Positions 1 to 64,000 are shown, counted from the first letter of the stretch. The stretch is 64,000 nucleotides of DNA from Mytilus californianus (GCF_021869535.1 NW_026262668.1:10726001-10790000); one strand, 5' to 3'. Made by a program: numbers and translations. Notes: generated by a model not told the origin, from the sequence alone.

Positions 1-2406
1 GGTATAATATTATTTAAAAAAAAAAATTAAAACACTGTTTATTTGTAATATGTTTTTTCTTATTCAAAGAATTACTTTAAAACAAAGAATAAGTCAGATA
101 AATAGAAATAAGATTAAAAAATCATTGAATTTGTAAACTTAAAAAAATTGTCATCCGAACATATAAATTGATGATAGACTAATATTATAACAAACTTTCC
201 CATCTTACAAGATTTGCATGTACAACAAACGCAAGAAGAACCTACCAGTTTTACCAAAAACTATTGATGAAATCTACATAGATGGTATGTGGGCACGTAC
301 TATGATCGAAGATGTGTGGTTTAATGTCCTAACCGACATAGATCAGATTGATACTAACACCAACTACACGCCCTTTACAGACTATGTAACAACATACTGG
401 GTCGAACAGAATAGTCACCTTTTGGACCATTACACAACATAGGGACCGATGACTACACATCATCTAGAGGGATGGCACAGCAAGCTTAAGAAACATGTCC
501 AGCACCAACATCGAAACATCTTTAAACTCATAAAACTTATGAATCATGAGGAAGCTTTCAACGCCCTGACCATGATCCAGTATGCAGCCGGTGGGAAGAG
601 AGTGGCCCAAAAACGAAAGTATGTCGAAATCAACAACAGATTAAAAGAGCTTAAGGTTAGACTACGCAGCCAGGAAGTCACAACAGTACAGTTTGGTGAT
701 GCAGCCTCCCACCTTCTTCTCGTTGAATAGATTAATAAACTTTAATAGACTTATATACTGTGAATTTCTAATGTGTGTGTAATATGTTTTATTTGTTTTA
801 GTGCTGTTAACTTAAAATGCTTGCTTGAATCTACTGTTGAATTTGTGTTATAAAAGAAATAAAATAATTTACTTATATTTGTTTCCATTTGTTTCATGTC
901 TATTTTAATTAAAAACACAGAATTCATACACATAAAAAAATAACCTATTACCAACCCAAAAAAAAAAACACTTGTCAATTAAAAGTTGAATAAACAATGT
1001 TTATACAGTATAATCCTTTGTTTGCACAAGTTTTCCCCCTATTCCCACATGAAATTTTAACTTTTTTACCAGATTTATAAAAAGTGGGAATAGGAGGAAT
1101 GAACCCGCTAGGCGAAAATAACCTATTACCAACCCAAAAAAAAAACACTTGTCAATTAAAAGTTGAATAAACAATGTTTATACAGTATAATCCTTTGTTT
1201 GCACAAGTTTTCCCCCTATTCCCACATGAAATTTTAACTTTTTTACCAGATTTATAAAAAGTGGGAAAAGGAGGAATGAACCCTATCTGATTGTTCGCCT
1301 AGCGGGTTCATTCCTCCTATTCCCACTTTTTATAAATCTGGTAAAAAAGTTAAAATTTCATGTGGGAATAGGGGGAAAACTTGTGCAAACAAAGGATTAT
1401 ACTGTATAAACATTGTTTATTCAACTTTTAATTGACAAGTGTTTTTTTTGGGTTGGTAATAGGTTATTTTTTTATGTGTATGAATTCTGTGTTTTTAATT
1501 AAAATAGACATGAAACAAATGGAAACAAATATAAGTAAATTATTTTATTTCTTTTATAACACAAATTCAACAGTAGATTCAAGCAAGCATTTTAAGTTAA
1601 CAGCACTAAAACAAATAAAACATATTACACACACATTAGAAATTCACAGTATATAAGTCTATTAAAGTTTATTAATCTATTCAACGAGAAGAAGGTGGGA
1701 GGCTGCATCACCAAACTGTACTGTTGTGACTTCCTGGCTGCGTAGTCTAACCTTAAGCTCTTTTAATCTGTTGTTGATTTCGACATACTTTCGTTTTTGG
1801 GCCACTCTCTTCCCACCGGCTGCATACTGGATCATGGTCAGGGCGTTGAAAGCTTCCTCATGATTCATAAGTTTTATGAGTTTAAAGATGTTTCGATGTT
1901 GGTGCTGGACATGTTTCTTAAGCTTGCTGTGCCATCCCTCTAGATGATGTGTAGTCATCGGTCCCTATGTTGTGTAATGGTCCAAAAGGTGACTATTCTG
2001 TTCGACCCAGTATGTTGTTACATAGTCTGTAAAGGGCGTGTAGTTGGTGTTAGTATCAATCTGATCTATGTCGGTTAGGACATTAAACCACACATCTTCG
2101 ATCATAGTACGTGCCCACATACCATCTATGTAGATTTCATCAATAGTTTTTGGTAAAACTGGTAGGTTCTTCTTGCGTTTGTTGTACATGCAAATCTTGT
2201 AAGATGGGAAAGTTTGTTATAATATTAGTCTATCATCAATTTATATGTTCGGATGACAATTTTTTTAAGTTTACAAATTCAATGATTTTTTAATCTTACT
2301 TCTATTTATCTGACTTATTCTTTGTTTTAAAGTAATTCTTTGAATAAGAAAAAAACATATTACAAATAAACAGTGTTTTAATTTTTTTTTTAAATAATAT
2401 TATACC
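1..2406. repeat. Near-perfect inverted duplication (fold-back): arms 1-1116 and 1294-2406, spacer 1117-1293
   Basis: Start ggtataatattatt is the reverse complement of 2393-2406. ORFs 218-442/449-730 (+) are identical to 2189-1965/1958-1677 (-). The only arm difference I found is an A-run of 11 vs 8. Spacer 1117-1283 is a direct copy of ~938-1106. Confidence 0.95.
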
Positions 2407-2711
2407 TAACAGTGTTAGAACTGTTCGGTGTGAGCCAAGGCTCCGTGTTGAAGACCGTACTGTGACCTATAATGGTTTACTTTTATAAATTTTGACTTGG
2501 ATGGATAGTTGTCTCATTGGCACTCATACCACATCTTCTTATATCTATTAGAAATATGTTTTCTTTTAAAAAATACAGGTAAATCTTAGGTGAATTTTTA
2601 ATTAACCTTGATTGTTATAAAAACAAATTATTTATAAAAACATCTATTATTATTTGCAAGTGGGAATAGAAGGAATAGTGATTTTTAAAAGTGGGAATAG
2701 GAGGAAGACAC
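1305..2711 (-). mobile_element. Internally deleted Mutator-like (MULE) DNA transposon with TIRs and 9-bp TSD
   Basis: Left end GGTTCATTCCTCCTATTCCCACTTTT (1305), right end AAAAGTGGGAATAGGAGGAAGACAC (to 2711). Direct repeat cgcctagcg at 1296-1304 and 2712-2720. Remnant transposase text on the minus strand. Confidence 0.8.
1677..2189 (-). pseudogene. MULE transposase remnant (mirror copy at 218-730 +)
   Basis: MYNKRKKNLPVLPKT...W resembles the segment before the MULE core. YVTTYW...T*GPMTTHHLEGWHSKLKK...HRNIFKLI resembles the C-terminal R-T-N-N-x-x-E-G-W-H motif of animal MULE transposases. The DDE core is missing and there is an in-frame TAG. Confidence 0.75.
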
Positions 2712-3455
2712 CGCCTAGCGGAACATATATAAGTTCTAAATTTCATAAGTGAAATAGAATATACCCCGTCTTTAAAAAAATACATCCCAATTTTTGTACG
2801 TATGGTATTTTTCAGTATAACAAATGTGTATAAATTGTCACTGCCAGTCATATTCTTTTTTGAAGAAAAAAATAGTTTGTTAATTAAAAAGGAAGTGAAA
2901 AATAGCACAAGACTCCCCTTTGTTGACGAATAAACATAGTTATACATGAAAGGGGTTTCAATTGGAAGTCTTGCCAAAAATAACTTGTGTCTTTAGCTAA
3001 TGATAACATAATAATTTATACATTAACTAAAAAAATTTGTTCCTGTAGCACGCGCATATGTTAATTAATTAATTAGTTTTTTTGTTTGTTAAAACTTCCC
3101 CCTAAAAAAACCATGCCACCCAAATGCTCGGTGTGTTCCCTTGAATGTCTACTTTTTCTTCGATAACTTCCAACAAAATGAACGATCCGAGTTATTTTTA
3201 TTTGTTTTGTTGAATTCATGCTCAACTAAATTTAAAACATAATGAAATACCCCCAAAAATTATCAAACGGTTTTTATATAGCTTATATTGGGGGTATTGA
3301 ATAAAGTCTGCTGGATGCATATGAAATAGAATACAATAGATAATCAATATTGACTTCTAAAAATAACATTCTAGATCGTACTAGTATTTACCTTGAACCT
3401 GAATAAGTTATTTACGTTGTTTATATTTAGTAATCGGTTTTTTTTCTTCGTTTAA

Positions 3456-3498
3456 TTTCTACAACTTGCGAGAATCTTGCTTTCACGCTATATAAAAG
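3456..3498 (+). promoter_or_regulatory. Degenerate heat-shock element plus TATA box of sHSP copy 1
   Basis: In-register pentamers tTTCt aCAAc tTGCg aGAAt cTTGc (3456-3480) and TATATAAAAG (3489-3498), ~90 bp before the ATG; conserved in the paralog. Confidence 0.55.
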
Positions 3499-3589
3499 CC
3501 GAAGAGGCAAAATGGTATCAAAAGGAAACGGACACGTCATAGTACATGTATCACCTCTAGACTACTAGCTAAAAGACAATCAGCAAAAC

Positions 3590-5363
3590 ATGTCTTTTAT
3601 CCCAGTGCTTTGGAACCGCTACAATCAAAGGCAGAATGATTCTGATGACTTGTTCCACTTCATGGATGACTGGAACCCCATGCCCGTCAGCTGGGGATAT
3701 GGCCGCCCCATGATGCAGAGAAGACGCAGACCTGAGAATTCACTTGCGGAAAGAAAATGGACATACAGCGTGAAGCTTGGAGACTTCGACGAACAACATG
3801 TCAAAGTGAAAGTAGATGGTGGTAAGTTTTTATTTTTCGTCTGTGATGGGACAATGTCGTCGAGGGCATCGTTATCCATAACACTAGCAGGAAAAATATA
3901 GAAATATATTTTTTTACAGAGACAAGTGACAATGGCCATTCCTATTTTAGTCTGTTTTGATTTTGATTTTTTATCAAGTTCAGGAACTGGTCATTAGTAA
4001 CCTGAAAGGGGGGGGGGGGTCTTGAAAATTTTGGGAATGGAGAGGGGAGGTGTTGAATTTTTCAAAACTTCAGATTGGGCAGCATCAAAAATTTACAAGA
4101 TTTTGGCAAATGTGTATTTTAAACATGCAAAATTTATAGCTGATTTGATGAATACTCTAAATCAAAACAGAAGTGTCTAAGGGAGCTACCATTTGATTTT
4201 TATGGGGGGGGGGGGGGGGTAATATTGATAGTAACTGTTGTTTCCTTACATGATTAATCGCAAAACTAATGATTGAGCATATATTTCAATGGTTCAAGAT
4301 GATATTAAGGAGTCAAGTGTGGCATTTTTAATATTTCTTTACGTGAATAATTTCCTTTTATGACCTGGAGCCATGGAGTAATATAAGGCGACCCACACCC
4401 AACGCTTCCCATTACAATAAAGTAAAGAAAATATAAATTTTCGGCATTAAAGACATAATTTTTTCCGCCTCGATCCGCTCGACTCATTTCTTTAGAAAAA
4501 AATCCTCAGTTTCATCATATATTCTTCCTGGAAAGTATTTGTTATCGGAATTTAATTTTTGTACTTCTTTACAGTAATAAAGGCTAGAAACAGTTTTAAT
4601 GAAGGTGTGGTAAATGTCACTGAGATCATAACAGGCATATCTAGATAAAGTTCCCTGTAATCACAAACAACTTCCCCACTTGAAGATTTATTTTCAATAC
4701 GACCGCTTGATTTTTTAGGGGGAGGGGGATTGTGGACGGAATATTAATATAATTTCACTTGTGCACAATTTTATCCTAGATTATTAAAGAATTGACAGAG
4801 TTGAAAATTTAAAAATTGTTCGTGAGCGCTAAAATTGTTATGCACGTTTCAGAGTATTTTTCTATGTTTCAGGGAAAGTAATTATTCGTGCTAAGTACAC
4901 AGATGGTAATGATGAATGGGGAGATACTGTCGAGCGAACAAGGACAGTCCAGATACCAGAGAATGTTGATGCTGAAAAAATTCACAGCTTCATGAAATCG
5001 GATGGAACTATGATGTTAGAAGCCCCGTATCGTCTTTCAGAGGAGAAGCAACTCCAAGTTGTACCACAAGAAGGTCGTTCCTTGGTAGCCAGTGACAGCC
5101 ACAGTAATTTGATGAAATTTAATGTCGAAAATTTCCGCCCAGAGGAGGTAAAAGTATCTTGCAAAGATGGAATGTTGACAGCACACGGTGAACGAAAGAG
5201 GTCTGAAGATGGTCATGAAGTTCGTGAGTCGTTCTGGCGTCAGATGACAGTTCCACGGTCTGTGGATGGGAAAAACATCGAATGCTTCAGAGATGAGGAA
5301 GGGAATCTTACAATCCGTGCACCAACGGTTGAAGATGTTGAAATGGAACAAGCAAAAAAGTAG
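3590..5363 (+). CDS. Small heat-shock protein (HSP20 family) with two alpha-crystallin domains, copy 1, 240 aa
   Basis: Exons 3590-3821 (g|gtaagt) and 4873-5363 (tttcag|gg) total 723 nt. ACD1 KWTYSVKLGDFDEQHVKVKVDGGKVIIRAK...SDGTMMLEAP; ACD2 KFNVENFRPEEVKVSCKDGMLTAHGE...EEGNLTIRAP. Confidence 0.92.
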
Positions 5364-6584
5364 ATCCAGGATGACTTTTAATTTCAATTTTATTTGTCAT
5401 CTTCATAATTGTATTTCATAGACTTTAGACATTTGAACTCATCACTATGTTCATTGTAAATGTTTTTGAATGACGAAAACGCGTAATTCTTGTTTAGATA
5501 ATTGTGTTGATTTTCCAATGATTGAATGCTGCATACTTTCAGTTCTATCAAAAGAAAAATAAGACATGATGTTTGCAAATTCAGATATTTTTGTTATTTA
5601 GAACAACATTTTAAGAAATTCTTGTTTGACAATCATGTGTATTCTGCAAGGGAACAATCGTTGACTTTTTCATAATGTTAGAGAACATATATGTTATTTT
5701 ATTTACTTTGTTGTTGTCAGAGATAGACATTAAATATCATGTGTACAATGATTTTATCACTTATTTATCAAAGTTCAAGGAAATTTTGATAATTTCAAAG
5801 TTGTTGTACTTTAGAATGATTTTTATTAGACTACGCGTTTACTTGATTGATTTCAAAAATTTTGTATAAATGTTTAACATTTGAATTTGATAAAAAAAAA
5901 CTTGCTTCTAAATTAGTCAAATTTGAAACTGTTTACTGTGAATATAGAAATCCTGCATCGTGCTCAGTTTAAAAGTTATTGCTTGTTTATACATCTGGCT
6001 GTTTATATGAAAATCAAAGAACTGTAAATGAAATTGGTGTGGCCTGACATGGAAAATCAGCATATCAGCATTAAAACTATTAGATTGTTAGCTGACTTGG
6101 CCTATAAGGCCATGCTCGATTTTGCCATCACTCGGTATCCGTCGTCGCAAACTTTAAAAAAAAAAACATCCTCTGAAACAACTGAACCAATTGTAACCAA
6201 ACTGTACCTGGATGTTCCTTATTGAATCTAGTTTTTAAAATGTATCCAGGGATCTGATCTGTGATCAAACAAGGCCGCTGTCCTTTAAATAGAACGCATT
6301 GGTAAAATTAAAACAGAACTAAAGGGTAAAAATGTTCTATCTTCTATCTGATTTTAAGAAAAACAGTACGATTTATTTTGGAGTTATTGCCCGTGAAATG
6401 TCAATATTTTGCAAATTCCGAAGTTTTGATTATTATATTGAAAACTATTATATAGAGAGAATTTCAAAACAGTAAAATTGACAGAACAATAACATCAACA
6501 GATAAGTCACATGGACGAAATCATCAATTGACCCCTTACACGGGTTATCGCCATCAAAAGACGATGGTTACTCTATGCTTTGCA

Positions 6585-6790
6585 TTTTTAGCTCACCTGG
6601 TTCAAATGCCAGTATGAGCTTTTTCTATCACTCGGCGTCTGTCGTCGTTGTCCGTCGTCCGTTAACTTTAACAAAAATCTCATCTAAAACTAATTGGTCA
6701 ATTGGAACCAAACTTGGCCACGTTCATTATTTTGTGTATCTGGTTTAAAAATGTGTCCGATGATGACCAACATGGCTGACATGGCTGCTA
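6585..6790 (+). mobile_element. Non-autonomous Helentron/HINE-like repeat fragment (pearl/CvA-type)
   Basis: ttttagctcacctgg...gagcttttctatcactcggcgtctgtcgtcgttgtccgtcgtccgttaac: end hairpin plus (GTC)n microsatellite typical of bivalve HINE-like elements; recognised from memory. Confidence 0.5.
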
Positions 6791-7034
6791 ACTTTTACGT
6801 CATGTGGCTTCTGGCGGACAGTTGTCTTATTGACAATCATATCACATCGCATGAGTTCTGATAGAATGCTGTTAGTTCGATACATTTTGATTTAATGGAA
6901 AAGGAATGTATAGGAAAATACGTCTGTTTTGTCGTCATATCATTAGAAATTCTTACATCAAGGTATCAAAAAACCTACGACATATAACGTTAAAATTAAC
7001 TTGGTAAGAGCGAGCGACCGGTAATATTCAACAG

Positions 7035-7260
7035 TAAAATAACAAAAATACCAAACTCCAAGAAAAATTCAGAAAGGAAAGTCCTTCAACAAATGGCAAA
7101 ATCAAAAGTTAAAACACATCTAACGATGGGAAAACAACTGTCATATTCATGACTTGGTACATGCATCTTCTTATGTAGAAAATGGTGGATTAAACCTAGT
7201 TTTATAGATAGCTAAACCTCACACTTGTATGACAGTCGCATAAAATTCCATTATATTTCA
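7035..7260 (+). repeat. Copy of an abundant dispersed repeat (core aactgtcatattcctgacttggtacaggcattt...aaatggtggattaaacct)
   Basis: The same core recurs at ~17530-17900(+), 23500-23825(-), 24340-24500(-), 28350-28700(+), 48560-48760(-), 49900-50090(-), 50930-51070(-), 56900-57200(+), 58440-58790(+). Confidence 0.8.
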
Positions 7261-9219
7261 TTACTGTTAACGTCACAGTTCAATTTGGGGTCGTCATCGT
7301 GGTCCGCGTTTAAGTAATGTTGATAACATTAAAAACAAATCCATCGGTTGGGAAGAAAAAAAAACAACTACACGTTTAACTGCAGGATAAAAAAAATATT
7401 CTTACATTGTAGGAAAATATATAATTTATCTGTACTCGCTACGAAACAAGAGAAAAGCTCGATTTGCCTCGCTGTTCTCTCTGTTTCTAAAGCTCGTACA
7501 AAATAAATTCTAAATTTTCCTAAAATGTACAAATATTGTCTATATATGTATAAATGTACTTTAACTGAGGTTGCAACTTTTTCAGGCAAAGGTGATTGAG
7601 TACAGATTTTGATGTTTTTCTTTGCAGTTTTTGTTTTAGAGGTTTTTGGCTTCCAAAGTTTTGGTCATGTCAAGAGTGCCTGATAAAAATTATTCCAGAT
7701 GTGAGAGTTTTAATCAATGATATATATTATATATATTTATTTCATATCCTCTGAAATTACATGGCAGTTGTGAATTAAATGTTGCAGGAATAATGTTTGA
7801 AAGATCTTTTTATAAAATCCCCATTAATTCTGAGAAGCTCCAATTATGACAAGCAAAGCTATTCTTCCTTCTGGTATGTTAATTTTTATTATTTCTCCAC
7901 TGAAATTACAAGGCCAAATGTTTTCAAATTTTATAAAATTGTTGTGGGAATACCATGTTGTTCTGGATGACAAAGCTATCAACAGTGTTGTTGTTCTGGA
8001 TGACAAAGCTACCATCAGTGTTGTCATTGGTTAACTTACGAACCATACTGAGATAGTTAAAAACCAAGTAATCAAATTCTGGTACGTTCATACCAACTAC
8101 AACTGAAGATAAGATTGTATAGATGAACATGTAACATTAAATGAGCTGGACAACCTCGACTGAAAACCACAAAATTACCACTAGGTAAAATAAGGAAACT
8201 TGTAAAGTCTGATAAATACTTAAAGGTTCTTGGAAAGTACTGGAAAAGCAATGTTCGGTTAAATGTGTATTTCCCTCGGCTGACAGTTTTGATTTTTATA
8301 CTTTGTATTCTACTCTACCATATACTATTAATAATATTATAGACAGATAAGTTTCCTATATCTAATGGAATGGTATTCAATGATCTTCAACTGCTACTTT
8401 ATTTGGCCTTTATAACTTCAAGCGTCACTGTTGAGTCTTTTGTAGACTAAAGCGTCTGGCGTACACATTTTTATCCTGGTATCTATGATGAGTTCATTCT
8501 AATAAATCTTGATTATCAAATCTTTTTGTGCCGTCAGAGTTTCTTTTGTAGTAGTAAAACTCACCAAAATACACATATGGGACATACAAAAATAGATCAA
8601 TAGCCTAAACTTCTTTTTTTTTGTATAGGGATGGGGGTGGGGTGGGGCTGGGTGGTGAGGCAGTAGCTCATATATTACTATTTATGAAAGGTATTGAATA
8701 ACGGGTCTTTAAATGAATGAAGTTTCAAATATTTGAGGACAAAAACTAAAAAATGCAAAAACTGATATATCTGATTATCCGTGATGGCTCTGACGTCATA
8801 TGGTATTTTTTGAGGGCTTGCTGGAGCCTCCTAACGTCAGAGAAATGTTTGTTTTAGAGACTTCTTGTGTACATTTGAAGGATTATTTTTGGTCGATTTA
8901 AACAATTCATTACTTTTTTCGAATTCAAGTGCCAAAATAAACTCTTCTTCCTTATCCACCTCAGTTCTCACAACAGAAGCTGGATACCAGGAGACTATAA
9001 ACATATACTATACGTTTATCGCTTCATATCGTCTACCACCTGTATTTGATCGTTAAAGCGCGTCATACAAAATGTGCTTCGGTCAAGGCTTTTGATCCCA
9101 ATAAAATTACAAAAAGTAGCATTCAATTCTTAAATAAAATTTTGGCAATAACATTCAAAAATTTACAGTCAAATGTTTCCTTTTAAACATGCAGATAACA
9201 AAGCACTGTATAATCAATA

Positions 9220-10025
9220 CATCTGTCAGTCCCATCAACCTTTGCACATCTGTCAGTCCTTCCAACCTTTACACATCTGTCAGTCCCATCAACCTTTGCA
9301 CATCTGTCAGTCCTATCAATCTTTACACATCTGTCAGTCCTATCAACCTTTGCACATCTGTCAGTCCTATCAACCTTTGCACATCTGTCAGTACTATCAA
9401 CCTTTGCAAATTTGTCAGTCCTATCAACCTTTACACATCTGCCAGTCCCATCAACCTTTGCACATCTGTCAGTCCCATCAACATTTGCACATCTGTCAGT
9501 CCCATCAACCTTTGCACATCTGTCAGTCCTATCAACCTTTGCACATCTGTCAGTCCCATCAACCTTTGCAAATCTGTCAGTCCCATCAACCTTTGTACAT
9601 CTGTCAGTCCCATCAACCTTTGCACATCTGTCAGGCCCATCAACCTTTGCACATCTGTCAGTCCTATCATCATTTGCACATTTGTCAATCCTGTCAAGCT
9701 TTGTACATCTGTCAGTCCTGTCAATCTCTGCACATCTGTCAGTCTTGTCAAGCTTTGCACATCTGTCAGTCCTGTCAATCTTTGCACATCTGTCAGTCTT
9801 GTCAAGCTTTGCACATCTGTCAGTCCTGTCAATCTTTGCATATCTGCCAGTCCTGTCAAGCTTTGCACATCTGTCATTCCAATCAATCTTTGCACATCTG
9901 TCAGTCCAATCAACATTTGCACATCTGTCAGTCCAATCAATCTTTGCACATCTGTCAATCCAATTAATCTTTGCACATTTGTCAGTCCAATCAACCATTA
10001 CGATTCGTCAGTCCTCTCAACCTTT
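9220..10025. repeat. 27-bp minisatellite array 1 (unit catctgtcagtcctatcaacctttgca), ~29 copies
   Basis: 9-aa periodicity in all overlapping ORFs (HICQSHQPL / CTSVSPINL / STFAHLSVP; DRTDRCAKV / GLTDVQRLM). Confidence 0.95.
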
Positions 10026-10707
10026 ATATGTATACACAAGCTTTTTTTAGACTCGGTATAGTTACACAAACTATACTCATCATAAGCTCTATAGAGCTTT
10101 CAACCGAATACATACGAAGATGTACAATAATGTAAAAAGCATAATCATGCAAGCAACCTAAAAATAGAGAAGCATACATAAAAGTAAGCACAACACAGTC
10201 ATGGCAAAGCAAATTATTCATTTATTTCAAAAGCCTTCAAAATGTCCATTTAAACAGCAGCACTATACAGGTTTTTATCAAGAGAAGAACGTCAATCTTC
10301 AAGCTGTCTTAGTATAATGGTCCATGCCACGACGGAAAGCACAGAGATTTGGATTAAATCCAAATCAAGTAATCACTAAGCCGGTTGTAGCTGAAAAACT
10401 TTTTCAAAACTTTTGGATAAAATAGGCAGGACACTGACTGGTCTGTAATTTGATTAGTCTAGTTGACTGTTTTTCTTGTGTAGTGGTGTAGCTAACTTGA
10501 GCATCTTTCAATGGTTTCTATCTTTTTTGTATTGAATGTATTGAGAATTTTCTCTACTCTGTCTGGTGTTATTTTCTGAAAATTAAAGTGGATGCTCTCA
10601 CCACTATGATTATTTTATTTCCACAATGCTAGGGTGATAAGAATATATCACATCATTCCCGACTTTATTACCAACAGTAGAGAAAAAAAATAAAATGTTC
10701 TGCTACC

Positions 10708-11230
10708 TTTACACCTCTACCAGTCTAATCAACACTTGAACATCTGTCAGTCCCATCAACCTTTGCACATCTACCAGTCTAATCAACATTTGAACATCTG
10801 TCAGTCCCATCAACCTTTGCACATCTACCAGTCTAATCAACATTTGAACATCTGTCAGTCCCATCAACCTTTGCACATCTACCAGTCTTATCAACATTTG
10901 AACATCTGTCAGTCCCATCAACCTTTGCACATCTACCAGTCTTATCAACATTTGAACATCTGTCAGTCCCATCAACCTTTGCACATCTACCAGTCTTATC
11001 AACATTTGAACATCTGTCAGTCCCATCAACCTTTGCACATTTGTCAGTCCTATCATTATTTGCACATTTGTCAGTCCTACCAACCGTTGCACATCTACCA
11101 GTCTTATCAACCTTTGCATATCTGTCAGTCTTATCAGCCTTTGCACATCTGCCAGTCATATCAACATTTGCACATCATTCAGCCCTAGTCCCTTTACACA
11201 TCTGCAAGTCCTATTAACCTTTGCACATAT
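10708..11230. repeat. 27-bp minisatellite array 2 with 54-bp dimeric higher-order unit
   Basis: Alternating units give the 18-aa period HQPLHIYQSNQHLNICQS. Confidence 0.92.
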
Positions 11231-12644
11231 GCATTTAAACAGGTACGAGTAATATTGCAAATAATTGACACATTGTGCATCTTTCTTATGTTTTTTTTAT
11301 TCCAGTCACGTGCATACTGTAGAAGATCGTATGACCTCTAGATGTCATTGGATTTTTCAGTGTCTTCGGTTGTTTTTCTCATTGACGCCTACCCTCTTCT
11401 CCTTTTATTCATATTCAGTATCCTTTCAAGTCAAACTTCGTATAAATATATATTAGTTATGTGTTAAATTCAGGATGATGATGTTGGAGTGGTGTATAAC
11501 GTCCAGTGACAAATATTACATGCATATTAGGACGGGATAATGTGATATGCATATGAACACTGCTTTTTACTAGACTGACACCCTGAGTCGGAATTTTAAC
11601 GTGCTAGTTCAGATGATTACAGTCCGCAGGAAGAAATGTCACTCAACCCGGACACATTATTCAATATATATATATAGATTGAGCCTATACTTAAACTAAT
11701 TTGTTTAATAAAGTACGTTTGCGTCGATCCGAAATGAAAAATGACCATTATGCTAGAACATTATATGCTTAAATGTATAAAAACCCCAAGGGAAATGCAG
11801 ACAAACAGCTTCATCTAAAAAAACGTTTAGAATATTATAATAACATTTTTCTATGCCAATTTTTAGTTTTGGGTACCTATCTGAATGTGTAAATGGTCGC
11901 CCTCATGGAACATTTAAATTCAGTACCCCAAGAAAAGGGAAATAGAATATAAATCGATTTAAAAATACATCCCAATTTTGATGGTATTTTTTAAAAGTAT
12001 AATGTGTATAAATTGTCCGATCCTTTTGAAAAATATTGAAACCCCCTGTGTTGGCGAATTTAAATAGTCATAAATGAAGGTTGAAGTCTTGTCAAAATAA
12101 CTTGTGTCTTTTGAAAACTAGGAAAATGATAACAACATTAATTGAAAAAAATCTTGCCGGTTCCCGTAGCCCATATGTTATTAATTCGTTATTTTTTTTT
12201 TTGGTAAAAAGAAAAAAAAAAAGACCTTTCCCGAAACGAACCCATGCCTACCGAAAAGTTGAATGATCGGTGTCGTGACAATGAAGGGTTTCCATGAATA
12301 TCCAATTTCTTTTCCATAACTTCCCACCAAGTGAACAAATTATTCAAACATTTTATATTTATTTATTGCATTCATATATCAACATAATTCAAAACATAAC
12401 GAAATACTCCAAAACATAAGACATATACGCTCAAACGGTTTGTATATTATATAATAGCTTATTTTGGGTGTCTAAACTAAAGTCTGTTTAATGCATGAAA
12501 TCGAATGTAATAGAATACAATAGAAAAGATAATCAATATTGACTTCTAAAAATAACATTCTAGATCATACTAATATTTAACCTTGAACCTGAATAAGTTA
12601 TTTACGTTGTTTATATTTAGCAACCGGTATTTTCCGTCTTTCAA

Positions 12645-12687
12645 TTTCTACAACTTGCGAGAATCCAGCTTTCAACCTATATAAAAG
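12645..12687 (+). promoter_or_regulatory. Degenerate heat-shock element plus TATA box of sHSP copy 2
   Basis: tTTCt aCAAc tTGCg aGAAt (from 12645) and TATATAAAAG (12678-12687), same spacing as copy 1. Confidence 0.55.
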
Positions 12688-12773
12688 CCGAAGAGACAAT
12701 ATGGTATCAAAAGGAAACGGACACGTCATAGTATCAGCTCTAGACTTCCAGCTACAAGATAAAAATCAAAAAC

Positions 12774-15065
12774 ATGTCTTTTGTCCCAGTGCTTTGGAAC
12801 CGCTTCAATCAAAGGCAGAATGATTCTGATGACTTGTTCCACTTCATGGATTACTGGAACCCCATGCCCGTAAGCTGGAGTTATGGCCGACCCGTGATTC
12901 AGAGAAGACACAGACCTGAGACTTCACTTGCGGATAGAAAGTGGACCTATAGCGTGAAGATTGGAGACTTCGATGCACAACATGTCAAAGTGAAAGTAGA
13001 GGGTGGTAAGTTTTTATTTTTTCGTCTGCCATGATTATATTTTTGTACAACAAATGGAAGTTTTTAACGACCTTGACTAGCTATACAGCCCTTGCACGGT
13101 CGGTATATTTTTGTACACAGACAAGTGCCATTATTATACCTTACATATATTTCAAACAATTCTATTGGGTAAAACGTTATCACGTGACATGGAATAATTC
13201 AGTTAATTTTCATTCAATTGCAAGGAAGAACGAATAAATTAACCCTAAAAATTTACACTAGCGTTGAATAACCCTATTATTCACCGGCGAATAACCTTTT
13301 TAATTTTTTGATTTGTACTCATGAAAATGACGTCACAGACGTAAATAAACAAAATGGCAAGGTTGAAGTTACAGGAAGCCTATTGATCGAGAGAAGAGGA
13401 AATAAGGTTTTTGACGTGCATCTTGTGCTGATGATATCTCTAATAACGGTCCTTTTCATGGCCATAAATATTTTACAAAAAGAATCTACCTTTGTTGTAC
13501 ATATACGAGACTTCTAAGACACAAATTACATGTATTTTTGAACGTCAACTTGTGTTTGTTATTGACTCAAGTAAGGGCAAGTGCTTTAACAATGATTCAA
13601 AATTCCCTTCCACTGTTAGTTCGGTATAATAAAACAATTGTGGCCCTTAAAAGCGATGAATATCCAAAATTGTCAACCCTTAAATGTTATTTCACTTCGG
13701 GCTGCGCCCTCAGTGAAATAACCTTCTCGTGTTGACAATTTTGGATATTCACCTTTTCAACGGGCCATAATGGCCTACTCCTGATTTAGATTTTTTTGTT
13801 TAGAAGTGATATTCAATGGAGAAAACGAGGGAGCGCTAAAGTAACCATGCATTATGAAATTATTTATTTTATGGTGTTGTATAAGGTATAAGCAGCTGCT
13901 TTTTTTAATTGGGGAGGGGGGGGGGGGGGGTGGGGGGGGGGGGGGGTGGTTGTACGAGATTTATAAATATGAAGGCCAGATGTGGTCTCAATTACCCTTT
14001 TCCCCCTCTTCTTCCGTGTATAGTTTCTTCGTTGAAGCCAGATGTTCACAGACACTTTTCTCATATTTTTTTCCCTTTATACCTTTATATAACACAAACA
14101 CAGTTTTAAGGTATATATGTAAAACTGAGACTAAATCCTGTGTTATTTAAAGGAAGGTATATAGGGGGGGGGGGGGGGGTTGAAACTTAGGCCTGTGACG
14201 ATGTTTTCCAGTTCGAACCAATCCCCGAAGTTCCTAAACAATTATCGTCACATTTCGTCTTTCTTATTACAAGTAAAATTCTGTGACGTAATAAACGAAG
14301 AAAACGATAGTGTGTCGGCGATGTAAACGTTCATGTGTGCACCTGTCCAGTCTACGGTGCTATCGCAATATCATCGACAGCAATATGATTAAGGGACGAC
14401 CATTTAATTTAATTTTTTTTGGGGGTGGGTATATTGTGGACGGATATTAATATAATTTCACCTACTAGTATTTACAATTATATCCTAGATTAATAAAGAA
14501 TGTTACAGAGTTAAAAATGTTCTTGGGCACTAAAACTGTTAAGCACATTTGCAGAGTATTTTTCTTTGTTTCAGGTAAGGTAATTATTCATGCTAAGTAC
14601 ACAGATGGTAATGATGAATGGGGCGATACTGTCGAGCGTACAAGGACAGTCCAGATACCAGAGAATGTTGATGCTGAAAAAATTCACAGCTTCATGAAAT
14701 CGGATGGAACTATGATATTAGAAGCCCCGTACCGTCTTTCAGAGGAAAAGCAACTCCAAGTTGTACCACAAGAAGGTCGTGCCTTGGTGTCAAGCGACAG
14801 TCACAGCAATTTGATGAAATTCAATGTCGAAAATTACCGACCAGAGGAGGTTAAAGTATCTTGCAAAGATGGGATTTTGACAGCCCAAGGAGAACGAAAA
14901 AGGTCAGAAGACGGTCATGAAATTCGTGAGTCGTTTTTTCGTCAAATGACAGTTCCACGGTCTGTGGAGGGGGAAAACATCCAATGCTTTAGAGATGATG
15001 AAGGGAGTCTTACTATCCGTGCACCAACGGTTGAAGATGTTGAAATGGAACAAGTAAAAAAGTAG
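12774..15065 (+). CDS. Small heat-shock protein with two alpha-crystallin domains, copy 2, 240 aa
   Basis: Exons 12774-13005 (g|gtaagt) and 14575-15065 (tttcag|gt) total 723 nt; same intron position and phase as copy 1, roughly 85-90% identical by eye. Confidence 0.92.
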
Positions 15066-15574
15066 ACCCAGGATGAAGTTCAGTTTACTTTCAATTCGTC
15101 ATCTTCACAATTGCGGACTATAAACATTTGAACTCATTACTCTATAATTTTTGTGTTCATTGTTATTGTTTCAGAACGACGAAAAAAGATAATTCTTGTT
15201 TGGATAATTGCGTTAATTCTATTGTGAACCAATCACGGAATTCTTGCAAATATGGATTATTTGTTGTTAAGAACAAAATATTGAGAAAAGCATAAACATT
15301 TGATTAACAATCAGGTGTATTCTGTAATGGAACAATCATTAAATGTTGCATTATTTTAATACAATCATTGACTATTTGTAATGGAACAATCATTGAATAT
15401 TGCATAATTCTAGTTCAATTTAATAAAGCGAACATATTTTTTATTTTATTTACTTTGTTGTTGTCAGAGATAGACATTAAATATCATGTATACAATGTGT
15501 TCATCACTTATTTATCAAAGTTCATGGAAACATTGATTGCTATAATATTGAATTTCAAACTTTGTACAAAAAAG

Positions 15575-15790
15575 AGGCGAAAGATACCAAAGGGACATTC
15601 AAACTAAAGTCGAAGATAAACTGACAACGCCATGACTAAAAACGAAAAAGACAAATACACAAACAACAGTACACAAAACACAACATAGAAAACTAGAGAC
15701 TGAGCAACACGAACCTCACCAAAAACTGGGGGTGATCTCAGGTGCTCTGGAAGGGTTAGCAGATCCTGCTCCACATGTGGCACCCGTAAT
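15575..15790 (-). mobile_element. 3' terminal fragment of a Penelope-like element (others at ~16418-16610 -, 22915-23210 +)
   Basis: gaggcgaaagataccaaagggacattcaaac...gcagatcctgctccacatgtggcacccgt is the reverse complement of the tail of the RT-bearing copy at 37200-37450. Confidence 0.65.
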
Positions 15791-16799
15791 TTAGAATGAT
15801 TTTCATGAGGCCACGGTTAAACTAATTTTAGTTCTTTGATTTCGGTTCGCAAAAGATTTAAACAATTTAAAAACTGAAATCTTTGTTAGCCTCTTCCCAT
15901 GGTCGAAAATTGTGTATAAATGTTTTACAGTTGTATTTGATAAAATACCTGCTCCAGCATTTAGTCAAATTTGAAACTATTTAAGGTTAGTTCCCAATTT
16001 TTCCGTGGATACAGAAATCCTACACCATGCTCAGTTTAAAAGTTATTGCTTGCTGTCACATCTCTTTGTTTTTATGAAATCAAATGAAATTGGTGTGGCC
16101 TGACATGGAAAATCAACCTATCAACTATAAAACTAAAAGTGATATTTAACAAACCCCTCTTTTATAAATGGATATGAAAATAATGAAATGTGTAATGGTC
16201 TGGAATCGGACACCAGGTCCTGTCCATCAAAAGAGCGAACAAATAATTAAACAACTACATTTCACCATACGAATATAAACATTAAACGAAGACATAACTT
16301 GACTATTGACTTAGACATTCACACACAAATGTGGTGGAGTTAAGCGTATGATATTAGAACAAACTAAACTAAAATAAAATTTGGAATGGACTGTCTCATC
16401 AGATCGCTTATAAGCAAAAGAGAGGCGGAAGATACCATAGGGATATTCAAATTCTTATGTCGTAAACAAACTGAGAATGCCATGGCAAAAAAGAAAAATT
16501 ACCAAGAGACGAACAACAGCAACAAGAATACCACAAAAAGCGTGGGTGATCTCAGATGCTCCGGCAGGGTAATCAGATCCTTGCTGCTCCAAATGTGACA
16601 CCCGTCATGTTACTCCTATAGAATATGTTCATAAATTATATCAAGGATTAAGCATCACCCAATAGCGTTTATGTAAATTTTTCTTACTCGAAACTTGACC
16701 GAATGTGACATTTTGAAATTGTAACAATTTTTTTAATCATAAAGGATAGACAAGACTGTTACCAGTATTATCATCACAGCCATTCAAAAAATAAAAAAG

Positions 16800-17525
16800 A
16801 ACAAAGAACAACGCGAAAAACTAAAAAAAAAAGAACAGCACGGACCCCTTTTTAACAAATCTAGTGGTGATTTCATGTGCTCAAGAAGGATAAACAGATC
16901 TTGATCCACACGTGGCACCCATCGTGTTCCTCATGTAAGTACAAAATAGGTGTTAAGTCTTAATTCGGCAGGTCACATTCGAGGGAAAGAGGACAGGATT
17001 GTGGTTACAATTTGAACATATCCGTAGTCATGTTTGAAACAGAAATCCATAGCGGCCAACCAACTGGTGATGTCGTCCGTAAAATTTTTGAAGGGATGAC
17101 TTCAACTTCACCACTTGGAACTCCTAGTTCAATATCTTCCTTGTAAGCAGCAACACTCTTTCAAGAAAATCATGATAGGAAATGCAAGTTCTGGATTATA
17201 GTATCAACTGTGAGATACATACTCATTTGCAAGCGCTGTTGGATTGTTGCTATATAGAAATGGAAAGTTCACTACTGGGAAGCTGAAACCATCTCTTTTG
17301 TCGTAAAGTTTTATTCTCAACCAACCCTCGTTGTCAGTATCTAGATGTAAGTTAAGATATGAGGCAATGAGGATATCATGTATCTGTTGTATACTTTAGT
17401 TCAATGGGATAGATGCGTTCAATATAGTCACCAATAGCAAACTTTGAATTATTTGATGAGAGGATATCATCTATATAGCGGAACATGCAATTAAAGGATA
17501 ATGCTAGCTTCTTTTCATTCTTCAT
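16800..17525 (-). mobile_element. Penelope-like retroelement, decayed RT C-terminal half
   Basis: Minus strand reads ...LALSFNCMFRYIDDIL... (RYIDD at 17480-17466), followed by the YDKRDGF and SQLI-type segments, homologous to 36838-37450. Confidence 0.7.
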
Positions 17526-18983
17526 TAGAAAAAATTAAAATCACAAAGATACTGAACTCCGAGGAAAATTCAAAAAGGAAAGTCCCTAATCAAATGGCAA
17601 AATCAATAGCTCAAACGCATCAAACGAATGGATAACAACTGTCATATTCCTGACTTGGTACAGGCATTTTCTTATGTAGAAAATGGTGGATTGAACCTGG
17701 TTTTATAGCTAGCTAAACCTCTCACTTGTATGACAGTCGCATCAAATTCTATTATATTGACAACGATGCGTGAACAAAACAAACAGACATAATAGGTAAA
17801 AATGTCGAAAATAGGGGTACAGCAGTCAACATTGTGTCATCATCTTAATCACTATAAAAACAAACAAATGTAACAAAGAAGCACAAAAAGGCATACATCA
17901 AATTTAACATCCTCATTTTGCTTTTTTATTATACGATTTTATTTATCTATGTAAAATCCACCAATAAAGGATGGAAGGTTTTAAGTACTGGCGTAGAATC
18001 GCGCGTTTGACGTCACACAGGTAGATATAAAAAAAATGTCTTTCAAAATATGACGGGATACATAAGTACAGAGTCACGTCAAATGGATATCACAAAAACA
18101 GACTTAACAGTAAAAGTAATATATTAATAAAATAAAATAATTTTGTCGTTCAAAGTATGACGGGATACATAATGGATATCACAAAAACAGACTTAACAGT
18201 AAAAGTAATATTAATAAAGACAAATAAAAGAATACTATAACACGTTATTAAGATGATAAACAACGTCAGTACGCAGAATCTATACTTCAAGACCATCGTG
18301 TATTATTTGTGAAGTTGATACGGAATATTTATCAACAAGGTCTTGGTACCTTCCAATGAACTTTTTTAGAAAAAATGACGAGACGTTTCTGTAGAAATTT
18401 CTGTATAAAGTCAGCCTCAAATGAAAAAGGTCGACGAAGAAGAGGAGCACGGTTGTTTCCTATTGGAACGACGATTGTTTGTTGAAAAAACATCCCCAAA
18501 ACGTAACAAATATGTTGTCAATCAAGAAATCAAGCATCTTAACAAATAAACCAAAAAAAGTACTGATATATGAGTACTCACATGCAGATACTGAAAGCTA
18601 GTCAAAAGCCAAATTTCAACAAAAAATACACATTGTTTCCCTTAGACTTAAATATTAATCAATACACCTTTAAGGAATCGGATACAGTGTTAAAGCAGTC
18701 TGGGAATAAACATGACTTTGGTTAATGCTTAACTATAAGTACCGGGAAAATGTAGGATCATCAATGTTAATGACTTAATAACAATACATCTTTAGTTTTG
18801 AAAAAAATCACAATATCACATCTACATATTTGTATTTGAGGTTCTAAAAATATATATATACTATTAGGATTATTTTCAAACAGATCATTAAATTGTAAAC
18901 TCCTGCAAATAGCCCAGACCCGCCTTTAGACACATTTTGGCAAATTTAAAGTATTTATCCAAAAATGTATAACGACATCGTTG

Positions 18984-19795
18984 AAGGGGCATTAGCTGTC
19001 AAATTCATGTTCACGAAATTGACTATAATTCTCATATTTGATTTATAACATACTAAGACGTATATCCAAATAATAAAAAGTCTAAAATATACAATTTACG
19101 ATGCACGGACTTGATAATATGTGTCAGAATTTCGTGTATATTTTAGTCTGGACGCCATTTAATTAACCATCGAGGTGACCTCCGAAGACTGCCGACGGTC
19201 ATATAACCCGATATAAACATAAACATAGATATAAATAGATAGCGAACTCGTGCAATTGGATTTTTCTACGTCTGTATGATTTCATATAATAGGTTTAAAA
19301 AATATGTTAATAATCGTTTTTACCTGTATAAGAATGGGTTTTGTAGATTGAATCAACCAACCAAATGGTTTACCCTTGTTTAACTTCCAATGTTGACATA
19401 TTTTCTTTCTAATAGTTGAGCACGCCTAGTTCATGAGTAACCCATCTCTAGCTAAGGGGTTCTATTGAAGTTCACATGAATACGGATTTAATTTGGCCTT
19501 TTTTAATTTTTCTGATTCGAGCGTCACTGACGAGTCTTTTGTAGACGAAACGCGCGTCTGGCGCAAATACAAAATTTCAATCCTGGTATCTATGATGAGT
19601 TTATTAATGAGGTCGAATTATTCACTTGCAAGTGAATAATTTATTAGCGATGTTTATTTGCTTATTTTGACAAAACAGAACCAAACTGGCTGCTAAAAGC
19701 GAATCATTATATCACTATTTCACTTTCATTAATGATTGAACGAAAAAAAAATCACTTTTTATTTTTTCCTATATCTCGTAGCTAATGCCCCTTTA
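18984..19795. mobile_element. MITE with AAGGGGCATTAGCT terminal inverted repeats at a TTAA-like site (Kolobok/piggyBac-like)
   Basis: Left aaggggcattagct (~18984), right agctaatgcccctttaa (~19780-19796). A reverse-oriented partial copy starts ttaaagggggcattgctacg at ~36222 and shares the gacgccat...ccatcgag...ccgaaga block at ~36710-36760. Confidence 0.6.
19521..19564 (+). ncRNA. Type I minimal hammerhead ribozyme (Penelope-type, palindromic stem III loop)
   Basis: gcgtca CTGACGA gtct-tttgt-agac GAAA c-gcgc-g TC^ tggcgc: intact core CUGANGA/GAAA/UH, 4-bp stem II, stem I gcgtca:tggcgc, predicted cleavage after 19558. Confidence 0.8.
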
Positions 19796-20037
19796 AGCAA
19801 AAGAAAAAAAAAAGTATTTTAGTAAGAGGAATCTCTCAAGTTCTAACAAGTATCATTTGCAAATTTATTATCAACATGCCTTCAACAGCAACATGTAGCC
19901 CAAATAAAATTTTGATTTACTTATAGTTTATTTGAAAACATGATATACAAAATTTGATTGCATAATCATCCAAAATTGGTATTCTGAAACAAGATTGTCG
20001 TGTATATTTGATCAGTCCACATATAGATAGGTACATC

Positions 20038-20367
20038 GGTAGGACTTGTAGACGTACAAGGGCTGATATAACTAGCAGATGTGCATAGAGAATATCATAT
20101 GGTTTTTTCAATATCACACACCGTATCAACACTCAACCTATATAAAACATATGATATTCTCTATGCAGATGTGCATAGAGAATATCATATGGCTTTTTCA
20201 ATATCACACACCGTATCAACACTCAACCTATATAATCCCTCGAGCAGAGCTCTAGGGATTATATTGGTGTCTCGGGTTGATACGGATGTGATATTGAAAA
20301 AGCCATATGATATTCTCTATGCACATCTGCTAGTTATATCAGCCTTTGTACGTCTACAAGTCCTACC
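20038..20367. mobile_element. Fold-back MITE (~20172-20322) with an inverted duplicate of its end and flank, plus a 20-bp perfect hairpin
   Basis: 20041-20130 is the reverse complement of 20276-20363. catatgatattctctatgca-gatg-tgcatagagaatatcatatg at 20148-20191. Inner hairpin tataatccct...agggattata. Confidence 0.75.
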
Positions 20368-20925
20368 AACCTTTACACATCTGTCAGTTCTATCAACCTT
20401 TGCACATCTGTCAGTCCTATCAACCATTGCACATCTGTCAGTCCAATCAACCTTTTCACATCTGCCAGTCCTGCCAACCTTTGCACATCTGTCAATCCTA
20501 TCAACTTTTGCACATCTGTCAGTCCAATCAACCTTTGCACATCTGTAAGTCATATCAACCTTTGCAAATCTGTCAGTCCTACCAACCTTTTCACATGTCA
20601 GTCCTATCAACCTTTGCACATCTGTCAGTCCTATCAACCTTTGCACATCTGTCATTCCTATCAACCTTTGCACATAGAACAGTCCAATCAACCGTTGCAC
20701 ATCTGTCAGTCCTATAAACCTCTGTACATCTGCCATTCCTATCAACCTCTGTACTTCTGCCAGTCCAATCAACCTGCACACATCTGTCAGGTCCTATCAA
20801 CCTTTGCACATCTGTCAGCCAGTCAACCTTTGCACATCTGTCAGCCAGTCAACCTTTGCACATCTGTCAGTTCTATCAACCTTTGCATATATGCCAGTCC
20901 TATCAATATTTGCACATATGCACAT
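20355..20925. repeat. 27-bp minisatellite array 3
   Basis: Same unit as arrays 1 and 2; single-base indels break the frames. The 3' flank is homologous to that of array 2. Confidence 0.92.
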
Positions 20926-21965
20926 ACACAGGTACGACTAATGTTGTAAAAGATTGACACCTTTCTTTTATTTGTTATTCATACCACGTAATGAAAAAGA
21001 CCGTATTGACCTATGATAATATGAATAAATACATATATTATAAATATAATTTCTAATGAGTTGAATACAAGATGAGGATGTTGGATTGGTACTTAACGTC
21101 CAGTGGTAAATATTACATGCATATCAGGACGGGATAATGTTAACGTGCTATGCATATGAACACTTCTTTGTATTAGACCGACACGCAGAGCCGAATTTTT
21201 AACGTGCTTGTTCACAAGGTAAATGTACACATAAAGACATGCCACCCTGCCTGAACACAATATTACGAATAGTCTTTGCACTTACTCCTCAATTCCGAGT
21301 GTTGAGCGGAGAAGCTGTAAATACCAATTTTCAACTCTTCGGTTTGAACCGACAAGGTACCGAACCCTTCTATGAGACCACTGAGGCGGTTTCTAATTCA
21401 AGGTGTTTACTTTCAATATATTATTATATAAAACGATCAATGATATTCAACAAACCATGAAATTGTTTAAACTTTGAATTATCGTTAAAGAGTTTTTTAA
21501 GGGAAGGTATATTTTACTTTAATGGTGTCACTTAGTTGTTTATGTGGTAACGAATGGAATTGCCTAATTCGAAACATCACTTCCGACCAGGAATAATGTT
21601 GACATTTTGATACAGTTAAAGGGTCCGTGTCATAACATACTGGAACATAAAGTTTGCCGAAGCTTGATTTAACAGCAGACATGTTTTTATCGTAAACTGA
21701 GTATTGTATTCTATTCAACTGTTTGTGTTCACTCAACAGGATAAACGTATTGAAGTTATAGGATCTACCAACATATATACAGGTATTTAACTTTTCATCT
21801 GTAAGTTTTTTGTGTAATTGTTCATAATGTCAATGATTACAAATGTTTAAGCAATTAAAAATTTCGTACCAATATCGTATTGCCCGAAAGACATTTGCTT
21901 TTGGTTTTAACAATTTCAATTCCGTACTTTTACAATCTTTTATAAACAGGCTATTACATAGCATC

Positions 21966-22051
21966 AACTATGTCTAGAGAGCTAGCCTTATCCCGAACGG
22001 ACAACAACTATGTCTAGAGAGATAGCCTTATCCCGAACAGACAACAACTAT
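21966..22051. repeat. 40-bp tandem duplication
   Basis: caactatgtctagagagctagccttatcccgaacggacaa x2 plus a partial third start. Confidence 0.8.
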
Positions 22052-22114
22052 TCTTGGTTTGAACTGGGAGTTCATTGTGTACTTCGTTTGTCTAAAACAT
22101 ATATGTTAGTACCA

Positions 22115-22905
22115 GCTTAACCACATAAAAACGTTCAAAGCGTCAGCTTATCAACAGAACACAATGATATAATGTGAGCTTAACCACAGAACTACGTACA
22201 AAGCGTCAGCTTACCGACAGAACACAATGGTATGTTAGATTAACCACAGAACTACATACAAAGCGTCAGATCATCAACAGAACAACGTAGTATAATGTGA
22301 GATTAACCACAGAACTACGCACAAAGCGTCATCTTACTAACAGAACACAATGGTATAATGTGAGCTAAACCAAAGAACTACGTACAAAGCGTCAGCTTAC
22401 CAACAGAACACAATGGTATAATGTAAGATTAATCAGAGAATAACGTACAAAGCGTCAGATCATCAACAGAACACAATTGTATTATGTGAGATTTATAACA
22501 ACAGAGCTACGTACAAAGCGTCAGATCATCAATAGAACAACGTAGTATAATGTGAGATTAACCACAGAACTACGCACAAAGCGTCATCCTACTAACAGAA
22601 CACAATGGTATAATGTGAGCTAAACCAAAGAACTACGTACAAAGCGTCAGCTTACCAACAGAACACAATGGTATAATGTGAGATTAATCACAGAACTACG
22701 TGCAAAGCGTTAGCTTGCCAACAGAATACAATGGTATAATGTTAGATTAACCACATAATAACGTACAAAGCGTCAGATCATCAACAGAACACAATTGTAT
22801 TATGTGAGATTTATAACAACAGAGCTACGTACAAAGCGTCAGATCATCAATAGAACAACGTAGTACAATGTGAGATTAACCACAGAACTACGTACAAAGC
22901 GACAA
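22115..22905. repeat. ~62-bp tandem satellite, ~12-13 copies, with higher-order blocks
   Basis: Unit ttaaccacagaactacgtacaaagcgtcagcttaccaacagaacacaatggtataatgtgaga; variant blocks recur at offsets of ~256 and ~316 bp. Confidence 0.9.
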
Positions 22906-25244
22906 ATTATCAACAGAATACCAATTGTCGTTACTAAAATCCCGTCCATTTTCCCCCAATATGACCTACCGAATGAGATTTATCCCTGGGTTTGTACTTA
23001 CATTAACAACACGACGGGTGCCACTAGTGGAGCAGGATCTGCTTACCCTTCCGGAGCACCTGAGATCACCGCCGGTTTTGGTGGGGTTGTGTTTTGTTTA
23101 CTGTTGTTTTGTTTTTCGTCGTTTTTCGTTTTTTGCCACGGTATTGTCTGCTTGTTTTCAACCTATGAGTTTGAATATCCCTTTGGTATCTTTTTCCTCT
23201 CTTTTGCTATTATGATGAAATTTATGCAAGAATTCATCATTATTGTGAACAGGAATCCTTTAAAAATGCAAGAAAATATGGTTGGTGAACACATTAACTT
23301 CATTTTTAATATAAAAAAAAAACATAGATCCCGGTACTTTTGTTATACGTTTTCAGGTAATGATAAATGTCAAATAACTATAAAAATTCCAACAAAAGTA
23401 ACTCTGAGTATCTTATAGATACAATAAGATACTTTTTCATAAGGAAAATGCAATTGAAACAAAGAAAAGCAAAAAATATTCAGGCCGACGCTGTCGCCAT
23501 TAAAGTACCCGACGAAATGCACCGTGTTTGACTGCTGTACCCCTATTTTTGACATTTTTACCTATTATGTCTGTTTGTTTTGTTCACACATCGTTGTCAA
23601 TATAATGGAATTTTATACGACTGTCATACAAGTGAGAAGTTCAGCTAGCTATAAAACTAGGTTTGATCCACCATTTTCTACTTAAGAAAATGCCTGTACC
23701 AAGTCAGGAATATGACAGTTGTTATCCAATCGTTTGATGTGTTTGAGCTTTTGATTTTGACATTTGATTAGGGACATTCCGTTTTGAATTTTCCTCGGAT
23801 TTCAGTATTTTTGTGATTTTACTTTTTTTTTGTACATTGCGTTTGGTACCATTCTTACTTCAAACCAACGGGACAGATACATTTAAAGCAAACATTTTTT
23901 AATTTGACTAGTTTTATATTTCCTTTTTCTGTATTTTGTTTTTTTTTTTCACGGAATAATGATTAGGTGTATTTTGGTTATGTATGTCGCTGGGATATGG
24001 TCTCATTACATATACCCGACATCTCCTTAATTAATATGTTAAGGCAATCAAAACCCTAGTTACTTTTCATAAGCTGTATAGTTATTTTCATGAAGACACT
24101 AATCAAAAATGACTAGCGGCCGATTTATGTTCAAACAAAACATCAACGTAATTTTGCACGCAAATGCTTGGATTCATATGCTAATTGAATGATATTTCCA
24201 AGAGATGAATTTGTTAGCAAGATATTCGAATGTTGAGTAACATCTGCGGCTCTTTTCATAAAAAATATTAAGAGTAAAAATATTCGTAAGATCCACAGAA
24301 GTTCTGTGCATACAAAAATATAACGAATTTTCGAAATAATTTCTAAATTTTCTAAATAAGGAAATTCCTGTACCAAGTCAGGAATATGACAGTTGTTTTC
24401 CATTCGTTTGATGTGTTTGAGCTTTTGATTTTGCCATTTGATAAGGGACTTTCCGTTTTGAGTTTTCCTTGGATATCGGTATTTTTGTTATTTTACTTTT
24501 CATCGATTATTTGATGATTTCGCATCTGAACATATTTTGATGATTTCGCATCTGGATATTTATTGTTATTTCAAAAGAAGCTTTTTGGTGAGATTAAATT
24601 AAATCATATTTTAAACAAATTGTTACCAATCTTTATGCAAAACACTTTCATTTTGTGAAAGCTAAAAAATCTTCAAATATACCAAGCTTATAATTATTTG
24701 ACGCAGGACGCACGTTCCTGTATTCAACAGACTCACCAGTGACGCATGTAAACATAGAGGTGCTGACAACTGGGCTAACTCATCAAATGTACTACGGTGA
24801 TCTCAGGTGCTCTAGAGTTGTGTTACTCATATAAATTACGTTGACAAGTTATATCATTTGATTAGGCATCACATACTAGCGGAGTGGTTATTGACTCTTA
24901 TCTAACACTAAGACATCACAAAATTAATAGTTTACTTTACTTTAAAATGTTTTGTGTATTACGACCCTACTACATGTAATTTAAATCATCAATTATTTTA
25001 ACTGTTCGTTGGTGTCGTTAAGTACATGATTAGATATATAAATAAACCAACAAACTTCGCTAGTCTTCTGTGTTAACGAACACATTTTGACCCTAATATA
25101 TGAATGTGCACCCTATTATATATCTTTGTTTACGACATATGGTTTAGAAAGACAAAACGGGGATGTAAGAACGTAAACCTGGCTTAACCCTAACATTTTG
25201 TACCTGTGTAACCGGAGAGCATGATTCGTATTACAAAATCATCT

Positions 25245-25345
25245 CCTCCGGAATTCCAACCGGGACCTCTGTGTTACAGGGCAGCGCTCTAACCGACTGA
25301 GATAAAGAAGTACTTCCCTAGCTCAACCGCTTACGGCTGGCTAAG
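25245..25345 (-). mobile_element. tRNA-derived SINE head or tRNA pseudogene
   Basis: Minus strand tctcagtcggttagagcgctgccctGTAacacagaggtcccggttggaattccgg: A-box, GTA anticodon-like loop, degenerate B-box; no full acceptor stem seen. Confidence 0.55.
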
Positions 25346-25823
25346 TATCTACTATATGTACTAATGGAAGCAATCCCGTCACACCTGTTCCAATTAAACC
25401 ATATGTTGTTGTTTGTTGTTTTTTGTCTTTGATTAAATTTAATTTTGTCAGAAAAATATAGAGTTGGTGGTTGATGTGGTCTGTTGTAATGTCCATTATT
25501 TTTTTGTTCCCGTTAAACTTTTTTATGTATCATTGTCATTATTGTCATAACTACAACTGGATCGCGAAAATTTCGAAAATAGAACCACGAAAGACACACA
25601 CGCACAATAAAAAAATATTTCAGTAAAGGAAATTAGAAATACCACCTCAAGACTCTTCACAGTACAAACCTGCCATAGAATATATGCCTACATATATTAT
25701 AAACAGGACAGTCTTCATAGTCAATAAAATGCTTGGTTCAATATAATTATGGATTCTAAGATCAAATGCAAAATGTAAAGTTCGTTCAAATTAGATGCTT
25801 ATAATTTCAAACGAGTCTTTCAA

Positions 25824-28800
25824 TCACCATCCCTTTGTTGGTCTCCACATATCAACTATCTTGTTTCCAGAATGCACATAGAAAACAGTGTGTTGACATG
25901 CTGTGGCACATGACTACAACAGAATGTACATGTAATAAAATAGATTTTTGCTGCAATATGTTGATGACGAAATACGTATTTTAGATAATTACATATCGAT
26001 ATATTTGAGGCCTTGATAGTAACGCTCATATATAAACAAGTAGTTTGGTTTCCCTTTGACTTCGTATATTAGTAGAGAGTTAAGTCTTGGAGCTAAATTT
26101 TATTGAAACACAAAATCAAGATTGCGCTGTTGGAGTTTCCTTAAGTTGATTTCTGTTGAGTTATGGTTGATTGGTGAGGTTTTTTTTTATTCAGGTAGTG
26201 TCTAGTTCCCATTGTAACCTTTGTGTAGAAACTGTACCCGTGTCGACTGAGTTTTCCTATGACGTTTTGACGTATGGCGGCTACAAATCTCAGTTAATAC
26301 GTTACCCTCGTATATGTTCACACTATAACTTAATAAATAGGGTGTGCTCCTAACATAAAAACATCACGAATTGGTTGACCGATACGATGCGTCGTTGTCT
26401 CAACTCACTAGCGACATGTTTTAATGGTCTTTTATCTTAAGATACCATGATGAGCGTGAATTTACATGGCTGATGATACATGTATATCAGGAGACGCTTA
26501 CCCTGTCGACGCACAAAGTCTCACTTATCCTGAAATTCATGCGATTCCCTCGGTGTTTATTACTTGGATTTGTCTCTTCAATATCGATTTACGAAATTTG
26601 AACGTTGTTAAACTACTGTGGCTTTAAGTTCCGACAGTTTTCAACTTTAATTTGTCGGCGATTCAGATCTTTTAGATGAATGAATTTATAAATTTATTGA
26701 GTACTTGTATATGTAACTTACATGCCAAGGAGAGATAAATAGTTGGGATCCAATGGGATATCTGTCATAGTTCAATTTCTCTCCGGATTTTGTTGTTACT
26801 TTGCCGATTTCTTGTGAAAATCCGATAATTCTAAAATGTATAAAAAAACTACTGCAGTATTATATTACGATATAATAGTAATTGCTTCTATTTAAATACA
26901 AAACCTGTAATCAGTTGATATTAACAATACTAATGCTAACAGCTACACAACAAATAATTTCCCTAAAAAATTATTCATGATGTGAAATGATAGAATTTGA
27001 GTATAGCTGGTTGAATAGATTACTCCTCTTTATATTTTGTAAAAAAATTACGTGTATTATTGTGTATTATATTTCAGTTGGATCATGTTCTTATACAATA
27101 GATTTTAAAGTTTAAACCTGGTCACTTTCATCGAAATTCTAAAAATTGCATTTTTTGGGTTAAAGGAATTATCTTTCCAGCCATTCATAAACCAAATCAA
27201 TTTTCTGGTAACTACCAAAGATACTAGTGATATATTTCCTATGTTTTTAAACTGGAAATTTCAAAATTCGCACCATTGTATCAATAAGATTTAAAAGCTT
27301 ACTTTAAATCAGGGTTGTCTTGGAAAGAAGAAAAATCATCTGGGTTATCTGCCATTCCATCATAACTAAGAGCCAAAAATCCACAATCTATCAAAAAGAT
27401 ATTATGGCTCGGTTTATGACCAATTACTCGTGTTGTAAGACGACAGGCAATCTCATCTCTGCTACAACTACCAATGGTAGACTGTTGTACATCTGAAATA
27501 ATGATCATAGCCTAGGTTTAGGAGAAAACGCAATTTCAGGGCCTTTGTGTGTCTGTTCATCAATGTATCTGCACCACCAAAATGTATGTTAAAGCTTATG
27601 TAAAGAATTTGTTATAATAATATATCCTTAAATGAAAGTACATAACCGTATAACACGACTTCTTACAGCTTTACTATTTAGTGATCTGATTGGATTTATT
27701 CATAGGTGACGCTACGGTTTTAGTAGTGATGTATATATAGCATGTTTAAGATACTAATTATATATCATAAAGGGAATCAGAATATTTTATTCAGAGGACA
27801 TAAAAAAAAACCCAACTAAACAAAAAAACAAAAAAGCGATGTTTACCACTTTTTAAAACGTCACTATTTTCGAGTAATATTACATTACCTTGCATTAACG
27901 AAGACAATATTGCTCTCTAACGTCAGATTATGTTCCAGAGGGAATATCATTGCTGTACACTAATACTAGTTACTTATATTGTTGGACTCTATGCGTATTT
28001 ATCCCGACTTCATTTATATATTCATTTATTAAATCATTTCATATCAATGACAAAACTGCGTGGTTCGGAAACCTCGAAGACAAAAAAAAAAAAAAAAAAA
28101 AAAAACACAACAAAAATAACCCAATGAATTAAACAAACAAACCATAGAAGATATAATTTCCAGGATGAAACTCAGTCAAAACATTCATACTTTCATGTGG
28201 GCGTGAACAACTTGGTGTATTACCAATGGCTAACGTTCTGCATTCTATTTTGTTGTCAGTTAACCTATAATAGTAAACAAACAATTAAAACAAAAGACTC
28301 TATATGAGTTAAGCAAACATTTTTTAAAAGAACGTTTTACTCTTCAAAAAAAAGTAAGATAACAAAAATACATAACTCCAAGGAAAATTCAAAACGGAAA
28401 GTTCTTATCAAATGGCAAAAACAAAAGCTCAAACACATGAAACGAATGGAAAACAACTGTCACATTTCTGACTTGGTATAGGCATTTCCTTTTATAGAAA
28501 ATGGTGGTGTTTTATAGCTAGCTAAACCTCTCACTTGAATGACAGTCGCATAAAATTCCATTAAATTGACAACAATATGTGAACAAAACAAACAGACATA
28601 ATAGGTAAAAATGTCAAAATTGGAGTACAACAGTCAACACTGTGTTATAATCTTAATCACTATAAAAACAAAAAAAATATGTCAACAAAAATAAACAAAA
28701 TTGCATATAGACAAAGCACATAAGCAAAAGTGAACGACAAGAATACAAAAAATGACCACAGCACAATAACACAATGGCGTGATGTATAATAACATAATTT

Positions 28801-31800
28801 TTACATTTATGTACAACTCTTCTTAACTTGTAAAAATACTACTTAAAACGAAAAATGAATTTGTATTGCTATTGAAGATTTCCCGTACCGTACCCACTAA
28901 TTCTGAATTAAGAAATAATGATACATTCCATGTTATGTGTTGGTAATCAAATATGAATAGTATTAGTTAATATAGTTTTAGTTACTTTGCTTATTATATT
29001 TGATACAGCTATGATTTTCACTCTTTAGTATTCAGTTTCATACTTTCCTTTATTGGACCTCAGTCATTTTCCTGTACTGAACCTCATTCAGTTTTGGAAG
29101 GAAAGTACTGGTCATTCAATTGTTGGAATTCATTATTCATTTCTACAGGTCAGTTATATTCTATTTTCTAACAAGAACTAATATACTGATGTTTGAACAT
29201 ATTGAATAAAAGATGAATGAATGAGTTGAATGAGAATATGCAGAGGAAGTGATTAAAAGTAATAACACACATATTAAAATATAAGCCTTTATTAGTAAAA
29301 CATACTTGGTAAATGTCAAATAGTATAAATCATTTAAAACACTATATAAACTTCATAATTTTCTATATATTTAAAAGTATATTAGTACGGAGATCTGATA
29401 CTAAGATAGAAATTTTATTGAGTACATTGTGTTTTGATTAATGTAAGAGTAATGTCCAGGTCAGTGGACTTATGAATGTTATATTTATTTTATTCAGGTT
29501 ATGATATAGAATTGACTATAATATAGATTTCAAGTAGACGGTTCCATGCATGACCCATATACCACATATATGGTAAGGAATGTGTTACATGTTTTAGTTT
29601 GTGATTTTCTTGTTTATTTTGTAACTGTTTAGTCTTATAGTGTTTATATGTAATTTGTCGGAACACTATCATTGAGATTGCTAGTGCTTATGCTTATTTA
29701 TAATACTTTAGAGCACATAATTATGAGACGTTTTTTTTTGCATTTCATTTCAATATAAGATTGGGAATAAATAGCATTGGAATATATTTGACTTATTCCC
29801 CTTTGTCTATAAGTCTGTTTTATGTTGTTATGTGTTGTCTATGTAATGTGTATTTATTATTGTTATATACTAGTATGTTGTAGGGTTTAATAATATTATG
29901 CAGTGTGAATAAAATCACTATAAAGAACCCTAGATAGTCCATTTGTACTTATTGAGCCTTTTGGATCTACTATATTATGTAATAATTAAATACTAAAACA
30001 CTAAATTCTGAAATTTTGATTACACCGGTGCGGGAGGTTTGCGCTTTTTCATAGGACATTTGCGCTTCAATTTATAGGACATCTGCGCTTTTTATATAGG
30101 ACATTTGCGCTTTTACAATATTTGCTTCTTATGACTTCTCTCCTATTTTATTAGGGCTTAGGACAGGTAGGTTTGACCTGTCAAAGTTAAAGTCATAACT
30201 TTCATTATGTTTGAAAGTTTAATAGTCATTTCATAGCACATTCGTGTTTAAAAGTCATTTCATAGCACATTGATATGTTATATATATCTGTCCTGACTAA
30301 TATTACGCCCACAATACAAATAAATATTCTAGTTTCTCTTTCTCAAATCTTGACTGAGGTCCCTGTTCATCAATATAACGAATTTTAATGTTACATGTAT
30401 TAACCGACTGTTGTTCAATGTTAAAAATCCATATACATTTTTTTTCTTTTGCTAATCTATAACTTTAAACTCTATGTTAAAGACTGTGTCAATGTGAACA
30501 AACTAACCACAAATATAAGTTGAATTTATTTATGTAATAACTACAACTTATTGAAATTACAGACTATAGGTAAAAAGCGCAAATGTCCGGTCAATTTGAT
30601 ACAGGTGTATCAAAATTTAAATCGCAAATGTCCATAGTGTTTGGAGCGCAAATGTCATATTGTGTTACAGGTTAAAAAGCGCAAACGTCCTGTGCCCGAT
30701 TACACAGGGTGTTAAATTATTTCTGACCTTTTATACAGATTTTTCAGTAAATCTGTTCCTTTTTTATTAGCGTCTTCTATTTCTTCTTTACAGTTAGCTT
30801 TATACGTGTTACCATTGTACAGATACAACCCTTTGAAGTCTATATAAGGAGTCTGAGACGCCATTGTTGCAAGGCTGATTACGTCATCGCTGTCCCACGG
30901 TACACCGGCTAAAATAAAAAATAATAAATAGTCACGAGAAATTCGTTTCAGAAACATTTGCTTTCAACTCATGTCTTTAGGAAAGCCACTAAAATCAAAC
31001 TGGATAAGGAGAAACAGGAGAAATAAAAATGAACGTAAATTTTTAAAATTAAGTTTTTAATTGAATATTTTGGCAGTGTGTTGGTATCGAATCCCATGTT
31101 ACACGAGGTGGTCATCGCCGAATAAACGGCAGATTGCATGTTTCCTTATTTCTATGTTACTCCGTAAAACTGCGTATTTCTTGAGTAGGACTAATGCGTA
31201 TGTTATTTTTTTAAACTCAAATTCGGACGCGAATTTTTTCAAAACATATATTTAGTATACAAGTTAATTGTGGTCAGTTTCAATAGTTAGCACTATACTG
31301 ACTTTACCATGTTACCAACAAATTATTGCAAAAGCAATGTCGTTTCCTTTTAATTGTTTTAATTTTTGTTGGTATATGGATTCGTTTCATGTTTCGTATT
31401 CCAATGTATTTTTTCTATAATATGACTAATACCTAATACGAAACATACTTCTTCCAGATCCGTCATCAACTTCGAGAAATACGGACCATTTCTTCCCATC
31501 CGTCAATGGGCTCTTCAACAAAACATCCAATCCATGAGAATTTTCTATCATTACATGAAACGATTCTAATTTGTAGGCTAGATTTTTACACCTAGAGAAA
31601 AATGCACCGTCAATTATTTTAAAGTATAATGATAATTTCTATTTATAATTTAAGTTTAAAAAACCATTATGCACAATAATAGTAAAACAATTGTTTAGAA
31701 TGATGCATTATAATTTACGGGGGCGTTTATGCTTTCTTCGATTAGTACAGGACAAATACTACAGAAACCGAAAAAAAGACCGAAAACCCTATTTTGTACA

Positions 31801-32871
31801 AAAATATGCTTGCTTTTTTACCGACTAACCTTTCAGTGCGAGCAGCTATGAGTGGATGCGCATATAGAATATCATCAAATCCATTCTTAGCATAGAATTC
31901 GGCTTCATCTAAAGTTGATACTTCTATGGTTCTATTTGTTCCGTTGGTCATTAAGGTACCAAGCTCTCTGAAAGAAAAACAAAATATTTTACGTTAAGAG
32001 GAAGATATTTATCAATTTCCATTTTTTCCATTAAATTTCGAAATGTTAGTAATCATGTTTTGTGTTTGAACGTCCCAAATTTATCATACGACGAGGATCA
32101 AATTCACAATGTAGGTTGCATTCCGAGGACATGTAGTTCCTGTTCACAACAGCGGTCACTTCTCTTTCGGTGAAATACCCAAAGTCTTCTCTTCACTGTC
32201 ACTGAGGAAAAAAATGAATTTTTCAAAAACATTGTAACAGAATAATTATAGCCAATGTTTTCACAGGGACTAATTTTGCTACGATAATACCCGGGAAAAT
32301 TTTCTTTGAATACAATTTATATACAAGAAAATTGAACATATTAAAACATGCTGTTCGGTCGGAACTCATTTCATTAGATACTTTTCTCATTACTCCACCG
32401 ATGTTCTACCCTCACCGTTACCATAATACATCAAGTGCTTCTTCGTCGATCAGCAAGGACTATTTACACGGAGAATGTATTCGTTTTCGAGTAATAAACG
32501 ATTCGAGAATGTAATAAACCTGTTCTTGAAATAAAAAATACAGAACTAGTTTTTACTGTGTTTAAGATTACTTTTTAATATAGGTCCTATTTATACTATC
32601 TTAGTATTAACAAATGCCTATAAATATCTGTCAAATCGTCAGACGAGTACTTTGAATTCAAGTTTGTTTTTGTATTTTGTTTCCGGCGCTATTCACAAGT
32701 AAATGATACAAACACAGTTTTATGTGTCTTCATGTGGGGCCGTAACTGAACTCCAAGTCTCTCACAAGTATCTGTCATCTTCTGAGCATTCTTCTTAACT
32801 TTGTCAAGGTCTACTAAGAAACTTGGTGTCGGAACATCGGAAATAGTTGCTGGCATTTGCTCATCGTCCAT
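25824..32871 (-). CDS. DSD1: D-serine dehydratase-like, fold-type III PLP enzyme (Dsd1 / D-threonine aldolase family), 376 aa, 8 coding exons
   Basis: Exons 32871-32714, 31967-31830, 31591-31449, 30908-30728, 28264-28143, 27492-27303, 26830-26722, 25913-25824 total 1131 nt, all GT-AG and phase-compatible. Motifs: TPSFLVDLDKVKKN, LRPHMKTHKT (PLP Lys), VSTLDEAEF, FLEVDDGSGRTGV, GNTPS, EFHPGNYIFYD, IDCG, PWH|SC (His-x-Cys Zn site), WRPTKGW*. Confidence 0.9.
30026..30697. mobile_element. MULE-type MITE with 8-bp TSD in DSD intron 4
   Basis: gattacac flanks both ends (30018-30025, 30698-30705). Subterminal repeats ggacatttgcgc on the left and gcgcaaatgtcc on the right. Confidence 0.7.
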
Positions 32872-34705
32872 CGCTTCTGTATAAATAAAAATACCGTTAT
32901 TCAAAAGCTAAGAGAAAAGTAAGAAGATGTGGTATGATTGCCAATAAAAATGTATATCAAGCATTGACCAAAGACACGGATGTGAGCAGGCACTGGTCAC
33001 CGTCACTACGACCATCAAAAATGAACAAATCAATAAGTAATATATCTTTACTGAGTTTTATCAAATGTATATTTTTTATTCCGTTTAACCTTATGTTATT
33101 CCAAAGATCTTTATTTGGAGAGTAGGACATTTTCATATTACCGATTTTTGACTCCGGAGTATATAATTTTTGATGTTTATGGCAGAATTTTTGAGAGTTT
33201 AGTTCAATGTATGCACAGCTGTTATAAAGTTAGACACCTGCCATTTGTTGATTTATAAAATGTTGCATGCTTAATGTACAGTTGCAATTATTTCATGCAA
33301 CTATTTACATAAAACAATAGGAAGGTGTTGCAAGGTGGGACGACAGGGGTGAAGGGACAAGGGACGGAAAATTTGGACTGCAACTACTGGAATGTTATGT
33401 TGAATAGGGTCAGAAATGATGCGTTACAGCAGGCCACCAATGACCGCTCAAAGAGTTGTTGCAAAAATTCGTTAACGTCCAGAGAACGTGACACTCACTT
33501 CTACACAATGCATCGGATTAAACCTTTCCATTCTGGCCGGACGTGGAGCGAATTTATACATTTGGCATTTTGACAAGTTTTGCTGCCGGTAGAAAGAAGA
33601 CCTAGGAGACCATATATCTAAACCCCAGTCACTTGGTAGCCTAATAAAATATTTTTTTGTGTATTTGTTTCGTTGGGTTGCTTTATGAGTGACGTATGCC
33701 CACCACTCTGACTTCTCATAACACCTGAATACACATGCACACCGTATAGAGACAATGGAAAACTGAGTGGTGAATGTCGGTATCTTACCCATTATGAACA
33801 TATATTATATAATACAAACATATCTACACAAACACACACATATGTTCACACGATATACATGAATGAAACAATCTACACGTGTTTTATAAAACAAAATATC
33901 ACAACTCAAAATCATTATTTTCACTTTTATTTTAAAATGATGTGTCATGTGTATTAAGGTAAACAATATTTCTGCGAACTAAATTTTGGACAGTCAAGAA
34001 AATAAACACTTCATAAATAATATTTAGTAGCGTAGAATGTTGTATATATGCTAAGTAACAATAATGAATGAATACAGTTGTAAATGACATACCTTTCTGT
34101 GTACAAATTCCGGATCAAGGAATGCAAATCTTACACAAAACTAATAACTGATCTAAGGACTTTTTAAGTCTTGTATGTCCACCAATTTCTTAACAACAAG
34201 ATAATATGTAGGTCAATAAGGATATTGTTATCGCGATCGAATAAAAGTAAAACTCTGCACAGTTATCGCCCAAAGTTAAGTGTGTGCTGACATCTTCAGG
34301 GTCAAATCATTTAGGTCAGGGATGGCAGAAATCATGTCGAACCGACACTATATACAGTGTTTCATTTTAAGATAGTTATAAACACGTTTGTGTTTTTATT
34401 CCTCTTATATGAAGTTGGATATAAAGGTAGTATACAACTATAATAAGAAAAATTCTGAAGAGTGAGATATCACAGTAGCTATGGTTTATATCAATGATCG
34501 TGATTTTTGGCGTGAATTGATTAGGTTAGTTTAGTGTGCTGACCAGGGTTTCTTTCTCTCGAGTTTGCACATTTTGTTTGCAATTATATCAGAGTACAAA
34601 AAGATCGTCCGTCTTAATTTTAACTATATGCAATTACTGAGTACAAATTAAACGACTCATCATTTCCTTTTATTTCACTTAAAATTCAGTTTTCTTTATT
34701 GTCAA

Positions 34706-34915
34706 CCGCCTCTGTGGTATCGTGATAACGTTCTCGCCTTGCGTTCCGGGAGGTCGTGGGTTCGATTCCTGACCAGGTCTAACCAAAGACTTTAGAATAT
34801 GTATTTGCTACTTCTACGCGTAGCACGCAGCAGTTAGCAGTAGCGAAAGGACTGGTTGGCCCGGAGAAATAATAATGTGTCTGTGTAGGATGACATGTCT
34901 TCCTATAAGGACCCA
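34706..34915 (+). mobile_element. tRNA-derived SINE with conserved central domain (Meta/Biva-SINE-like)
   Basis: A-box tggtatcgtgataa, B-box ggttcgattcc, then aaccaaagacttt...gtatttgctacttct...gcacgcagca...gactggttggc...aatgtgtc...gacatgtct. Confidence 0.7.
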
Positions 34916-35457
34916 AAATATATAACTTTTTGATCAAATTTAAGCCTTTATTATTTAATGCTAACTTCATGTTCTGATTTTCTCTCCAGAAGTGAAGAAA
35001 TGTAGACGGGGTGTCATCTCGATTTCCCGGAAAAACAAACCCTAAATCCTGATTCCCGAAAAGAATAAATATAAATAAGAAGACGTGGTATGAGTGCCAA
35101 TGAGACATTTCTCCATCCAAGTCACAATGTATAAAAAGTTAACAATTATAGGTCAAAGTACGGCCTTCAACACGGAGCCTTGGCTCACACCAAACAGCAA
35201 GCTATCAAGGGCCCTAAAATGACTAGTGTAAAACAATTCAAAGAGGAAAACCAAAGGTCTAATCTATATAAAAAACGAGAAACGAGAAACACCTACGAAC
35301 GACACCAACAAACGCTGAACAACAGGCATTCTTTCCCGGATACCGAAAAATCAATCATTAAATCCATAGTCCCGATAAGTTTAAAATTTGTTTTTGCGAA
35401 AATGTTTTTATTGAGTTTCCCGTGTGAAAATGAAATACCCAAACACTAATAATGTAC

Positions 35458-35662
35458 AAGTACTACTGTATATTAGATTTATTTAGAGTTAGTTCTTTGG
35501 GTAAAATTCCCGAATCGCAGTATAATGAGAGACCTGATTATTTAAGAAAAAAACATCTATGTACTACTGTATATTAGATTTATTTAGAGTTAGTTCTTGG
35601 GGTAAAATTCCCGAATCGCAGTATAATGAGATACCTGATTATTCAAGAAAAAAAAATCATCT
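35458..35662. repeat. ~102-bp tandem duplication
   Basis: gtactactgtatattagatttatttagagttagttct...cgcagtataatgag...aagaaaaaaa..catcta x2. Confidence 0.85.
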
Positions 35663-36837
35663 ATGCAAGTGTTATTGAATAGTTCTATTTTGAATTGAAT
35701 TTAGTTAATGTTAGGCATAGTGGCCCTTATTGTTGTTCAAATTTAAGAAGGGTATATATACATACTATATCATACATCGAAGTTTATAAGATATCTAACA
35801 TATTTTATACACTTTTAGAAAACAATTTAGATATATCTTTCTCATGCAAAGCTGTTATTCCTTGTCCGGATTTGGCTATACTTTAAGAAGATTTTTTGTT
35901 TTATCAGCTCCTCAACGTTTGTATAAGGTTATGATTTTCAAATATTTTGGCCCGATCATTACGGAAAAGACGATACTTGTCGAAATGCGCATGTTGCAGT
36001 ACAATTGATACCGTTAATGTTATTATATAAACTTTTCTTCATAGGATATATTTTTAAATATATGAGATACCTTGTAATTTATATAAGATATCTTATAAAC
36101 TTTTTAAAAATAAATTTTATCTTAAAGAGAATAAGAGATATCTTCGCCGTTGAATAAACATGAATCGTGCATGCCATACACAGGAACAGTAATAGTTACC
36201 ATTGAATTGACCAAAACTCTTTAAAGGGGGCATTGCTACGAAGCTGTCAATTAATCAAAATATCATTTTTTTCAAACATTTATCAAAGCAAAATTGTGAA
36301 ATGATATTTTGCTATTAGCAGTCTGTTGTGTTCAATTTTGTCGAAATAAGCTCCAAAACATCGGCAATGTATTATTGGCTTATAATTCAATTCATTTGAA
36401 ACCGTATGCACTTGAACTTTAATTAGACCCTTAACAGGGGATGGATTACGTGTGGGCTTAGCATGATTAGTTATAAAAAGAAAAGAATGTCAACATTGAA
36501 AAGTGAAATAAGGTATCTTCCGGGAATACCCCTTTCATTGACTGATTCTATCCACAAAATCATTCAAATACAGGTAAAATGATGATTTACATATTATTTT
36601 TAATGTATCAGATGAAATCAAACAGACCTAGAAAAATCGTTATTATACGATTGCACGTGCTTGCCTGTTTATTTATATTTATATTTACGATTACATCAGG
36701 TTATATGATCAACGGATTCTTCGGAGATCATCTCGATGGTTAATGAGATGGCGTCTTTTCTAAAATACACAAGAAATGTTGATAAAGTCCATGCGTTGTA
36801 AATTGTTTCTGTGTGACTTTTTGTAATTTGGTGGACG

Positions 36838-37450
36838 TTTTACGACAAACGAGATGATTTCAGCTTCCTTATTGTGAAATTTACATTTCTATGTAGCAAC
36901 ATTCAAGCCGCGCCTGCATACGGAGTATATATCTCCAAGTTGATACGATATTCCAGGGTTTATGTTTCCTATCATGATTTCCTTGATATAGGGTTGATGC
37001 TCACACGAAAGCTATTAAACCAAGAGTTCCAAGAAGGGAAGTTGAAATCATCCCTTCGTAAATTTTACGGACGCCATCACGAGTTGGTTGACCGTTATGG
37101 AATATCTGTTTCACAGATGACGACGGATATGTTCCAATTGTCGTAACTACAATCTCGTCCCCTTCCCCTGAATGTGATCTACCGAATTAGACATATCATC
37201 GGGTTTACACTTACATGAATGAGCAACACGACGGGTGCCTAATGTGGAGCAGGATCTGCTCACCCTTCCGGAGCACCTGCGATCACCCCCTGTTTTGGTG
37301 TGGTTCGTGTTGCTCAGTCTTTGGTTTTCTATGTTGTTTTGTATACTGTAGTTTGTCTGTTTTTTTTTCTTTTTTTTTAGCGATGGAGTTGTCAGTTTAT
37401 TTTTCGACTTATGTTTGAATGTCCCTTTGGTATCCTTCGCCTATCTTTTA
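36838..37450 (+). mobile_element. Penelope-like retroelement, 5'-truncated: RT C-terminus and 3' tail
   Basis: YDKRDDFSFLIVKFTFLCSNIQAAPAYGVYISKLIRYSR...KLLNQ...LKSSLRKFYGRHHELVDRY resembles the post-YIDD thumb/HTH region of PLE RTs. Confidence 0.7.
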
Positions 37451-38137
37451 GTACGTTATGTATAAAATGAGTCGAATCGATGAGCATGTATTTGACAGCT
37501 AATACCCCTTTAATTGATTTATGACATACTAAAATATTTACCAAAATTATAAAAGGAAAACAATAAACAATGCATGAAATCGTAACAAAGCATCGGTATT
37601 GAATGCATATTTTAGCACTAGGCACCATTCAATCAACCATCCAGATGACCTACGAAGACTGATCATGTGACTCGATTAACCTTAAATGTGAATATGAAGT
37701 AACAGACATAATTTGAGGACGATTTTTTCTAGATTCTAGGTATGTTTGTTTTATGTCATTAATTAAAAAAACAAATATACGTAAATCATTGGGTAACTTG
37801 TAAAGAATGATTACTTTTTGGCCGAATCAGTAAACAAAAAATAGTGTTGATTTTCATGTTCTCAGATGTTTAATGCATTTGGCTTGCCAAGTTTTGTCAT
37901 TGACCAAATTTGATATAGTTACACGTTTCTAGCTAACTAAATTTGGTAGCATCCATTTATTAATATATGTATGCGTGTGTATTGCACAGATGTGTATTTA
38001 ATTAATACCACGACAAATCAAACATTCGATTATATTTAATATTTTTCGGGTTTCGAAGATCATTGAATCATCTATAAAATTATATGTAAATGCCTATACA
38101 TAAGAAAGGTAACAGGGAAATCATGTAAAACAACTTA

Positions 38138-39972
38138 CTACCGAATCGAGACTATAAGCAGGATTTTGATTACAAAAAATTTGAGCTCTCATCCTTGCAA
38201 AATACCATAATCGAAAAGATAGAAATGGGGAAAGTTAAAATTGAACCAATAAAAGAGGAGGAAATACATGATGCTGTAAAAAAACTGAAAAACTGAAAAT
38301 CCTCAGATATCGCTAGAATATCAGCCGAACACTACAAACACGCTGAGGCCGAGCTTCTACCACTCATATTGCATATCCTCAATACATTAATAGAACAACT
38401 TGACATCCCACAGATGCTGAAAGGAGGAACAATGACACCAGTATTGAAGAAAAATAAGGACCGTCAAAACCCGGCAAACTATAGAGGAATCACAGTGACC
38501 AAAATCCTCACTAAAATCCTACAGAGTGTATTAAAATTCAGAATAGATATAAAGATCCATCAAATCCGAACCCAACTACAACGAGGATTTACTGAAGCCA
38601 TACCCATGATATTTGCTATATTCCTGGCATCGGAAGTTATAATACAATCTTGTGAAGATGACCAGGAAATCCTGCTACTAACTTTGGATGCAGAAAAGGC
38701 TTTTGATAAACTGGAGCATGAAATATTCTTCAACAAGGTCTATATTATGGCATTGACGGTGACATGTAGATTCTACTCCGTAATATGTATAGAGAAATGA
38801 GCATTAGAATTAAATGGGACGATCTTGTTTCTGACAAAATATCTGTCAACCGAGGAATTCAGCAAGGAGCAAAACTTTCAACCGCCTTGTACAAATGCTA
38901 TAATAATGCCATTCTAGATAGTGTAACAGAAAGTGGATTAGAAAGCCATATGGGGACAAAATACATTGCTACACCAACATGTGCAGATGACATATTAGTA
39001 CTAGCAAACTCTGAAAGTGAACTGCAGGGCATTATGGACATTGTATACAACCATACACAGAGAGACCTAGTCAAGATCAACCCACAGAAATCGGACCTTG
39101 TATGCTATAATACCAATCAGGACAGAGTAGTTAACATTGGCAGCTCTCAGATAGGTAGAAGTACAACTGCAAAACATCTAGGTATAACCAGAAATGAAAA
39201 GAATACAATTGATATTGATGAAAAACTGAAAGTAGGAAGGGCCACTATCTGTGGCATGTTAGGAGCTGGATATAAGGAAAGGTTTTTCTCCTCTTGTATC
39301 CCACAATCTGTGGAAGGTATATTCTGTTCCAAAAATGACATATGGGCTGGAGGTCATGCCTATTAAGAAAAAAGAAATGGACCAAATGGAAACCATGCAA
39401 AGGAAAATATTAAGGCAGCTACAGGGCCTTCCCAATCAGATAGCCAACACAGCAGTCTATACATTAATTTGGGCAGTACCGATCCCTATGGTGATAGACC
39501 GAAATTTGCTATCTGTGTTGATGAACATAATAAGAAACAACAACTCATTAGAATTTCAAATCCTAGAAAGTCAACTTGCAATGAAAAATGAAAAAAAGCA
39601 ATATTTTTGTAAATAGATTTACAGAAAGCTCTTACCAAGTACGGGATGGAACCTGTTGATAATCTTATGCAACACCCAAAATCAAAGGAAAAATGGAAAA
39701 GGATAGTTAGATATCATCAAAAAAGATACTGGCATGAAGTATGCTTAGAATACCAGTCTAATAAAAAGACATTGGCATATCTTCAAATACAGGAAAACCC
39801 ATCCTTTATGCCGTTTAATATCTGGCAGTGCACAGGAAACAACCCAACTAATATGAAAACAGGAGAAATGAAGAGCAGACTAGTAACACAAACATATATG
39901 CTACAGACAGTTAGGTCTAGACACAATAAGAATATATCCCCAAAAAGTATATTGTGTAATACAGCAGATGAC
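38138..39972 (+). mobile_element. Dead non-LTR retrotransposon (LINE) RT fragment, left inverted copy
   Basis: NPANYRGIT, QRGFT, LDAEKAFDKL, RGIQQGAKLS, TCADDIL, INPQKS, KHLGI; frameshifts at the same places as the copy at 43634-45585. Confidence 0.9.
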
Positions 39973-40531
39973 GAAATTGTTAATAAAGGTGGGACTGCAG
40001 ATGCAATAGTCGTATCTTTGGTAGATTGAGGATAGAAGATGTAATGTTCTCGCACAATGCTTAACGCGTCCATCTCACTAAAAAATGGACGCCAAGTGAC
40101 AGCAACTTCAATTTCGAAAACAGAATTATGACGGACAGACGACGAATACCAAGATGAGTGCTCTAAATCCAGTGAAATACATGCATTCACATGAAAACAT
40201 GAAGCCTTATCACTTTTACTGCAGAAAATAGTGTGACAGAATTATTTATTTTTTCAAAGTCAATAAAAGGCATTAAATGTCTGTTTTCTGTCAACTTTCA
40301 CAAAATACAAAAGCGTTAGAATACAAATACACTCATTTTCTCCTGAAATAAAAAAAAAAACCCAAAAAACAAAAAACTGAAAAAAATAAATTTCGCCTAC
40401 ATTGTCCATTAACTGACATGATACTGTCCTTAATCGAAATTAAAGTTACAATTTGAAAAACTGACAGCGCCTCCGTGCATAGTTGTTACATCATTCAAAC
40501 AGTGCTTGGGTGAATACGGACAATCAACCCC

Positions 40532-42503
40532 ATGTCGGAAAAAGCGAAGATCGAGTATGACGAACGTTTCGTTCCTCCAGTTACAGAGAAGGAAATCGAA
40601 GAACTCGTTTCTGCTCAAACAAATGCTAACACAAAGAAAAATACTAGGTGGTCAGTTGGAGTATTTAACGAGTGGAGATCAGCAAGAGCTAAACACGACG
40701 ACAAAAATTCCGGATTTGCATCTCATGGATGCAGAGAGTATGGATTTCTGGCTTCAGCGGTTTATTTTGGATGCTAAAAAGAAGAAGGGAGGCGATTACC
40801 CACCCAAATCTCTATATTATATCGTTTGTGGTCTACTCAGACACCTCAGAGACATGAATGTTAACGACAGAAACTTTCTGGATGAGAAGGATGGTCGCTT
40901 TGCTCCGTTTAGACGTGTATTGGATGCTAAGATGAAAGATTTGCTGTCCAAGGGACTAGGAACGAAAACGCGCAGAGCCGATCCAATATCACTAGAGGAT
41001 GAAGAACTGGTGTTTTTGGAAAGAGTAGTGCTACAACTTTACAATCCACCGTTTTCTTTCATAACTGCAAGTTATTTGGATTAAGAGGCCGCGACGAGCA
41101 CAGAAATCTTGATTGTGATCAGTTTGATATTGGTATTGATTCTACAGGAAAGTTTATTAGATTCTTCGGGAGAAATAACAAGACATTTAAAGGTGGCCTC
41201 GGACACATGCAATTAGCGAATAAAGATATAAAGCACTATTCACAGGGCGGTAAGTTGTTTAATTTACATATATTGACCAATTCAAACACGAAAGATTATT
41301 TGACTAAATTATTCTACGCGTGTACCCGTTTTATATACTTTTGTCAATTTGAATTTCATTGTGAAAAGAAATATTGTTTTTATATTATTTTATTCAACCC
41401 CGCACTCCGGCTTCATCCACCAACAAAAAAAAAATTGACCTCCACGATATGGCCAATAGTACTGAAAGTGGCATTAAAGACCAACAATCAATCAATCATT
41501 TTCAAATCAAAAGCTCATATACGAAATTGTAATATACACGATAAGTTTTTTTGAATATACATGCACTGCTATAATTTGATTATTTGAATAAATTATTCTA
41601 CGGATGTACTCGTTTTATATACTTTTTAATATTATTTTATTCAACCCGGGCACTCCTGCTTCATTTCCCAAAAAAATCAGACCACCACTATATAGCCAGT
41701 AATGCTGAATTGGCGTTAAACAGCAACAACTAATCAATCATTTTTTAAAAAAAAGGTAAAATCAAAGAGAGTAAGCTTTACATACCATTGCACGATATAG
41801 CCAATTGTGCTGAAAGTGGCGTTAAACAGCAACAGTCAATCAATCATTTTCAAACCAAAAGCTCATATACGAAATTATAATATACACGATAAGTTTTGCA
41901 GAATATAACTGCAACTGTCATAATTTTCTTTAAATAGAAGCAAGCGGAAAAAACTCTTTCAATTTGTTTTAATTTGTAGGTCCAAGATGCATAATTGCTT
42001 ACTATGAAGAGTACTTGAAAGCTGTGGGCTCCGGAACATTTTATCGACAACCGCTCAACATGGATGGGAAAGATCGTTTTCGTTATGGAAAATCAGCACT
42101 TGGAGAAAATAAATTACACGGACTAATGCGCGAGCTATGTCAATAAGGTGGACTTTTAGGGAACTGAACGAATCATTCCTGAAAACTCACTTGTGCAACC
42201 GCCCTATACCATATAGGTATTGATGAACAAGAAATCATGACAAGAACTGGTCACCGCTCCATGGCATCAGTGAGAGCTTACAAAACTAGCAATGGGAGCA
42301 TTCAAAAGAATGTGTCAAAAATCTTGAACCCACCCGTTCTTTCGAGCGAAGATGAAAACACGACCGTTTCCAACACAGTAGATGAATTGCGTACAGATAA
42401 TGGTTACAAAATGAAAAATGTCAAGAAGCACTGTTTGAATGATGTAACAACTATGCACTCAGGCGCTGTCAGTTTTTCAAGTTGTAACTTTAATTTCAAT
42501 TAA
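40532..42503 (+). pseudogene. Crypton-type tyrosine recombinase (DUF3504/ZMYM-KCTD1-like), two exons, inactivated
   Basis: N-term ERF..TEKEIEELV..TNANTKKNTRWSVGVFNEWR; DYPPKSL; FGLRGRDEHR (catalytic Arg); NKTFKGG; intron 41250-41979 (g|gtaagt...ttgtag|gt); TNHS*K, RTGHRS, VRAY (catalytic Tyr). At least two frameshifts and three stops. Confidence 0.8.
41270..41900 (+). repeat. Tandem ~250-bp units ending in SINE-like 3' tails inside the YR intron
   Basis: acgatat(g/a)gccaat...ctgaaagtggc(a/g)ttaaa...caatcaatca at ~41445, ~41687, ~41792. Confidence 0.6.
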
Positions 42504-43633
42504 GGATAGTATCATGTCGGTTTATTGACAATGTAGGCGATATTTATTTTTTTCAGTTTTTTGGGTTTTTTTTTATTTCAGGATAAAAGGAGTGTATTTG
42601 TATTTTAACGCTTTTTTATTTTGTGAAAGTTGACAGAAAACAGACATTTAATGCCTTTTATTGACTTTGAAAAAATAAATAATTCTGTCACACTATTTTC
42701 TGCAGTAAAAGTGATAAGGCTTCATGTTTTCATGTGAACGCATGTATTTCACTGGATTTAAAGCACTCATCTTGGTATTCGTCGTCTGTCCGTCATAATT
42801 CTGTTTTCAAAATTGAGATTGCTGTCACTTGGCGTCCATTTTTTAGTGAGATGGACGCGTTAAGCATTGTGCGAGAGCATTACATCTTCTATCCTCAATC
42901 TACCAAAGATACGACTATTGCATCTGCAGTCCCTACTTTATTTACAATTTCTTGGACCCCTCCTCCCCCCTAACATGTATTTCACTTTGCTTGGTTTCCG
43001 TCGTCTGTCCGTCATAATTTTGTTTTCAAAACTGATATTGCTATCACTAAGAGTCCATTTTCAGTACAAAGCCGAGTTGAGCATTGTAAGAGAACAAATT
43101 ACATCTTAAGTCTACCAAAGATACGACTATTGCATTTGCAGTCCGTACAAAATATGATACTTGAAATAGAGTGTCAAAGTGTTACAATATTTAAGACACC
43201 ACCCCCCGGTCGGTGGTCGACGTTAGAAACGTGATTTTGCTTATTCACCTTAAGTATATAAAAATAAGAAGATGTGGTATGATTGCCAATGAGACAACTA
43301 TCCACCAAAGTTCAAATGAAGTGGATGTTTATTCCAAAGCCTCCCCCGCCCAAACAACTAAGAAAACCAGAAGGGAACAACGGGAAGTCCAATGAGGTGG
43401 AGCCTCATATGAAAGCAGAGTGGCAGGAGCTTGGACCAGTGCATTAAATTCGATCTAAGAATTAGTTATTTCACTGGTCTGAGCTCCTCCCAATCTATGC
43501 CTTTCCTATGACAAGCGGTCAACGGCGGGATAGGAGAGTGCAATAACTAAAGAAAAAACGTCCTGTTAATGTACTCCTGTATTAATAACTTATTTAACTC
43601 GCGCGAAGATCAAAGGAAAAAATACCATTCATG

Positions 43634-46600
43634 TTAAAAGTTCTGATAGAGCCCATTCTTCAAGTTTTCCAGGTATGATTTTATTTTCTGGAGGTGCCTT
43701 TCACTTGTATGCTTATGTCTACTGCATGAGAGTATGAAGTGTTCTAGATCTTCATCTGCTGTATAACACAATATACATATTAGGGATATATTCTTATTGT
43801 GTCTAGACCTAACTGTCTGTAGCATATATGTTTGTGTTACTGGTCTGCTCTTTATTTCTCCTGTTTTCACATTAGTTGGGTTGCTTCCTGTGCACTGCCA
43901 GATATTAAGCGGCATAAAGGATGGGTTTTCCTGTATTTGAAGATATGCCAATGTCTTTTTATTAGACTGGTCTTCTAAACATATATACTTCATGCCAGTA
44001 TTTATTTTGATGATATCTAACTATCCTTTTCCATTTTTCCTTTGATTTTGGGTGTTCCATGAGATTATCAACAGGTTCCATCCTGTACTTGGTAAGAGCT
44101 TCCTGTAAATCTATTTACAAAAATTTAGCTTTTTTCATTTTTCATTGCAAGCTGACGTTCTAGGATTTGAAACTCTAATGAGTTGTTGTTTCTTATTATG
44201 TTCATCAACACAGATAGCATATTTCGGTCTATCATCATAGGGATCGGTACTGCCCAAATTAATGTATAGACTGCTGTGTTGGCTATCTGATTTGGAAGGC
44301 CCTGCAGCTGCCTTAATATTTTCCTTTGCATGGTTTCCATTTGGTTCATTTTTTGTTCTTAATGGGCATGACCTCCAGCCCATATGTCATTTTTGGAACA
44401 GAATATACCTTCCAAAGATTGTGGGATACAAGAGGAGAAAAACCTTTCCTTATATCCAGCTCCTAACATGCCACAGATAGTGGCCCTTCCTACTTTCAGT
44501 TTTTCATCAATATCAATTGTATTCTTTTCATTTCTGGGTTTACAGGATGTTTTGCAGTTGTACTTCTACCTATTTGAGAGCTGCCAATGTTAACTACTCT
44601 GTCCTGATTGGTATTATAGCATACAAGGTCCGATTTCTGTGGGTTGATCTTGACTAGTTCTCTCTGTGTATGGTTGTATACAATGTCCATAATGCCCTGC
44701 AGTTCACTTTCAGAGTTTGCTATTACTAATATGTCATCTGCACATGTTGGTGTAGCAATGTATATTGTCCCCATATGGCTTTCTAATCCACTTTCTGTCA
44801 CACTATCTAGAATGGCATTATTATAGCATTTGTACAAGGCGGCTGAAAGTTTTGCTCCTTGCTGAATTCCTCGGTTGACAGGTATTTTGTCAGAAACAAG
44901 ATCGTCCCATTTAATTCTCATGCTCATTTCTCTATACATATTACGGAGTAGAATCTACATGTCACCGTCAATGCCATAATATAGACCTTGTTGAAGAAAA
45001 TTTCATGCTCCAGTTTATCAAAAGCCTTTTCTGCATCCAAAGTTAGTAGCAGGATTTCCTGGTCATCTTCACAAGATTGTATTATAACTTCCGATGCCAG
45101 GAATATAGCAAATATCATGGGTATGGCTGCAGTAAATCCTCGTTGTAGTTGGGTTCGGATTTGATGGATCTTTATATCTATTCTGAATTTTAATACACTC
45201 TGTAGGATTTTAGTGAGGATTTTGGTCACTGTGATTCCTCTATAGTTTGCCGGGTTTTGACGGTCCTTATTTTTCTTCAATACTGGTGTCATTGTTCCTC
45301 CTTTCAGCATCTGTGGGATGTCAAGTTGTTCTATTACTGTATTGAGGATATGCAATATGAGTGGTAGAAGCTCGGCCTCAGCGTGTTTGTAGTGTTCGGC
45401 TGATATTCCAGCGATATCTGGGATTTTCAGTTTTTCAGTTTTTTTACAGCATCATGTATTTCCTCCTCTTTTATTGGTTCAATTTTAACTTTCCCCATTT
45501 CTATCTTTTCGATTATGGTATTTTGCAAGGATGAGAGCTCATATATTTTGTAATCAAAATCCTGCTTATAGTCTCGATTCGGTAGCTCGTGGAAATAACT
45601 TGTCCACATTTGAAGAATGTCCTCGTTTGTTTCAGCAATTTGGTTACCCTTTTGTAGAGTCTTGGTAAATCGGTTACCATCTGACCTTTGTGTTCTTAGT
45701 ATTTTGTGAAAAGGTTTATTGTCCGAAGAAGATGCTATCATTATCTGGTTTGCCAATTTTTCTCTTTACGAGGCATATGCTTGTCTATGAGCCTTTTGGA
45801 TGTTATTAGCTGTGATTTTAACGGATTATTTTTGTCTTTTGATGCTTCTCCATTTTTTCCATAAGGCATGCTTTTCTTTAATAATTTTTGATGCTTCTGA
45901 TATTTTCTTATTCCAAAGGGATTTCCCAGTGCTTTTGGTTCTTATTGATTTGTCGTAGTTCGGTATAGCCTCATTGCATGCATTATACATTATGTTTCCT
46001 ATAGATGTAATGTCCTCCTCTAAATTTTTGTTTCTAGCTTGAAGTATTATTTCCACTCCATCAGATATGGTCAGTTGATATTTTTGTAGATTTAATTTTT
46101 TCTATTTTGTTCTTACAATGACTGATTTTGGTTTGTTGGATTTCCTAATTAGTTTTCTCTTGATTGTAGCTATGACAGGTACATGGTCAGATGTGTTTTC
46201 TGGTTCCATATCTAAGATCTGTACATATTGTGTTAGTTCTTTACTTCCTGAGAAAAAAATAATGAAGATGTCCCGTTATGATGCAAAAAGGTTTCTTTCT
46301 CTGGGTAATCTCGGTTTAGTTCCAATGAGTTTTCTGCCAAGAATGTCTTTAATAGAGGATCATGAGATGTTTTTGATCGATGAATAGACCCATTCAAGTC
46401 TCCAGATAGCATTATATGATGAGTGTTTCTGTATTTTTTATTATTTTTGTCATTTGTGCCAGAGTATCTTTGTACTCATTTTCCATATCTTTGTTTTCAG
46501 ATGGCATGTATACATTAATGAGACATACTGGTGTGTTGTCAGTTTCCATCAACACTGCTCGGTAAGCGGTAACATACAAACGAAAAACTGTCGAAATGTG

Positions 46601-46850
46601 CAATTTCTTTCTGTTATAAGATAGCCATTGTATGTATCCGTCCAATCCTTCGCCTTGTCTTGTCTAATCCCTTTCCAATTTACGTTTCAACTCAATTCCT
46701 AACAGATTTTTTGTGTTTCTTTCAAATCTATAGCGCTTCCATAGCTGATCATTGCTAAACTTTCCCTTTCCAAGTCTTAAACGTCTGATTTTTCGAGCAT
46801 AAACCAATTTTTGCATTGCTACAGCAGCCATGTTGGATGTTTTAATCATA
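43634..46850 (-). mobile_element. Near full-length dead LINE (APE endonuclease - RT - CCHC knuckle); clade unresolved
   Basis: APE-like CLINVYMP (46645-46412), RT motifs as in the left copy, C-terminal CILC...EDLEHFILSC; many frameshifts and stops. Confidence 0.88.
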
Positions 46851-47480
46851 TGAATAGAATTTAATACACCTTCATGTGGTGAATTAAATTTAACGACAGT
46901 TTAGCATTTTTAACACCGCTTTAAAATTAACAAGATGAACAACACATGTACACTAGTCATATGATTATTTTTAATCGAATGATTAAGAAATTTTAACGAC
47001 TCGTTAGCACTAACGACAAGTTGAACAACAGACCACAGGCTTTTAATTGTGTTAGCCTGACTGGCGTTTCGTTTACAACAGCTGACTCATCAGTGACATT
47101 CGAATCAAAAAAGCTAAAAACAAACAAACGTGTATATATAGTATTATGTACATCTCTATTGAGAGGCCCTGAATATTGTAATTGCGTGTACTCATTGTTA
47201 TCGATAAACAGTGACACGCATGTTAAAGGGTAAAGGTTCGGTAATAGTGAAAACGAGTTACAAGGTGCCCATACATGTATCTAAGTAGTTATAAACCTCA
47301 TTCTAAAACCTCGTCATACTGAATAAGTGTGCGTACTGAAAAATAAGTAAATACGCATTGCATATCCATTATTTATTCTTATTTGTTGTTTGAAAACTTA
47401 GACACAACGGTTCTTACTAAAATTCAACAGATTTGTACCGATGAAATACACTCATCAACTTATTATTTCCTTTTAGAATT

Positions 47481-50400
47481 ATGACACTTATTACAATGGA
47501 AGAGTCAAACTACATAAAGATTGCATTGCTATTACTGAGAATATCACCACGAGCTGTCAGAATACGGTTTGACTATGAAATCCATCCTGATTGCTTAAAT
47601 AAAACATTAAATTCAAATATTCGCAAATTGACCTACCTACAAAGTAAAAGGCACATCAACCAAGAACAATGGAATTTACTTTTTCCAGGAACAGGTTGGT
47701 CAATAATTATTCTATGTTGTTTCTTTGATATATACAGAAGCCAAAATATGGCTGTTTTTCAATAATTGGTAGCGGTTTATCAAACATACATAAAGACGAC
47801 AGAAGTTTACCGATGTTCAAATCTCATAAATCGATTAGAAATAGGCAAATCAAGGTAACAAACAAAAACTGAGGAAACCGCATGAACTCAAAAAAAGAGC
47901 GCGCCCTAGTGCGTCGATAGGGTAATCGTCTCCTGCTACGCATCACTCGCCATGTGAATTCACACTCAGTCAAAATGTTACAATCGGGAACAGGACACAT
48001 TGATACAGATCAGACGACTTGTACTTGTATCTAAAATCTGAGATCGCGGAAATATATCAATAGTGAGTTTGACAACGACACATTGTATTGGTCAACCAGT
48101 TCGTGATGTTGACCATAAAACTAATGTAGGGTCGATTTCCGTCGTGATTTCGCCATAATGGCGTCCCGAAAAATGCAACCATGCCCGAATACGTCCCACA
48201 GAAAGAATGCAATCTATTTGCAAATTGTTTACTTTGTTATTCTTTCAGGAGAAGTATCATCAAAACATTTTGACAGTACGTTAATGATTTGTCTCATAAG
48301 GAATCTAACGCCAATTCAAATTAGTGACATACTTCCGATATCAACTAATATTAGTGTAGGAGCTGATCTGTCCAGAATTAAATTTTATAGAAATAAGATA
48401 GCACACTCTGAAGATGGATTTATTAGTAGCATAGATTTTCAAGATTATTGGAATGATATTAAAATGGTGAGTTTAAATATTCATTTAAAAATTTAGAGAA
48501 CACATCCAGACTTTTGGTTCAATCGAACAAAAAGGTCAATTTCATTGAAATAACTAAAGGCTGTTGGAGGTTTAACTAGCTATAAAACAAGATTTAACAC
48601 ATCATTTTCTTCGGAAAATGACTTTGCCAAGTCAGACATATGATGATTGTTTTCCATTAGTTCCGTTGGTTGGTCTCACGTTTGATTTTGTCAGTTTTTA
48701 TGGACTTCCCGATTTTGATTTTACCTTGGAGTTTAGTATTTTAGTCATACTTTTTTATTATATTCATCATTGACAATCATTTTAGCCACAAAGTAAAGAC
48801 AGACAGCTGTTTCTATCAGATATGACGATTAGTCTTATTTACAGAAAAAAACACATTTAGAATGTTTATCGGTTTTTATGTATTTGGAATCATGGCGCCT
48901 ATTTCTTGCATTAGGTGATACAGTTATGAATTTACTTGAAATTTGATTAAGTCAGAAACCTCTATTAACGAAAACACATTGGATTGTATTATGCACTGTT
49001 TTAACACGAGAAATTAATGAAGTTGTCTAACAATCCTACAAAGTCTTCTGTTGATTTTATTTGATAAAAACGACCCTTTATATCATGATGATTATAGCCT
49101 TGTTTCGCTAAAATGTAATTTCCACAAAAAAAAAAAAAAAAATTACTATGCTTATTTTCATCAAAGTTCTCAATTCCAATATAATGCTTATTACCATTCT
49201 AGGCACTACTCAGACTCGGTGGTGTTTCTATGGAGACAGAATGCGATACTTTGTATGCGAAAGAGTTTGATACTTCACAAAGAGAAGATCATCTCAGTTT
49301 TATAAAAACTCAAAACAAGTTAATAAAACTGGAGGAAGAATTGGTGAAAGTTACTGAGAGAGTTGAAATGCTAGAATTAAAACTGAATGATCCGATACCA
49401 AAGAATTTGAAAGGTAGAATTTGCGAAAGAAATATGATAAATTAAAAAAAATACGAATTGATATATAGTTGGAAAACTTTTTGATATGAAATTCAGTATT
49501 TTAAAAAAGTTAAATAGTATTAATTGCAGAATGTGAAAACATATCGAAATTTAGACATCACAATGGCAAAGAAATCAAAGACGAAAAGTTAACAATTTCA
49601 CAAAAGAGTAAAATAATTGCGATTTTATTTTCTATTTTCATTGTCCCATGATGAATACCTCATGATACAATAAAGCATTTTTATAAGTTTTATGTCATTT
49701 AAATTTTCTAAAAGAGAACTGAATGTATTTGTTACAGTACAAATTGAATTCCAATGTATAATAGTAAAATATTGAAGTTCTGATTCATACTAATTTTAAT
49801 CCAGTACAAATCTACAGACCTAGTAGAAGTTGGGATATCCTGATTTAAACTAGAAAGATGCGAGAATGACCCAGGTTAGGAAGACTTTTGGGCACCTGCA
49901 AACATGTTTTACCATAACACTTTCTGAATGTGCCTGTCCCAAGTCAGGAGCCTATTATTCAGTGGTTATTGTTTGTAGCTGTATATCATATTTGTTTGTG
50001 GTTTTGTACATAAATCAGGCCGTAAGTTTTCTCGTTTTGGATTGTTTTACATTTTGTCATGTCGGGCCTTTTATAGCTTGATATGCGGTGTGGGTAGTAT
50101 ATTTCTCAAAACTTTATCAAGTTATATATCCTCAATTAAAGACGGTTTAAAACTTGAATAGTGACAGATTTTGACAAATTCTGAGTTATGATTTAAAAAA
50201 ATTAATGTATAAAATGGACGTTCTTAACCAAAACCCCCAAAAAATGTTATTCGAAATATTTCTATATATTGTCTTTCAGATAAAACAATATTAGGTTAAT
50301 GATTTCTTTTGATGCAACCTTCGACGAGACGAGTATAATTTTCAATATTGATAGTGCTCATTTTGTTTTGAACACTTTTTGAAAAGTAAATGTTTTCCTA

Positions 50401-53400
50401 TTTATCAGGTGCACAAGTAAAAACAATAAAGTAAAAATTCAGTACAATTCAGAATCATACTAGTTATAGTTTTACGTAATATCCTGGATCCTACTAGAAA
50501 TTTGGTGTAATTCAGAATCTTACTAAATAAAATCACCTTCAAAATCAGAACTCCAATGTAAACTAGTAGATATTGGAATTACAATTTGTACTAGAAGGAT
50601 TATGGAGCCTATTGAGTTCCAGGTTGTACTGTAACATATACAACATTCCAAACTTCATTTTTAAATGTATATACGGAAAATAGTTTTGTTCTCTCCGGTA
50701 AACCAGAATAAAATCGAAATTTAAAATTGTTTAAGATATCTTTCAGATCAAGCACTTAAGGGAAATATTTATGCCAATTAATAATATACCCACTGACCCA
50801 GGTGTTTTCCTGAGACATCTTCATAAAATAGTACAAAACGTGTTAATTTTCAGAAATGCCAGTTTTGTTAGTAACATCAGGACATTCGTTTCTTCTCTTG
50901 AAAATTAAATACTGACACAGTTCGGAAGATGCCTGTACCAATTCAGAAATGACAATTGTTTTTCTTTCGTTCCATTGTTTGATGAAGTTCAACGTTCGAT
51001 TTTTTCAGTTTTAATGGACTTCCCCTTTTTGAATTTACCTTGGAGTTCGGTATTTTTGTGATACTTTTTAATAAATAAGTGTATAATCATTGTCTATTTT
51101 TAAACCACATATTTAAAAACAATGTTTTTTAAGTAATTGTACTTCTAAATATATTTTTACAAAACCGGGAAAAAGAGAACATGCAGAAAATAAATGACAT
51201 ATATGAATGACTGCATCGTAGGTACCTAGTGGAATGCTCAGGTTCAAGGTGCTTATCTAACCACCGTAAATAATTCTTATTTTATAAATTGCAGATTTGT
51301 TTGCAAAGGAGATTAAACTTTGGAAAAAAGAAATGATGACGTTCTATATTACTACTGGAGCAACAAAAGTGCTTAAAAAAATAGAGAATGACTCATTTAT
51401 AGTAATAACAGGGAATTCTGGGATGGGCAAATCTGCTATTTCTCATTATATAGCATTAACTTTAGAGATGAATAATGGCTATCAAATTACACCTTTGACG
51501 GATGCATGCGATATCGTCAAGTACTATAATCCGCCACATAATCAAATTTTTATAATAGATGATATATTCGGAAGATATTCTGTAGAAAAAAGTATATTAA
51601 ATTCTTTGGAAAGATTAAACACTAAAATCCGTTGCATTAGGACTGAAAACAGTACATTTCGCATACTTGCTACTTGCAGGTTACTGATTTCAAATACACC
51701 AATTTTTAAGAAGTTTTCACAAATGTTTCAAACAGTAGAATGCAGCTTACTGTCTAAAGAATTTGAAGCAACTGTGGCAGAAAAAAGGAAAATTGCAGCT
51801 TGCTACATTGATCAGAAAACAATAACCCGTATTAGTGACGATATGGTCAGAGGTATAGATATGTTTCCACTACTTTGCGTGATTCATAGAAACAGAAAAC
51901 AGAAAACTAAAATACTCTTATTTCAAAATCCGTATGACGAATTTGAAAAAGAGCTAGACGAGATGTATGACAATAATAAAAGCTGTATATTAGGTCTGGC
52001 ATTGCTTGTAATTCACAATAATAACCTACGAAAAGATTTGTTTTACGACAACATTCAATTTAGAGAGGCGTTTGATGCCATTGTTAATTATTTTAATTTA
52101 CCTTCTCGCCCCACGCTGCAGTATGTCTTATCGTGTCTACAGACTCTAAAAGAAATTTACATCAGTGAGAAAGCGAATACGATAACAACTTTACATGACA
52201 AAATATTTGACATCATAGCTCTGTACTTCGGGAAAAAGATTCCTAAAGTTATTTTGCAACATGCAAACGGCAATTTTATTCGAGACAGAATTCAATTTGC
52301 ATCCTTAAACAAAGAACATGATGAATTTACTATACTGATCCCTCCAGAATTAGAATGTGTATACTTTGTTCGCATGGGTATGGAAATTGAAAGAAAGTCG
52401 TTTGTCAATGTGTTTAACACGCAACAGATGAAACATGAATTGTTTCAAGAAAAAATTATAAAGTTTTTAAACAAAAACGAAAAATACATTCTGGCTATAG
52501 TACACAATCAATGGCCTTTATATCTGTCTACATTGAACGGATACAAGGAAATAGTAAAATTCATAATCAATAAAAGAAACTTGAATAACGCACAAAGTAG
52601 ACCAAGTACTGATTCACCGATGGCTAGTCATGTTGAAACTATTGATCATCAAGATGGAAATAATGAATGGTTGGTGGATACCCAAATCTTTTTAAGACAC
52701 CGACATGCACCACTACTTGTGGCATGTAAAGAAGGACGAGTAGAAATTGTTGAACTCCTTTTGACCTGTGATTATGATATTAACATTCGTGGACATGACC
52801 TAGATCCTCCATTAGTTGTAGCTTGTAAAGAAGGTCACACAGACATTATAAGTGTTTTACTAAAACATAAATGTTGTGCTAATGTCCGAGATGAATTTGG
52901 ACGTACTACCTTGCATACTGCTTGCGGAAAAGGTTATATAGACATTGTTCATCTTCTGTTATTGTACAAGTGTAATATAAACCAGACCGATAGACACAAA
53001 AGAACACCTGTATTCATAGCCTCTGAGAACGATCAACATGATATCGTAAAAGTATTACTTGAATTTAAATCAGATGTAAACTTATCGAATTCAACTGGCA
53101 AAAATGCTCTACATGTAGCCTGTCAAAGGAGAAATATGACTACTATTAAATATTTGCTCGCTACGAAAAGATGTAATATTAACCAGTTAGACAAGAAAAA
53201 AGAGACACCCTTATTTTCTGCATGTAAAGAAGGGCATAATGATGTTGTTGAATTATTGATAAGTAATAATGCTGACGTAAACATACGTAATATATTTGGC
53301 GAAACTGTACTGCATATTGCTTGTAGAAAGAGGAATTATAATACAGTTAAGACCTTACTTAAAAGTAATATTGATATTAATCAAACAGATTCAAAGAAAA

Positions 53401-56054
53401 GAACTCCATTGTTTATTGCAAGTGTCGTAGATAGAAGATCAAGCGGTATATGCGGCAACAAGGACATAGTGAGACTTTTACTTGACCACTATGCAGATGT
53501 ATCGATATGTGATCAGAATAATTGTTTTATACCTGATGTTGCTAGGATACATGGCTATGCAGACATTATTGATATTTTTGTCAAATATCAATTTAAAAGT
53601 AAAAACTCGAAAAATGGAGAATCTGATATCAAAATATTTAATGCTAGTAAAGAAGGCCATATTGAGGTTATTCACAATTTTATTGGAAAAGAATACAGCT
53701 TAAATATACGTAATAAGTATGGTCAGACCCCTTTACATGTTGCTTGTATACACCGGCGCTATAATATTATTGAATTATTGTTAAATAATAACTGTGATAT
53801 CAATGCAGTTGACAATAACAGTAGAAGTGCACTTTTTCTTGCTTGCGAAATCGGTGATGAAGAGATTGTTTTGCAGTTAGGTAATAACTACGCAGATGTT
53901 AATATCAGCAATTACGTCAGCCAGTCTCCTATCCATATTGCATGTGAGTTTGGATATACAAATATAGTCAAAACGTTATCAAGGACTTGTTTTATCAATT
54001 TAACTGACAGTAACAATTGCACGCCATTATACCTTGCTTCTAAGTATGGACGTTATGATATTGTCCAGTTGTTAATTAGTAAAAATGCTGATATTAATTA
54101 CACTGACAACGATAACAAAACCCCACTATTTGTTGCCTGTGAGGCTTCTCATATTGACATTATAAAGTTATTGGTTGATAATGAAGTCGATATTAATCTT
54201 GGCAACAACCACAATGAGACACCTTTGCATATTGCCTGTAAGCAAGGAGACGGAAATATCGCGCAGTTGCTTATTGCTCATGGTGCTGACGTTGATTTTA
54301 TTGACAATGAAGGACAGACACCTCTTCATCTAGCATTAAATGTCAATATAGTTGAAACCTTAATTAGGAACAATTGCAATACTAATATAACTGATATTGG
54401 TAATAGAACTCCGTTGTTTGTTTACTGCAAGCAAGGAAAATTTGATGACATTTTTGTTTTAATCGATAATGATGCAGACATCAACATATGCGATAACGAT
54501 GGGCAAACACCACTCCATGCAGCATGTAATAGTAATGCTGACGCCCAAAATATTGTTAAAATGTTAATCAATAAAAACTGTGCTTTGAACACAACTGACA
54601 ATAAAAATAGAACCCCATTGCTGATTGCTTGCGAAAATGGCAAATATGACATAGTTCAGATTTTAATTGACAATAAAGCTGATATCAATAAATCGAACAA
54701 GGAAAAAGAAAGTCCTTTATTTGTTGCCAGTGCGAATGGCCAAACAAACATTGCAAATATATTAATTGAAAATAGTGCTAATATTGATGACGTTAACAGT
54801 AAAGGGCAAACTCCTTTATTTATTGCATGTCAAAGGGGAAATTATAACATAGTGAAACTTTTAATTAATAATAATGCTGATGTAAATTTATGCAGTAATA
54901 CTAGCGACGCCATAATTACTACTGCATGTAAACAAAGTCGTCTTGAAAGCTTGAGCGACGACAGTTATTTACTCATAGTTAAAATCTTACTCGATTGTAA
55001 TTGCCGTATTAATCAAGCGGACAACGAAAATAAAACGCCGTTGTTTTACGCCTCAGGTCTAAGGAACGACAAACTTGTTCAGCTTTTAATTGATAATGAG
55101 GCAGATGTTCAGATTCGAAGTGATGATGGAGAAAGTCCGCTTCATGTCGCCTGTTATTGTGGACTTTCAGAGAATGTTAAAATATTGTTGCAGACAAACT
55201 GTGATATTAATCTGACGGACAATAGAAATAGAACGCCGCTTTATATGGCTTGTGGTAAAGGACATGATGATATTGTTCAAATTTTGATGGATAATAATGC
55301 TGACATGAACTTATATGATGACACAGGTCAGACCGGACTGCATGCGGCATGTAAAAGGGAATATCAGGAAACACTTCCCCATACAATTGTAAATTCTCGG
55401 TTCTTCAATATAGTTAAACTATTACTAGAAAATAAATGTCCAGTTAATCAGCTCGACAAAGACAATAATACTTCATTATTGTATGCATGTTCAATTGAGA
55501 ATGAGGACGTGGTACAACTATTGATTGACAACAAGGCTGATATAAATGTTGTCAATAATGATGGACAAAGTCCTCTTCATATAGCTAGTTATTCAGGACG
55601 TTTGAACAATGCAAAATTATTAGTGAGGTCTAACTGTGAAATTAACCAAGCCGACGGGGAGACTAAAACTCCATTGTATATAGCATGTGAACAAAGTCAA
55701 TCTTGGAAACATAACTATCATGAAATCGTGCAACTTCTTGTTGATAATAATGCGGATGTGAATATATGTGGATCAGATGATGCAAGTCCACTTCATATCG
55801 CTGCCTTATCGGGAAGTTTTATAACTGTACAAGTTATGTTAAGAACAAACGTAAACATTGATCACATCAACAACGAAAAAAAAACAGCATTACATGTTGC
55901 CTGTGAGAAAGGCCATTATGACATCGTTAAACTCTTACTCAATAATAAAGCAGACGTAAATATAAAAGATAAAGCTAATCAGACAGCACTGGATTTGGCC
56001 TGTAAATTAGGTCATAAAACAATTATGAACCTGATTGAAAGTAGAACAGATTAG
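47481..56054 (+). CDS. HEPN (DZIP3-like) - coiled coil - STAND NTPase (nSTAND3-like) - ~34 ankyrin repeats; ~1800 aa NLR-like protein
   Basis: Exons 47481-47694, 48249-48466, 49203-49413, 51295-56054 total 5403 nt in frame, all GT-AG. HEPN FDSTLMICLIRNL...RNKIAH (48389-48406); Walker A GNSGMGKS (51411-51434); Walker B IFIIDD; ILATCR; FPLLC; LHD; then TPLH/F.AC repeats to the stop. Confidence 0.88.
51295..56054 (+). CDS. Single 4.76 kb terminal exon encoding the NTPase and the whole ankyrin array
   Basis: Uninterrupted 1585-codon ORF; acceptor ttgcag|at at 51293-51294. Confidence 0.92.
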
Positions 56055-58001
56055 TACGAAAAAAAGCAAATGTCAAACTTTTGATTTCGTATGTGTGAAG
56101 TTTTAGTTTACACGATCCTGACATTTCATGTAAAGGTGTATACTGATAAACCATTGTCAAGAATCAGTTGGTCTGTATTGTGCATGCGTAAGAAACCAGA
56201 GGTTTTATGACTGCAATCGGTATATATAATAGTAACGTGGACTTTTTTTTAATTGACGATTTAAACCGTTTTAATATAAAAGTTGACTTTTACATTGTTA
56301 TATTTGTGATCTTCAATATTTCAGAATATGTAAAAAACAAACCATTCAAGGCCGGGATAAATTTCTCTGAAGATCAATATACAAAACATTTTTATCCGAA
56401 ATAATACACAAAACGAAAATCAATTTACATTACAAGTATCGCGACTTTTCTACTGAAGGGTTCTAGTCGACAAGAAGACGAACTGAAAAAGACTAATGTT
56501 CAAAAAGACTTTAACGTTAGAAAAGACTTTAACGTTCGAATATTATCATTGTTTGTAGCAATAACAATTTTAGCTTACCAGCATACCCCGGAGTCACGGA
56601 GAAGATATCAATGTTTGTAAATTGTATTTGATATTGTATTCAATATATAGTTGTCTTCCGGAAATACACGTGCGTTTTGTGTCGCAAAATGAAAGAGTTC
56701 TTGCTGCTGTAAACATTTTCTAATAAATATAGAGATGTTTTGTTATTTACTTTTTCAACAGTTTATGAAAGCTAAGGATGAAGATTGAAATAGAAATTGT
56801 CGTGCAGTAAAATCATTTAATTCTGAATCAAATGTCAGAATTTTATTATAAGTATTTTACTTATCAATACCATTGCATTGTATACCAATGTTGCCACACT
56901 AAATAAAGGCGACAGTAGTATACCGCTGTTCAAAAGTCATAAATCGATTAAGCGAAAACAAACCGGGTTACAAACTAAAACCAAGGAAAACAAATCAACT
57001 ATAAGAGGAAAATAACGGAACAACAGAAACACTGAACTGCAACAAAAACAAACGCCAACATGCATAGAAACGGACTATTTGATAACAACTGCCATATTCG
57101 TGACTTGGTAAGGACATTTTAAGAAAAAATGGTGGGTTGAACCTGGTTTTATGGCTCCCGCTTATATGGCATTGTTAAAAATACCGCTAAAATGACAACA
57201 CTGCGTGACAGGAATACAGTACAAACAAACGCAAGGACACTCAGCACAGAGAAATACACAAAAACATAATATAATGTACATTACAACACGTAAACCGCAG
57301 AATAACAACGGACACCTCCAATGAATTTACGACAGCACACCAGGACACCACAAACGAAGTATAAACTGCGCGTCACATGAATGGATCAACGCTACAAAAT
57401 GTGAAGTATTTTTTGTGACGTTTATATTAACACACGTAAATTTCTAAAAATAAAATAGATTTGTTTTATTTATAGACACGTACAAGAATATAAATTGGAA
57501 TTGAGTTTGTAATGGTGTTATATTATGTATTTTCTAACCATGACAAGAATATCAAAATGGAATTGTGTTTGGAATGGTGTTATTATTTGTATTTTCCTAC
57601 CATGTCGGTTTTTCTTTTAAATTAAAACTGTGTATAAACAAAACATTCCTGTGCATAAAGTTGCTTTAAACATAAAATGACATAAATGAATATGCTGATC
57701 TTTTATCATCACTTTTACATACATATAGAAATTAAAAGTAAAATAACTGTAATATAAGGCAAGATCATGTAAGACCAAACAGTAAACACTGTAGACGAAC
57801 CACGAGTAACTCGACTATACGGACAAATAAGACATATGCGAAACACAGATATAAAATGCTTGTTGAATTTGTACAAACTTTGCTTTCTGCGAATGTTGAA
57901 ATATTAATTCATTTTGAGCTTAGTTCAATTTTGTAAAAATAAGCTTAACATCGAATATATATTATTATCTTGTAAGACAATAATTTGGCCTCATTGTTTT
58001 C

Positions 58002-58390
58002 CCAGCAAACACAAAAATATTTTAAAATGTTATAAAAATGTTATGTCAAATGTCATGAAAATATCACAATAAAATGTCTAAAAAACATTAAAGTGTATGG
58101 TTAAAATATCGCAAAAACATTTTCAAATATATTTCCTAAAATATTGGCTTAATATCATTAAAATATTGTCAAGAAATATCATGATAAAGTGAAAATCAAT
58201 GGTGTATAAAACATTTTGATAATCTTTTCACAAATATTTTCTAATAATATTTTCAAAACTTTTGAAAAACATTATGAACATCAAATAATGTCATAAAATG
58301 TTTTGGGGATATTTTCTTTCAAATGCCTTCAAAATGCCTTCAAAATGTTTTTAGAAGATGTTTTTGATTGATATCTATTATATTCAAATA
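58002..58390 (+). repeat. AT-rich element starting CCCAGCAAACACAAAA with aaaatgttt/aaaacattt subrepeats; similar texture at ~62790-63330
   Basis: Terminal motif plus dense short inverted subrepeats; the second end was not confidently identified. Confidence 0.4.
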
Positions 58391-61300
58391 AAGGTTTCTG
58401 TACTTTAAATTGAGTTTCCAGATTTTTAATATTACAAATCATAAATAAAGGCAACAGTAGTATACCGCTGTTCGAAACTCATAAATCGATGGAGATAAAA
58501 ACAAATCCGGGATACAAACTAAAACTGAGGGAAACGCATCAAATATAAGAGGAGAACAACGACACAACAAAAACACAACATTAAAATGTAACACACACAG
58601 ACACGAACTATAATATAACAATGGCCATTTTCCTGACTTGGTACAAGACATTTTAAGAAAAAAATGGTGGGTTGAACCTGGTTTTGTGGCATGCCAAACC
58701 TCCCGCTTTTATGGCAACGTCAAACACAACACCAAAACGACAACTTCACATGACAGGACCACAATACAAATAAATGGGAGAACATATAGGACAAAGAAAC
58801 ACACGAATAATAGCTTGCAGAAGGTACTAGGCTTAAAATTCAATACGCCAGACGTGCGTCTCGTCCACACAAGACCAACCAGTGACGCTCAGATAAAAAA
58901 AGTTTGAAAGCCAAAACAAGTACAAACTGAAGAGCACCGAGGACCAAAACTTCCAAAAAGTTGCGCCTAACACGGCCAGGATTTTCTGCCTGGGACAAGA
59001 ACATAAGTGATTCATTCTGTATACAAACAAGAATACATCAGTTGTTTTGCCAAGCATGTGACAATTCATAATTTAAAGTATCGGAAAACAGGAAATATAT
59101 ACACATGTTGACACATCCAAAATTGCACACAACTCATCATGGTTAAGACGCTAACCAAATATGAAGTCATTTTGTTCAGCAGCATTACCAATAGAAGTCA
59201 TGAAAAATTTGTGTTCTTTGACATATTGAAATATCAGCAAACAGGAAACAGGTATATGACATATAAAAAGTGCTCACACATTAAAGTTCATCACTATCAA
59301 GCAGCTCTATCAACATGAACTCATCCTGTTGAGTATTTTTTTGGAACAGGGCAATGAAAATATTTGTTTGACAAAGACAGATGGACAGATAGACATTGCA
59401 ATAAAACCCACATTCCTACAGGGAGGGTATGAAGGTTAGTTTTCATTATCATGAAGGGATTTTTTAAATCCTGCTACATATATACATGTTATTGTCTTTT
59501 CTAATCGTTAAATGCCGTAGGGTGACATATTTAACTTGTCATTTGTAACATAGGGCATAAGATACAGTAAGAGGGGCAAGTAATAACTTATCCAAGTAAA
59601 GTTTTACGCATTGTTTTTGTGATGTTGCTATTAATATAATTAAAATTCCCGACAGATGTCATCAAATCAGTTGTATTTGTATTTTCAAAGGAAAACAAAG
59701 ATGTTGTTTATGAAAGCACATAAAATCTACTGTAGGACTAAAAGCTCGATTTAAATAAACAACTTGTTTCTATTTTGTCACCAAAAATAATTTATTTAAG
59801 AGAACTTTTCTGTATCGTATGCCCTTAATCATTAAGTTAATGTATTGTTTATTCTAAAATTTGAATTGAATATAAAATTTCAGTAATACTGTATGAAAAG
59901 CTTATTTCATTTAACATGTTTCCTCCTGGTTGGTTAGGGGCATTCATAAGTACAAATGTACCTGTGCCACTTCCAAATTTTAAACCTGCATACTGAACTA
60001 GTATTTTGTGTCTTTACTAATAGATCCTGTTAAAAATAAAAATATAATTACATTTTGTGTTTGGATATAATTCTAAGCAAACAGTTTATATTAACTCAAG
60101 TCTATTTTTTCAACAAAATTATTTTTTTTTTATTATTGAAAACGATTTTTTTTTTAATCAAACATTTAGAACAATTTAATCTTAATTTATTGACTTGTTA
60201 ATAAATCCTTAAATATGTACATCGATTTTACTAAATTTTTTTTTTCAAATAATGCACATGAAGCTGGCATGTCAGTAACTGCTAGCAGTCCTTTGTTAAT
60301 TTATGTGTCATTGTCATTTTGCTTAGTTTCTTCTGTTACCTATTCTGACATCGGACTCTGACTTCTTTTAAACTGAGTTTTACTGTGCATATTGCTGTGC
60401 GTTTATTTATTCTTCATTGGCTAGAGGTATAGGGGAATGGTTGAGATCTCACAAAACATGTTTAACCCTGCCACATTTTTGAGCCTGTTCCAAGTCAGGA
60501 TCCTCTGTCTGGCCTTTGTTAGTCTTGTATGTTTTTTTTTAATTTTAGTTCATTCATATGTTTCGGAGTTTAGTGTGACGTCCATTTTAACTGAACTAGT
60601 ACACATTTTTGTTTAGGGGCCAGCTGAAACCCGCCTCCGGGTGCGGTTTGATGGCCTTGGCCTGTTTTCTGCTCTTTGGTCGGGTTGTTGTCTCTTTGAC
60701 ACATTCCCCATTTCCATTCTCAATTTTTCAGTTAAACAATTTTCTTTTAATCTATTTTGTTCTTATTTTTTTAATTTAAATATTACATTAATTCCAATGA
60801 ATTACCATGATTTCTCAATGAAATGGAAACCGATTATTTTACATGTGAAATAAATCTGGTAATTTCACACCTCTGACCTCATACAACTATGGGTATTGTT
60901 ATCCAAAACAATTGAGAATATATTTTCTACTTTATTCCAATAAAAAGTCCATGGTCAATGTAATAAAAAGAATAAATAGTCCAAGAATTTAAATATCAAA
61001 ACATATTCAACTCGTATCCAAATAACACTGATATTAAATTAACTCATGTGCTACCTGCATTCGTGAATTGATGTGTTGTACGGTCACTTAGATTATTGAC
61101 CATTTTTCGAGATTTTCATTCTTGGATTAGTTATTCTACAATTATTTTTTTTTTAATTTCTGCCCGGGAAGCAACACAAGATGGGTTGTGCCATGATCAT
61201 GATGATAAAAAATTGCTTTAATTTCCAACTTAACCAAAAGGCTGTTCTATGTCTATAGGAAAACTTCAATATGAAATTGGACTGAAATAACTCACACTTA

Positions 61301-61964
61301 ACAGAATATTGCTCAAACTGAATGGCTCAAGATTTATAAGGCCAAAGCATCTCGAAAACAACTTCACACTGAATTTTAAGTTTTCCGATGACTTTGTTGT
61401 GTAAAGAAAACACAAAACAGTTAAATTCATCTGATGCTTTGTGTTAATGTTACTTGTTTTTGTGCCATAGACCGATCTATTGAGTCAGGCCTTTTTCAAC
61501 TGATTTTTACCGTTTCTTATGTTGTGCTGTTACTGTTCAACCACTGTCCTGGAGCGGGTAGAGAGCTCAAAAACATGTTGAAAACTGCCACATTCTTTAT
61601 GTGCCTGTCCAAAGTCAGGAGCCAGTAGTTAAGTGGTTGTCGTAGGTTCATGTCTGTCATATATGTTTTTTTCACATTAAATGTGTATTGTTATAAAAAA
61701 TTTAAGTCATTAGCTTTCTTGTTTAACAATTTGTATGTCGAGACCTGTATAGCGGACTATTTAGTATGGGTTTTCTCATTGTTGAAGGACGAACAGTGAA
61801 ATATAATCGCTTATATCCACTTCATTTGAACTCTGGTAGATAACCCGAATAACCCAATTCGTTATTTTTCACTCACTTCGATCACTACAATGACCGTAAG
61901 GGGGCGCTGTAATTATTCAAGTTATCTGGTGGATAGCTGTCTCATTCGCAATCATACACAATCC

Positions 61965-62074
61965 CACAGGCACTTGTTTCTATCCATGTGAAGATCTACT
62001 ATCAACGTATATTTAGAAGCTCCTAAATAAACGTTGATAGTGAATCTTCACATGGATAGAAACAAGTGCCTGTG
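61965..62074. mobile_element. 110-bp almost fully palindromic MITE with 8-bp TSD
   Basis: cacaggcacttgtttctatccatgtgaagat...atcttcacatggatagaaacaagtgcctgtg; cacaatcc at 61957-61964 and 62075-62082. Confidence 0.85.
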
Positions 62075-63335
62075 CACAATCCACATCTCCCTATTTTTAC
62101 AACAATCTGAATCGTCTCGACACATTGATGTATGTAGATATTAGAATAGAGGCAGATTTAGTGGGCCCAGGGGTCCGGGGCCCCCTTATGGAGCTTCAAA
62201 ATATGAAAAATGCATAGAGTTTTTTCAAGTATCACTCTACATTGTAACTCTGGTTTGATAGTGCCCCCTTTTTGCAAAATCCTAGATCGTGCACCTGTAG
62301 AAGCTGGTGGTTCCGATTTTGATTGAAAAACCCCCCAAAAAATATACAAGTTTCATCTAAGGAGTTTTTTCATTCTTACCAAGTGATCAACAAATAAATT
62401 TCTTCGTACTCTTTGTTGATTCTCTATGTCTTTTGTTTCAAATTTTAAATTTCAACTTGTATTTCCGCATACTGGTTCCTGATATCCACATTACATCTTT
62501 TGGTCAAAATCAAAAACAGTCGACTTCGAATTCCGCACCAATTCCGGAAAGGAAAAGGTTTCCGAACGCATAACGATACAAATGGAAAGAAAGAGGGCAG
62601 TTTAATATATTTCATTGACAGTTTTCAATTCTAAATTTCTAGAATACACACGAACAAATTAAGTAAATATTAAAGAAAAGCAATTGCTTATTAAAACATT
62701 CTCGCTTAAATGAAAGTTGACTCTTTTGAATTTTAATATTTGATGAAATAAGATCTGACTGAATGAATAAACTTAAGTATTGATAACATTTACAATGTTT
62801 TAATATATAAACAAAAACAGCAACAAGCTAATTCCTTAAAACATTGTCTGTGGGATTTTGAACAAAGTTTAATCAAAATGTGAATTTTATATCTGAAAAA
62901 TGTTAAAATTAAATACCAGTAGGAATATTTATCAAAGTGTATGTAAAAATATTTTATAGGAAACATTGAGCCCATATTTTTCATATGTTAAATGTAAAAC
63001 GTTTAAAATTTACGTTATAAAACCTTTATGCAAATATCAAAACTATATTTTCAGCAAAATATTTTTAGCAGAATGTTTTTGGAATATCTGGAAATTATTT
63101 ACTTTAAATGTTTTAACAATATATAATACGTGGTGAAGAAAATATTATTTTTAAACAATATTTTAGAACATGAATAAAAGATATTAACAAACAATATTAC
63201 TTTGATGTTGTAAAAACATTTTACTTAAATGTTAGAATTGAAACATTTCAACAACAACAAAATAAACATTTTTGTGATATTTAAATGATATTTTATTGCA
63301 ATGTTTTCTGAAAGACGTCCATTTGACATTTAAAA

Positions 63336-63550
63336 AATGAAGGACAAACACCTCTTTATCTAGCATTTAATGTCAATATAGTTGAAACCTTAATTAGGAA
63401 CAATTGCAATACTAATATAACTGATATGGTAATAAAACTCCGTTGTTTGTTTACCGCAAGCAAGGAAAATTTGATGATATTTTTCTTCTGCTCGATAATG
63501 ATGCCGACATCAATATATGTGATTACGATGGACAAACACCACTCCATGCT
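63336..63550 (+). pseudogene. Orphan ~215-bp copy of ankyrin repeats 18-20 of the STAND gene (source 54306-54520)
   Basis: aatgaaggacaaacacctct...gttgaaaccttaattaggaacaattgcaatactaatataactgata...gcaagcaaggaaaatttgatga...acaccactccatgc; ~90% identical by eye, with a 1-bp deletion (gatat-ggt). Confidence 0.85.
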
Positions 63551-64000
63551 GTAAGTATTAGTAGTGTTAATGTCCAAGTCTTAATCAAAGGATTAAATTT
63601 TTCAATTACATGTATTAGAATTCTTGCATAAACGTAGAAAAAGACCTACTAATATAACAAACGAAATAAGAGATATCAACAAAAGCAGTTTAGAATATGA
63701 ACGAAAGATTTACACTCTAAAACATTGTATTATCCAAATTTAAAACATATTACCGTCGAAATCAAAAATAGAACACACAAAACTGTTACCCAAATTTATT
63801 TGCATTTTCATAACAGAATTTTGTGATAAGATGAAAAAAATACAAGGTGTTATTTGCCAGAACCAGGCACACTGTATAGGAGAGATAGCAATCAAACTAC
63901 GAGTTATCGGTCTTTAGAATTCATCGGTACGATTGCAAATTGGTTACCTAAACTGGGCTGATTCTTAGCAATGCTCTGATAATTCTATTTGAGTTCAACA

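Follow-up and report, generated by a model that had tools for sequence, protein, structure and literature searches.

Proteins that carry the HEPN domain of the DZIP3/hRUL138-like family (PF18738, HEPN_DZIP3) are the closest described relatives of the mussel protein reported here, and the family has undergone lineage-specific expansions in bivalves and cnidarians (PMC3710099; pearl oyster, PMC9646362; corals, PMC10236652). Fusions of the DZIP3-type HEPN domain to NTPases and ankyrin repeats, and the expansion in oyster, were listed by Anantharaman et al. in 2013 (PMC3710099, Table 1), and RNase-based defence was proposed for the HEPN family in the 2022 pearl-oyster genome paper (PMC9646362). 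UniProt labels orthologues of the mussel protein 'DZIP3-like HEPN domain-containing protein', and the protein itself is present in RefSeq. It is one more member of a known family whose architecture and presumed role have been published and are covered by public annotation. The first-pass annotation of this locus overrated its novelty, as both the domain layout and this guess at its function had been published (PMC3710099; PMC9646362).

The bivalve HEPN_DZIP3 family has so far been described by computer analysis only, and a literature search found no functional study of HEPN-STAND-ankyrin proteins of this kind. Bivalves have no adaptive immunity, live in pathogen-dense water and have STAND-type genes in very large and little understood expansions. 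Should proteins of the HEPN-STAND-repeat type prove to be ligand-gated RNases, animal innate immunity would be tied in its mechanism to bacterial abortive infection in the style of Avs, Cas13 and Csm6, and such proteins could help to explain disease resistance in farmed mussels and oysters.

The gene lies on the + strand of the window, a stretch of 64,000 nucleotides from Mytilus californianus, and its features are listed in Table 1. The four exons predicted to be in frame in the first-pass annotation all have canonical AG/GT boundaries in the window sequence. Splicing them gives an open reading frame of 5403 nt encoding 1800 aa, and its translation is letter-for-letter identical to RefSeq XP_052090920.1. 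Exon 2 alone matches HEPN_DZIP3 at E 8.5e-17 (Pfam), and the open frame of exon 4 (1585 aa) carries the Pfam nSTAND3 and Ank matches.

Table 1. Coordinates of the HEPN-STAND-ankyrin gene and its encoded features, counted from the first nucleotide of the window.
Feature	Position	Strand	Description
Alternative first coding exon	46506-46561	+	RefSeq isoform X1 only, +20 aa
Exon 1	47481-47694	+	Start codon, N-terminal helix, start of HEPN_DZIP3; aa 1-71 plus 1 nt
Exon 2	48249-48466	+	HEPN_DZIP3 core, Pfam profile positions 39-113
Rx4H motif RNKIAH	48389-48406	+	R119-H124 (aa 119-124), predicted HEPN RNase catalytic dyad; read from sequence
Exon 3	49203-49413	+	End of HEPN (to aa 172) and long linker helix (aa 168-206)
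Exon 4	51295-56054	+	STAND NTPase module, ankyrin array, stop codon
nSTAND3 P-loop domain	51342-51800	+	aa 231-383, Pfam PF20720
Walker A GNSGMGKS	51411-51434	+	aa 254-261
Walker B IFIIDD	51546-51563	+	aa 299-304
Helical, winged-helix-like STAND part	51801-52574	+	aa 384-641; MFPLLC, HD (H515-D516), ends in ankyrin-like cap WPLYLS
33-repeat ankyrin array	52710-56036	+	aa 687-1795; lowest E for Pfam Ank families 1e-230

Two of the three splice joints (47694|48249 and 49413|51295) were present with zero mismatches in contigs of the public run X1, which is labelled 'RNA?' but whose contigs nonetheless skip the introns. The second of these splices the HEPN exons to the large exon 4, as had been claimed for exons 1-3. 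The exon 2-exon 3 joint was absent among the contig pieces listed for the public runs; it is supported by the RefSeq model, by continuity of the Pfam profile across the exons and by the same exon structure in three other species. Exon 2 is covered by contigs of runs X1 and X3. In the public run contigs expression of the gene is low and no induction is apparent. The HEPN-STAND-ankyrin gene is real, intact and transcribed in the California mussel.

Joining the alternative first exon (46506-46561) to the acceptor at 47477 and the sequence that follows gives exactly the protein of RefSeq isoform X1. This exon lies antisense within a LINE-like endonuclease/reverse transcriptase (RT) remnant, the ORFs of which are on the - strand. 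High-depth repeats occur within the introns of the gene, and RT and endonuclease remnants lie 1-9 kb upstream.

The N-terminal region (aa 38-172) matches HEPN_DZIP3 with 112.3 bits against a Pfam cut-off of 27 (E 2.1e-32), covering profile positions 3-142 of 144, and other HEPN families match exon 2 weakly as secondary hits. An AlphaFold model of the domain is all-helical and confident (pLDDT 95, pTM 0.88). In an exhaustive comparison with the PDB, Csm6 (Z 6.8) and AbiF (Z 6.1) came top and Cas13, sacsin-HEPN, Swt1 and a HEPN toxin followed at Z 4-5, all of these scores to solved HEPN proteins being weak (<8); Foldseek of the same model against the PDB returned no match. No solved structure of a HEPN_DZIP3 protein was found in the PDB. 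Among predicted structures, the model superimposed at TM about 0.8 on HEPN_DZIP3 clusters from molluscs and from cnidarian NACHT-LRR proteins, and at TM 0.7-0.8 on HEPN_DZIP3 models that included vertebrate DZIP3. The HEPN fold and the intact R-x4-H motif of the first-pass annotation are thus borne out by the profile, the model and the sequence. The heptad-rich linker that it described was located as LIKLEEELVKVTERVEMLELKL within aa 184-205 (the LIKLEEEL... segment), and aa 168-206 were modelled as one continuous helix (pLDDT 85-93).

The RNKIAH motif is identical across four Mytilus species. All of the 81 closest relatives have the Arg, 74 have the Asn and 72 have the His. Since the motif His is missing in the other 9 of these 81, catalysis is not universal in the HEPN_DZIP3 family, and in some HEPN_DZIP3 paralogues in the same genome Lys replaces the Arg. 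The NGWG loop motif is absent from the HEPN domain of this protein and present in the HEPN_DZIP3 paralogues compared, both in the genome and in Mytilus. These substitutions among relatives would fit a HEPN domain that is not a nuclease but an RNA-binding module or a homotypic adaptor, like the Death-fold in NLRs, which could recruit HEPN-only or other HEPN proteins of the mussel into a signalling complex. Many bivalve HEPN proteins lack an NTPase (PMC9646362), the 1442 matches include many short representatives with HEPN only, other HEPN families have lost catalysis and were proposed to be RNA binders (Anantharaman et al., PMC3710099), and a literature search found no published assay of RNA cleavage by any HEPN_DZIP3 member. 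However, a pure adaptor would not require the full RNxxxH that is kept in this gene and in its orthologues, nor the motif found in 72 of 81 relatives with its invariant Arg, and we consider a non-nuclease role unlikely.

The P-loop region of exon 4 matches nSTAND3 (PF20720) with 81.6 bits against a cut-off of 27.2 (E 6.5e-23, Pfam). The intact Walker A and B motifs and the STAND-like ILATCR, FPLLC and LHD motifs reported in the first-pass annotation were all located, the last three at aa 338, aa 405 and aa 514-516. In an alignment of 30 relatives, G259, K260 and D303 of the Walker motifs are invariant and D304 is present in 90% or more; R337, R343, H515 and the MFPLLC columns are also invariant, and D516 is nearly so. 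The helical region that follows was modelled as helical with moderate to low confidence (pLDDT 40-60), and in Foldseek it matched ORC/Cdc6, NLRP3 and EfAvs5 at E about 1e-4 with low TM. Among PADLOC models, the candidate defence NTPase PDC-S73 matches the P-loop region (E 1.6e-11), and LmuB and mad8 also match the protein. The layout is that of a STAND protein, with an N-terminal effector-type domain (HEPN) and C-terminal repeats.

A repeat-by-repeat HMM parse gave 33 ankyrin repeats and an ankyrin-like cap at aa 619-641, in keeping with the original count of about 34. No tandem repeats were found in the array at the DNA level. Substitutions in the ankyrin repeats show a mild excess at the canonical positions of the binding surface (23% vs 15%, p = 0.026). 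The array is presumed to be a sensor or an autoinhibitory domain.

The same four-exon gene is present in M. edulis, M. galloprovincialis and M. trossulus. Over the whole gene, the Mytilus orthologues have a dN/dS of 0.32-0.35, no single domain reaches 0.5 (dS about 0.16), and the gene is evolutionarily maintained under purifying selection in Mytilus. It is single copy in the M. californianus genome, with 1:1 orthologues and no recent duplicates, and in these respects, together with its purifying selection, it is unlike a fast-evolving receptor; the nearest paralogue in the genome is 40% identical. The genome contains 637 candidates for HEPN_DZIP3, 616 for nSTAND3 and 624 for the NTPase module of this gene, which are first-look counts of mostly long intact frames. 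Such a family context, with more than 600 candidates per domain, is typical of immune receptors and conflict genes. The nearest relatives of the protein are mollusc nSTAND3-ankyrin proteins. The three-part layout occurs in all 8 long cluster representatives nearest to its HEPN domain, and a sister lineage carries two HEPN domains in tandem.

The single copy, 1:1 orthology and purifying selection, along with low and apparently constitutive expression, would also suit a housekeeping P-loop/ankyrin scaffold like vertebrate ANKRD50 and TANC1/2, in which HEPN would serve RNA metabolism or regulation. The nearest Atlas feature neighbours include ANKRD50-like and TANC2-like clusters with a score of 0.88, but Atlas scores below 0.9 are leads only, and the best Atlas neighbours are all mollusc nSTAND3-ankyrin clusters. 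Moreover, the size of the family speaks for a conflict gene, and a STAND NTPase with an effector of nuclease type at its N-terminus is a hallmark of defence and cell death (PMC3710099; PMC8195603). A scaffold of this kind is quite improbable.

On balance, the gene product is probably an NLR-like intracellular switch with a HEPN RNase effector. A sensor of NLR/Avs-like type coupled to an RNase is what such an architecture is ordinarily taken to indicate, and it is plausible here. HEPN RNases require a composite site of two Arg and two His. While at rest and bound to ADP, the protein would be kept closed by its ankyrin array. A ligand derived from a pathogen or from stress, on binding to the ankyrin surface, would permit nucleotide exchange and let the STAND module oligomerise, which would bring the HEPN domains of neighbouring subunits together to form the composite site. 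The active HEPN would then cut viral, retroelement or host RNA, resulting in translational arrest or cell death. In this scheme we infer that the protein cleaves RNA, is gated by a ligand, oligomerises and serves in immunity.

The same mechanism could instead have an endogenous target, the protein acting as a genome-defence sensor that cuts RNA of retrotransposons or other selfish elements. The mussel genome is dense in retroelements, as the upstream remnants and intronic repeats of this locus illustrate, and viruses and transposons were suggested as targets in pearl oyster (PMC9646362), a suggestion also made for HEPN fusions by Kaur et al. (PMC8195603). Proximity to transposons is, however, expected anywhere in this genome and is nothing specific to this gene, and we regard an endogenous target as very unlikely.

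A bolder form of the RNase-switch reading, which we hold only tentatively, is that this single-copy lineage is a true eukaryotic counterpart of the prokaryotic STAND-nuclease and Cas13/Csm6-type abortive infection systems. A conserved protein of a virus or bacterium would be recognised by the ankyrin array, upon which nSTAND3 would form oligomers and the HEPN heads would pair up as an active RNase, halting translation in the infected mussel cell; the tandem-HEPN sister lineage would form the active site in cis, like Cas13. If so, it would be the first NLR-like receptor of an animal shown to carry its own RNase effector. Being intact, transcribed, single copy and conserved in four or more Mytilus species, with a catalytic motif of canonical form, the gene is a practical first candidate for the bench.

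Among known systems, the bacterial antiviral STAND (Avs) proteins, and Avs5 (SIR2-STAND-TPR) in particular, share with the mussel protein the three-part order of effector, STAND NTPase and helical repeats, and the NTPase of Avs5 has been given the same Pfam label, nSTAND3 (bioRxiv 10.1101/2025.07.08.663546). The fold matches include Avs4 (8dgf) and Avs5 (9jap, 9nc9), though unrelated AAA+ ATPases score just as well (Z 11-12) as Avs4 (Z 11.5) and Avs5 (Z 11.2). None of the PADLOC Avs models matches the protein, and when an NTPase profile built from the alignment of relatives was run against the PDB with a limit of E <= 1, Avs chains, the solved Avs5 included, were absent from its matches. Membership in bacterial Avs was therefore rejected. 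Avs proteins combine a SIR2 or nuclease effector with TPR repeats, whereas the mussel protein has HEPN and ankyrin repeats and is encoded by a spliced animal gene.

The NLRs of animals and plants follow the same effector-NTPase-repeat logic; the His-Asp motif after the mussel NTPase resembles the MHD motif of NB-ARC, and NLRP3 is among the Foldseek matches. NLRs, however, have LRR or WD40 repeats and a Death-fold, TIR or CC adaptor, in contrast to the ankyrin repeats and predicted enzymatic, RNase-type effector of the mussel protein. Pfam scans at E <= 1 or E <= 0.01 gave no NACHT (PF05729) or NB-ARC (PF00931) domain, so the protein is not an NLR sensu stricto. The description 'NLR/Avs-like' in the first-pass annotation therefore holds as an analogy of layout and not as membership in either group.

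RNase L and Ire1 likewise combine ankyrin repeats (RNase L) or another sensor with a nuclease-type domain of the HEPN superfamily, and activation of KEN by induced dimerisation is a known rule. Their domain order is reversed and their core is a kinase-like domain with KEN, whereas the switch of the mussel protein is a STAND NTPase; RNase L has 9 ankyrin repeats as compared with 33. Pfam scans found no protein-kinase or KEN/Ribonuc_2-5A domain, and with the ankyrin repeats C-terminal, membership in the RNase L/Ire1 group was rejected. The earlier comparison with 'RNase L-like parts' is a loose one: ankyrin repeats are paired with a HEPN-type domain, but the kinase-like and KEN domains are lacking and the repeats are at the opposite end. 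The resemblance to RNase L is convergent, with homology extending no further than the HEPN superfamily.

The regulatory ankyrin subunits of PP6 (ANKRD28/44/52) share the long ankyrin array but have neither HEPN nor a P-loop NTPase. The RefSeq name of the mussel protein, PP6 regulatory ankyrin repeat subunit, is misleading for a protein with HEPN_DZIP3 and nSTAND3, because it is based on ankyrin similarity alone.

The closest likeness is to PF18738 itself. The mussel HEPN domain gives the same family match (112 bits), with an Asn after the Arg of Rx4H, and the expansions in bivalves, which are huge, and in cnidarians include the same fusion of an N-terminal HEPN domain to an NTPase and repeats, for which the same function, an RNase effector in defence, has been guessed. 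The description published for bivalves deals mainly with HEPN-NACHT proteins, whereas the mussel gene encodes nSTAND3 and ankyrin repeats, and it represents a conserved single-copy lineage as compared with the copy-number-variable expansions of the family.

The spliced translation of the focal HEPN-STAND-ankyrin gene matches RefSeq XP_052090920.1 (P0001) at every residue. The gene comprises four open segments on the forward strand with canonical AG...GT boundaries, and its CDS of 5403 nt, with a single terminal stop, encodes 1800 aa, in agreement with the four in-frame exons of the first-pass annotation. The HEPN_DZIP3 (PF18738) and nSTAND3 (PF20720) profiles, against which that annotation had proposed to check the protein, were both found far over their Pfam cut-offs, at aa 38-172 (E 2.1e-32, 112 bits vs 27) and aa 231-383 (E 6.5e-23, 81.6 bits vs 27.2), respectively, and the ankyrin families gave E values down to 1e-230. 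All of the motifs described previously are present, namely RNKIAH (aa 119-124), the heptad-rich helix, Walker A GNSGMGKS, Walker B IFIIDD, ILATCR, FPLLC and LHD. The RefSeq product name, 'serine/threonine-protein phosphatase 6 regulatory ankyrin repeat subunit C-like isoform X2', is therefore misleading.

Positions of the focal gene and of other features in the window
Feature	Position	Strand	Remark
HSP20/alpha-crystallin coding segment	4992-5363	+	Pfam E 2.6e-13
Short-unit repeat array	9173-11188	both	several open frames
HSP20/alpha-crystallin coding segment	14517-15065	+	Pfam E 6.1e-17
Short-unit repeat array	20081-20781	both	several open frames
RVT_1 fragment	38369-39366	+	
QRICH1-type domain ORF	40506-41084	+	E 1.2e-9
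RVT_1 fragment	44496-45355	-	
LINE-like endonuclease/RT remnants	45826-46849	-	
First exon of isoform X1	46506-46561	+	joined to 47477
Exon 1	47481-47694	+	canonical boundary
Exon 2	48249-48466	+	canonical boundaries
High-depth intron segment	48683-48869		intron 2
Exon 3	49203-49413	+	canonical boundaries
High-depth intron segment	49805-50178		intron 3
High-depth intron segment	50927-51113		intron 3
Exon 4	51295-56054	+	stop codon at end

Contigs of the public sequencing run X1, which bears the same species label and whose library is presumed to be RNA, cover only exons of the gene, at a depth of 3-7. Two intron-skipping joints, 47694|48249 and 49413|51295, have GT..AG ends and zero mismatches, and showed that the HEPN exons are joined to the large exon 4 in transcripts. 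The RNA junctions are thus confirmed for two of the three introns; the exon 2-exon 3 joint was absent among the run X1 contig pieces listed, and is based on the RefSeq model, the four-exon structure in three other species and a continuous HEPN_DZIP3 profile, of which exon 1 covers positions 2-33, exon 2 positions 39-113 and the spliced protein positions 3-142. In run X18 (RNA-seq from 2026, ~6% of raw reads sampled), almost no reads fell on the focal exons, which at most indicates low expression and does not indicate silence. The segments of introns 2 and 3 where contig depth reaches about 1700 are dispersed repeats, probably MITE-like; many reads continue from them into unrelated sequence, and false joints connect 487xx with 510xx.

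The second RefSeq isoform, X1 (P0028), has 20 additional residues supplied by an upstream exon. This exon sits antisense within the LINE-like remnants directly upstream of the focal gene, and the isoform X1 start thus resembles a piece of transposon that has been exonised. Elsewhere in the window, two near-identical RVT_1 reverse-transcriptase fragments in inverted orientation flank the QRICH1-type ORF. The two small heat-shock segments, about 9.5 kb apart, are probably a tandem gene pair. The long short-unit arrays, with translations such as HICQSYQPL... repeated, suggest minisatellite-type DNA and not genes.

Orthologues in M. edulis, M. galloprovincialis and M. trossulus share the four exons and are 87.5-89% identical to the focal protein across its whole length and about 91% identical in the NTPase region; M. 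coruscus is represented by an orthologue fragment. Nei-Gojobori comparison of the focal gene with each of the three species (dS about 0.16) gave dN/dS of 0.32-0.35 for the whole protein, 0.24-0.49 for the HEPN domain, 0.25-0.31 for the P-loop, 0.19-0.38 for the helical module and 0.35-0.38 for the ankyrin array. Purifying selection, relaxed to a moderate degree, acts on every domain and keeps the intact catalytic-type and nucleotide-binding motifs of a spliced gene with three modules; RNKIAH is the same in all four Mytilus species. A pseudogene was ruled out by the 1800-codon frame, intact in four species, and by dN/dS well under 1. A prokaryotic contaminant or a horizontally acquired gene was ruled out by the GT/AG introns, the spliced transcripts, a GC content like that of the surroundings and the orthologues in other Mytilus genomes.

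A repeat HMM trained on the cleanest units of the array located 33 ankyrin repeats within aa 687-1795 and an ankyrin-like cap (WPLYLS...) at aa 619-641, with a variable acidic linker between cap and array. Tandem Repeats Finder detected no DNA-level tandem repeats in exon 4; the array is thus old and diverged, and neither recently homogenised nor highly conserved internally. At the domain level the array gave no signal of positive selection, and its substitutions are mildly enriched at canonical binding-surface positions (23% vs 15%, Fisher p = 0.026).

The focal gene is single copy in the 1.65 Gb M. californianus assembly, where the window corresponds to C88:10726001-10790000, and the closest paralogue shares 40% identity with it across the NTPase module. 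First-look searches of this genome gave 637 candidates for HEPN_DZIP3 (150/150 scored exceed the cut-off), 616 for nSTAND3 and 624 for the focal NTPase module (88/88 scored have E < 1e-43, most in long intact frames), and several HEPN and nSTAND3 matches share a strand and are separated by a few kb. The HEPN_DZIP3-nSTAND3-ankyrin layout was found in all eight of the long representatives closest to the focal HEPN, those named being all from Mytilus species. In the nearest paralogue lineage (P0019, P0036, P0038 and P0039; Mytilus spp.), which is 40% identical in the NTPase and 54-56% in HEPN, two tandem HEPN_DZIP3 domains precede nSTAND3-ankyrin, an arrangement that could allow a Cas13-like HEPN pair in a single chain. 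A further group, P0003-P0026, consists of nSTAND3-ankyrin ORFs that are 40-45% identical to the focal protein, lack HEPN exons, and occur several per 'metagenome' contig (ENA, JGI; up to 825 kb), with the JGI name 'ankyrin repeat protein/EcfA2'. These contigs are probably mollusc DNA called by a prokaryotic gene finder.

With the HEPN region as query, a word-indexed search returned three proteins only, owing to its length and word limits. Exhaustive search with aa 1-230 among 1.84 billion cluster representatives gave 1442 matches at E <= 1e-3, of which 525 reach E <= 1e-10. The 81 best full-length HEPN domain matches were aligned (A3); among them R119 is invariant (81/81), N120 is kept in 74 and the motif His in 72 (67 as Rx4H and 5 as Rx5H), and S76, D80 and R114 are nearly invariant. 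That the focal HEPN is a non-catalytic adaptor or RNA-binding module is considered unlikely. Intronless HEPN_DZIP3 paralogues on M. californianus contig C24 (L005:27-716, + strand, and L006:207-818, - strand) have the motif Arg replaced by Lys (KNKYVSH and KNMIVSH), and are possibly inactive or altered heads.

The AlphaFold2 model of the HEPN head built with A3 is all-helical and very confident (pLDDT 95, pTM 0.88), and the linker forms one continuous helix (aa 168-206). Sequence search of the PDB revealed no solved structure of the HEPN_DZIP3 family, and the HEPN alignment profile gave nothing meaningful against PDB sequences (best E 0.088 for an unrelated protein; sacsin HEPN, E 1.1). Foldseek found no PDB match to the model at E <= 0.001. 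Exhaustive alignment of the model with 48,161 PDB representatives placed the HEPN RNases Csm6 (4rgp, Z 6.8, 113 residues) and AbiF (8vz6, Z 6.1) at the top, followed at Z 4-5 by Cas13, the AF_0298 HEPN protein, sacsin HEPN, the Swt1 C-terminal domain, another Csm6 and a HEPN toxin. Such clustering of HEPN proteins at the top fits the Pfam assignment, though the Z-scores are weak for helical bundles. Among predicted structures, TM was about 0.8 to HEPN_DZIP3 clusters of molluscs and cnidarian NACHT-LRR proteins, 0.70 to vertebrate DZIP3 and 0.37-0.48 to bacterial RiboL-PSP/MAE_28990 HEPN. Prediction of a HEPN homodimer (aa 1-215, two copies, alignment not used) scored 0.08 vs a mark of 0.32, a value that argues neither way on binding.

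In an alignment of 30 NTPase-module relatives (A1), G259 and K260 of Walker A, the first Asp of Walker B (D303), R337, R343, most of MFPLLC and H515 are invariant, and D304, the second Walker B Asp, and D516 are kept in at least 90% of the sequences. The H515-D516 pair is positioned like the MHD motif of NB-ARC proteins. In the AlphaFold model of the module the P-loop domain is good (pLDDT 80-90) and the helical part poor. Foldseek matched the model to ORC/Cdc6, NLRP3 and EfAvs5 at E about 1e-4, and re-ranking by Z-score gave generic AAA+ ATPases at Z 11-12, among them Avs4 (11.5) and AVAST5 (11.2). PADLOC assigned the candidate defence NTPase PDC-S73 (E 1.6e-11) and LmuB (1.9e-6) and matched no Avs model, and the NTPase alignment profile gave only generic P-loop matches among PDB sequences. 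The Pseudomonas Avs5 NTPase carries the nSTAND3 Pfam label in a preprint (10.1101/2025.07.08.663546). The comparisons thus mark the focal protein as a STAND NTPase of the nSTAND3 clade; they do not support placing it in the Avs families or among NACHT/NB-ARC NLRs. That it is a housekeeping scaffold of the ANKRD50 or TANC kind is improbable.

The DZIP3/hRUL138 HEPN family was described as 'mostly conserved' in Rx4-6H, and fusions of HEPN with NTPases and Death domains were proposed to act in defence in the manner of RNase L (Anantharaman et al. 2013, PMC3710099, with the former in Table 1). The pearl-oyster genome encodes 202 DZIP3-like HEPN proteins, with the motif in 194, and in > 50 a NACHT fusion gives an NLR-like arrangement; degradation of viral and transposon RNA is the function that the authors suggest for these proteins (PMC9646362). 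For the focal protein, retroelements as targets in place of pathogens seem slightly more improbable than a scaffold role. The HEPN_DZIP3-type domain was also noted in coral (PMC10236652), Crassostrea (PMC8195603) and other genome papers, and UniProt names the focal-gene orthologues 'DZIP3-like HEPN domain-containing protein'. Thus, the architecture recognised in the first-pass annotation holds, but its novelty was overstated: the family, layout and defence proposal were already published, and the focal gene adds one member. No functional study of any family member was found in the literature. The focal gene would serve well for the family's first biochemical test, given that it is conserved, single copy, transcribed and intact.

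A ligand would be sensed by the ankyrin array, upon which the nSTAND3 module would oligomerise and bring the HEPN heads together; the resulting RNA cleavage may lead to translational arrest or cell death. We regard this course of events as the best explanation and as somewhat probable, since STAND NTPases that carry C-terminal repeats stay closed with ADP bound and assemble into oligomers when a ligand binds, and the active site of HEPN RNases is built from two adjacent domains.
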